Virus record (IMG/VR): IMGVR_UViG_2526164690_000027 | Span: 1 to 7,515 of that record | DNA length: 7,515 bases | From: a virus | Taxonomy: Duplodnaviria > Heunggongvirae > Uroviricota > Caudoviricetes | Direction: 5' to 3' (one strand) | Shown: in pieces, positions 1 through 7,515 of the stretch | Numbering within the stretch: position 1 is the first letter of the stretch | Layout: each line of letters opens with the position of its first letter | The notes under the pieces: model-generated | Told to the model about the DNA's origin: nothing | Databases searched by the model: none | The model's input: the letters and a program-made list of their open reading frames with translations, nothing else | Position numbers and translations under genes: made by a program

Positions 1-1
1 A

Positions 2-1591
2 TACGATGCTCCGGATCCGCGCATTAAACAGCTGGCGCGCCGCAGTACAGTGACGCCGGGCGGGGCTGCCTGCAGATATAACGATATTATTCCGGCTGAC
101 CACTGTCTGCATGATGTGCAGGATATGAGTACGCTGAATCATCCGAAGGCAGACCTGAGCAAAGGGCAGTACGGCTGTGTCGGCCAGGGCTTACATATTG
201 CCAAAAAACTGCTTCCGTATATCCCGAATAACGCGGGGATCCTGCTGGTACCATGCTGTCGTGGTGGTTCTGCATTCACCCAGGGCGCTGAGGGGACATT
301 CAGTGCGGACACGGGGGCTAGCCATGATTCGGCACGCTGGGGTGTGGGTAAACCGTTATATCAGGACCTGATTGCGCGCACCAAAGCTGCATTACAGAAG
401 AACCCGAAAAATGTGTTGCTGGCGGTGTGCTGGATGCAGGGAGAGTTTGACATGAGCGCCGCCACCCACGCACAGCAACCTGCGCTGTTTACAGCCATGC
501 TGACACAGTTTCGTGCTGACCTCTCCGTGTTTAACGCGCAGTGCCATGGTGGCAGTGCTGCAGATGTGCCGTGGATTTGTGGTGACACGACGTATTACTG
601 GAAAAATACATACGCTACCCAGTACGACACCGTGTACGGCGGGTATAAAAACAGGGAGAGTGAGGGCGTTTATTTTGTGCCCTTCATGACAGACGGTAAC
701 GGTGTCAATACCGCCACTAACGCGCCGGCAGAAGATCCGGATATTCCGGCATCAGGATATTACGGTGCGGCATCGAGAACGAATGGAAACCAGGTATCAT
801 CAAACCGCCCGACACATTTCAGTTCATGGGCGCGCAGGAGCATTATTCCGGATCGTCTGGCAACCGCTATTCTGAACGCAGCCGGGCGCACCTCAGCCTT
901 CATCAGTGGTAAGGCACCGGAAATCAAACCCTCGCCCGGCGGCAACACGCCATCGGGTCCGTCTGCAGATACGTCCGTTCGCACAATCTCCCTGCTGCCG
1001 GCAGCCGGAGAGGCTGCTGCGCAGGGCTGGAGCATTAAGGATGGCGGAATTCAGTTGTCGGGTGGTGTATTTAAGATCGCCAAGCAGAGCAATAAAACCT
1101 GGTCCCTGACGCATCCGGTGGATGACGCAATTACCCTGCTGACACAGGGCGGCAGACTGACCTGTAAGTTCCGCCTGTCAGGCGCACTGACCAACAATCA
1201 GTTCGGGCTGGGGATTTATCTGTATACGGATGCTCCCGTTCCTGATGGTGTGGCGATGACGGGTACCGGTAATCCGTTCCTGATGTCGTACTTCACTCAG
1301 ACCACTGACGGCAGAGTGAATCTGATGCATCACAGGAAAGCCGGAAACACGAAGCTGGGGGAGTTCGGCGATTACGGTAACGACTGGCAGACGCTGGAGC
1401 TGGTGTTCACCGCCGGCAGTGCCACGGTTACTCCGAAACTGAATGGAGTGGCTGGCCCGGCATTCCAGGTTATAAAAGACAGTCTGACACTGGGACTGAA
1501 TGCGCTGACGCTGACGGATGTTACAAAAAATGCAGCGTATGGCGTTGAGATAGAAAGTCTGGTGCTGGAGATAAATGCACCGGCAGCATAA
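2..1591 (+). CDS. 5'-truncated phage moron esterase, SASA/SGNH-like (NanS-p-like putative sialate O-acetylesterase) with a C-terminal beta-rich domain
   Basis: Frame is open from position 2 to TAA at 1589-1591 with no in-window upstream stop; the GTG at 50 is only the first in-window start, so the gene continues upstream. Translation contains ...VPCCRGGSAF... and ...CWMQGEFD..., resembling the GG and W-x-QGE-x-D blocks of sialate O-acetylesterase (SASA) domains. A Gly/Thr/Asn-rich C-terminal domain follows. Position directly upstream of the holin matches where NanS-p-type esterases sit in EHEC prophages. Functional call is inference from memory. Confidence 0.55.
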   Translation, partial: YDAPDPRIKQLARRSTVTPGGAACRYNDIIPADHCLHDVQDMSTLNHPKADLSKGQYGCVGQGLHIAKKLLPYIPNNAGILLVPCCRGGSAFTQGAEGTFSADTGASHDSARWGVGKPLYQDLIARTKAALQKNPKNVLLAVCWMQGEFDMSAATHAQQPALFTAMLTQFRADLSVFNAQCHGGSAADVPWICGDTTYYWKNTYATQYDTVYGGYKNRESEGVYFVPFMTDGNGVNTATNAPAEDPDIPASGYYGAASRTNGNQVSSNRPTHFSSWARRSIIPDRLATAILNAAGRTSAFISGKAPEIKPSPGGNTPSGPSADTSVRTISLLPAAGEAAAQGWSIKDGGIQLSGGVFKIAKQSNKTWSLTHPVDDAITLLTQGGRLTCKFRLSGALTNNQFGLGIYLYTDAPVPDGVAMTGTGNPFLMSYFTQTTDGRVNLMHHRKAGNTKLGEFGDYGNDWQTLELVFTAGSATVTPKLNGVAGPAFQVIKDSLTLGLNALTLTDVTKNAAYGVEIESLVLEINAPAA

Positions 1592-1599
1592 TAAAAAAA

Positions 1600-1633
1600 G
1601 AGCCAGCGACTGACCTGAAAGAAGACGCTGGCT
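1600..1633. repeat. Stem-loop element copy 1 (8-bp stem AGCCAGCG / CGCTGGCT, 17-nt loop), A-tract on 5' side
   Basis: AGCCAGCG at 1601-1608 is the exact reverse complement of CGCTGGCT at 1626-1633. Preceded by AAAAAAAG, so on the minus strand the hairpin is followed by a T-run. Lies 9 bp after the esterase stop. Confidence 0.3.
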
Positions 1634-1747
1634 AAAAGGCCTTATATGTTTGTAGAGACTTATTTTTCACAGACAGCAATGATGCCTGTCAATATATTAT
1701 CAATATGCGGATTGTTTCAGTTACAGATGCTTTATTAAGGAAAAAAC

Positions 1748-1782
1748 AGCCAGCACTGACTTTCGGTGGAGAGGTGCTGGCT
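1748..1782. repeat. Stem-loop element copy 2 (9-bp stem AGCCAGCAC / GTGCTGGCT, 17-nt loop), paralogous to copy 1
   Basis: AGCCAGCAC at 1748-1756 pairs with GTGCTGGCT at 1774-1782. Same arm core (AGCCAGC...GCTGGCT) and ACTGAC at the start of the loop as copy 1. Preceded by GGAAAAAAC. Confidence 0.3.
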
Positions 1783-1956
1783 CAGAAGGATAGTTGGATT
1801 TCACATGATACTTATGCCTGGCGGTATATTTTCTGACAGACAGTGACGGGTGTTGTCAAGATATTGTGTCATTTATAACCTGAATCAGGGGAGGCCGGAA
1901 TGTTATCTGGCATTTTTAGCAGAGCCTGAATGCCATAATCACGGCTCCCGGCGTTG

Positions 1957-1995
1957 GCCGTCAGTGGGTGACACTGGCGGCTTTTTTGTTTTTCT
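1957..1995 (+). terminator. Rho-independent terminator immediately upstream of the holin (tR'-like position)
   Basis: GC-rich 10-bp stem: GCCGTCAGTG at 1957-1966 pairs with CACTGGCGGC at 1972-1981 (one G.U pair), 5-nt loop GGTGA, followed by TTTTTTGTTTTTCTTT at 1982-1997. Holin start codon is ~40 bp downstream. Confidence 0.6.
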
Positions 1996-2037
1996 TTACT
2001 TTCATTTTCTGTCGGCGGTGACGGAGACATACATCAG

Positions 2038-2244
2038 ATGGAAAAAATCACAACAGGTGTGTCATACACCACGTCAGCGGTGGGGACGGGATACTGGTTA
2101 CTGCAGCTGCTGGACAAAGTCTCTCCGTCCCAGTGGGTGGCAATAGGTGTGCTGGGAAGTCTGCTGTTTGGCCTGCTGACGTATCTGACTAACCTGTATT
2201 TCAAAATCAGAGAGGACCGTCGTAAGGTGGCGCGGGGAGAGTAG
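2038..2244 (+). CDS. S: Class II holin / pinholin (phage 21 S21-like)
   Basis: 68-aa ORF with two predicted TM segments: weakly hydrophobic TMD1 [15 protein letters not shown] and TMD2 [18 protein letters not shown]. Charged C-terminus [13 protein letters not shown]. Strong resemblance to the S21 pinholin from memory. Located after a terminator and paired with a SAR endolysin. Confidence 0.85.
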
Positions 2245-2499
2245 TCGATGAATAAACAATACGAACTGGTTGTAAAATGAATATTTCTAACTGAAAAAAC
2301 GTTCCATGAGGTAAGAAAAGGTCACAGGCAATCAATAACAGGACGTGATGAAAGACCCTTGCATTTGTGCGCTTTCTCTTTAGATAGCAGCAGATACTGA
2401 AAATCTGAGTTGTCGGGGAGTCAGGGATACAGCTGTGCAAGAGTTGGTCATTGTGATTCCATTGAAATCCTGTATGCCATGAAGGGCAGGATTTTATGG

Positions 2500-2814
2500 C
2501 TACCTGAGCTTTGGTGATAGTAAGTTGAAAATTCGCATTTTTTGCTGACATGCGTAACGAGAATCCCATAAACAGGGAGGACTTAATTCTTCATTAACCC
2601 ATGCGTTGATATTATGTTTCAGCCGTTGAAGCATCAGCGGTGTTAATGTTGTGGTAATAATATCCAGCGTTTTATGTGAGATCTTACCGTAAGGGTCTGC
2701 AAGAATGCTGCTTGTTGCTTCGTTATTATCTGCCATCAGAAGAAGTAACTCTGATTTAACGTTTTCTGTCATTAGTTGTAAAAATCTTCTGCGCAAACTT
2801 TCTTTACTGTTCAT
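2500..2814 (-). CDS. Hypothetical 104-aa protein encoded antisense to the lysis genes within an AT-rich insert (possibly YdfR/DUF1327-like by position; unverified)
   Basis: A 104-codon open frame on the minus strand inside a visibly AT-rich segment, where stop codons should be frequent, so chance ORFs of this length are unlikely. Hydrophilic, helix-like composition. Start ATG (plus 2812-2814) has only a weak SD-like GAAG upstream and an in-frame TAA immediately 5', so the start cannot extend further. In E. coli K-12 Qin, ydfR occupies the equivalent holin-endolysin slot (recalled, not checked). Confidence 0.4.
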   Translation of the reverse strand: MNSKESLRRRFLQLMTENVKSELLLLMADNNEATSSILADPYGKISHKTLDIITTTLTPLMLQRLKHNINAWVNEELSPPCLWDSRYACQQKMRIFNLLSPKLR

Positions 2815-2931
2815 TTATATGGCTTCATTTGTTGTAATCTGCTGCGTCTCAAGGGATATGTTTATGAGAGCGACCATGAGTGTTTGATTATATACCTAAC
2901 ATATCAAGGGATTAGAAATCGATAAATCCCC

Positions 2932-3465
2932 ATGAACGAAAAAATAAAATACGGCCTGTCGGCTGCCGTTCTGGCGCTGATTGGTGCAGGTGCTTCTGCG
3001 CCTGAAATCCTCGACCAGTTTCTGGATGAAAAGGAAGGTAACCACACCACGGCATACCGTGATGGTGCGGGGATCTGGACCATCTGCCGTGGTGCCATTC
3101 TGGTGGATGGTAAGCCTGTTATTCCTGGCATGAAGCTGTCAAAGGAAAAATGCGACCGGGTTAATGCCATCGAACGTGACAAGGCGCTGGCATGGGTGGA
3201 GAAAAACATCCGGGTGCCGCTGACCGAACCCCAGAAAGCGGGGATCGCGTCATTCTGTCCGTACAACATTGGCCCCGGTAAGTGCTTCCCGTCGACGTTT
3301 TATAAACGAATTAATGCAGGCGATCGAAAAGGTGCCTGTGAGGCGATTCGCTGGTGGATTAAGGACGGTGGCAGAGACTGCCGTATTCGTTCAAACAACT
3401 GCTACGGTCAGGTATCCCGTCGTGACCAGGAGAGCGCGCTGGCGTGCTGGGGTATCGACAGATAA
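2932..3465 (+). CDS. R: SAR endolysin, T4-lysozyme-like muramidase (GH24), phage 21 R21 / P1 Lyz type
   Basis: 177-aa ORF. N-terminal Gly/Ala-rich signal-anchor-release segment YGLSAAVLALIGAGASAP. Catalytic E-x8-D-x5-T triad in EGNHTTAYRDGAGIWT. Downstream blocks (...INAGDRKGACEAIRWW..., ...ESALACWG) match the R21 family from memory. No convincing SD upstream of the ATG. Confidence 0.9.
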   Translation: MNEKIKYGLSAAVLALIGAGASAPEILDQFLDEKEGNHTTAYRDGAGIWTICRGAILVDGKPVIPGMKLSKEKCDRVNAIERDKALAWVEKNIRVPLTEPQKAGIASFCPYNIGPGKCFPSTFYKRINAGDRKGACEAIRWWIKDGGRDCRIRSNNCYGQVSRRDQESALACWGIDR

Positions 3466-3559
3466 GCAGAATATTTTGCTGAAAAATAAGGCATGGCCAC
3501 GCGGGCGGATAACATGAAATCCTGCGAACTGGCAAAATGTAAGTGAATAAAAGTAAAAA

Positions 3560-3594
3560 CCCCGTTTGTTGGCAGCAAGCGGGGTTTTGTTTTT
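3560..3594 (+). terminator. Rho-independent terminator downstream of the endolysin
   Basis: CCCCGTTTG at 3560-3568 pairs with CAAGCGGGG at 3576-3584 (9 bp, one G.U pair), 7-nt loop, followed by TTTTGTTTTT at 3585-3594. An A-tract (3555-3559) on the 5' side makes it potentially bidirectional. Confidence 0.55.
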
Positions 3595-3659
3595 ATGGCA
3601 GTAAGCTATGGGAGGCTGCCTTGATTGATTTTAGCAAACTGATTAGGGAGTTGCGACTC

Positions 3660-3755
3660 ATGATTAGTCAATTACCAAACTGGAAATTTTTGCTGGTCTG
3701 GAGCATCCCTTTTTTATGGGTAGTATCCCAGTTAATTGTGGCAATTAAGGGGTAG
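3660..3755 (+). CDS. Small hydrophobic protein, 31 aa (MISQLPNWKFLLVWSIPFLWVVSQLIVAIKG), single predicted TM helix
   Basis: ATG at 3660 is preceded by SD AGGGAG (3645-3650) with a 9-nt spacer. Stop TAG at 3753-3755 lies 2 nt before the next ORF start. This is the 3' part of track ORF 3543..3755, whose 5' part overlaps the terminator hairpin. Confidence 0.35.
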   Translation: MISQLPNWKFLLVWSIPFLWVVSQLIVAIKG

Positions 3756-3757
3756 CT

Positions 3758-3889
3758 ATGTCAGACAAACTCATAACGCCGGCAAAGGTCCTGTGTGTGA
3801 TTGTCGGTATTTCATTTTCACTAATGCTGGTTGCTCTTTTTCTGTCCCTCGCCTGGGTGATGTTGTCTTCGTCGGGGCTGCTGGGGTGA
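3758..3889 (+). CDS. Small membrane protein, 43 aa (MSDKLITPAKVLCVIVGISFSLMLVALFLSLAWVMLSSSGLLG)
   Basis: ATG at 3758 is preceded by SD AAGGGG (3747-3752) with a 5-nt spacer. Below the ORF-track length cut-off. One long hydrophobic segment. The N-terminal TM segment resembles the Rz TM segment at both protein (KVLCVIV vs RVLCVVIIV) and nucleotide level. Confidence 0.4.
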   Translation: MSDKLITPAKVLCVIVGISFSLMLVALFLSLAWVMLSSSGLLG

Positions 3890-3891
3890 CA

Positions 3892-4008
3892 GTGACTGAT
3901 GACATCAGCAGAGCGCTGGCTTTTGCTATTAAGTGGGTGGCTGTTGGTATTGCTGTGTCTCCGATGCTGTATGGGCTGGCAAAACTGGTCATTGCGCTGA
4001 AATCGTGA
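3892..4008 (+). CDS. Small hydrophobic protein, ~38-40 aa (..TDDISRALAFAIKWVAVGIAVSPMLYGLAKLVIALKS); start ambiguous (GTG 3886 overlapping the upstream stop as GTGA, or GTG 3892)
   Basis: Frame matches the 3' part of track ORF 3736..4008. GGGG at 3882-3885 can serve as SD for GTG 3892. Paralogous to the next small ORF (shared motif RA[LM]AFAI[KR]xVA). Confidence 0.3.
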   Translation: MTDDISRALAFAIKWVAVGIAVSPMLYGLAKLVIALKS

Positions 4009-4019
4009 ACTTTAAAAAG

Positions 4020-4106
4020 ATGAGTGCTGAACTTATTCGGGCAATGGCATTTGCCATTCGTATTGTGGCCATTGCTGTTCTGGTCTGGGCAATCCGTTGG
4101 TGGTGA
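4020..4106 (+). CDS. Small hydrophobic protein, 28 aa ([28 protein letters not shown]), paralog of the preceding small ORF
   Basis: ATG at 4020; stop TGA at 4104-4106 lies 1 nt before the Rz ATG at 4108. No clear SD. About 9/20 identical plus conservative residues against ORF 3892-4008 over the core. Confidence 0.3.
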
Positions 4107-4107
4107 T

Positions 4108-4602
4108 ATGAACCGTGTTCTGTGTGTGGTGATTATTGTCCTGCTGGTAGCCTGTGGTGTGCTTAGTCTGGGGCTGAATCATTACCGCGATAACGCCATC
4201 ACCTACAAAGCGCAGCGCGATAAAAAAGCCAGAGAGCTGGAGCTGGCAAACGCAACTATTACTGATATGCAGGTGCGCCAGCGCGATGTTGCTGCGCTCG
4301 ATGCAAAATACTCGAGGGAATTAGCCGATGCGAGAGCTGAAAATGAAACTCTGCGCGCTGATGTTGCCGCTGGTCGTAAGCGCCTGCGGATCAACGCCAC
4401 CTGCCCCGGTACCGTGCGTGAAGCCACCGGCACCTCCGGCGTGGATAATGCAACCGGCCCCCGACTGGCAGACACCGCTGAACGGGATTATTTCATCCTC
4501 AGAGAACGGTTGATGACAATGCAGAAGCAGGTGGAAGGGGCACAGGACTATATCCGCACTCAGTGTACTAAGCAGGCTTTTTATTATCCGGAGGATGTAT
4601 GA
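4108..4602 (+). CDS. Rz: Rz i-spanin (inner-membrane spanin subunit)
   Basis: Translation from ATG 4108 ([39 protein letters not shown]...[23 protein letters not shown]...) aligns closely with lambda Rz from memory: N-terminal TMD, coiled-coil periplasmic domain. The in-frame upstream ATG at 4024 would add a non-homologous 28-aa extension that overlaps the small ORF, so it is rejected. Confidence 0.9.
4328..4513 (+). CDS. Rz1: Rz1 o-spanin (outer-membrane lipoprotein spanin subunit), embedded in +1 frame within Rz
   Basis: 61-aa [64 protein letters not shown]. Lipobox VSAC, proline-rich mature part. Close match to lambda Rz1 from memory. SD GAGGGA at 4314-4319. Confidence 0.85.
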
Positions 4603-4823
4603 AGAAATTACAGGTAACGGTAAAACCTTTTCAGGGAACAATTCCGTTCCGTGTTTTGCAACATGGCCGTGTTCTGCTTGAAGAGGTGTTCAGAGGTAAA
4701 TGCACTGAATGTTATTCACGAACATATGAAGTGAATGCCACGCATGAAGAATTCACCGTTGAGTGTGTGATGAATACTGATAAATGCCGAATGGTATCCG
4801 CTGAATTACAGCCAGTGTGTTGA
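4599..4823 (+). CDS. Hypothetical 74-aa Cys-rich protein (CxxC plus three further Cys), translationally coupled to Rz
   Basis: ATG at 4599 overlaps the Rz stop (ATGA). GGAGGA at 4590-4595 is directly upstream (short spacer). Five Cys including C-T-E-C. No recognisable homology from memory. Confidence 0.5.
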
Positions 4824-5191
4824 GCGACCTTATTATCCATGCGCGGTATTGTCGCCGTATTCCTGCATTAACAGAGACCGCAGCCCGACAGGGAGACTCC
4901 TCTGCGAGAGTGTGCGGGGATAATCAAAAACGATACACACCGGGGTTTACCGCGTAAACGGAGCGCGGCGTTCTCCCCTCATGGTCGCCCGTCCGGTGCG
5001 ATGGTGGAAGAAACTGGAATCTGTTCAATAAAAAAACTGCCGTGTTGGAGTCACAGCAGTAATGTACTGATTGGGTAGAAGATTATTATTGTTATGCTTT
5101 ATTTTTATTCTATATGGCTGATTATTTCAATTCGGAATTAATACAGCTAATGTCTGTGAGTTTTTATAAATTCAGCAATATAAAGAAATAG

Positions 5192-5419
5192 TTATATGAA
5201 CAGCCATCGCAGAGCATACTGTGTATCATTCTTTTTTATAGTCAACTGACGGGCATATTTTATGTCTGCTGCCAGCTCCCGGCGGCAAGATTCAATGACC
5301 CACGCAGAAAAATTTTCTGAACCTTTCTGGTCAAGAGCGATGTTAATTTGTTCAATCATCTGGTTTGGAAATCGGATGTTGCGGGTTGTTGTTCTGCGGG
5401 GCCGGTTTTTCGATGACAT
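5192..5419 (-). CDS. Small DNA-binding-like protein, YlcI-like (DUF3950 / ribbon-helix-helix-like), 75 aa, divergent from the HNH gene
   Basis: Minus-strand ORF with SD-like AGAGGA ~7 nt upstream of the ATG (plus 5417-5419). N-terminal basic stretch then RNIRFPNQMIEQINIALDQKG...FSAWVIESCRREL, recalled as the YlcI-type small protein found next to terminase genes in E. coli cryptic prophages. Family assignment is from memory. Confidence 0.55.
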   Translation of the reverse strand: MSSKNRPRRTTTRNIRFPNQMIEQINIALDQKGSENFSAWVIESCRRELAADIKYARQLTIKKNDTQYALRWLFI

Positions 5420-5460
5420 TTTCTTTCCTCTGGTGACAAGCTATATGGCGAGGATTTTAC

Positions 5461-5826
5461 ATGGCTGTGCTTCGTACGTTACCGGGCAGAATCAAAACTC
5501 TGAATACCCGGCGGGTGAATGTCCTGAAGGGTGAACAGCGTCGGGTCAGTGGCAGTGCACGTGTTTCCCTCAAGCGTCGTATCTGGCTGAGGGATGCCGG
5601 GCAGTGCTGTCTCTGTGGTCGTGTGGTTGACCTCTGTGACAGTGAACTCGATCACCGAATTGCACTTCAGTTCGGTGGTGGTAATGAGGAGACGAATCTC
5701 TGGACGCTCTGTACCGAATGCCATCGACAAAAGTCTGCTCGTGAAGTGGCGGGTGGTATGCCGGACCCGACGCTGCCGGAGGTGTCCGGAGGTCATGGCA
5801 GGGCAGACGATATCATCGGACTGTGA
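5461..5826 (+). CDS. HNH endonuclease, terminase-associated (HK97 gp74-like)
   Basis: 121-aa ORF with SD AGGA 6 nt upstream. Classic HNH architecture: C-C-L-C ... D-H ... N-L-W ... C-T-E-C-H. Located immediately upstream of the cos-like region and terS, as in HK97-like phages. Confidence 0.85.
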   Translation: MAVLRTLPGRIKTLNTRRVNVLKGEQRRVSGSARVSLKRRIWLRDAGQCCLCGRVVDLCDSELDHRIALQFGGGNEETNLWTLCTECHRQKSAREVAGGMPDPTLPEVSGGHGRADDIIGL

Positions 5827-5900
5827 CCCGCCCCGGGGGGGGGATCATCCGGCGAAAAAAACGATCCGCCCCGGACACCGCCCCCCGTCTCATGCAGAAG
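5827..5900. other. GC-rich segment with a G9 homopolymer; candidate cos cleavage (cosN-like) region
   Basis: CCCGCCCCGGGGGGGGG at 5828-5843, then GATCATCCGGCG, an A7 run, and CGATCCGCCCCGGACACCGCCCCCCG. Lies between the HNH and terS genes, where cos sits in HK97-like phages. The exact nick sites cannot be determined from sequence alone. Confidence 0.25.
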
Positions 5901-5917
5901 AAAAAATTCCTGTTCAG

Positions 5918-5939
5918 GCCAGTTAACATGTTAACTGGC
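5918..5939. repeat. 22-bp perfect palindrome GCCAGTTAACATGTTAACTGGC (followed by 8-bp palindrome GCCCGGGC at 5941-5948)
   Basis: Sequence 5918-5939 equals its own reverse complement (verified base by base). The flanking pair 5917/5940 breaks the symmetry. Confidence 0.9.
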
Positions 5940-6044
5940 TGCCCGGGCATTTTTCGGTTTTTATCTTTATTATTCAGTTTGTTGTGCGAAAAAAATGTTA
6001 ACTGGCTTTTTCAGCAAATGTTAACCAGGCAGCAGTTAACATTT
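5918..6044. promoter_or_regulatory. Array of GTTAAC-centred half-sites (consensus CAGTTAACAT); putative terminase small-subunit binding region (cosB-like) or other dimeric-protein operator
   Basis: Five GTTAAC cores at 5922, 5930, 5997, 6020 and 6035. ATGTTAACTGGC at 5995-6006 is identical to the right half of the palindrome. ATGTTAACCAGGC at 6018-6030 and GCAGTTAACAT at 6032-6042 form an inverted pair with a 9-bp spacer. An AT-rich spacer (5950-5994) separates the palindrome from the other sites. Confidence 0.4.
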
Positions 6045-6116
6045 GCGGCATGAGACGCCGGGAAAAATGGGCTGAACCATACCCGGCTGAGTGCGTTATG
6101 GACCCGGGAGGAGGCT

Positions 6117-6680
6117 GTGCTGACAACGCAAAAACGAAAATTTGCGCTGGCGCTCATGTCCGGGAAAAACAAAACAGCGTCAGCCATTGCCGCTGGTTAT
6201 TCGGCGAAGACCGCCAGGGTTAAAGGCTCGCAGCTGGCAAAAGATCCGGAGGTGCTTGCGTTTATAGCCCGTAAACAATGCGAGACGGTGGAGGTGGATG
6301 AGGTTCCTGTTTACCGGCAGAAAAAATCAGAGCAGGAGGATAAACCCCGTCGCCGTGAGGCGGCTGCAATACCACAGCCGGACGAAAACAATCCGGAGAT
6401 GCCACCGTCCGCGGTGATGTCTCCTGGTATTGAATATATGGAGGATGGTCTTCCCGATCCGGTGAAAGCGATGGGGCGTCTTCTGGTGGAGAACATTAAT
6501 ACCGACCCCAGGCTGGCGCTGGATGCGGCTTATAAGCTGGCGCAGTTCACGCACCATAAAAAAGGGGATGCCGGTAAAAAATCGGCAAAAGGTGACGCGG
6601 CGAAAAAAGCGGCTAACCGTTTTGCGGTGCCACCACCACCCCGCCTGGTGGTGAATAATGATAATGAGGGCAACGAATGA
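6117..6680 (+). CDS. terS: Terminase small subunit (Terminase_2-like, N-terminal HTH DNA-binding domain)
   Basis: GTG start at 6117 with SD GGAGG at 6107-6111. N-terminus ...KRKFALALMSGKNKTASAIAAGYSAKTARVKGSQLAKDPEV... matches the conserved small-terminase DNA-binding motif (AGYS..TA...GS.L) from memory. Stop overlaps the terL start (ATGA at 6677-6680). Confidence 0.85.
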   Translation: MLTTQKRKFALALMSGKNKTASAIAAGYSAKTARVKGSQLAKDPEVLAFIARKQCETVEVDEVPVYRQKKSEQEDKPRRREAAAIPQPDENNPEMPPSAVMSPGIEYMEDGLPDPVKAMGRLLVENINTDPRLALDAAYKLAQFTHHKKGDAGKKSAKGDAAKKAANRFAVPPPPRLVVNNDNEGNE

Positions 6681-7515
6681 TACCTGTGTGGAGCACGGCC
6701 TGCCCGGACTGGGCAGAGCGCCTGAAAAAGGGGCTGTCGATTATTCCGGCTCCGATTTATCCGGAGCAGGCTGCACATGCACTGGCGATTTTTAAACAAC
6801 TGCGGATTGTGGATGCACCGGGTAGCCCGACATTCGGGGAGTCCTGTGCACCGTGGGTGTTTGACCTGGTGGCGGCCCTGTTTGGCTCCTACGATGCGCA
6901 GACCGGTGTTCGCCATATCAAGGAAGTGTTTATCCTTATCCCCAAGAAAAACAGTAAGTCCACGCTGGCCGCGGGGATCATGATGACGGCGCTGTTACTG
7001 AACTGGCGGCAGGCGGCGGGCTACACCATTCTGGCCCCGACCGTGGAGGTGGCGGCTAACGCCTTCAACCCTGCCAGGGATATGGTACGACGGGACGATG
7101 ATCTGGATGACCTCTGTCAGGTGCAGACACATATCCGGACCATCACCCATCGGGTGACGGACACCACCCTGAAGGTGGTGGCAGCCGATCCGAATACGGT
7201 GTCCGGTATCAAGTCCGTGGGGACACTGATTGATGAACTGTGGCTGTTTGGCAAGCAGTACAAGGCGGAAGACATGCTACGTGAAGCCATCGGCGGGCTT
7301 GCCTCCCGTCCGGAAGGGTTTGTGGTGTATACGACCACCCAGTCGAATGAAACCGCCCGCCGGGGTGTTCAGACAGAAACTGCAGTATGCCCGGGATGTC
7401 CGTGACGGCAAAATTCATGATCCGCACTTTCTGCCGGTGATTTTTGAGCATCCTCCTGAAATGGTGGAAAGCGGGGCTCATCTGCTGATGGAAACCTCGC
7501 CATGGTTAACCCGAA
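6677..7515 (+). pseudogene. terL: Terminase large subunit, N-terminal ATPase domain; reading frame broken by an apparent +1 frameshift near 7349-7353; continues in the 0-frame to the window end (3'-partial)
   Basis: Frame-2 ORF 6677-7405 (242 aa) contains a deviant Walker A ...ILIPKKNSKST... but is far too short for a TerL. Its last 17 codons (TARRGVQTETAVCPGCP) look non-protein-like. The 0-frame is open from 7230 to the window end and reads protein-like from 7353 (PPAGVFRQKLQYARDVRDGKIHDPHFLPVIFEHPPEMVESGAHLLMETSPWLT). Junction is at the GAAA tract 7349-7352. Could be a real mutation or a sequencing error. Confidence 0.55.

Follow-up and report, generated by a model that had tools for sequence, protein, structure and literature searches.

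A probable NanS-p sialate O-acetylesterase gene between Q and the holin gene of a lambdoid, long-tailed prophage

The 7,515-nt stretch of DNA analyzed here, referred to as the window, begins inside a gene that, judging from its sequence, very probably encodes NanS-p, the prophage paralogue of the Escherichia coli sialate O-acetylesterase NanS, with bases 2 to 1591 corresponding to residues 88 to 616 of the protein. The NanS-p identity is settled by sequence matches to two solved structures and by annotated genomes numbering in the thousands. The gene resides between Q and the holin gene, and its prophage is a lambdoid, long-tailed one of the HK97 type, such as is typical of non-O157 STEC. The initial annotation had proposed a NanS-p-like gene in the slot known for NanS-p; domains, structure matches, and the placement after Q and the late promoter and before holin S in a lambdoid prophage all agree with this proposal. 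NanS-p sialate O-acetylesterases are a published family, and the window gene is a correct but ordinary case, which adds no new biology. Enzymes of this family let EHEC/STEC use the O-acetylated sialic acids of gut mucus, and few accessory genes of Stx and related lambdoid prophages are as conserved as nanS-p. The points touched by the present case are how the less-studied 616-aa class compares in its behavior with the 933W/phi24B proteins, and whether the gene product is cargo or a component of the virion.

Reading frame +2 of the window is open from base 2 to a stop codon at 1589 to 1591 on the plus strand, comprises 529 codons, and continues past the 5' edge. The protein of more than 513 aa originally described is thereby confirmed, its length reflecting an ORF listing that started at the first in-frame GTG (base 50). 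Spurious ORFs in the window are all of 128 aa or fewer. The coding sequence of the closest relatives measures 1851 nt, encoding 616 aa, and its codon 88 is where the window begins. The window thus holds the 3' 86% of the gene, i.e., codons 88 to 616 plus the stop codon at bases 2 to 1591 (plus strand); upstream of it are the first 87 codons, in which the relatives encode DUF1737 and the nucleophile motif GQSN. These relatives, found in complete E. coli genomes, are the best matches to the window (99.6% identity across its whole length) and carry the annotation "SASA family carbohydrate esterase" (616 aa) at this locus. Compared to them, the window nanS-p has no frameshift, premature stop, or indel in the coding sequence, and it differs from annotated alleles by 2 to 7 amino acids. 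The yjhS genes of Stx1a phages are 98.6 to 99.1% identical to it, and its PHROG match is phrog_143 (E value, 3e-296).

The in-window part of a NanS-like SASA/SGNH catalytic domain (full-length residues 88 to 379) is encoded by bases 2 to 877 on the plus strand. The SASA/SGNH-like blocks first noticed in the translation were recovered by Pfam as PF03629 (SASA; E value, 2.5e-11; 44 bits against a cutoff of 24.8), the match spanning only profile positions 56 to 157 because the N-terminal part of the domain is off the window. A full-length relative matched the crystallized E. coli NanS (EcNanS; PDB 3PT5) with an E value of 2.5e-120, and the catalytic part in the window is 55.9% identical to 3PT5 over 286 aligned residues. 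Numbering of catalytic residues and the enzymology referred to below rest on reviews and on the 3PT5 alignment. Two motifs are identical to EcNanS in this alignment, namely the SGNH block II region CCRGGSAF with the oxyanion-hole Gly (residues 172 to 179; bases 254 to 277, plus strand) and the SASA-specific block III WMQGEFD (residues 231 to 237; bases 431 to 451, plus strand). The latter contains the (H)QGE motif, the role of which has been described (PMC9487903).

The last SGNH block, RPTHFSS (bases 806 to 826, plus strand), includes the catalytic His359 (codon 815 to 817), aligned to the EcNanS His. Three positions before this His, where block V of the classical SGNH Ser-His-Asp triad (DxxH) has an Asp, the window protein has Arg356 (R-P-T-H), and EcNanS likewise lacks the Asp (RSSH). 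The RPTH variant was recorded earlier for prophage 86 (PMC10462455), and the block V Asp is missing in EcNanS and in SASA enzymes, for which the mechanism has been described (PMC9487903). Absence of the Asp is thus the family norm and not evidence against function. A full Ser/His/Asp set, by which the initial annotation had proposed to judge the protein, was a mis-specified yardstick, given that NanS enzymes operate a Ser-His dyad without Asp and that Ser73 would lie upstream of the window.

The part of the gene that precedes the window can be described from relatives. The nucleophile motif GQSN (residues 71 to 74, with Ser73) is present in the translated full-length relatives L001 to L003 and, by their numbering, the motif with its nucleophile Ser ends 14 codons 5' of the window start. 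An intact N-terminal segment adjoins the position of the window start in all relatives that have upstream sequence, about 55 IMG/VR contexts included. In the 616-aa relatives, DUF1737 (PF08410) covers residues 3 to 49 (E value, 1.2e-15), and their domain set is DUF1737, SASA, and DUF6645. Of the two Pfam domains that were expected at the outset, SASA was thus detected in the window, and DUF1737, found in all relatives, would fall upstream of the window edge for this copy.

The catalytic domain is followed by a Pro/Ser/Gly-rich interdomain linker (residues 380 to 421; bases 878 to 1003, plus strand), which aligns to the phi24B linker. The window linker does not conserve the "SSP" motif, for which a role as a processing site was put forward in phi24B (10.64898/2026.04.10.717836), and contains only PSP. 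Bases 1005 to 1579 (plus strand) encode a C-terminal lectin-like jelly-roll domain, assigned by matches to PF20350 (DUF6645; E value, 3.6e-18; above its Pfam cutoff) and to the NanS-p C-terminal domain structure 6YP6 (E value, 2.6e-29), to which it is 35.8% identical across 190 residues. The stretch of 6YP6 in this alignment occurs letter for letter in phi24B vb_24B_21, beginning at residue 435. These matches bear out the beta domain suggested earlier for the C-terminal ~200 aa, which by homology is of a sugar-binding type; experimental demonstration of carbohydrate binding by this domain exists for no NanS-p (PMC8065619). The aromatic residues of the proposed sugar site in phi24B, Y510, Y515, Y540, and F611, correspond to F488, Y493, F518, and L584 in the window protein, with F611 being replaced by Leu.

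Directly 3' of the esterase gene, as had been stated, lies a holin gene of the P21 holin S family (bases 2038 to 2244, plus strand; 446 nt downstream). This class II (P21 S-type) holin (PF04971; E value, 1.3e-32; "class II holin family protein" in RefSeq) is the first gene of the lysis cassette, and lysozyme, Rz, HNH, TerS, and TerL follow in this order in the window. The endolysin, a phage lysozyme, is encoded at 2932 to 3465 on the plus strand (PF00959; E value, 7.6e-24), and the Rz spanin gene at 4108 to 4602 on the plus strand (PF03245; E value, 1.3e-49; "lysis protein" in RefSeq), with an embedded Rz1-like ORF at 4328 to 4513. In terL, +1 and -1 indels put 141 nt out of frame and result in stops, and given this out-of-frame terL the prophage may be defective. 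All of the eight indels that distinguish the window from relatives are situated in homopolymer runs, a pattern of sequencing errors.

A terminator between esterase and holin is strongly predicted. The intrinsic-terminator-like feature (bases 1956 to 1992, plus strand; 46 nt before the holin start codon) was identified from its stem and folding energy and consists of a hairpin at 1956 to 1982, having an 11-bp stem with 7 GC pairs, followed by the T-run TTTTTTGTTTTT. The hairpin has a predicted dG of -23.3 kcal/mol (z = -2.84 versus shuffles) and is copied exactly in the relatives L001 and L003 to L005. In the divergent spacers of phi24B and PPyecE, hairpin and T-run are found at an equal position, with a compensatory G-C to A-T change. 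No known RNA family was returned by the Rfam scan of the window, nor any tRNA by ARAGORN.

The window allele is a mosaic. Bases 1 to 146 are identical to about 52 IMG/VR prophage contigs, and bases 107 to 7515 follow the prophage type of O103/O111, placing the crossover of the two parental alleles between bases 107 and 146. A window-specific patch of 59 nt occurs in 61 IMG/VR contigs, none of which is collinear with the whole window, and had no match among GTDB species genomes. The nearest named alleles are those of Stx1a phages and stx-negative STEC prophages (Stx1_14040 "yjhS" BCI49065.1, PPyecE_EH1910, H-19B, and YYZ-2008), with 98.5 to 99.2% amino acid identity over the 529 in-window residues; RefSeq WP_000874393.1 and WP_073927697.1 (both 616 aa) belong to the same allele group as Stx1_14040 yjhS. 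Alleles of the Stx1_14040/H-19B type share with the presumed full-length form of the window gene the 616-aa length class, the three domains, and the position 5' of a P21-type holin. Their carriers differ in upstream cargo, and stx1AB is present in some only. Identity of the window allele with EDL933 Z3342 (CP-933V), the product of which is abundant in supernatants, was considered and rejected; the Sakai/O157-type Stx1 phages of the phage collection searched carry another class (~52% identity).

The upstream context of the window was deduced from the two parental allele types. The initial annotation had suggested a look for toxin genes upstream; these are not expected here, in that neither parental type carries stx within 8 kb (it was seen neither in the roughly 55 IMG/VR contigs nor at any of 13 inspected places in genomes). 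Contiguous stx1AB plus the window allele class was found in 40 of 5426 complete E. coli genomes, and window-type nanS-p DNA in 1391 genomes. The suggested Q gene is present upstream in every relative whose sequence extends far enough, and tRNA genes, likewise suggested, were found in some relatives (tRNA-Ile/Arg/Arg) and are absent from others. Every relative shows the gene order Q, then nanS-p, holin, endolysin, Rz, HNH, TerS, and TerL, and the slot upstream of nanS-p is a hotspot of variable cargo, including stx1, TerB/DUF3927, methylase, and CPBP/HTH genes as well as tRNAs.

The better-known NanS-p proteins of 933W (Z1466) and phi24B (vb_24B_21, or gp84; 645 aa) belong to the same family and share with the window class the domain order DUF1737, SASA, and lectin-like jelly roll. 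Their slot between stx/Q and S is that of the window gene, and they have SGNH block variants in common with it. However, identity between the classes is only about 55% overall, with 71% in the catalytic domain, 36% in the C-terminal domain, and 34% in the linker, and the window class is 29 residues shorter than the phi24B protein. Block IV reads RPTH in the window, whereas it is RSSH or RASH in the 933W/phi24B class. The carriers differ as well, with a long-tailed HK97-type phage here and a podovirus in the case of phi24B, and their capsid proteins are unrelated in sequence. Chromosomal NanS (YjhS; 3PT5) has a homologous catalytic domain, 56% identical in the window part. Its block II and III motifs are identical, its Ser-His dyad comes with no block V Asp, and the characterized enzyme acts on 9-O-acetyl-Neu5Ac. 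In contrast to the predicted full-length window protein, it is a single-domain protein of ~326 aa that is part of the nan regulon and not phage-borne, and it has no DUF1737, linker, or C-terminal lectin-like domain.

Family literature and the near-identical relatives suggest how the window protein might work. The missing 5' end would encode DUF1737 and GQSN with the nucleophile Ser73; Ser73 and His359 would constitute the Ser-His dyad, and Gln72 together with the QGE block the SASA-type oxyanion hole. By analogy, the enzyme would strip 9-O-acetyl (and 7/8-O-acetyl) groups from Neu5,9Ac2, whether still attached to mucin glycans or already freed from them, with the C-terminal domain probably targeting it to glycans, and the product Neu5Ac would be catabolizable by E. 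coli. In EDL933 and O104:H4, the NanS-p alleles are active esterases on Neu5,9Ac2 and were reported to allow growth on this compound and to remove O-acetyl groups from mucin glycans (PMC8065619, PMC8319020). Transcription is expected to occur mainly within the Q-antiterminated late transcript, which would read through the hairpin at 1956 to 1982 into the lysis genes, and the protein would reach the medium on cell lysis by the adjoining lysis cassette. In published work, mitomycin C raised nanS-p expression by 1 to 2.4 logs (PMC10462455), z1466 (nanS-p) belonged to the late genes with the strongest induction by norfloxacin, and Z1466 was found in EHEC supernatants (PMC12962677).

It is conceivable, though doubtful, that the protein is primarily a virion component and not lysogen cargo. 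DUF1737 would then dock hexamers on capsid hexons, as in phi24B gp84, and the esterase and lectin domains, either displayed by the capsid or shed from it, would mediate mucus adhesion or passage, or modify O-acetylated surface glycans of the host. This possibility arises from a preprint report of gp84, a member of the NanS-p family, as a capsid-decoration protein, which was among the strongest virion bands, was modelled with residues 2 to 57 as a hexamer on central hexons, and underwent proteolytic processing (10.64898/2026.04.10.717836); a role in the phage life cycle had already been raised in a review (PMC8065619). Over its first ~32 residues, DUF1737 hardly differs between the window allele class and phi24B. 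Moreover, the gene appears to be late-transcribed among lysis and morphogenesis genes, its GC content is that of structural and lysis genes, and a promoter of its own was not predicted. However, capsid decoration was shown for the T=9 podovirus phi24B only, whereas the carrier here combines a long tail with an S78-protease/HK97 capsid fusion. This major capsid protein (645 aa) has no significant blastp or tblastn match in phi24B, although the two phages' capsid proteins may share an HK97 fold. In addition, the loop with the Tyr42 "tooth" differs by a 3-residue indel, the SSP processing motifs are not conserved, and DUF1737 is outside the window. A virion role and an enzymatic role are compatible and do not exclude each other. 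One may speculate, with rather little confidence, that in the long-tailed HK97-type lineage the DUF1737-esterase is also displayed on the capsid, that the divergent lectin domain confers a different glycan specificity, and that STEC nanS-p paralogues are phage-specific virion adhesins or enzymes and not redundant cargo. If true, capsids with no sequence relationship would serve as docking sites for DUF1737.

Returning to an enzyme made mainly from the late transcript and released by lysis, which is the reading that we prefer, we regard it as unlikely that the gene is a classical moron, i.e., one with its own promoter and terminator that is expressed from the repressed prophage to the benefit of the lysogen. 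The moron label was given to the gene initially and is doubtful. The terminator that it implies is present, and such a strong terminator after the gene would shield the lysis genes from read-through in the lysogen. Also in line with a moron are the variable-cargo hotspot in the upstream slot, the basal uninduced nanS-p expression measurable in most strains (PMC10462455), and the additive growth benefit that multiple nanS-p copies provide on Neu5,9Ac2 (review PMC8065619). By contrast, a consensus scan, a weak method, detected no sigma-70-like promoter on the plus strand of relative L003 from the tRNAs to the start codon (490 nt; 8250 to 8740), a region in which three terminator-like hairpins were predicted. 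Neither is the base composition distinct, with a GC content of 55.5% for nanS-p versus 53 to 58% for the holin, endolysin, Rz, HNH, terS, and terL genes. According to the literature, expression is strongly induction-dependent, and the phi24B homologue was reported to be structural.

The proposed sialate esterase might act on another substrate, such as O-acetylated LPS O-antigen, capsule, or, like some SASA/CE6 enzymes, plant acetylxylan, but we deem this very unlikely. The SASA family does include acetylxylan esterases (PMC9487903), de-O-acetylation of O-antigen was raised as a possibility in a review (PMC8065619), and the C-terminal domain is just 36% identical to that of phi24B with one proposed binding aromatic lost. 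Against this stand the 56% identity to EcNanS, the best substrate of which is 9-O-acetyl-Neu5Ac, the identical block II and III motifs, and the activity on Neu5,9Ac2 of every EDL933 and O104:H4 NanS-p allele tested (PMC8065619). That this copy is decaying within a defective prophage and yields no functional enzyme is highly improbable despite the terL indels with stops, the off-window 5' end, and related loci in which the portal gene is frameshifted, IS elements have inserted, or, once, nanS-p is split, since all 529 in-window codons are intact, the catalytic motifs are conserved, only 2 to 7 substitutions separate it from intact alleles, the eight indels all fall in homopolymer runs, and the NanS-p genes of EDL933 cryptic prophages are still functional (PMC8065619).

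Recognizing nanS-p is useful for annotation, as PHROGs lists the family as "unknown function" and the names given to it in RefSeq alternate between "SASA family carbohydrate esterase" and "DUF6645 domain-containing protein." As to the individual features of this copy, the combination of the 59-nt patch with a His195 variant had no match in JGI metagenomes, and the His195 variant alone had none in IMG/VR. Contigs encoding the exact HNH protein of the window were found at 10 places, all with the same ~33 differences from the window. The His195 variant is a private Q195H change of the window allele, and chromosomal NanS has His at this position.

Frame +2 contains no stop from base 2 until the codon at 1589 to 1591, a run of 529 codons that continues past the 5' edge of the window and bears out the initial annotation of a protein of more than 513 aa, a figure counted from the first in-frame GTG and not from the window edge. 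This is no chance frame, because the window's spurious ORFs are all 128 aa or shorter. Over its full length, the window is collinear with, and 99.6% identical to, prophages of O103, O111, and other non-O157 STEC chromosomes. In the O103/O111-type relatives, the gene is a 1,851-nt CDS encoding 616 aa, annotated "SASA family carbohydrate esterase," which the window enters at codon 88. The first 1,700 window bases are 98.6 to 99.1% identical to Stx1a-converting phages, H-19B among them, and some Stx1a-phage records name the gene "yjhS, 9-O-acetyl-N-acetylneuraminic acid deacetylase."

The proposed esterase blocks were recovered by Pfam: the window protein matches SASA (PF03629; E 2.5e-11, 44 bits versus a curated cut-off of 24.8) at profile positions 56 to 157 only, and DUF6645 (PF20350; E 3.6e-18) above the curated cut-off. 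DUF1737, also anticipated, would lie outside the window and was found at residues 3 to 49 of the full-length relative, in which SASA spans residues 66 to 262 and DUF6645 residues 467 to 577. This relative matches the solved E. coli NanS/YjhS structure (3PT5; E 2.5e-120, residues 60 to 379) and 6YP6, whose chain is named "NanS-p" (E 2.6e-29, residues 421 to 613) and whose aligned segment is contained unchanged in phi24B vb_24B_21 from residue 435. The window gene is a member of the published NanS-p family and sits ahead of the holin in the late region, where this family is known to occur; the core of the initial reading was correct. NanS-p proteins are prophage-borne Neu5,9Ac2 esterases, first characterized for z1466 of 933W, with 7 to 10 copies in EDL933 and 5 in O104:H4; every tested allele was active, and the enzymes allow growth on Neu5,9Ac2 and remove O-acetyl groups from mucin glycans (PMC8065619; PMC8319020). 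Their three-domain architecture and place between stx/Q and S have been described (PMC10462455). With family and position both known, the finding is real but adds little of new interest. Database naming is uneven: phrog_143, the NanS-p family, is listed as "unknown function" in PHROGs v4, RefSeq gives near-identical copies the names "SASA family carbohydrate esterase" or "DUF6645 domain-containing protein," and several GenBank phage records leave nanS-p unannotated.

Alignment to 3PT5 places the GQSN motif with the nucleophile Ser73 at residues 71 to 74 (numbering of the 616-aa protein), 14 codons 5' of the window. Within the window, on the plus strand, block II (CCRGGSAF, nt 254 to 277) and the SASA-specific block III (WMQGEFD, nt 431 to 451) are identical to E. 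coli NanS, and the His block RPTHFSS with His359 lies at nt 806 to 826. The position three residues before this His is occupied by Arg, not Asp. The NanS-p family works with a Ser-His dyad rather than a triad, the Asp being missing by family design, and the oxyanion hole of SASA enzymes is formed by the Gln beside the Ser and the (H)QGE block (PMC9487903). The initial proposal to reject the esterase if catalytic Ser, His, and Asp were absent was therefore mis-specified, because the family lacks the Asp, the window does contain the His, and the Ser would fall outside it. Among Stx2a phages, Pascal et al. saw the RPTH variant only in prophage 86 (PMC10462455). A private Q195H substitution at window base 325, where chromosomal NanS has His, had no match in the fetched loci, IMG/VR, or JGI metagenomes.

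The window allele is one of the 616-aa class, which has been studied less. Compared by protein sequence, about 31 phage records show at least 95% identity, mostly Stx1a phages, PPyecE, and YYZ-2008, whereas 307 records below 60% identity represent the 933W/phi24B class. Compared with the 645-aa vb_24B_21, identity is 61% in DUF1737 (with the first ~32 residues nearly identical), 71% in the catalytic domain, 34% in the linker, 36% in the C-terminal domain, and 55% over the part in the window. By this alignment, the C-terminal domain is substantially diverged from that of phi24B, whose proposed sugar-site aromatics Y510, Y515, Y540, and F611 (PMC10462455) align with F488, Y493, F518, and L584. 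The initial description of a carbohydrate-binding beta domain holds for the fold (DUF6645, 6YP6), a lectin-like jelly roll whose carbohydrate binding a review describes as awaiting experimental proof (PMC8065619).

Window bases 1 to 146 are identical to a group of ~52 IMG/VR prophage contigs, and bases 107 to 7515 match the O103/O111 prophage type, scattered differences aside, with 18 sites telling the two parental types apart within the first 106 bases. The crossover is thus placed between 107 and 146, and by sequence comparison the window nanS-p is a clean mosaic of two alleles. Such a recombinant is consistent with gene conversion among the many STEC paralogues: window-type nanS-p DNA (at least 80% coverage) occurs in 1,391 genomes, at a median of 2 and a maximum of 11 places per genome.

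The initial annotation suggested seeking toxin genes, Q, and tRNA genes upstream. In the O103/O111 type the order is Q (PF06530), CPBP protease, TrmB pseudogene, AraC-type HTH protein, tRNA-Ile/Arg/Arg, and nanS-p. The IMG/VR group carries either TerB/DUF3927, sometimes joined by tRNAs or a methylase, or Rha/Ant, YbcO, RusA, Q (PF03589), and a 252-aa ORF ahead of nanS-p. This uncharacterized ORF (8321 to 9079 of related locus L024) had no Pfam match. No stx was present upstream of nanS-p in the O103/O111-type relatives inspected, and stx1 was found within 8 kb upstream in none of the ~55 IMG/VR contigs with usable upstream sequence; stx1AB is contiguous with the window allele class in only 40 of 5,426 complete E. 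coli genomes. Judging from these relatives, Q is to be expected upstream of the window, often with tRNA genes, and toxin genes are unlikely. In related locus L003 (8001 to 8250), the tRNA labeled Ile by RefSeq was called tRNA-Met(cat) by ARAGORN, as is typical of an Ile tRNA that carries lysidine. In two further loci, the prophage is truncated by IS66, with NleG effector genes beyond it (L070, 15791 to 19110), or a frameshift splits nanS-p (L077, 4280 to 6129).

As initially noted, the gene directly precedes the holin, a P21-type class II protein (2038 to 2244, plus strand; PF04971, E 1.3e-32), and a terminator is predicted in the 446-nt spacer: an 11-bp hairpin with 7 GC pairs at 1956 to 1982 (dG -23.3 kcal/mol, z = -2.84 versus shuffles), followed by TTTTTTGTTTTT. 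The hairpin is exact in related loci L001 and L003 to L005, and in phi24B and PPyecE, whose spacers diverge elsewhere, a hairpin and T-run occupy the matching site, A-T replacing G-C in a compensatory change. Just 3' of the nanS-p stop, an inverted repeat, AGCCAGCG ... CGCTGGCT (1601 to 1634), preceded by an A-run, reads on the minus strand as a terminator-like hairpin and T-run; no convergent minus-strand gene for it to terminate is evident in the spacer.

Domain content, intact motifs, late-region position, and a terminator (as a predicted hairpin) are established here. We propose that an antiterminated transcript from the late promoter beside Q would read through into nanS-p. Several promoter-like sites closely follow Q in L003, and the 490 nt ahead of nanS-p contain three terminator-like hairpins and, in a promoter scan, no promoter-like site. 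Late read-through agrees with the 1 to 2.4 log rise in nanS-p expression after mitomycin C (PMC10462455) and with the finding that norfloxacin strongly induces z1466 (PMC8065619). Phage lysis would release the protein, consistent with detection of Z1466 in EHEC supernatants (PMC12962677), and the Ser73-His359 dyad would then de-O-acetylate Neu5,9Ac2. The available tests do not bear out the label "moron": the predicted downstream terminator fits, but those 490 nt gave no predicted promoter for the gene, and its GC content (55.5%) equals the 53 to 58% of flanking phage genes.

The main rival reading is a capsid-decoration protein. A 2026 preprint reports phi24B gp84, of the same family, as a proteolytically processed virion protein whose DUF1737 forms hexamers on the central hexons of a T=9 capsid (10.64898/2026.04.10.717836). 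We consider such a role here unlikely, since the window prophage type is long-tailed, comparison of its capsid protein (an S78-protease/HK97 fusion) with phi24B proteins detected no similarity, an indel distinguishes the loop that bears the anchor Tyr42, and the SSP motifs, the proposed sites of processing, lack conservation.

Compared with every close relative, terL (6677 to 7515) gains an A at 7350 and lacks one at 7491, leaving it out of frame for 141 nt; the resulting stop codons end the ORF at 7405 after 242 aa, versus 553 aa for full-length TerL. Further indels lie at 1740, 5834, 5866, 5898, 5912, and 5949. As all eight sit in homopolymer runs, sequencing or assembly error is suggested rather than real decay, although a defective prophage is still conceivable.

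Holin and endolysin (lysozyme, 2932 to 3465) are parted by a low-GC (38.7%) 687-nt segment, 2245 to 2931, with a minus-strand ORF for a 104-aa hypothetical protein (2500 to 2814; phrog_1853, E 3.5e-47; WP_000138558.1). By composition and orientation, this segment resembles an inserted cargo module more closely than nanS-p does. Tiny hydrophobic ORFs (43 to 90 aa) cluster at 3543 to 4106 (e.g., 3758 to 3889, phrog_4906), between endolysin and Rz (PF03245, with an embedded Rz1-like ORF); for three of them, RefSeq lists hypothetical proteins of 28 to 51 aa in relatives. A YlcI/YnfO (DUF3950) gene (5192 to 5419) lies on the strand opposite to an HNH endonuclease gene (5461 to 5826; PF01844), which is immediately 5' of terS and the start of terL (6117 to 7515), a known arrangement for HNH-assisted cos cleavage in HK97-like phages.

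Follow-up and report, generated by a model that had tools for sequence, protein, structure and literature searches.

Organisation of the Locus

The window, meaning the whole stretch of 7,515 nucleotides analysed here (positions 1 to 7,515 of IMG/VR record IMGVR_UViG_2526164690_000027), represents the late region of a lambdoid prophage of E. coli that resembles Stx phages. Its features are collected in Table 1. The lysis genes comprise a class II holin, S, which PGAP labels as 'class II holin family protein' in an identical locus, and the endolysin R, whose Gly/Ala-rich N-terminus, YGLSAAVLALIGAGASA, looks SAR domain-like judging from its residues. Between S and R lies an island with a GC content of 38.7%, compared with 50.8% for the window, 53.1% for S and 54.1% for R. 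It is the most AT-rich stretch of 687 bp in the window, and 0.6% of all 687-bp segments are equally AT-rich; the AT-rich island of ~690 bp that the original prediction placed between holin and endolysin is thus borne out. The composition of ORF104, the antisense 104-aa open reading frame of the island, also lies below that of the lysis genes, with 38.1% GC and 36% GC at third codon positions (GC3), against 53% (GC3 64%) for S and 54% (GC3 58%) for R. ORF104 is the only conserved open reading frame in the island, the 60-aa and 120-aa frames listed in Table 1 not being conserved. A search of the whole window against Rfam returned no RNA family.

Two assumptions of the original prediction have to be revised. 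S and R were taken to be normally adjacent, which is wrong for this phage group, most Stx-type relatives holding a forward DUF1327/YdfR-family gene at this position. Nor is the island a simple insert into an adjacent S-R pair, as its left 255 bp are probably a decayed copy of the YdfR-family gene usual in the slot.

Table 1. Features of the window in and around the island between S and R.
Feature	Coordinates	Strand	Remarks
NanS-p-type sialate esterase			Cut at window start
Class II (phage-21-type) holin S	2038-2244	+	Pfam PF04971, E=1.3e-32; upstream flank of the island
120-aa ORF	2207-2569	-	Competing frame; overlaps the island
Island between S and R	2245-2931		687 bp
Start of YdfR-family (DUF1327) relic	2249-2281	+	MNKQYELVVK and a stop codon; begins 4 nt past the S stop, as in relatives
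Probable decayed 3' part (C-terminal domain) of long YdfR-family gene	2321-2493	+	Stops and frameshift
ORF104 (104 aa)	2500-2814	-	phrog_1853, E=3.5e-47; homologues; dN/dS; AF2 model
60-aa ORF	2705-2887	+	Competing frame; ECs1098 of the old Sakai annotation
5' untranslated region of ORF104	2815-2891	-	77 nt, from the main TSS at 2891
Secondary promoter P2	2880-2892	-	Consensus -10 TATAAT 2892-2887, +1 2880; read from sequence
Promoter P1	2898-2926	-	-35-like TTTATC 2926-2921, 17-nt spacer, TG 2906-2905, -10 TATGTT 2903-2898, +1 2891; elements read from sequence
Endolysin R, phage lysozyme	2932-3465	+	Pfam PF00959, E=7.6e-24; PGAP 'lysozyme'; downstream flank of the island
Genes 3' of R, in order			Small ORFs; Rz/Rz1 (PF03245); antisense YlcI/YnfO gene; HNH endonuclease and terminase subunits

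Conservation of the Antisense Reading Frame

ORF104 is a real gene under purifying selection. Full-length homologues with 37-80% identity preserve the reading frame, and 33 residues are invariant across family sequences at 49-100% identity. The analysis of selection was based on 32 distinct coding sequences taken from 99 loci; the dN/dS values are 0.08-0.33 relative to the window copy, with a median of 0.27 over 160 pairs. Of 103 codon columns, 80 vary at position 1, 62 at position 2 and 98 at position 3. The proposal that the antisense frame is the gene of this island is supported by the conserved frame and by these dN/dS values.

PGAP calls a 90-aa product that starts at 2772, instead of the ORF104 start at 2814. 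The first 14 codons are conserved at the amino-acid level, and 2814 is therefore the better start. A correction of the annotation follows, in which the 104 aa are backed by conservation and the 90 aa of the reference are not. Ahead of its ATG, the window copy has a weak Shine-Dalgarno sequence, GAAG at a distance of 9 nt. ORF104 has no entry in the two supplements consulted for translation data, namely those of the Sakai RIBOseq study (PMC5597208), the table of which covers short genes only, and of the EDL933 overlapping-gene study (PMC9927249).

Promoter and Transcription in the Lysogen

Transcription start sites (TSSs) of uninduced EDL933 have been determined by Cappable-seq in LB, minimal, acid and salt media, with exponential- and stationary-phase cultures of each (PMC10469882, Tables S5-S7). 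A gene-specific TSS at 1272853 recurs in all eight conditions (mean relative read scores 31-72). A second one, at 1272864, is seen in two of the eight, LB and acid medium in stationary phase. Placed on the window by way of the EDL933 sequence, the two sites correspond to positions 2891 and 2880, respectively, on the minus strand. These data describe EDL933 rather than the strain of the window; the lysis block of EDL933 is inverted and has IS elements on its flanks, while the ORF is 99.7% identical and the spacer (2815-2931) differs by a single base. The promoter that ORF104 had been expected to possess in this spacer is accordingly located by both start sites, and the suggested expression from the prophage state is supported at the level of transcription, by a TSS that appears under every condition in uninduced EDL933.

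The elements assigned to P1 and P2 are listed in Table 1. A scan of the spacer with the standard -35/-10 consensus found no promoter. P1 was missed because its -35 element is weak. Its -10 element is of the extended type (TGaTATGTT at 2906-2898), and P1 was recognised only from the published TSS. The blocks GGATTTAT(C/A) and (T/G)GATATGT(T/C) are retained by the majority of the family's E. coli lineages, in a spacer that otherwise diverges. TATGTT is present in all E. coli lineages compared with the exception of L067/L071, a lineage in which the TATAAT of P2 is also found. The G at -14 is missing in L072 (GGCTATGTT), and the distant contexts L017 and L014 are without the promoter blocks.

The -35 element of P1 is situated 5 bp from the start codon of R, and the promoter therefore fires head-on into the late operon; the TSS at 2891 is 41 bp from the same codon. 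No intrinsic terminator was found on the minus strand from 2500 to 2245, and the fold of this interval is not more stable than that of shuffled sequences (z=0.14). In the 12E129-type lineages, a terminator-like hairpin is present in the leader of ORF104.

Probable Remnant of a YdfR-Family Gene

The intact neighbour of ORF104 in related phages is a forward gene for 184-287 aa, in which a DUF1327 or coiled-coil N-terminus is followed by a C-terminal domain of ~120 aa ending in ...YLKGRI. In the window, traces of both ends of such a gene can be discerned. The ten codons of the relic start are identical to the N-terminus of the P0093, P0104 and PhiR12_2 protein. Taken alone, this match carries little weight (tblastn, 80% over 10 aa, E=0.19), and it is supported by its position. 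Further downstream, the 12E129 protein matches 2321-2452 in tblastn with 39% identity over 41 aa and two in-frame stops (E=6e-4). A profile HMM of 24 family members finds its best match among the six frames of the window at the remnant, collinearly, at HMM positions 142-185 (E=0.003-0.005), and the family C-terminus '...KGRI' is found at 2482-2493 in a different frame. PGAP annotates nothing at 2321-2493. DNA searches with the remnant retrieved only copies of itself at >=90% identity, with no intact ancestor among them. Weak similarity (E ~1e-3 within the window) combined with position thus lends moderate support to reading 2245-2499 as the probable debris of a long YdfR-family gene that has decayed and lost a large internal part.

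Close variants of the window-type locus (L062, L063 and L065) have the 687-bp architecture of the window, free of indels. Relative to the window they diverge by 2.5-3.8% in ORF104, by 5.9-7.8% across the remnant and by 8.5-12% across the spacer, so that the remnant diverges about twice as fast as ORF104, and 6-7 of the 8-12 changes in ORF104 fall at third positions. ORF104 diverges less than the wreck these loci share, and mostly at third positions; it has therefore been constrained after its neighbour died.

Searches with the intact neighbour gave little: the PDB profile search was uninformative, the AF2 model is too poor for searching (pLDDT 51), and PADLOC returned one non-significant stretch, to PbeC (E=0.018). 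The short DUF1327 form, YdfR of K-12, was reported to bind the catalytic half of RNase E and to co-purify with RNA (PMC13232886). We also note that this report concerns the N-terminal domain that the neighbour carries in some lineages, not ORF104.

Family, Distribution and Genomic Context

ORF104 is assigned to PHROG 1853, its residues 1-102 aligning with profile positions 57-158 of 159. The orf6 product of Stx2 phage 86 (BAF34038.1), a homologue with 53% identity, aligns with identical positions. Orthologues are WP_000138558.1, ECs_1097 in prophage Sp4 of Sakai, and EDL933_RS06280 in CP-933M of EDL933. In a set of 5.8 billion proteins, homologues of the PHROG 1853 type make up 16 clusters at 90% identity; a set of 1.8 billion holds 20 representatives at 50% identity, one of them a spurious HEAT-repeat protein. 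Nearly all members are ~104-106 aa long. The homologues are always located in lysis regions, next to four holin types. The family is a very small orphan one, and it is confined to the lysis regions of prophages that are lambdoid and mostly from E. coli. No relative was found when one genome per species was scanned, and literature searches gave no description of ORF104 or its family, no member of which has a described function. An acidic 86-aa antisense ORF occupies the same slot in PhiR12_2; its homology to ORF104 could not be demonstrated (hhalign probability 0.3%), and its 'DUF1823' label is below threshold.

The homologues in E. coli holin-to-endolysin slots have a GC content of 34-41%, and those in the distant L014/L017 contexts 45-48%; in the same comparison, the long YdfR-family neighbour has 45-50% and S and R have 50-54%. 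Many EHEC chromosomes carry the S-to-R stretch with 100% identity. A single place covers >=80% of this stretch in 624 of 5426 complete E. coli genomes, and in no record of the phage collection. The window-type ORF104 query finds 802 places in 674 of these genomes. Among the 675 records of this query, 629 are >=95% identical and belong to the type with the decayed neighbour, and the remaining 46 are diverged (60-90%). A query with the second subtype, that of 12E129, finds 133 places in 96 genomes. ORF104 is thus carried by ~1/8 of complete E. coli genomes, O157:H7 included, and the window-type island occurs in O157:H7 Sakai, in EDL933 and in strains labelled O103, O111 and O145.

In most of the relatives fetched that still carry a member of the ORF104 family, the homologue stands tail-to-tail with a long YdfR-family gene (14 of the 19 non-window-type viral-contig loci, and all but one of the others). 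Examples are Stx2 phage 86 (orf5/orf6), Stx2_12E129, L005-L012, L067-L098 and the distant contexts upstream of other holin types. The two genes often overlap by 20-33 bp. The long YdfR-family gene is also encountered without ORF104: only 36-42 bp separate it from R in the Stx2_95, P0121 and P0097 loci, while ORF104 lies between the same two genes in the 12E129, phage 86 and P0053 loci. This is the insertion between genes adjacent in relatives that characterises a moron. ORF104 without its neighbour has arisen more than once, in the window type, in L072/73/76, and in L066 beside a different holin.

Properties of the ORF104 Protein

The product of ORF104, of ~12 kDa, is predicted to be a soluble, all-helical five-helix bundle on the basis of its AF2 model (five helices, pLDDT 84.7). 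No TM segment, signal peptide or lipobox was found, and the pI ranges from 4.6 to 9.3 across the family. Comparison of the model with known structures gave no informative match, and a PDB profile search retrieved designed helical proteins only (E=0.03). There was no match in Pfam, even at E<=10, none in NCBIfam, and none at E<=0.1 among the defence proteins of PADLOC-DB. DUF1327/YdfR (PF07041), to which a relationship had been suspected, does not include ORF104: the profile, with a gathering score of 25 bits, gave no hit at E<=0.01 or at E<=10, while control proteins from the same slot score 145-152 bits.

Comparison with Known Systems

A close parallel is found in phage 86, in which orf6, of the same length as ORF104 and likewise of PHROG 1853, is antisense in the slot between S and R. 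There, orf5 (268 aa, DUF1327 and C-terminal domain) is intact, in contrast to the ~255 bp of debris in the window. The phage 21 cassette, consisting of the S21 pinholin, the R21 SAR endolysin and Rz/Rz1, is of the same type as the flanks of the island (PF04971, PF00959 and PF03245). Unlike in that cassette, S is parted from R by accessory genes in the window and in most Stx-type relatives. YdfR/DUF1327 of the Qin prophage (PF07041) occupies the same holin-to-endolysin slot, and a gene of this kind probably began at the relic, 2249-2281. ORF104 differs from it in being encoded on the other strand and in lacking a DUF1327 match, and nothing links it to RNase E binding.

Among the morons of the lambda type, bor lies antisense to the late operon beside the lysis genes and is expressed in lysogens; its product is an exported lipoprotein with a serum-resistance phenotype. 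ORF104 has in common with these morons, and above all with bor, that it is an optional late-region gene with its own sigma-70 promoter and transcription in the lysogen, that it opposes late transcription, and that its composition is unlike that of its flanks. In contrast to bor, it is without signal peptide, lipobox or TM segment, and no terminator of its own was found. ORF104 also resembles type II toxin-antitoxin and orphan immunity genes, being small, cytoplasmic, usually associated with a particular partner gene and kept after the decay of this partner. It departs from them in being convergent with the partner, from which it is mostly apart, and in having no toxin-antitoxin match in PADLOC or Pfam.

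Interpretation

We consider it likely that ORF104 is a lysogen-transcribed moron located in the lysis cassette, beside the probable wreck of a long YdfR-family gene. The moron-like behaviour anticipated in the original prediction is seen in its own promoter, active in the lysogen at the 99.7%-identical EDL933 locus, in a composition distinct from that of the flanks, and in its optional presence. The island would accordingly hold one live gene, ORF104, and one dead gene. ORF104 is an optional, AT-rich accessory gene, the promoter of which opposes the Q-dependent late operon and appears, from the EDL933 data, to fire in uninduced lysogens under every condition tested. The protein may then act in the lysogen, or early, and do so independently instead of in an obligate partnership with the neighbour. 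It would most likely work by binding another protein, a mode suggested by its unconserved charge and by the lack of any recognised catalytic, membrane or DNA-binding signature. Upon induction, late transcription running head-on through S towards R would be expected to shut ORF104 off.

Several other explanations of the locus were weighed against this one. ORF104 could be a relic undergoing decay, or a frame that has arisen by chance in AT-rich DNA, with the 60-aa plus-strand ORF as the real gene or with no gene at all. The 60-aa ORF was annotated as ECs1098 in Sakai and shows a low signal there in LB, with RPKM of 24 for RNA and 14 for ribosome footprints (PMC5597208), and disrupted variants of ORF104 do exist (P0001, P0013, P0016 and L074-76). 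In L062, L063 and L065, nevertheless, codon 12 of the 60-aa ORF is a stop, and most lineages lack this ORF or carry it shifted, so that the possibility of its being the gene, allowed for in the original prediction, is refuted by close variants of the window itself. The 120-aa minus-strand ORF is broken by a stop in L065. Together with the preservation of the full ORF104 frame down to 37% identity and with dN/dS values well below 1, these observations have already largely refuted this explanation, which we regard as extremely improbable. Another explanation, in our opinion improbable, holds that the act of antisense transcription matters and not the protein, reducing leaky lysis-gene expression in lysogens and adjusting the time of lysis through head-on firing into the late operon and perhaps through an RNA antisense to the 3' end of S. 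The proximity of the constitutive TSS and of the -35 element to the start codon of R argues for it, as do the lack of an intrinsic terminator between the ORF104 stop and S, and an orientation convergent with the holin in all contexts. An RNA-only role does not explain purifying selection at the amino-acid level over deep divergence, although a role of the protein and one of the RNA are not mutually exclusive. Moreover, the GC skew suggests that Rho would probably stop the untranslated, C-rich minus-strand RNA before it reaches S, and the leader hairpin of the 12E129 type argues against a need for long antisense read-through.

The association with the neighbour raises the question of whether ORF104 is an antagonist, of an immunity or antitoxin-like kind, of the C-terminal domain of the long YdfR-family protein, in which case the window copy would be an orphan immunity gene directed against the protein of incoming relatives. 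The prevalent, often overlapping tail-to-tail arrangement is consistent with such a function; the pair also moves together to other contexts, upstream of other holin types (L014-L017), and ORF104 subtypes match particular subtypes of the C-terminal domain. Retention of an antidote after loss of the toxin is a familiar pattern of orphan immunity genes. Against this, the C-terminal domain is widespread and mostly found without ORF104: 787 of 5426 complete genomes carry it, at a total of 970 places, compared with 133 places for ORF104 of the 12E129 type. The great majority of window-type records fall into the decayed-neighbour type, the long gene leads directly to R in P0121, P0097 and Stx2_95, and a convergent orientation is atypical of toxin-antitoxin or immunity operons. 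A toxin/antidote pairing is unlikely because ORF104 and the long YdfR-family gene usually occur apart, and neither obligate co-occurrence nor co-transcription of the two was found. The evidence favours ORF104 as an autonomous add-on gene over an obligate antidote, and we rate the antagonist function as rather unlikely. A more elaborate version, for which we see a slimmer chance, is a two-state switch in which the YdfR-family protein, with a DUF1327 domain of the family to which the reported RNase E binder of K-12 belongs, would be made solely from the Q-dependent late transcript, and ORF104, made in the lysogen only from its constitutive head-on promoter, would neutralise stray or incoming copies. 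If this switch were true, the orphan ORF104 would represent a new kind of prophage immunity against a late function of related phages, whether superinfecting or co-resident, and lysis timing and Shiga-toxin release could change in EHEC, which harbours many such prophages.

Implications

As a probable moron that is widespread in EHEC, constitutively transcribed in the lysogen, located inside the lambdoid lysis operon and devoid of recognisable relatives or a matching fold, ORF104 constitutes a clean and cheap target. Should a mutant have no measurable effect, ORF104 would be one more uncharacterised moron. Should a mutant show an effect, ORF104 would be a lysogen-expressed factor of the holin-to-endolysin slot that takes part in induction, lysis timing, toxin release or superinfection.

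Start codon and leader of ORF104

The RefSeq/PGAP annotation of the ORF104 product, WP_000138558.1, places the start at window position 2772 and gives a protein of 90 aa; an older EDL933 annotation carries a version of 79 aa. The 14 codons upstream of the PGAP start are kept among the ORF104 homologues, and for this reason the sequences favor 2814 as the probable start, which gives a product of 104 aa.

Phage 86/12E129 lineages carry a GC-rich hairpin with a T-run behind it between the conserved TATGTT -10 element and the ORF104 homologue, ~14 nt past the former and ~50 nt before the latter. The alignment of promoter regions reveals such a hairpin in four other relative loci (L087, L088, L017 and L014). 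This terminator-like hairpin lies at the extreme 5' end of the predicted leader and is possibly an attenuator. The window type is without it, and the TATAAT box occupies that place. We also note that the holin gene of the window is preceded, at a distance of ~50 nt, by a terminator-like hairpin, the stem of which (CAGTG/CACTG core) resembles that of the leader hairpin in other lineages.

Coordinates of features in and around the lysis region of the window and of relative loci
Feature	Location	Strand	Description
WP_000138558.1	L001 4463-4735		PGAP version of ORF104 product
Leader hairpin, phage 86/12E129 lineages	L004 2900-2919		
Hairpin upstream of holin gene	window 1956-1990	+	11-bp stem, T-run
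Endolysin-Rz interval	window 3543-4008	+	several small hydrophobic ORFs, 43-90 aa
Hairpin in endolysin-Rz interval	window 3556-3588		terminator-like, 15-bp stem
S-ORF104-R-Rz block, Sakai Sp4	L100 13366-16376		inverted
S-ORF104-R-Rz block, EDL933 CP-933M	L110 25696-28706		inverted
HicA/HicB pair	L017 6195-6833		related prophage
Tad2-like (PF11195) gene	L104-L106 4092-4613		related prophages
YlcI/YnfO (DUF3950) gene	window 5192-5419	-	75 aa; second antisense gene of the late region
PhiR12_2 (Escherichia phage) gene	L019 1643-1903	-	acidic, 86 aa; antisense, same holin-to-endolysin slot

Transcription starts and the O157:H7 locus

Weak transcription starts such as those found in the ORF104 region are typical for spurious promoters within AT-rich DNA. 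Mapped from EDL933 to the window, the weak starts in and beside ORF104 fall at 2656, 2836 and 2848 (+) and at 2673 and 2746 (-); the late-strand start equivalent to 2656 was detected in five of the eight conditions with scores of 2-4, and each of the others in one condition (PMC10469882).

In the O157:H7 prophages Sakai Sp4 and EDL933 CP-933M, the block of S, ORF104, R and Rz is inverted with respect to Q and the genes for terminase, and the prophage is therefore rearranged. The block has IS629/IS1203 and ISEc8 on its flanks and adjoins pchA, a virulence regulator gene of the PerC family. Despite this rearrangement, transcription of ORF104 persists in the EDL933 start-site data (PMC10469882).

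Neighboring genes and antisense cargo

Judged from the architectures read in L018, L101-L106 and a family alignment, the YdfR family, forward-strand genes of the holin-to-endolysin slot, is modular. The short form (103-114 aa) consists of DUF1327 alone, and in the long form (184-333 aa) a DUF1327 or coiled-coil N-terminus is joined to a middle part that varies and a C-terminal domain that is conserved. Of 5426 complete E. coli genomes, 787 carry this C-terminal domain. Lysis cassettes of related prophages have further cargo in their surroundings: in one prophage, a HicA/HicB pair is situated between Q and the YdfR-family gene; in others, a Tad2-like gene lies immediately 3' of Rz. PGAP calls three tiny hypothetical proteins in the endolysin-Rz interval.

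The antisense YlcI/YnfO gene, flanked by Rz on one side and HNH/terminase genes on the other, lies where the window is richest in AT (stretch 5001-5300, GC 0.30-0.35) and looks like another moron. The antisense gene of PhiR12_2 is convergent with the gene for a 169-aa DUF1327 protein, and hhalign detected no homology between its product and ORF104 (probability 0.3%). A ‘DUF1823’ label for this product was rejected, the match being below the Pfam threshold. Antisense cargo seems to gather repeatedly in the holin-to-endolysin slot.

Follow-up and report, generated by a model that had tools for sequence, protein, structure and literature searches.

An optional, shuffled array of small hydrophobic protein genes between the endolysin and spanin genes of an EHEC lambdoid prophage

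The textbook lysis cassette consists of a holin, an endolysin and a spanin. The stretch of DNA analysed here (7,515 nucleotides, referred to below as the window) is the late region of an EHEC lambdoid prophage, in which a gap of 642 bp (3466-4107) separates the endolysin gene R from the spanin gene Rz and houses a tight cluster of four small hydrophobic + strand ORFs. We asked whether these ORFs are genes, how they came to be arranged in this position, and what their products might do. Lysis timing and completeness set the burst size of a phage, and in Stx-type EHEC prophages they also decide how and when toxin and virions exit the cell. The sequence from 3466 to 4110 is 100% identical to O103 and O111 chromosomes. 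The elements of the cassette are:

2038..2244, + strand: S21-type class II (pin)holin, 68 aa (PF04971, E=1.3e-32; PGAP 'class II holin family protein')
2932..3465, + strand: SAR-type lysozyme R, 177 aa (PF00959 over residues 33-167; PGAP 'lysozyme')
3556..3595, + strand: GC-rich hairpin and T-run resembling an intrinsic terminator, with a 15-pair stem (3556-3588) followed by GTTTTT
3596..3620, + strand: putative leader, read from the sequence, with a Shine-Dalgarno (SD) sequence, GGGAGG (3610-3615), for the ORF1 TTG
3621..3755, + strand: ORF1 (module o1, phrog_6632), TTG start, probably 44 aa; alternative ATG at 3660, 31 aa
3758-3889, + strand: ORF2 (module o2, phrog_4906), 43 aa, a single long hydrophobic helix
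3886-4008, + strand: ORF3 (module o3, phrog_1115/3246/4493), GTG start, 40 aa; 38 aa if started at GTG 3892
4020-4106, + strand: ORF4 (module o4), ATG start, 28 aa, C-terminal RWW (PGAP WP_032140280.1)
4108..4602, + strand: Rz i-spanin, 164 aa (PF03245, E=7.9e-50)
4328-4513, + strand: Rz1 o-spanin, embedded in Rz (PF06085, E=1.7e-21)

The four small ORFs and their families

The S21-type pinholin gene is the first of the window's lysis cassette. R, the N-terminus of which carries the hydrophobic stretch YGLSAAVLALIGAGASA, is the upstream border of the small-gene array, and Rz/Rz1 is the downstream border, with Rz placed for translational coupling to ORF4. A preliminary description of this region had reported four small hydrophobic ORFs in about 640 bp between the SAR endolysin and Rz, and the gap was found as described. 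The good SD sequences that it assigned to two of the ORFs are present (AGGGAG at 3645-3650 and AAGGGG at 3747-3752, the latter serving ORF2), and the junctions are also as it gave them: 2 nt between the ORF1 stop and the ORF2 start, an overlap of the ORF2 stop and the ORF3 start in GTGA, and an ORF4 stop codon 1 nt short of the Rz ATG, an arrangement compatible with translational coupling. ORF4 starts 11 nt past the ORF3 stop and has no recognisable SD. Among the lengths listed earlier (31, 43, ~38 and 28 aa), those of ORF2 and ORF4 hold, whereas ORF1 probably has 44 aa and ORF3 has 40 or 38.

ORF1 most likely starts at TTG 3621, which lies outside the start given earlier, rather than at ATG 3660. 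Both codons are preceded by a plausible SD, GGGAGG (3610-3615) 5 nt upstream of the TTG and AGGGAG 9 nt upstream of the ATG. The TTG is favoured because no part of the family is better conserved across genera than the N-terminal sequence IDFSKLIRELR, and because phrog_6632 has 45 aa; the motif is retained in o1 homologues of 44-45 aa from Enterobacter, Citrobacter, Klebsiella, Providencia and Salmonella. ORF1, submitted as the 70-aa ORF that PGAP calls only sometimes, matched phrog_6632 with E=1.3e-12 (profile length 45), and the Enterobacter homologue aligned to positions 1-45 of 45. In the Enterobacter and Klebsiella loci that were read as DNA, o1 starts with GTG.

ORF2 matched phrog_4906 (E=4.5e-21), and its family comprises 103 database clusters, the full-length members being nearly all 43-44 aa, down to about 65% identity. 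ORF3, for which PGAP gives a 51-aa version from 3853, matched phrog_1115 (E=3.7e-25) over profile positions 28-67 of 67. Judged from this alignment and from the canonical long form of the o3 family, MRKYKRILLRLTMKNGLELKAPVTDD..., ORF3 is an N-terminally shortened member of a family of 56-67 aa. ORF4 matched phrog_4493 (E=3.8e-6) and phrog_3246, and o3 and o4 are linked by hybrid and long forms; ORF4 is a short paralogue of ORF3. The four genes in the window belong to three families, as the paralogues o3 and o4 count as one alongside o1 and o2.

The preliminary description held that three of the four ORFs would usually be unannotated. This was not borne out, as PGAP calls ORF2, ORF3 and ORF4, and ORF1 sometimes; public protein sets (RefSeq, UniProt, PHROGs) contain exact copies of all four under the names hypothetical or uncharacterized (RefSeq WP_001043230, WP_001280935, WP_042004856 and WP_032140280), and each is found on at least ~1000 contigs. 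The array is a good test set for small-ORF annotation, start-site errors included, given the choice of 31, 44 or 70 aa for ORF1 and of 40 or 51 aa for ORF3.

A mini-ORF upstream of the array (MKSCELAKCK, 3515-3547) was rejected as a gene because its ATG reads ACG in related sequences. An origin of ORF3 and ORF4 from TMD2 of the pinholin was considered because ORF3 shows a likeness, over 16 residues, to TMD2 of the pinholin encoded in the window (BLASTP E=0.001, single comparison) and because a chimeric database protein, P0062, joins pinholin and ORF3-like sequence at that resemblance; it was rejected as unsupported, the run of DNA identity being only 10 nt and the hhalign probability 4.6%. A profile search of genome contigs with the ORF3 alignment, a very short query, gave pattern matches, none of which was confirmed by tblastn.

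Coding evidence for the four ORFs

All four ORFs are genuine, conserved small hydrophobic protein genes within the lysis transcript. The best 17-residue Kyte-Doolittle means are 2.08, 2.82, 1.88 and 2.51 for ORF1 to ORF4, respectively. AlphaFold2 modelled the 44-aa ORF1 as an amphipathic helix (residues 4-17) followed by a hydrophobic helix (21-43; pLDDT 82) and ORF2 as a single helix over residues 3-38 (pLDDT 85). The products, 28-44 aa long and with one hydrophobic helix each, are predicted to reside in the inner membrane. The opposing explanation is that the ORFs are not genes: T-rich DNA could have produced them by chance, they could shadow a gene on the minus strand, or a larger gene could have decayed to leave them. 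We consider this very improbable for the reasons that follow.

The preliminary description proposed that conservation of the frames and purifying selection be examined. The frames are kept, and dN/dS, calculated from pooled pairwise counts, is 0.18 for the ORF1 core (CI 0.07-0.37), 0.30 for ORF2 (CI 0.19-0.44), 0.26 for o3 (34 alleles, CI 0.16-0.45) and 0.37 for o4 (CI 0.24-0.60), so that the codon-bootstrap upper limits are 0.60 or less in all four modules, although values below 1 in a hydrophobic helix may in part reflect selection simply for hydrophobicity. ORF2 has a constant length of 43-44 aa over 42 DNA alleles, none of which contains a stop codon, and 17 alleles of o4 have no stop either. 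An internal stop occurs in one of the six core o1 alleles used for dN/dS, two o1 alleles also end prematurely, and one o3 allele has a stop; these alleles are what one might expect if the ORFs were not genes, as is a 73-aa minus-strand ORF (3771-3992) that spans ORF2 and ORF3. In addition, one antisense frame is open in all alleles of every module, with dN/dS of 0.35-0.60. However, the called sense frame has the lowest dN/dS of the six frames in each module, and conservation of the minus-strand ORF is impossible, given that other phages have o2 and o3 in the opposite order or separated. Four consecutive TM-like ORFs were obtained in none of 2000 dinucleotide-preserving shuffles of 3621-4107, and three in 11 of the 2000. 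No larger parent gene was found among 5.8 billion clusters or 1.84 billion representatives, the longer database matches being the same ORFs called from upstream starts. Both the remnant of a larger gene, which the preliminary description had left as an alternative, and the minus-strand gene were rejected on the grounds of the missing longer homologue, the sense dN/dS and the variable order of o2 and o3.

Ribosome occupancy, another check suggested earlier, was found for a homologue of ORF2. The 'novel small gene' XECs191 of E. coli O157:H7 Sakai (Hücker et al. 2017, PMC5597208) encodes an ORF2 homologue (sequence ...ISDKLITLVKSLCVLVGISFLVMLVAIFFSTAWRVLTLSGLVG). In that study, XECs191 was one of 465 candidates and was assigned a start further upstream, for a product of 49 aa; it gave RNA-seq and Ribo-seq signal, was predicted to encode an inner-membrane protein and was classed 'real' (PMC5597208), with values in the LB translatome of RPKM 12.6, RCV 0.43 and coverage 0.55 (PMC5597208 S2 table); no connection with a function or with the lysis cassette was drawn there. 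The Ribo-seq signal is weak, comes from uninduced cultures and concerns the homologue in Sakai rather than the window's own locus, yet it also argues against the view that the ORFs are not genes.

Array architecture and distribution

The array is an optional, shuffled set of independent modules (o1, o2, o3/o4 and tm49), and not one fixed insertion. Counts of dereplicated loci from IMG/VR and GenBank gave the following architectures:

R-o3-o2-Rz: 61 loci
R-o1-o2-o3-o4-Rz (the type of the window): 47 loci
GH108-o3-o2-Lpp60: 26 loci
R-ant-o2-Rz (933W type): 16 loci
R-o3-tm49-o4-Rz: 12 loci
M15-(p93)-tm49-o4-Lpp60 and others: also among the dereplicated architectures
Enterobacter: GH19 endolysin, hairpin, o1, then overlapped Rz-like spanins

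The preliminary description of a block inserted after a SAR endolysin is accurate for the position in the window, but elsewhere the modules form mosaics in other orders and numbers and after other endolysins. Since the same modules follow M15, GH108 and GH19 endolysins, their occurrence does not depend on a SAR endolysin or a pinholin. In all examined loci but one, the array is flanked on one side by the endolysin gene, of which there are four unrelated types, and on the other by the gene of a spanin or of a 60-aa lipoprotein. The full array is present in 587 of 5426 complete E. coli genomes, and at least a part of it in 2070 of the 5426. Lambda-type cassettes do not have the array, and neither do DLP12 and Qin of K-12, in which R overlaps Rz, so no K-12 small-protein name applies.

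In phages without an Rz homologue, of which phiSTEC1575-Stx2k is an example, the spanin slot holds the 60-aa lipoprotein (phrog_7528); in phiSTEC1575-Stx2k a peptide of the o3/o4 family precedes it. There is a slim chance that o1, o2, o3/o4 and tm49 constitute a type of lysis-cassette component not recognised before, one that works at the last, outer-membrane step as a modulator of the phrog_7528 lipoprotein and of Rz; the lipoprotein itself, alone or together with the peptides, might then amount to a new minimal apparatus for outer-membrane disruption. An obligatory partnership of the small peptides with the 60-aa lipoprotein or Rz was rejected, because the endolysin gene is followed directly by the lipoprotein gene in about half of the lipoprotein loci (40 of 77, sampled regardless of small genes) and the K-12 cassettes have no small gene.

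The modules are optional and shuffled, and vary in copy number, as might be expected of accessory cargo. Their products could accordingly be moron-like and benefit the lysogen through superinfection exclusion, a block to DNA entry or tolerance of envelope stress, with no role in lysis, their genes simply occupying a junction in the late operon that tolerates recombination. Several observations are in agreement with this possibility. The endolysin/spanin junction takes unrelated cargo as well (ant and p93), so the position of the array alone may reflect a recombination hot spot; an o1 homologue in Klebsiella grimontii is found within a myovirus baseplate module, outside any lysis cassette; and the small-peptide family is narrow, being confined to temperate enterobacterial phages with 19 representatives among 1.84 billion. 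The RNA and ribosome signal of XECs191 in uninduced Sakai, low but not zero (PMC5597208), would also fit expression in the lysogen, although spontaneous induction explains it equally well. Moreover, the defence models of PADLOC gave no match at E of 10 or below, and the expression signals described below point away from cargo of this kind, which we regard as unlikely while giving it appreciable weight.

Expression signals and possible roles

The hairpin at 3556..3595 marks the 5' edge of the array. Its stem (3556-3588) has an MFE of -25 kcal/mol (z = -5.4), and no shuffled sequence folded equally well. Similar hairpins with different stem sequences are found after SAR, GH108, M15 and GH19 endolysin genes, before many but not all small-gene arrays; where the endolysin gene directly abuts a spanin or lipoprotein gene, there is no space for one. 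The first small gene in Enterobacter, and in E. coli arrays that begin with o3, has a leader like that of ORF1 (ctgtttct..cctgagt.aggca.gggaga). Crude consensus scans detected no sigma-70-like + strand promoter site between R and Rz (3466-4107) and no promoter near the Enterobacter and Klebsiella homologues. No terminator was found before Rz, the sole strong terminator-like hairpin being the one upstream of the array. A moron would carry its own promoter upstream and a terminator downstream, and neither was detected for the array; it runs unbroken into Rz with a gap of 1 nt, so expression should follow the late transcript. Because no promoter of its own was detected for the array, which lies behind a terminator-like hairpin and is not closed by a terminator before Rz, we infer that it would be transcribed only within the Q-antiterminated late transcript.

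The hairpin would work on the minus strand too, since an A-run precedes the stem, and the A- and T-run flanked structure could thus terminate a minus-strand RNA. This bears on the possibility that the peptides, each of them or ORF1 especially, are type I-like membrane toxins that depolarise the inner membrane. They would be held silent through poor start codons or an antisense RNA, and would function either as an addiction module or as a reserve trigger of holin firing. The TTG or GTG starts of ORF1 in E. coli, Enterobacter and Klebsiella are in keeping with such silencing, and a minus-strand promoter-like site is present at 3764..3735. However, this site is weak (9 of 12 positions matched in a crude consensus scan), only 2 such sites were found where 5.4 are expected from shuffles, and the scans of the homologous Enterobacter and Klebsiella loci revealed no counterpart. 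A search of the whole window against Rfam detected no family at E of 1 or below, and the genes are embedded in an operon rather than forming stand-alone loci. A type I toxin-antitoxin system with an antisense RNA ending at the hairpin is not supported, given one weak site and none in Enterobacter or Klebsiella, and we consider toxins of this type to be quite unlikely.

Within the late transcript the small ORFs would be translated as a chain, the last stop codon of which lies 1 nt before the Rz start, so that translation of the spanin would stay coupled to the upstream ORF, in parallel with cassettes in which R directly overlaps Rz. The distance from the end of the last small gene to the Rz or lipoprotein gene is 1-10 nt in nearly all architectures; the exceptions are about 790 nt between o4 and Rz in a few ant-o2-o4 and o1-o2-o4 arrays, and a gap of 22 nt in Enterobacter. 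One could envisage from these junctions, from the spacing within the array (2 nt, a 4-nt overlap and 11 nt), from the absence of a recognisable SD on ORF4 and from the direct coupling of R to Rz in canonical cassettes that translation itself is what matters, the ORFs delivering ribosomes from the hairpin and leader into Rz by termination-reinitiation, which would restore R-Rz coupling and leave the peptides as near-neutral hydrophobic by-products. Against this stand the purifying selection and the motifs IDFSKLIRELR, GISFSLMLV, AFAI[KR] and C-terminal RWW, which are maintained across genera and next to different flanking genes; furthermore, a spacer ORF needs neither three or more conserved families nor arrays of up to four genes. 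We would give this explanation little credence.

The explanation that we favour, although tentatively and at somewhat less than even confidence, is that genuine genes in an optional array are expressed late with the lysis operon and encode accessory modulators of lysis. Their late co-expression, coupled translation and membrane insertion are what we infer from the arrangement described above, and our guess as to an effect on lysis is that the products are non-essential and act in its membrane phase, where they could tune the time of holin triggering, the time of envelope permeabilisation or the spanin step; they are unlikely to be core lysis components. An array that is dispensable in many related cassettes and compositionally unstable, with occasional stop alleles in o1 and o3, is equally compatible with accessory cargo and with a lysis role. 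If the peptides modulate lysis, they would represent a new and easily testable layer of control as well as a source of minimal membrane-active peptides; if they have no such role, the junction is a specific hot spot at which lambdoid phages collect and shuffle microprotein genes.

Comparison with known families and systems

Searches with the four peptides gave PHROG families for all of them, as members of 6632, 4906 and 1115/3246/4493 (E 1e-12 to 1e-25; 4e-6 for ORF4), and no Pfam match at E of 10 or below; no NCBIfam profile matched any of the four. No homology to a holin, antiholin, releasin, LysA, spanin, toxin or defence protein was detected with Pfam, NCBIfam, PADLOC and Rfam. The PHROG families carry no function or description, and shuffled arrays at the endolysin/spanin junction are not recorded in the databases. 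A literature search found no functional study of these peptides, and the parts consulted of a comparative paper on Stx phages (PMC8136144) do not mention them.

The array peptides resemble type I toxins such as Hok, Ldr, TisB, Ibs and Zor in having 28-44 aa and one hydrophobic helix, and in the weak start codon of ORF1; they differ from them in being embedded in an operon and in lacking homology. The likeness in size and hydrophobicity to the Hok, Ldr, TisB and Ibs class is the point in favour of the toxin explanation considered above, and no antitoxin RNA was detected by Rfam over the window or by the crude promoter scans, which included the Enterobacter and Klebsiella loci. The array does not resemble a two-component i-spanin, as only 2-8 residues follow the hydrophobic helix of its peptides and the true Rz/Rz1 lie downstream.

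The holin/antiholin pairs of phage 21 (S21 68/71) and other antiholins are, like the array products, small inner-membrane proteins made from the lysis cassette, and they set lysis timing. However, no match to PF04971 was found and the hhalign profile-profile probability is 4.6%; each array peptide has one hydrophobic helix instead of two, with no dual start of the Met-Lys-Met type visible in the sequences, and the modules accompany endolysins of four unrelated types as well as other holin families. The releasin of phage Mu, gp25 (DUF2730), frees SAR endolysins from the membrane. This protein, said to have been described by Chamblee and colleagues in 2022, is reportedly a small membrane-tethered accessory protein acting with the SAR endolysin. 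The array peptides do not match DUF2730, are far shorter, have no cytoplasmic domain of comparable size and are not restricted to SAR endolysins.

P2 LysA is a non-essential accessory membrane protein of lysis timing, encoded between endolysin K and the spanins LysB/LysC; it is much larger than the array peptides and has several transmembrane domains. There is no match to it in Pfam or NCBIfam, and the array consists of several single-helix peptides of 28-44 aa rather than of one protein. The likeness is one of position only, LysA occupying the same slot of the cassette as the array, between the endolysin and the spanins.

Four conserved genes between R and Rz

The window (7.5 kb) comes from a lambdoid prophage of enterohaemorrhagic E. 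coli and lies in its late region. From 3466 to 4110 it matches chromosomes of O103, O111 and related strains at 100% identity. Among 5426 complete E. coli genomes, 2070 have at least part of this stretch and 587 have at least 80% of it. The gap from the SAR endolysin gene R to the spanin gene Rz is 642 bp and holds all four small ORFs, with the Shine-Dalgarno motifs and junctions that the preliminary description had reported.

Genes of the window, in order
SASA-family esterase, first in the order, before the pinholin gene
2038-2244, S, S21-type pinholin (PF04971)
2500-2814, minus strand, hypothetical gene
2932-3465, R, SAR-type lysozyme
3660-3755, plus strand, ORF1 from ATG, 31 aa, AGGGAG 5' of the ATG
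3758-3889, plus strand, ORF2, 43 aa, AAGGGG 5' of it, 2 nt from the ORF1 stop
3886-4008, plus strand, ORF3 from GTG, 40 aa, GTGA overlap with the ORF2 stop
4020-4106, plus strand, ORF4, 28 aa, 11 nt past ORF3 and 1 nt ahead of the Rz ATG
4108-4602, Rz (PF03245)
4328-4513, Rz1, embedded in Rz (PF06085)
After Rz/Rz1, a 74-aa ORF, a YlcI/YnfO-family gene, an HNH endonuclease and terminase

The minus-strand ORF at 2500-2814 (90 aa according to PGAP, WP_000138558.1; phrog_1853, function unknown) lies between the pinholin and endolysin genes, antiparallel to the late operon. The 74-aa ORF (4599-4823, plus strand; WP_000736096.1; phrog_2571, function unknown) is cysteine-rich, and its start overlaps the Rz stop (ATGA), so that the same coupled chain apparently extends past the spanins.

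Each small ORF has one strongly hydrophobic stretch (best 17-residue Kyte-Doolittle means, 1.9-2.8). When the region was shuffled 2000 times with dinucleotide composition preserved, four consecutive TM-like ORFs never arose. For each module we took all distinct DNA alleles from related loci in IMG/VR, GenBank phages and bacterial assemblies, and compared pooled Nei-Gojobori dN/dS over the six frames. In the called frame the values were 0.18 for the ORF1 core (6 alleles), 0.30 for ORF2 (42 alleles), 0.26 for ORF3 (34 alleles) and 0.37 for ORF4 (17 alleles). No other frame had a value as low as the called one in any of the four modules; the 95% upper limits from a codon bootstrap were 0.37-0.60, and all replicates stayed below 1. 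No stop codon was present in the ORF2 and ORF4 alleles, and the ORF2 length of 43-44 aa is maintained down to ~65% identity. One antisense frame is likewise open throughout the alleles, always with a dN/dS above that of the called frame; the 73-aa minus-strand ORF of the window cannot be a conserved one, because the order of ORF2 and ORF3 is reversed elsewhere.

The possibility, raised in the preliminary description, that the region is the remnant of a larger gene found no support, since searches of 5.8 billion clusters and of 1.84 billion representatives turned up no parent protein of greater length. The ribosome occupancy that it had asked about is documented for the Sakai homologue of ORF2, XECs191, one of the intergenic ORFs with RNA-seq and Ribo-seq signal in LB (transcriptome RPKM 30.0, translatome 12.6, RCV 0.43, coverage 0.55) and a predicted inner-membrane protein (Hücker et al. 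2017, PMC5597208). We conclude that all four are real, conserved genes; that the ORFs are an artefact is highly improbable. Nor are they usually unannotated, as had been supposed for three of them: PGAP calls ORF2, ORF3, ORF4 and sometimes ORF1, and UniProt and RefSeq list all four exact sequences under the name of uncharacterized proteins; each occurs on at least ~1000 contigs. No model of Pfam, NCBIfam, PADLOC or Rfam matched the ORFs or the region, and we found no literature giving these genes a function or treating them in a lysis context.

The ORF1 frame at 3660-3755 is real, and it is the start and length that need revision. ORF1 is a member of phrog_6632 (profile length 45 aa). In homologues from Enterobacter, Citrobacter, Klebsiella, Providencia and Salmonella, which measure 44-45 aa, IDFSKLIRELR at the N-terminus is better conserved than the hydrophobic helix. 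The homologues in the Enterobacter and Klebsiella loci that we read as DNA start at GTG, the counterpart of which in the window is TTG 3621; GGGAGG stands 5 nt ahead of it, the ideal distance. On these grounds ORF1 is most likely a protein of 44 aa, starting 39 nt upstream of the ATG proposed before, rather than one of 31 aa. An occasional PGAP call of 70 aa (3543-3755) reads through a hairpin and is probably too long. In AlphaFold2 models, long-form ORF1 has two helices, the first amphipathic and the second hydrophobic (pLDDT 82), and ORF2 is a single helix of residues 3-38 (pLDDT 85). Start calls of the small genes differ between sources (3853-4008, 3543-3755); ORF3 has 51 aa in PGAP, from a non-canonical CTG at 3853, the alternative being 40 aa from GTG 3886. 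One GenBank phage record names ORF1 a 'TPR_REGION domain-containing protein'.

Judged from their sequences, ORF3 and ORF4 are paralogues. Both match phrog_4493 and phrog_3246, their long forms have the N-terminus (M)RKYKR.LLRL.MKNG.E...P in common, and hybrids of the two modules were found (for example MKNGLKLEAPENPEITQAAAFAIRLISIAIFIWAIRWW). The family is narrow, with 19 representatives at E ≤1e-3 among 1.84 billion. The canonical o3 protein has 56-67 aa; in the window, ORF3 comes without the N-terminal portion and, starting at GTG, is fused behind ORF2. The C-terminal RWW of ORF4 also ends distant o1 members.

Interchangeable modules at a fixed position

The four ORFs (modules o1 to o4) do not form a fixed block and are a mosaic of independent modules.

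Most frequent architectures (dereplicated counts)
R(SAR)-o3-o2-Rz, 61
R-o1-o2-o3-o4-Rz (the window type), 47
GH108 endolysin-o3-o2-Lpp60, 26
R-ant-o2-Rz (933W, Stx2 II), 16
R-o3-tm49-o4-Rz, 12

Further architectures were R-o1-o2-Rz, R-o3-o4-Rz, R-o3-Rz and M15 endopeptidase-(p93)-tm49-o4-Lpp60, and Enterobacter prophages have an o1 homologue with a GH19 endolysin on one side and overlapped Rz-like spanins (phrog_1026, phrog_1275) on the other. The tm49 module is a fifth family of small TM peptides (MIKAETTPQGADDAAKIIVVCRGIRHILTPVAWIICTALVAYTTIYLNR; L091 2185-2334 and ~25 other loci, in the same arrays), which usually overlaps the o4 start and had no match in PHROG, Pfam or NCBIfam. In all but one locus examined the array stood 3' of an endolysin gene (four unrelated enzyme types) and 5' of the gene in the spanin position. 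The last small gene nearly always stops 1-10 nt ahead of the spanin-position gene, except in a few arrays (~790 nt from o4 to Rz) and in the Enterobacter loci (22 nt). Near-identical o4 alleles adjoin either Rz or Lpp60, so that module boundaries are gene boundaries. The array is absent from DLP12 and Qin of K-12, where R overlaps Rz, and an endolysin gene is followed directly by Lpp60 in 40 of 77 Lpp60 loci sampled regardless of small genes. The modules are thus interchangeable, the position fixed and the array optional.

The only module outside a lysis cassette was an ORF1 homologue (phrog_6632) of a myovirus-type prophage (Klebsiella grimontii contig VNST01000037.1; L335 3001-3138), flanked by baseplate genes, one for a PF18352 protein and one for the sheath initiator, with a hairpin upstream and a GTG start.

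The feature is real. It is also more ordinary than at first sight, since its sequences fall into known families of hypothetical proteins and the junction is a hot spot of mosaicism. What appears to be undescribed so far is its organisation as a shuffled, optional array of at least five single-helix microprotein families, often with a 5' hairpin of its own, at the endolysin/spanin junction of unrelated lysis cassettes.

Lpp60 is a 60-aa lipoprotein (phrog_7528, function unknown; MNRKHWTHRMPRT..LLVGC.., three Cys in the mature part) found at L007 1563-1745 (OQ243220.1 22465-22647) and at L336-L415, where it holds the spanin slot 3' of M15 or GH108 endolysins. In the complete phage phiSTEC1575-Stx2k we found neither an Rz homologue (tblastn E 1.5 or worse) nor a small late lipoprotein other than Lpp60, which may be an unrecognised outer-membrane disruption factor. 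It would be a long shot that in Rz-less phages such as this one Lpp60, in place of Rz/Rz1, is a new device for outer-membrane disruption, with the peptides acting at that step. The same phage (OQ243220.1 19848-20412, L330) has an S21-type pinholin gene 91% identical to S of the window, followed by a gene for a 114-aa hypothetical protein where R is expected; this cassette is possibly a relic, given that a complete second one (two holins and an M15 endolysin) lies downstream.

Expression and possible role

A terminator-like hairpin often accompanies the insert at its 5' edge and is followed by a similar leader with a strong Shine-Dalgarno sequence; abutting endolysin and spanin genes leave no room for such a hairpin. 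In the window it lies between the endolysin gene and the array at 3556-3588 (3556-3595 with the T-run; MFE -25 kcal/mol, z = -5.4), with A- and T-runs on both sides. Comparable hairpins with other stem sequences occur 3' of SAR, GH108, M15 and GH19 endolysins in many array loci; another lies at L333 2935-2966. Inside a Q-antiterminated operon such a hairpin might serve as an insulator, mark the 3' end of an mRNA or be a site of processing.

Our scan found no plus-strand promoter between R and Rz. Together with the hairpin upstream and with nothing dividing ORF4 from Rz, this suggests that the four genes would be transcribed solely within the late transcript, by the Q-modified, terminator-resistant polymerase. 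The junctions (2-nt gap, 4-nt overlap, 11-nt gap, 1-nt gap) suggest a translational relay, which would start at the well-equipped ORF1 start, end in Rz and preserve the coupling that R supplies in insert-free cassettes. A reading in which translation of the ORFs matters more than the product receives little credence from us.

The peptides would be inserted in the inner membrane. Since the array keeps its place in lysis cassettes of very different composition, we favour the view that the peptides modulate the membrane phase of lysis without being essential, affecting perhaps the triggering time of the holin, permeabilisation or the spanin step; this is a guess, to which we give somewhat less than an even chance. 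The modules occur with four endolysin types and several holin families, which makes an antiholin or releasin-like role, tied to pinholins or SAR endolysins, unlikely. For researchers of phage lysis, the array offers a concrete and cheap experiment.

Comparison with known systems

As far as crude scans tell, the array seems to lack a defining feature of type I toxin-antitoxin systems, and likewise one of morons. Type I toxin-like depolarising peptides are a doubtful reading, and cargo of benefit to the lysogen, such as exclusion peptides, is unlikely while still deserving some weight. A short stretch of ORF3 resembles TMD2 of the window's own S21-type pinholin (BLASTP E=0.001 over 16 residues); a relationship found no support in the profile comparison (4.6% probability). 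Part of the resemblance is a chimeric database protein of 59 aa (P0062, on a 554-nt ENA contig), to which an S21-type pinholin contributes its N-terminal half and ORF3 its C-terminal half, with the junction at a shared SQWVA(V/I)G; it is either a real recombinant with R deleted or an assembly artefact. The likeness to LysA of P2 is positional only. In Pseudomonas phage MD8, according to the literature, a comparable gene without assignment lies between the endolysin and the i-spanin. The array would belong with the accessory membrane proteins of lysis cassettes.

Follow-up and report, generated by a model that had tools for sequence, protein, structure and literature searches.

Two small open reading frames (ORFs) lie side by side at positions 3892–4106 of a 7,515-nt viral sequence, which we refer to throughout as the window, meaning the whole stretch of DNA analyzed. 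What are these ORFs, how did they come to stand in tandem, and what might their products do? An earlier note on this DNA read them as diverged tandem duplicates encoding a selected hydrophobic peptide, with a role in lysis or as a type I toxin. The genomic setting provides a first answer. The window is 100% identical to a prophage of E. coli O103 RM8385 bearing S, R, Rz, and terminase genes, and it is the lysis operon of a lambdoid prophage. Its genes run in the order pinholin S, SAR endolysin R, a strong terminator hairpin, ORFs A, B, C′, and D, and the spanins Rz/Rz1, with the two ORFs in question being C′ and D:

2038–2244, plus strand: S, class II (phage 21-type) pinholin, 68 aa (Pfam PF04971, E = 1.3e-32)
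2932–3465, plus strand: R, lysozyme-type endolysin, 177 aa (Pfam PF00959, E = 7.6e-24; RefSeq "lysozyme")
3556–3598, plus strand: strong intrinsic-terminator-like hairpin between R and the small ORFs, with a 15-bp stem and a T-run (scan and folding)
3621–3755, plus strand: ORF A, small membrane peptide (phrog_6632, E = 1.3e-12)
3758–3889, plus strand: ORF B, 43-aa single-TM peptide (phrog_4906, E = 4.5e-21; Hessa dG −3.5)
3886–4008, plus strand: ORF C′, truncated C-type member lacking the family N-terminal head (phrog_1115, E = 3e-24)
4020–4106, plus strand: ORF D, 28-aa short-form D-type member (phrog_4493, E = 3.8e-6)
4108–4602, plus strand: Rz, i-spanin, 164 aa (Pfam PF03245, E = 7.9e-50; phrog_13 "Rz-like spanin", E = 5.6e-77)
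4328–4513, plus strand: Rz1, o-spanin lipoprotein encoded inside Rz in the +1 frame (61-aa ORF with lipobox VVSAC and a Pro-rich tail)

RefSeq labels S a "class II holin family protein," and the Rz1-equivalent ORF of related loci matches PF06085 (Rz1). The N-terminal segment of R (MNEKIKYGLSAAVLALIGAGASAPE) is weakly hydrophobic and SAR-like; taken together with the published classification of such Stx-phage endolysins as SAR endolysins (PMC8136144), this suggests that R is one as well. Among the small genes, ORF A probably encodes 44 aa from TTG 3621, with GGGAGG 5 nt upstream; the start codon and Shine-Dalgarno (SD) were verified in the sequence. A start at ATG 3660 would instead give 31 aa, and the phrog_6632 match covers residues 28–69 of a 70-aa reading of the ORF. 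ORF B stops at the same position in 204 of 218 copies, the other 14 being a one-residue-longer form from a GH108 endolysin cassette. ORF C′ may begin at GTG 3886 (40 aa) or GTG 3892 (38 aa). Both ORFs of the pair are present as initially described, with C′ running from GTG 3892 to TGA 4006–4008 and D from ATG 4020 to TGA 4104–4106.

Given that short hydrophobic sequences can resemble one another by chance, the relationship between C′ and D was evaluated against shuffled controls. A Smith-Waterman comparison (BLOSUM62, local) scored 47, relative to 21.5 ± 4.3 in 5,000 composition-preserving shuffles (z = 5.9), and no shuffle equaled the real score. The underlying DNA is likewise similar, as had been proposed: the two quoted strings, at 3913 and 4041 and thus 128 nt apart, are identical at 27 of 44 positions. 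The shared motif required amendment. Its core, R-A-x-A-F-A-I-[KR]-x-V-A, is common to both peptides, but the beginning as originally written is not, with C carrying I-S-R-A and D carrying L-I-R-A. A C-only profile aligned to a D-only profile with a probability of 98.5% (hhalign, E = 4e-15, 32 columns), and C′ and D share matches to the PHROG families phrog_1115, phrog_4493, and phrog_3246. Long forms matched PHROG profiles at 1.6e-32 and 6.4e-15, and natural intermediates or chimeras (P0104, P0107, P0062, and P0095) bridge the C and D tail types. C′ and D are anciently diverged paralogues belonging to one unnamed family of single-helix membrane peptides. The proposal that amino acids are conserved despite DNA divergence was also upheld: over 28 aligned codons, pS was 0.63 and pN was 0.39, and six of the nine identical residues use different codons. 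A candidate third member, ORF A, was rejected at an hhalign probability of 0.3%; the hint of kinship had been its leader, SKLIRELRLM, together with a C-like tail (z = 3.6).

The three PHROG families, for which function is not annotated, are the only catalogue already holding C′ and D; no Pfam or NCBIfam model exists for the family. Relative to the family as delineated here, PHROGs split one family into three and record neither function nor context. The PHROG profiles span 67–90 positions and include spurious N-terminal extensions from miscalled starts.

The description of C′ and D as diverged tandem duplicates stands with respect to homology but not with respect to local duplication. The synonymous sites separating them are near saturation (pS about 0.63), so the C/D split is old. 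In other phages, a single C or D occupies the same slot after the endolysin, in the arrangements R-C-B-Rz or R-D-Rz. At the DNA level, C′ is 93% identical to a canonical 48-aa C, with 109 of 117 nt matching codons 11–49, the end of ORF B standing in for the first 10 codons of the canonical gene. From the FAI codons of the AFAI motif (TTT GCC ATT) to the stop, D matches long-form D at 100% identity, and its short N-terminus is unlike that of the long form. Judged from these sequence comparisons, the pair in the window was joined recently by recombination, through the shuffling of modules between phages, with no local duplication involved. The conserved AFAI codons and the stop/start junctions served as breakpoints. 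More than 20 different arrangements of the small ORFs were seen, and tandem family pairs also occur elsewhere, as a full C followed by D (L317) and as two copies in an unrelated phage (L381). The locus is also a clean illustration of the shuffling, between phages, of gene modules shorter than 100 bp whose last codons hold the ribosome-binding site for the gene that follows.

Natural variation was used to evaluate whether the encoded peptides are under selection. Alleles were gathered with a protein-level search pattern that fixes 10 codons in C. The ORF is intact in all 237 copies of C and all 139 copies of D. In the annotated frame, C had a pN/pS of 0.22 and D one of 0.35; with the codons constrained by the search pattern left aside (10 in C), the values were 0.33 and 0.49. 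Variable sites were in excess at third codon positions in both C (16/7/27 across the three positions, p = 0.002) and D (13/5/18, p = 0.03); outside the constrained codons of D, codon-position bias alone was not significant (p = 0.24). These values, 0.2–0.5 overall in the annotated frame, bear out the claim of a selected peptide. A pN/pS of 0.3–0.5 denotes moderate constraint only, and an antisense frame, too, is free of stops, at a pN/pS of 0.39–0.50.

That antisense frame bears on the possibility that the true gene at this locus is a different one, namely a minus-strand 73-aa ORF (3771–3992), a +1 ORF (3899–4000), or one larger multi-TM gene that frameshifts have split into A–D. No allele interrupts the antisense frame, and rare read-through fusions of B and C were found (P0008, P0009, P0012, P0014, and P0020). 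However, pN/pS is lowest in the sense frame for both C and D (0.7 in the +1 frame), the antisense ORF spans the B–C′ junction, itself confined to this architecture, and it has no promoter and, by eye, no SD before its ATG at 3992. Each small ORF, in turn, has its own start and SD. We rejected the antisense and +1 ORFs as true genes on the basis of pN/pS and missing start signals. The view of A–D as fragments of one degraded multi-TM gene was rejected as well, given that module order varies (C-B versus B-C′), individual modules are found by themselves, and each fusion was seen on one contig only. A different true gene is thus extremely improbable.

Full-length members of the family define what C′ and D have retained. 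These proteins are 50–62 aa in length and comprise a basic N-terminal head, an acidic linker, and one hydrophobic helix that opens with A-x-A-F-A-I-[KR]. The head, with the consensus M-x-x-Y-K-R-I-L-L-R-L-T-M-K-N-G-L-E-x-D-A-P (in short notation, M..YKRILLRLTMKNGLE.DAP), is non-hydrophobic and the best-conserved part of the family, being kept through synonymous codon changes. Long forms also share a conserved pair of in-frame Met codons, spaced 12 codons apart, that bracket basic residues. Family members terminate in KS or RWW and have no charged tail. C′ and D are both N-terminally shortened, or headless, and consist essentially of the helix alone; lacking the best-conserved part of the family, these copies could be inactive. 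By Hessa dG of the best TM window, D (−0.9) scores as a clear TM helix, like B, and C′ is marginal (+3.4 kcal/mol). The AlphaFold model of a 48-aa C form is a single helix (pLDDT 85).

The small ORFs are tightly interlocked, with the stops and starts of neighbors 1–11 nt apart or overlapping. The last codons of ORF B (GGG-G-TGA) constitute both the SD and the coupling site for C′, whose GTG 3886 start overlaps the ORF B stop as GTGA, the same coupling that is used by Rz in B-Rz phages. Similarly, the terminal codons of D (TGG TGG TGA, RWW-stop) form the SD (GGTGGTGA) of Rz, which starts 1 nt past the D stop. In every architecture, the stop of the last small ORF falls −4 to +7 nt from the start of Rz, the SDs being GGTGGTGA and GGGGTGA. 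Based on these coupled junctions, ribosomes may be handed down the chain from A through B, C′, and D to Rz.

Upstream of the chain, the hairpin at 3556–3598 folds with a dG of −24.2 kcal/mol (z = −4.95), and none of 200 shuffles was as stable. A comparable hairpin precedes the family gene in nine of nine representative loci, ending about 20–60 nt before the start. No promoter-like site was found on the plus strand of 3560–4200, even at 8/12. Since the small ORFs have a strong terminator upstream and no promoter of their own, they are probably transcribed only by Q-antiterminated late read-through. Under this scheme, late transcription would read through the hairpin to express A–D.

This arrangement is also informative for the toxin alternative raised in the earlier note, in which small hydrophobic ORFs encode membrane toxins restrained by an antisense small RNA. 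Type I toxin peptides are small and hydrophobic and occur in tandem; arrays such as ldr, ibs, hok, and zor place short paralogous neighbors side by side, as in C′/D. C′ and D are indeed small (28 aa for D and 38–40 aa for C′), hydrophobic, and tandem, with a single-helix model and, for D as for B, clear TM helix scores. Unlike these arrays, C′/D lack an antisense RNA gene, a dedicated promoter, and a long structured leader, and they are translationally coupled. A sequence scan of the minus strand across 3890–4110 for the suggested antisense promoter returned no site of at least 9/12; matches at 8/12 were at chance level, and the total count fell below the shuffle expectation. A search of Rfam, including all curated type I antitoxin RNAs, gave no match in the whole window at E ≤ 1. 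Spacing of 1–11 nt within one late operon leaves no room for promoters or long 5′ UTRs, and ORFs that abut or overlap their neighbors without a plus-strand promoter do not form an independent toxin transcription unit. Moreover, the repeat unit is the bare ORF and not a toxin-plus-sRNA locus of several hundred bases, and in about 370 loci the family genes invariably point in the direction of the phage late genes. We consider a type I toxin-antitoxin system very unlikely at this locus.

Coupling itself suggests another explanation, in which headless C′ and D are relics, retained as mere coupling ORFs that bring ribosomes and an SD to Rz. Both copies are missing the conserved head of 20–30 residues, C′ arose from a recombination that removed the native start, and codon-position bias in D is not significant outside the pattern-fixed codons. 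The D RWW-stop doubles as the Rz SD, and an IRWW-stop tail also ends an unrelated A-like peptide. Against this, all copies are intact with pN/pS below 0.5 in the annotated frame, and a coupling ORF has no need of a conserved helix. The short head MS[AT][ED][LF]IRA is found on both tail types, and the ATG context that belongs to it is conserved, so that these forms make up a stable subfamily rather than a one-off truncation, and the C′–D pair is present (at least 80% coverage) in 609 of 5,426 complete E. coli genomes. We therefore regard relic status as improbable.

Beyond this prophage, family genes, or parts thereof, occur in 1,697 of the 5,426 complete E. coli genomes, at up to seven places per genome. 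Of the carriers, many are strains that produce Shiga toxin. Isolated phages have the block of this prophage as well (PhiR5_1, PV340545). Homologue searches used the longer homologues and a C+D concatenate as queries, and profile searches reached members in Yersinia, Klebsiella, Citrobacter, and Achromobacter that are about 40% identical. A search of 185,579 GTDB species-representative genomes with the pattern AFAI[KR][WI]VA[VI] yielded 36 pattern matches, none of which was confirmed, which indicates that the family is absent from GTDB representatives though present in many strains. In a sample chosen by endolysin, which covers close relatives of this R only (94–99% identity), the R–Rz gap holds one or more small TM ORFs in all 76 loci that have both genes, and C or D in 39 of the 76. 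The presence and composition of the small-ORF string vary among these close relatives.

Lysis genes recur beside family members in other settings as well. The C-B pair is found again after a GH108 endolysin in an unrelated lysis cassette, so that B travels with C in two cassettes. One member (P0104) adjoins Rz in a Yersinia remnant (Yersinia enterocolitica/kristensenii by cluster names), the stop of another (P0117) overlaps the start of a lysozyme gene, and in L381 two tandem members follow a capsid gene, with a holin and an endolysin just downstream. Lysis cassettes account for five of eight context types (rough binomial P of 1.5e-4 if 8% of junctions are lysis-related). Members with no lysis gene nearby were found in two myovirus baseplate operons, between the spike and sheath-initiator genes, and also after tail-fiber genes and in L376.

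The members located in baseplate, post-tail-fiber, and other late-operon sites favor a reading in which a hairpin and a small gene travel together as mobile, moron-like cargo that inserts at late-operon junctions and has a non-lysis role, such as superinfection exclusion at the inner membrane, as with HK97 gp15, or host-membrane modulation. Morons were defined by Juhala and Hendrix as extra DNA with its own promoter and terminator that is expressed from the repressed prophage (PMC3594210). A tail operon houses the moron that encodes HK97 gp15, a small protein of the inner membrane (PMC3594210). Like such inserts, the A–D block lies between late genes, encodes small membrane products, varies in presence and composition among close relatives, and deviates in GC content (0.46, compared with 0.54 for R and Rz), and the hairpin travels with the gene. 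However, morons have their own promoter, and no prophage-state promoter was found here even at a permissive threshold, with a hairpin-to-start gap of only about 20–60 nt. The sole strong hairpin lies upstream of the genes and not downstream, and the last ORF runs into Rz. The family has no similarity to gp15/YebO, PADLOC-DB returned no match at E ≤ 1 for A, B, C, D-long, or D-short, and lysis-cassette contexts are in strong excess. Moron-like cargo is, in our assessment, unlikely, though it would account for the members in non-lysis sites.

Do C′ and D then correspond to a known lysis protein? None of 14 family members matched a Pfam holin family at E ≤ 10, and C′ and D show no holin profile, no highly charged basic C-terminal tail, and no dual start. 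Dual-start motifs are a familiar feature of holins, and the two in-frame Met codons of the long forms, with basic residues between, recall them, unlike the window copies. Neither C′ nor D has a lipobox or a soluble domain as expected for a spanin, and Rz/Rz1 are separate genes downstream. There is some resemblance to accessory lysis proteins: antiholins (lambda S107, phage 21 S71, P2 LysA, and P1 LydB) and the Mu releasin gp25 are, like C/D, small inner-membrane proteins encoded on late transcripts next to lysis genes, although some C/D members reside outside lysis cassettes. Genes of the Mu releasin family are found no more than five genes downstream of the endolysin gene, and their products, which work with SAR endolysins, have a TMD at the N-terminus and then a cytoplasmic DUF2730 domain of about 70 aa (PMC9239132). 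Releasin itself has 99 aa with a 73-aa DUF2730 domain, whereas C/D family members are 28–62 aa without such a domain, give no Pfam match, and place the helix at the C-terminal end. No sequence relation was found between the C/D family and any named holin, antiholin, releasin, or spanin family, nor were these small proteins mentioned in the literature searched.

A possible origin of the C helix as a copy of pinholin TMD2 was considered and rejected. The comparison gave z = 4.4 (p = 0.002 before correction for 12 comparisons) with identity at 31 of 60 nt, and, without a Pfam holin match, it amounts to a weak lead only. A holin–C chimera (P0094), joined at a 10-nt microhomology, was seen on a single 554-nt metagenome scaffold.

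The explanation that we favor, with moderate confidence, is that C′ and D are paralogous mini membrane proteins within a shuffled late-operon string, coupled to Rz and perhaps accessory to lysis. One to four small membrane-peptide genes make up this string, which fills the gap between R and Rz/Rz1 in the late lysis operon. As inner-membrane peptides, C′ and D might modulate the timing or efficiency of lysis by acting on pinholin triggering, SAR-endolysin release, or spanin action, a suggestion that we put forward tentatively. The lysis reading of the earlier note is confirmed in its context, and the role itself is plausible. By analogy with holin/antiholin pairs, the long and headless forms could be opposing membrane partners that represent a new class of lysis regulators timing the pinholin or SAR endolysin; we consider this speculative and rather unlikely. 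If correct, the tandem paralogues that occur independently in E. coli prophages and in the unrelated metagenomic phage L381 would represent the functional unit.

Should the small ORFs adjust when lysis occurs or how spanins are expressed, the pinholin/SAR-endolysin pathway, already well studied, would gain a further component. The operon that houses them releases phage and, in Stx phages, toxin. In every sampled close relative of this cassette, at least one small membrane-peptide gene, none of them named, is located immediately before the spanin gene.

In sequence, the window matches a prophage of E. coli O103 strain RM8385 at 100% identity; it holds the end of the late-regulatory/moron region of a lambdoid phage, along with its genes for lysis and packaging. 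Four small hydrophobic ORFs (A, B, C' and D) lie between the endolysin gene R and the spanin gene Rz:

50-1591, SASA-family esterase
2038-2244, class II holin of the phage 21 type (PF04971, E = 1e-32)
2500-2772 (RefSeq CDS; longest ORF to 2814, up to 104 aa), minus strand, hypothetical gene (phrog_1853, E = 3.5e-47, no known function)
2932-3465, R, lysozyme-type endolysin
3556-3598, plus strand, terminator-like hairpin between R and the small ORFs
3621 or 3660 to 3755, plus strand, ORF A, small hydrophobic (phrog_6632)
3758-3889, plus strand, ORF B, small hydrophobic (phrog_4906)
3886 or 3892 to 4008, ORF C', small hydrophobic
4020-4106, ORF D, small hydrophobic
4108-4602, Rz, spanin gene (PF03245, E = 8e-50)
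4328-4513, Rz1, embedded in Rz
4599-4823, plus strand, 74-aa ORF (phrog_2571, E = 1e-28, middle of a 291-position profile)
3' of Rz/Rz1, HNH and terminase genes

The minus-strand ORF at 2500-2814, between the holin and endolysin genes, opposes the late operon and occurs in only some relatives. RefSeq labels B, C' (start CTG 3853) and D as hypothetical proteins. As called by PGAP (3853-4008, WP_042004856.1), the CTG start gives C' a 37-nt overlap with B; GTG 3886 or 3892 is the more likely start. Other gene callers report 48-104 aa versions of the C-type protein, and PHROG profiles, at 67-90 positions, seem to carry over such over-long starts.

The earlier note described C' and D as diverged tandem duplicates whose amino acid motif outlasts the DNA beneath it. 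This observation stands, while the origin of the pair and the proposed toxin function need correction. The two ORFs exist, the DNA strings quoted for them lie 128 nt from each other at 3913 and 4041 with 27/44 identity, and the peptides resemble each other far beyond hydrophobic composition (local score 47 versus 21.5 ± 4.3 in 5000 shuffles, z = 5.9). C' and D match the same three PHROG families, and a C-type-only profile aligns with a D-type-only profile at E = 4e-15; A and B show no relation to C/D by profile. A concatenated C+D query against 5.8 billion proteins retrieved 102 matches, every one labelled "hypothetical"; E. coli and Salmonella accounted for nearly all of them. These include chimeras in both directions, namely P0062 (short D head, C tail) and P0095 (C head, D tail). 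Profile search of 1.84 billion representatives yielded only 30 clusters, among them tail-bridging forms such as P0104, with a C-length tail ending in the RWW of D.

With the sequence 5' of the annotated ATG read across nine contexts, the full-length family protein came to 50-62 aa. A basic head, M-x-x-Y-K-R-I-L-L-R-L-T-M-K-N-G-L-E-x-D-A-P, leads through a short acidic linker into one helix starting A-x-A-F-A-I-[KR]. The helix ends in ...SPMLYGLAKLVIALKS in the C type and ...VLVWAIRWW in the D type, with intermediates, and AlphaFold models the 48-aa form as a single continuous helix. A headless form starting MS[AT][ED][LF]IRA recurs with both tails and includes the window's D. The window's C' shares 93% DNA identity with canonical C over codons 11-49, its first ten codons being replaced by the end of B. 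In the long forms (alignment A5; e.g., L306, 3191-3373), two conserved in-frame methionines, M1 and M13, lie 12 codons apart; at least 90% of sequences keep M13, the stretch between the two contains basic residues, and GAGG falls inside codons 9-11. This layout is reminiscent of the dual-start motifs of holin/antiholin pairs.

Selection acts on the peptides. Synonymous sites are near saturation when C' is compared with D (pS 0.63; pN 0.39), and six of nine identical residues use different codons, bearing out the claim of amino acid conservation despite DNA divergence. Across about 370 loci drawn from IMG/VR and public assemblies, every C copy (237/237) and every D copy (139/139) was intact to the same stop. 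Pairwise pN/pS among distinct alleles was lowest in the annotated frame, at 0.22 for C (0.33 outside the ten codons fixed by the DNA search pattern) and 0.35 for D (0.49 outside pattern-fixed codons), and variable sites concentrate at third positions. The open frames also include an antisense one that shares its third positions with the sense frame and has pN/pS of 0.39-0.50; this is to be expected opposite a hydrophobic gene, and neither a promoter serving this frame nor start signals were seen. The strongest evidence of peptide selection is the non-hydrophobic N-terminal part, kept across genera via synonymous changes (e.g., CGA/AGA, TTG/CTG, ACT/TCT).

Among loci found via C or D, the R-Rz gap is combinatorial. 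R-C-B-Rz is commonest and the window is of type R-A-B-C'-D-Rz; other arrangements include R-D-Rz, R-C-D-Rz, R-B-D-Rz and R-C-B-C'-D-Rz. From the AFAI motif's FAI codons through its stop, the window's D matches long-form D exactly; it differs only upstream. Together with the near-identity of C' to canonical C, this indicates an old C/D divergence and a recent assembly of the pair. The two ORFs are thus paralogues in tandem, as proposed, but did not duplicate and then diverge in place; recombination, with joins at the conserved AFAI codons and at stop/start junctions, put the present pair together recently. Tandem pairs recur: L317 carries full-length C then short D, and L381, an unrelated metagenomic phage, has two adjacent family genes. 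In the endolysin-based sample, some phages have A alone or B alone ahead of Rz. In 13 R-B-Rz phages (L302 and 12 similar loci, about 1505-2074), a gene for a 189-aa protein sits between R and B, which shows that the gap takes larger cargo too.

The strong hairpin at 3556-3598 comprises, in order, an A-run, a CCCCG...CGGGG stem (15 bp) and a T-run (dG -24.2 kcal/mol, z = -4.95). A comparable hairpin ends about 20-60 nt 5' of the family-gene start in 9/9 representative loci, even within a baseplate operon, leaving too little space for a sigma-70 promoter; L294, L306, L373, L376, L377 and L381-L383 all carry one. The first 129 nt after R, most of the hairpin included, show about 89% conservation in many Stx phages; the element might serve as a terminator, act as a 3'-UTR or sRNA element, or be a recombination landmark. 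From hairpin to Rz, the plus strand has no promoter-like site even at 8/12 matches. The small ORFs would then be transcribed by read-through only, which in a lambdoid phage would mean Q-antiterminated late transcription. This organization bears on the earlier suggestion that the ORFs might be type I toxins. Peptide size and hydrophobicity fit, but the other defining features are all missing: the ORFs form no independent transcription unit, the sequence scan found no antisense promoter, Rfam families gave no match across the whole window at E ≤ 1, no full toxin-plus-RNA locus is repeated, and the ORFs share the late-gene orientation in every case. We regard a type I toxin as highly improbable.

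Spacing along A-B-C'-D-Rz is 2, 2 (or overlap), 11 and 1 nt, and the last small ORF stops -4 to +7 nt from the Rz start in 7/7 architecture representatives. GTG 3886 of C' overlaps the B stop (GTGA), an overlap that recurs at the Rz start in phages where B abuts Rz. The end of B, GGG-G-TGA (3880-3894 region), reads as the Shine-Dalgarno sequence GGGGTGA for the next gene, as does that of D, TGG-TGG-TGA (4095-4110 region), as GGTGGTGA. These last codons thus place a dual constraint on the C-terminal residues, and such coupling accounts for the strong conservation of RWW-stop and for the IRWW-stop tail on an unrelated A-like peptide (L303). It is conceivable, though rather improbable, that the two headless window copies are inactive relics or coupling ORFs.

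Our leading reading, at a little under even odds, is that C/D-family peptides are accessory lysis modulators. In the endolysin-only sample, 76/76 loci with R and Rz have at least one small TM ORF between them, and 39/76 have C or D. B accompanies C in two unrelated lysis cassettes, the second of which, quite different in make-up, has the C-B pair 3' of a GH108 endolysin. Of the remote members, some lie directly 5' of Rz in a Yersinia remnant, some run into the start of an anchor-bearing lysozyme gene and some are followed by a holin and an endolysin. The Yersinia enterocolitica prophage remnant (L373-L375) pairs P0104 (49 aa) with an intact Rz 1 nt away, without endolysin, its neighbours being a housekeeping-type hydrolase gene and, further out, an IS110 transposase; P0104 is listed in 1647 collection blocks, so the remnant is widespread in this species. 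Lysis cassettes make up five of eight context types (rough binomial P 1.5e-4). Counting against a lysis role, members also occur in two myovirus baseplate operons (one from Achromobacter), one post-tail-fibre site and one unassigned site, and known holin, antiholin, releasin (DUF2730; PMC9239132), spanin and defence models gave no match.

Ranked below lysis modulation but above relics or coupling ORFs is another membrane function of a mobile add-on, which we consider unlikely. The A-D block resembles morons in its lower GC (0.46 versus 0.54 in neighbours) and variable presence, but has neither the promoter nor the downstream terminator by which morons are defined (PMC3594210). The C type occurs in only 12/50,697 deposited phage genomes, as a hypothetical protein in all 12. 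In E. coli these genes are nonetheless common, with some part of the block present in 1697/5426 complete genomes and the C'-D pair in 609/5426. No mention of C/D-family proteins turned up in the literature searched, and we see the C'/D finding less as a surprise than as a lead of modest interest that lends itself to experiment.

In E. coli assemblies (L092-L097, about 1400-3460), Phage_holin_8, Phage_holin_3_7 and a GH108 endolysin form a different lysis cassette, and after it come a 65-aa TM protein, C in its short form, a peptide of B type and a lipoprotein of 51-60 aa (phrog_7528). Gene calling gave no spanin of the Rz family (PF03245) 5' of terminase there, and the lipoprotein may be an unusual o-spanin. 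The C helix (KWVAVGIAVSPMLYGL, 3925-3984) resembles TMD2 of the phage's own pinholin (2131-2190; z = 4.4, p = 0.002 uncorrected), and P0094, on one 554-nt metagenome scaffold (L292), fuses a holin to C at the shared AGTGGGTGGC; these may reflect chance plus a deletion or assembly artefact. Beyond the small ORFs, the 74-aa ORF at 4599-4823 overlaps the Rz stop with its start (ATGA), and its profile match suggests either a piece of a longer protein or mis-clustering of phrog_2571.

Follow-up and report, generated by a model that had tools for sequence, protein, structure and literature searches.

A conserved small gene of lambdoid prophages next to the Rz spanin gene and its possible accessory role

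Is the short open reading frame (ORF) that begins on the stop codon of the Rz spanin gene a gene in its own right, and does its product take part in lysis? We addressed this question for a 74-codon ORF (4599-4823, plus strand) within a window of 7,515 nucleotides, the whole stretch of DNA that was analysed (positions 1 to 7,515 of the IMG/VR virus record IMGVR_UViG_2526164690_000027). The ATG of the ORF (4599-4601) shares its TG with the TGA stop codon of Rz (4600-4602), which results in an ATGA overlap (4599-4602, plus strand), and a Shine-Dalgarno sequence, GGAGG (4590-4594, plus strand), is embedded in the end of Rz, 4 nt 5' of the ATG. The 74-aa product contains five cysteines (6.8%; C35, C38, C56, C63 and C74), the first two of which form a CxxC motif (C35-T-E-C38). 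A preliminary description of the locus had pointed out the overlap, the embedded Shine-Dalgarno sequence and the cysteines, and all are present in the window as described. It had read them as signs of a metal-binding or disulfide-containing small protein that is translationally coupled to Rz and co-expressed with the spanins.

Results

The window corresponds to the late region of an E. coli prophage that is lambdoid and of the Shiga-toxin type. Its positions 4400-5100 match the Stx2a phage Stx2_EH1846 at 100% identity, and over its full length it shares 99.6% identity with a prophage in E. coli O103 RM8385. On the plus strand we located genes for a SASA/NanS-like esterase (50-1591), a class II (S21-type) holin (2038-2244), the lysozyme R (2932-3465), the i-spanin Rz (4108-4602; Pfam Phage_lysis, 8e-50) as the upstream neighbour of the ORF, the o-spanin Rz1 embedded within Rz (4328-4513), an HNH endonuclease (5461-5826), the small terminase (6117-6680) and the large terminase (6677 to the window end). 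A DUF3950/YnfO gene (DUF3950/YlcI-YnfO; 5192-5419) is encoded on the minus strand. Between Rz (54% GC) and the HNH gene (57% GC) lies a low-GC island (4599-5419; 42-44% GC) that comprises the 74-aa ORF and the minus-strand DUF3950/YnfO gene as well as 368 nt of non-coding sequence. An Rfam scan of the window returned zero RNA families. The slot behind Rz has no lambda counterpart on the plus strand, as had been noted before.

Several other small genes accompany the late genes of the window. On the minus strand, a 90-aa ORF (2500-2772; PHROG 1853, function unknown, annotated as "hypothetical" by PGAP) separates the holin gene from the endolysin gene and breaks up the late operon; other relatives carry a plus-strand YdfR gene at this site or nothing at all. 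In the spacer between R and Rz (3466-4107; 640 bp, 46% GC), we noted a strong hairpin with a T-run behind it (3556-3588). The same spacer harbours three tiny ORFs, each for a small single-pass membrane peptide (3758-3889, 3853-4008 and 4020-4106), within the lysis cassette. They match PHROGs 4906 and 3246/1115/4493, all of unknown function. In phage BP-4795, an ant gene occupies the place of this spacer. The DUF3950/YlcI-YnfO gene runs counter to the late operon in which it is embedded and is equipped with an intrinsic-terminator-like hairpin of its own (5060-5036), an arrangement that resembles the non-contiguous operon layout described for taiEcA/atiEcA of phi80. Since BP-4795 has this gene but lacks the 74-aa ORF, and phage ASU11 has the ORF but lacks the DUF3950 gene, the two are not linked.

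Given that the window contains 85 ORFs of at least 30 aa, the length of a 74-codon ORF means little by itself. Residues 1-73 of its product, however, match the PHROG 2571 hidden Markov model (E=1.2e-28, 101 bits), and homologues of 60-100% identity, which form 22 clusters, occur in E. coli, Shigella and Salmonella. The ORF is present in 1244 of 5426 complete E. coli genomes, as a "hypothetical protein" in every sampled entry, the identical protein is found on at least 998 contigs, and NCBI's PGAP annotates it as WP_000736096.1. Among diverged copies (dS 0.4-0.9), dN/dS was 0.25-0.54 in the frame of the ORF versus about 1.2 in the other two frames, and the length differences among relatives are in-frame indels of 9 and 15 nt. 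A check of frame conservation in homologues thus came out in favour of the ORF (dN/dS of about 0.3 against about 1.2). The profile match, the homologues, the in-frame dN/dS, the in-frame indels and the AlphaFold2 fold described below together show that the ORF is coding. That is, it is a real, conserved gene under purifying selection, and the earlier view of a genuine, co-oriented small gene behind Rz with its own Shine-Dalgarno sequence was right.

We then analysed the predicted product. It has a mass of 8.6 kDa, a pI of 7.6 and no hydrophobic segment (maximum 15-residue Kyte-Doolittle average 0.64). Inspection of the N-terminus by eye did not reveal a hydrophobic signal-like stretch, and neither a signal peptide nor a lipobox, a Pfam lysis domain or a muralytic domain was found in the protein. 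AlphaFold2, run with a 13-sequence alignment, gave a model with a mean pLDDT of 87 and seven strands plus one short helix, so an all-beta sandwich is predicted. Pfam, NCBIfam and PADLOC scans returned zero matches for the 74-aa ORF, and the statement that its sequence was not recognised therefore agrees with the Pfam and NCBIfam results. A sequence profile search of the PDB yielded nothing below E=0.05, and Foldseek searches of the model against the PDB and the BFVD viral-structure library nothing at E<1e-3. The fold matches obtained were generic; hemocyanin, carbohydrate-binding modules (CBMs) and PNGase F reached scores that were equal or higher. We found no paper that names the gene under its PHROG id, its protein accessions or its context. 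Neither experiment nor annotation gives the ORF a function, and it is a conserved hypothetical phage gene.

A consensus scan revealed no plus-strand sigma-70-like promoter in 3400-5500, and such scanning also gave no convincing plus-strand terminator after the ORF. The sole plus-strand terminator match after it (5208-5223) is weak, has a 5-bp stem and lies inside the DUF3950 gene; the hairpin at 5036-5060 belongs to the minus strand. Since no promoter-like site precedes the ORF on its strand and since it lies inside the late operon, we infer that it is expressed from the Q-dependent late transcript. Its product would then appear only in the late phase of lytic growth, at the same time as those of the lysis and packaging genes; to this extent the earlier proposal is supported that the gene, as the last of the lysis cassette, is co-transcribed with the spanins.

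The ATGA overlap could be traced by comparison with relatives. In ASU11, PPyecE_EH1910, KH16-043 (Stx2_KH16-043), HCM-28C-2 and 20AR1039, Rz ends with TAG or TAA 23 nt before the ATG of the ORF. In the window, Stx2_95, vB_EcoS-569R3 and MNCRE44, the former stop codon reads CAG or CTG. In the window it is CAG (4573-4575), and Rz there runs on through a C-terminal extension of nine codons, QAFYYPEDV, plus stop (4573-4602, plus strand); this extension is the former spacer between Rz and the ORF, now translated, and the Pfam Rz match stops at residue 153 of 164. On this comparison, both the Rz extension and the ATGA overlap arose when the ancestral stop codon of Rz was lost (TAG to CAG). Of 40 E. 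coli copies that were sampled, about half have the overlap, as judged by matches that overlap the Rz annotation. The Shine-Dalgarno sequence is conserved as GGAG(G/A) at seven inspected E. coli-type homologue loci, and it is kept together with the ATG in both arrangements, with or without overlap, which argues that initiation is primarily Shine-Dalgarno-driven and coupling secondary. Translation of the ORF would begin at this conserved site, and in the lineage of the window, where Rz runs into the ATG, any termination-reinitiation coupling would be a by-product of the TAG to CAG change. Coupling through ATGA as a designed feature does not stand up to this comparison, in which relatives have a 23-nt spacer and the same Shine-Dalgarno sequence, and a check of related prophages found the ATGA limited to the lineage of the window. 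As far as these alignments tell, the overlap is a derived accident of one lineage and no pointer to mechanism. In the periplasm, it is the C-terminus of Rz that makes contact with Rz1, and the QAFYYPEDV extension could therefore affect spanin function.

Presence and position of the ORF vary among phages. BP-4795 and YYZ-2008 are about 99% identical to the window at the end of Rz and in the downstream flank and lack the ORF. The cassette missing from both extends approximately from 4573 to 4838 (plus strand); in BP-4795, about 20 unrelated bases take its place, and homology picks up again at ATGCGCGG (position 4839). Homologues lie directly 3' of the spanins in E. coli, in mEp237 (gp60), in a Klebsiella prophage and on further prophage contigs; another is situated between the Q antiterminator and the holin, and in HK225 and SaltyDalty a homologue lies between the tail genes I and J (hhalign probability 96%). 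The homologue of mEp237, a sequenced lambdoid coliphage, comprises 81 aa (YP_007111433); its gene follows a Rz-like spanin gene at a distance of about 100 nt and shares strand and late operon with it. Its identity to the ORF product is only about 30-35%, and it differs from this product by the lack of cysteines and by nine additional residues inserted after strand 1. A locus search with the EHDR subgroup of the family returned one Klebsiella locus. In Klebsiella prophage L029 the family member is 122 aa long, with a C-terminal extension, and is followed after 2 nt by a gene for a 160-aa protein with a retropepsin-like DTGA motif (L029 3357-3839, minus strand) and then by an HNH endonuclease gene.

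From this distribution, the ORF is a horizontally mobile accessory gene of lambdoid prophages that is either present or absent at a given site. It recalls the moron concept (Hendrix/Juhala; lambda bor and lom), in which an extra gene is patchy among close relatives and of odd GC content. Like morons, the ORF is discrete, present or absent among close phages (an indel relative to BP-4795) and, with a GC content of 41.8% versus 54% in Rz, atypical in composition. Classical morons come with a promoter and a terminator of their own, and the lysogen expresses them. The ORF, in contrast, shows neither a promoter-like site nor a convincing terminator of its own and appears to depend on the late operon.

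These data bear directly on a role in lysis, which the earlier account had implied. A small cytoplasmic protein co-translated with the spanins might tune holin timing or spanin output, a logic analogous to that of the cytoplasmic antiholin cofactor RIII of T4. The family shows a strong preference for the slot right after the spanins, which is compatible with such a role: it is found there in many prophages with different spanin families, it would share their late transcript, and in the window it even overlaps Rz. However, the overlap is the derived accident described above, and the association with the lysis cassette is not obligate, since the ORF is missing from phages whose S/R/Rz genes are closely similar, for example BP-4795 with its near-identical Rz end, and from YYZ-2008, and homologues reside upstream of the holin or within the tail module. 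Moreover, spanins act in the envelope, whereas the ORF product bears no membrane, signal or lipobox targeting and no muralytic domain. The implied lysis role was thus not borne out, and we consider a lysis accessory or regulator unlikely.

The copies between the tail genes also suggest a small beta-sandwich associated with the tail or virion, for example a tail-tip accessory or an assembly factor encoded outside the structural module. In SaltyDalty (L023 3119-3385) and HK225 (15221-15484), the family member is located between the tail assembly protein I and a J-like tip protein; the corresponding slot between I and J is empty in lambda. In addition, Pfam Phage_Tail_Tip matched the N-terminal part of P0043 (225 aa), in which the family domain is C-terminal, and a separate 204-aa gene upstream of the homologue in locus L018. 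Both of these matches are below threshold, though, the fold matches of the ORF are generic, most copies lie outside tail modules, and the gene is patchy among phages with closely related structural genes. We regard a tail function as quite unlikely.

The cysteines were the feature that had suggested a metal-binding or disulfide-containing protein, in which C35-x-x-C38 together with C56, C63 and C74 would form a zinc site or essential disulfides. In favour of this idea, the 74 aa include five cysteines, the CxxC falls on the hairpin turn predicted between beta3 and beta4, as is typical of zinc knuckles, and close family members have gained or lost C63 and C74 jointly. On the other hand, only C35 and C56 are invariant among close relatives. 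C38, the second cysteine of the CxxC, is replaced by L, S or G in several close E. coli relatives, and C63 and C74 occur in one subclade only and are absent from most. Across the 20-sequence family alignment (30-45% identity) there is no conserved cysteine column, let alone four ligands, and the 286-aa long form of the family reads RSFSPYS where the window has KCTECYS. Since the cysteines vary among close relatives and none is conserved family-wide, a conserved metal site or disulfide in the family is not supported by the alignments. Disulfides are further disfavoured by the cytoplasmic location, and the fold was predicted confidently with no ligand. We therefore consider a cysteine-based zinc site or disulfide protein very unlikely; the cysteines may have a subclade-specific role.

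The ORF covers only positions 100-172 of the 291 in the PHROG 2571 profile and does not have the full-length architecture of about 286 aa. In the 286-aa protein of Escherichia phage PhiR46_1, the segment aligned with it is residues 101-153; this protein is likewise encoded in a lambdoid late region. This long form has N-terminal helical and C-terminal alpha/beta parts, whereas the ORF corresponds to the central beta domain only and has cysteines that the long form lacks; the structure predicted for the long form is poor (pLDDT 46). An exhaustive profile search returned 44 representative proteins, most of which stand alone at 72-81 aa with 30-45% identity, and remote stand-alone homologues match the same profile segment as the ORF. 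The family core in the 20-sequence alignment reads MKxLxVT...F.V.Q.G..L..D..SGK....Y.R.Y.VDA. Full-length forms of 280-286 aa are limited to a narrow set of E. coli prophages, and a tblastn search of the window with the long form found no N- or C-terminal remnants that flank the ORF. That is, the short form is the common and diverse state of PHROG 2571, and the ORF is not a decayed fragment. The idea of a non-functional remnant, a decaying piece of the 286-aa gene left by a deletion beside Rz, could appeal to the partial profile match but is largely refuted by the rarity of the long form, the missing flanks, the conserved start codon and Shine-Dalgarno sequence, and the purifying selection with in-frame indels, and we regard it as extremely improbable.

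A few observations concern the outer parts of the long form. By eye, its C-terminal part in PhiR46_1 (L004 3701-4561) shows a Walker-B-like hhhhDD motif, and the 151-aa neighbour in L018 (3386-3841) such a motif plus a P-loop-like GSSKTT. The C-terminus of the PhiR46_1 protein has no BLASTP similarity to this neighbour, and a comparison of the N- and C-terminal parts of the long form with the 204-aa and 151-aa proteins upstream of the L018 homologue likewise gave no similarity.

In several contexts, a gene of PHROG 4280 (about 70 aa, function unknown) lies 39-94 nt downstream of the family member, namely in L011-13, L014-16, L020, L021, L022 (mEp237, where gp61 follows gp60) and the E. coli locus L024. 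Its coordinates are 4341-4559 in L011, 449-670 in L015, 665-874 in L020, 477-746 in L021, 3806-4027 in L022 (gp61) and 2765-2980 in L024, and its motif reads MFVAxGLKxDPDN...WHLVGVYATK...GSDDF. At the same loci, PHROG 4280 proteins are 54-77% identical versus 29-51% for the ORF family, which thus diverges faster. The partner occurs in 139 E. coli genomes, compared with 1244 for the ORF. The short form of PHROG 2571 and PHROG 4280 may form a two-gene module.

A second neighbour is found in L017-L019, where a gene with an Acb2/Tad1 hairpin (Pfam E=2e-17; anti-CBASS sponge-like) directly follows the homologue, just before Nu1 (L017 863-1147, L018 5314-5598 and L019 3316-3600). The Acb2_Tad1_hairpin domain itself was not found in the 74-aa ORF by Pfam and sits in the neighbouring gene. 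A DUF4406 gene and a DNA methylase gene are also located near the Acb2-like gene in these loci, which look like an anti-defence cluster. Adjacency to Acb2 is limited to this one lambdoid lineage, and a search of the window for traces of either Acb2 or the PHROG 4280 partner found none.

Defence and counter-defence genes are documented to cluster in the interval that separates the lysis genes from the packaging genes. In phi80, this interval carries taiEcA on the minus strand and a 76-aa counter-defence gene of the late operon, atiEcA, the product of which (AtiEcA, orf64) counters the Tai tail-assembly-inhibition system (PMC11364771). AtiEcA resembles the ORF product in its small size and in its setting, as both are encoded on the plus strand, in the late operon, in the lysis-packaging interval and beside a minus-strand moron; atiEcA is expressed with the Q-dependent transcript, as the ORF probably is. 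The two proteins share no detectable homology, however, and a relationship by descent was rejected (hhalign probability 0.4%). A Tai homologue is absent from the window, where the minus-strand gene next to the ORF is DUF3950/YlcI-YnfO rather than one for a Tai-like 204-aa protein. A functional pairing of the ORF with a minus-strand gene in the manner of atiEcA and taiEcA was also rejected, since the gene on the minus strand is not the same from locus to locus and at some loci is missing.

Discussion

Taken as a whole, our analysis makes it on balance probable that the ORF encodes a late-transcribed, soluble, mobile accessory protein outside lysis, possibly one of counter-defence. The product, of 8.6 kDa, would be a cytoplasmic beta-sandwich of one domain in which neither a catalytic motif nor a conserved metal-binding motif is present, and most probably acts through binding to another protein. 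It would not belong to the holin-endolysin-spanin machinery. Compared with this accessory reading, lysis regulation and a tail-associated role are weaker, each with a small chance of being correct.

The most likely role is accessory, that is, counter-defence or a phage-phage or host-modulating function. We favour it on account of the position in the lysis-packaging hotspot, the fast evolution and the patchy distribution of the family. Counter-defence or competition in particular is plausible, and we put it forward tentatively. A more specific and rather doubtful version holds that the short PHROG 2571 proteins, with or without PHROG 4280, constitute a new late-expressed family in counter-defence or inter-phage competition that would bind and neutralise an immune protein of the host or of a prophage, with the hypervariable C-terminal third setting target specificity. 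Against counter-defence stand the Acb2 neighbour, which is confined to one lineage, and the window itself, which has neither Acb2 nor PHROG 4280.

The cysteines and the ATGA overlap, which had first drawn notice to the ORF, have no functional meaning at the level of the family. About one in four complete E. coli genomes has the gene, which also occurs in Shiga-toxin prophages, and its expression would coincide with toxin release and lysis. As a real, selected and mobile gene with a frequent conserved partner and occasional Acb2 neighbours, it is a reasonable candidate, of modest value, for screens of counter-defence and host-modulating functions.

Follow-up and report, generated by a model that had tools for sequence, protein, structure and literature searches.

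Between the HNH endonuclease and small terminase (terS) genes of a lambdoid, Stx-converting-type prophage of the group now classified as Pankowvirus lies a cluster of short, inverted and repeated sequences, and the question raised by this locus is which protein reads the cluster and in what process. The stretch of DNA analysed here (the window, 7,515 nt) is 94–98% identical to BP-4795, 2851, 1717, YYZ-2008 and many Stx1a, Stx2a and Stx2c phages. Its genes are arranged in the order lysis cassette, DUF3950 gene (minus strand), HNH, a 290-bp intergenic region, terS and terL. The HNH gene (5461–5826, plus strand; Pfam PF01844, E=7e-7, above the curated cut-off) occupies a packaging-associated position like that of HK97 gp74, and the homologous gene is annotated as an HNH endonuclease in related phage records. 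The terS gene (6117–6680, plus strand) begins with GTG after a GGAGG sequence and encodes an SF6/SPP1 G1P-type small terminase (PF03592). An earlier note on this DNA had placed the repeats between these two genes, and the gene coordinates agree with that placement. The DUF3950 (YlcI/YnfO family) open reading frame further upstream (5192–5419, minus strand) has a pattern suggestive of a ribbon-helix-helix DNA-binding protein.

The most conspicuous element of the cluster is a perfect 22-bp palindrome, GCCAGTTAACATGTTAACTGGC, at 5918–5939 (GCCAGTTAACA/TGTTAACTGGC), found by reading the sequence and by a repeat finder. A palindrome of this length was reached in none of 500 dinucleotide-preserving shuffles of the window, in which the largest was 20 bp; analytically, 0.0017 would be expected per window, so that the improbability claimed for it by the earlier note is upheld. 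The palindrome includes two copies of the sequence GTTAACAT, which occurs five times in the window, at 5922–5929 (+), 5928–5935 (−), 5995–6002 (−), 6018–6025 (−) and 6035–6042 (+). All five copies are confined to 121 bp (5922–6042) with none elsewhere in the 7,515 bases; the expected count is 0.28, and five copies were reached in 0 of 200 shuffles. Sites 1 and 2 form the palindrome, which consists of GCCAGTTAACAT joined to GTTAACTGGC, and are followed by an AT-rich spacer with T-tracts (5940–5994) that contains a conserved core, CTTTATTATTCAGTTTGTTG (5966–5985). Site 3 (5995–6006, minus strand) is an exact second copy of the palindrome right half, ATGTTAACTGGC. Sites 4 and 5 (6014–6046) constitute an inverted pair, GCAAATGTTAAC-N9-GTTAACATTTGC, in which the 12-nt arms (6014–6025 and 6035–6046) are 100% complementary and the intervening 9 bp, CAGGCAGCA, are conserved. 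The three additional half-sites described earlier (the exact right-half copy and the inverted pair with its 9-bp spacer) were thereby all recovered. In one orientation, all five copies fit the extended half-site consensus GCCAGTTAACAT(T).

The position of this array relative to the ends of the packaged genome can be judged from Lys8385Vzw, a phage whose TerS is 99.5% identical to that of the window. Its DNA was sequenced from induced virions, and PhageTerm assigned a 10-nt 3′ overhang, CGCCCCCCCT, at the record end (PMC7946995). The record ends with ...GGACACCGCCCCCCCT and begins with CTCACGCAGAG... (also written CTCACGCAGAGAAAAAATTCC...), and the first 50,000 bp of its 50,953 bp contain six copies of GTTAACAT, five of which are located within the first 155 bp. 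The homologue of the cohesive end in the window, CGCCCCCCGT, is found at 5879–5888 (plus strand), from which the mature left end would begin at 5889, a position assigned by homology from one relative and one method (PhageTerm). Since the published end corresponds to 5879–5888, the array lies on the terS side of the cut, between cosN and terS, with the palindrome starting at +30 relative to the mature left end, the array extending from +30 to +158 and terS starting at +229. By this homology, the array and terS are thus placed 30 bp and 229 bp past the cohesive end, respectively, which is where cosB is located in lambda and the small-terminase site in HK97. The GC-rich block upstream of the array, proposed earlier as a candidate cleavage region, holds the cohesive-end homologue. 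A mapping of virion ends, suggested earlier as a check, is available for the relative, the ends of which are cohesive and homologous to the sequence beside the array.

The cohesive-end homologue is part of a conserved cos core (5833–5912, plus strand) composed of a G-run (5835–5843), GGACACC followed by a C-run (5873–5886) and an A-tract (5899–5908). This core is common to all lineages aligned, including satellites with a different TerS, and matches to the core pattern GGACACCGCNCCCCNNCTCA were found in phages, in satellites and in a low-GC lineage. With the gene order HNH-cos-terS-terL in the window and a 3′ cohesive end in a close relative, the cleavage system is of the HK97 HNH-assisted 3′-cos type. 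Two other potential sources of information on the termini were set aside, namely contigs of draft assemblies that end at the cos position (L070 and L179), as breaks at repeated prophage DNA can explain these, and the note on cohesive ends in the phi330 record, the paper for which contains no terminus data.

The protein encoded immediately downstream of the array belongs to the SF6/SPP1 G1P family. Residues 2–57 of TerS match Pfam PF03592 (Terminase_2) with 35.8 bits against a cut-off of 26.1 (E=1.5e-8), and the N-terminal helix-turn-helix (residues 1–55) is modelled by AlphaFold as a four-helix domain with pLDDT >90, the central region of the monomer model being of low confidence. The top Foldseek matches of the N-domain are structures of the SF6 small terminase DNA-binding domain (4zc3/2cmp; TM 0.82–0.84, rmsd 1.6–2.6 Å, 29–30% identity, probability 1.00), which TerS also matches weakly by sequence. 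In the AlphaFold model, the predicted recognition helix comprises residues 33–41, with Thr32 as its N-cap and residue 35 in the first turn. SF6/SPP1-type small terminases are ring oligomers (8–11 subunits) and other lineages use direct repeats (see below); the dimeric binding protein that had been deduced from the palindrome is hence not established. The two GTTAAC cores in the palindrome are spaced 8 bp, which is unusual for a simple helix-turn-helix dimer.

Polymorphism among 62 close haplotypes was uninformative as a test of the array, the whole interval being 94–98% identical, and the evidence for its conservation comes from diverged lineages, represented by contigs with a TerS 67–86% identical to that of the window. 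Four further lineages of this kind keep the architecture: the palindromic pair stands near +30 and is followed by the AT-rich spacer with its conserved core, then by one lone site and finally by the inverted pair, the 9-bp spacer of which is likewise conserved. The inverted-pair arrangement of sites 4 and 5 is conserved in L160, L162, L173 and an island of E. coli 042 (see below). Across the lineages with a KTARV helix in TerS (n=4), no variation is seen in 35 of 38 core columns, compared with 88 of the 196 remaining non-coding columns (Fisher p=1.8e-8), the columns being those from the cos end to the terS ribosome-binding site in an alignment anchored partly by the motifs themselves.

Where the DNA-binding domain of TerS differs, the repeats differ in a coordinated manner. 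L162–L164 have KSARC in the TerS helix, and each of their five sites has the sequence [G/A]TAAACAT (ATAAACAT or GTAAACAT), with no shift in position (+34, +39, +107, +131 and +149). L161 has the same KSARC helix, and its short contig, which reaches back only to the inverted pair, reads GTAAACAT there. In L160, the flank GCCAG/CTGGC is replaced by GGTGG/CCACC on both palindrome arms and at the unpaired site 3, the flank of which co-varies with those of the palindrome (CCACC in L160, TACCC in L162). In at least five types of lineage, the kind of repeat goes with the kind of TerS N-domain, against a constant cosN, although the sites lie within 250 bp of the terS 5′ end and physical linkage alone can give some correlation between TerS and repeats. 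The comparison among phages with homologous TerS that the earlier note had called for has thus found that half-sites co-vary with the TerS DNA-binding domain. The suggestion that the half-sites define the packaging specificity of this phage group is favoured by the same observations, the binding of TerS to them being proposed from sequence comparison.

Elements with the same cut site but a different TerS domain extend this pattern. Satellite-like islands that encode their own TerS were detected in two types, P0059 (L165–L167, L185 and L253) and P0053 (L171–L172). Their genes include those for a primase or AlpA, and no terL, HNH or DUF3950 gene was found in the 1.5-kb flanks examined. Their TerS proteins are 59–70% identical to that of the window in the C-domain vs 47–55% in the N-domain, and they keep the G-run, GGACACCGCCCCCCGTCTCAT and the A-tract, with AAGTTACAC repeats starting at +30. 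In the P0059 type there is also a gene for a 307-residue protein homologous to the capsid domain in the protease-capsid fusion of Pankowvirus (E=6e-19), which is reminiscent of SaPIbov5 Ccm. The composition of the P0059- and P0053-type islands points to Pankowvirus-type phages as their putative helpers. A low-GC lineage (L190, L202, L224, L249, L254 and others), in which the TerS helix reads KTASAAGARL, has the same G-run/GGACACC/C-run core and direct AAGTTAAA repeats at +31, +44 and +55 (11–13 bp apart), with further copies inside the terS coding region. From the satellites with their own TerS and the low-GC lineage it follows that the repeats change along with the DNA-binding domain of TerS and that the cut site does not.

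A third kind of element lacks terS altogether. In E. coli 042, an island of ∼9.5 kb between yljB and clpS (L295, 5940–6160; L296), without terS, terL or HNH, encodes an integrase, an Icd-like protein, a RepA helicase, a capsid-protease fusion and a YlcI/YnfO (DUF3950) protein; the capsid-protease fusion has no detectable similarity to the Pankowvirus capsid protein. The island possesses the G-run, cosN and all five GTTAACAT sites, arranged as in the window and at 75% identity, and its similarity to the window ends directly after site 5. This natural deletion analysis points to the cos core plus the array as the presumed cis-acting unit and excludes a role tied to terS expression. Characterized E. 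coli PICIs use lambda/phi80-type cos and Rpp (PMC6092414, PMC6739421), unlike the islands with Pankowvirus-type cos found here. A link between PICI-like islands and a Pankowvirus-type cos was not found in the literature searched.

The five GCCAGTTAACAT half-sites at 5918–6046 are likely to constitute the cis-acting TerS recognition region of cos, resembling lambda cosB in kind and read by a small terminase of the SF6/SPP1 type. The cosB-like, TerS-binding array put forward earlier as the simplest reading is favoured, as a candidate, by its position, its selective conservation, its co-variation with TerS and its retention in an island without terS, and, as in cosB-type regions, several short copies are found (five) that appear specific for their TerS, the repeat type tracking the N-domain. 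It is proposed that the N-terminal helix-turn-helix domains of a TerS oligomer bind the repeats, beginning 30 bp inside the mature left end, and that bending or wrapping of the DNA is made possible by the AT-rich spacer with its T-tracts. Once bound, TerS would bring TerL and HNH into position over the shared cos core, made up of the G-run, the GGACACC with its C-run and the A-tract. TerL and HNH would then cut the core to leave a 10-nt 3′ overhang, and packaging would start toward terS. In such a scheme the shared core would serve as the cutting signal and the repeats as a specificity label that differs according to the TerS DNA-binding domain; the binding of TerS, the bending or wrapping of the DNA and this division of labour between core and repeats are postulated from comparative evidence.

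It is unlikely that the repeats are instead bound by another protein, such as the DUF3950 product, HNH, TerL or the host proteins IHF or Fis, and that the array regulates late transcription or cos cleavage. The DUF3950 gene is located ∼500 bp upstream, the terS-less island of E. coli 042 also encodes a YlcI/YnfO protein, and ribbon-helix-helix proteins typically have arrays of inverted and direct repeats as their sites. However, the DUF3950 gene is absent next to HNH in L162–L164, in which all five sites of the array are nevertheless intact and have undergone a coordinated base change, and the satellites with their own TerS, in whose examined flanks neither DUF3950 nor HNH was detected, yet have their own repeats at +30. 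DUF3950 genes are furthermore present in lambda-type prophages with unrelated cos sites. For a host protein, the conserved AT-rich core provides a one-mismatch, IHF-like match (5972–5984), but the motif of a host protein should not differ between lineages of E. coli, and the TerS N-domain is the only DNA-binding domain that varies in step with the repeat type. A canonical IHF site was rejected, as only this one-mismatch match was found, other lineages have two mismatches and the pattern is frequent (23 matches in the window vs 10.4 expected); an IHF-induced bend in the spacer is possible but weakly indicated.

An explanation based on secondary structure, in which the palindrome and the pair formed by sites 4 and 5 act as RNA stem-loops that stabilize, process or attenuate the terS mRNA, or as DNA cruciforms at cos, is very unlikely. 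The centroid RNA fold does keep a 12-bp stem with a 9-nt loop at 6014–6046 and a hairpin at the palindrome, changes in the arms between lineages preserve complementarity, the sequence of the 9-nt loop is conserved, and there is a weak terminator-like stem with a T-run at 5943–5957. Against this, the fold of 5889–6125 is no more stable than those of shuffled sequences (z=−1.16), the unpaired site 3 co-varies with the other sites, and the palindrome arm variants of L173 are non-complementary. In addition, the repeats of the satellites and of the low-GC lineage are direct and so unable to fold into hairpins, and the island without terS keeps the array with no terS mRNA to regulate. No Rfam match was obtained at E<=1 within 5700–6300. 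A Rho-independent terminator was also considered and rejected, the hits not exceeding the expectation from shuffles (3 vs 1.1±0.9) and the stem at 5943–5957 not being conserved in L160, L162 or L173; the 22-bp palindrome is itself followed by 10 non-T bases, contrary to what a terminator would have.

Recognition by TerS being the favoured role, the origin of the array can be approached through more distant relatives, comprising 20 Enterobacterales prophages and Salmonella phage FSL SP-016, the TerS proteins of which are 33–49% identical to that of the window. These share the cos core (G-run, GGACACCGC(G)CCCCC and TCTCACGCACAGAAAAAATTCCCC), and in them only ∼45 bp separate the C-run from the start of terS, which reads GTAAAC-ATG-TTA-ACA. 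Homology to this start, ATGTTAACA in the 20 Enterobacterales relatives, is found in the palindrome right arm of the window, ATGTTAAC, the ATG of which (5928) stands at their terS-start position. In the window, terS starts 190 bp further on as GTG CTG ACA and the motif has been lost there through synonymous changes. It would seem from this that the Pankowvirus array was derived by expansion of a motif pair that ancestrally overlapped the start of terS, and the short-type relatives, with ∼45 bp from cos to terS and a single motif pair, indicate that a five-site array is not obligatory for the terminase family. Downstream of site 5, an inverted partial copy of the right flank of cos, GCATGAGACGCCGGG (6048–6062, minus strand; 87% complementary to 5881–5895), suggests that the 190 bp of extra DNA are the product of a local inverted duplication; this copy is not part of the unit that the terS-less island of E. 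coli 042 has retained, similarity there stopping after site 5. Many of the short-intergenic relatives (L001 and L085–L104) have GTAAACAT both ∼30 bp upstream and ∼37 bp downstream of the cos core. The downstream copy overlaps the terS start codon, and its occupation could link the recognition of DNA for packaging with the translation of terS; in the window, the upstream copy is degenerate and reads GAAAAAAAC. A small protein translated from the ancestral terS ATG (a 42-codon open reading frame, 5928–6053) was rejected, as its ribosome-binding site has been lost and the frame is not conserved, a 1-bp indel breaking it in nine haplotypes including Lys8385Vzw. The least likely reading of all is that the array has no function and was left behind when local duplications and inversions of the segment from cos to the terS start moved that start 190 bp downstream. 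The homology of the right arm to the ancestral start, the inverted copy of the cos flank and the disrupted reading frame would agree with it, but even decay would then be expected, and instead the cores are invariant and the spacers diverged, the distances of the sites from the cos end are constant between lineages, the five sites change in concert and an unrelated island retains the array without terS.

The short-intergenic clade also bears on how TerS may discriminate between half-sites. At the first site of this clade, a KTARS helix is accompanied by GTTAACGT and a KSARS helix by [G/A]TAAACAT at the same offset, so that the association of Thr32 with T and of Ser32 with A at the third core base holds in two clades. 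The two Thr/Ser events, the only independent switches seen, are treated as separate in view of the 87% identity between the N-domain of the long-type Ser variant and that of the window. A more far-reaching reading, in which the repeats constitute a packaging barcode at a fixed +30 from a universal cos core, combined with a rule for residue 32, three kinds of exploiter and Pankowvirus helpers, is advanced tentatively, its prospects of holding in all these parts together being somewhat worse than even. If it were true, a single N-cap residue would set the central base of the half-site (GTTAAC for Thr32, GTAAAC for Ser32). The same cutting machinery would be exploited by phages, by satellites with their own TerS and a capsid homologue, and by terS-less copiers, and the Pankowvirus-type Stx phages would represent the missing helpers of orphan TerS-encoding, PICI-like islands of E. 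coli.

Several features of the proposed recognition region are shared with characterized systems, and others differ. In lambda, cosB is composed of the sites R3-I1-R2-R1, which are bound by gpNu1, of the winged helix-turn-helix family, with an IHF bend at I1. As in lambda, the region described here contains multiple sites just downstream of the nicking site on the terminase-gene side, with repeated half-sites separated by an AT-rich, probably bent spacer, and it appears to determine packaging specificity, with a cosN that would be shareable between specificity groups. It is not a lambda cosB in the strict sense, because TerS matches PF03592 and no Nu1 family, the overhang is a 10-nt 3′ extension vs the 12-nt 5′ extension of lambda, and the half-site is unrelated in sequence to the lambda R sites; the match to IHF is weak, with one mismatch. 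The difference from the lambda R-site consensus noted earlier agrees with this. The pac region of SPP1/SF6, in which the pacL and pacR boxes are bound by G1P, has several short repeats over 100–200 bp of intrinsically bent DNA, and the TerS family and DNA-binding fold are the same as in the window. SPP1, however, packages by a headful (pac) mechanism and its sites flank the cut on both sides, whereas cohesive ends and an array on one side are found here. HK97 resembles the window in the adjacency of its HNH gene to terS/terL, in its 10-nt 3′ overhang and in TerS recognition just downstream of the cut, its TerS site lying 15–29 bp downstream of the cut with an A-tract nearby (PMC11331095). The HK97 site is a single 15-bp sequence read through the TerS channel and an arginine clamp, in contrast to the five-site array of ∼129 bp in the window, the TerS of which, unlike that of HK97, has an N-terminal domain matching the SF6 DNA-binding domain. 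The islands, finally, resemble cases of satellite packaging piracy (the SaPI TerS and the cos-carrying SaPIbov5 with its Ccm) in that they either encode their own TerS with a helper-like C-domain or have copied the cos and array of the helper, one island type encoding a homologue of the helper capsid domain as SaPIbov5 does with Ccm.

The interval from cos to terS (5889–6116) is present in 1,282 of 5,426 complete E. coli genomes, at up to seven places per genome, and no feature is annotated over it in any of the matches listed from these 1,282 genomes. The kind of signal is known; this recognition region, most likely a set of docking sites, has not previously been described for the phage group, no account of a cosB for Pankowvirus-type phages having been found in the literature searched. 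The HNH-cos phages of the group carry stx1, stx2a and stx2c. A cis-acting signal, together with the TerS residue that appears to read it, would explain which terminase packages which prophages and islands in strains that harbour many related prophages, and would offer a simple sequence rule for predicting cross-packaging and the satellite-mediated mobilization of virulence genes. The lineages also provide natural specificity variants for studying DNA recognition by SF6-type TerS, which is still debated, and it is the cleanness of these variants together with the connections to satellites that raises the interest of the locus.

Relative to Lys8385Vzw, the terL of the window (region 6677–7515) has an extra A at 7350 and lacks one base at 7491 (a +1 and a −1 frameshift), which puts stop codons at 7403–7405. 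With stops between the two frameshifts, the large terminase of this prophage may be defective; alternatively, these differences could be homopolymer sequencing errors. In the PPompW prophages of O157 strains (H83–H89), the IS110-family element ISEc20 is annotated just upstream of the point at which similarity to the window begins (∼5839, in the G-run), an insertion that parts the G-run from the nicking site, with a possible loss of cos function.
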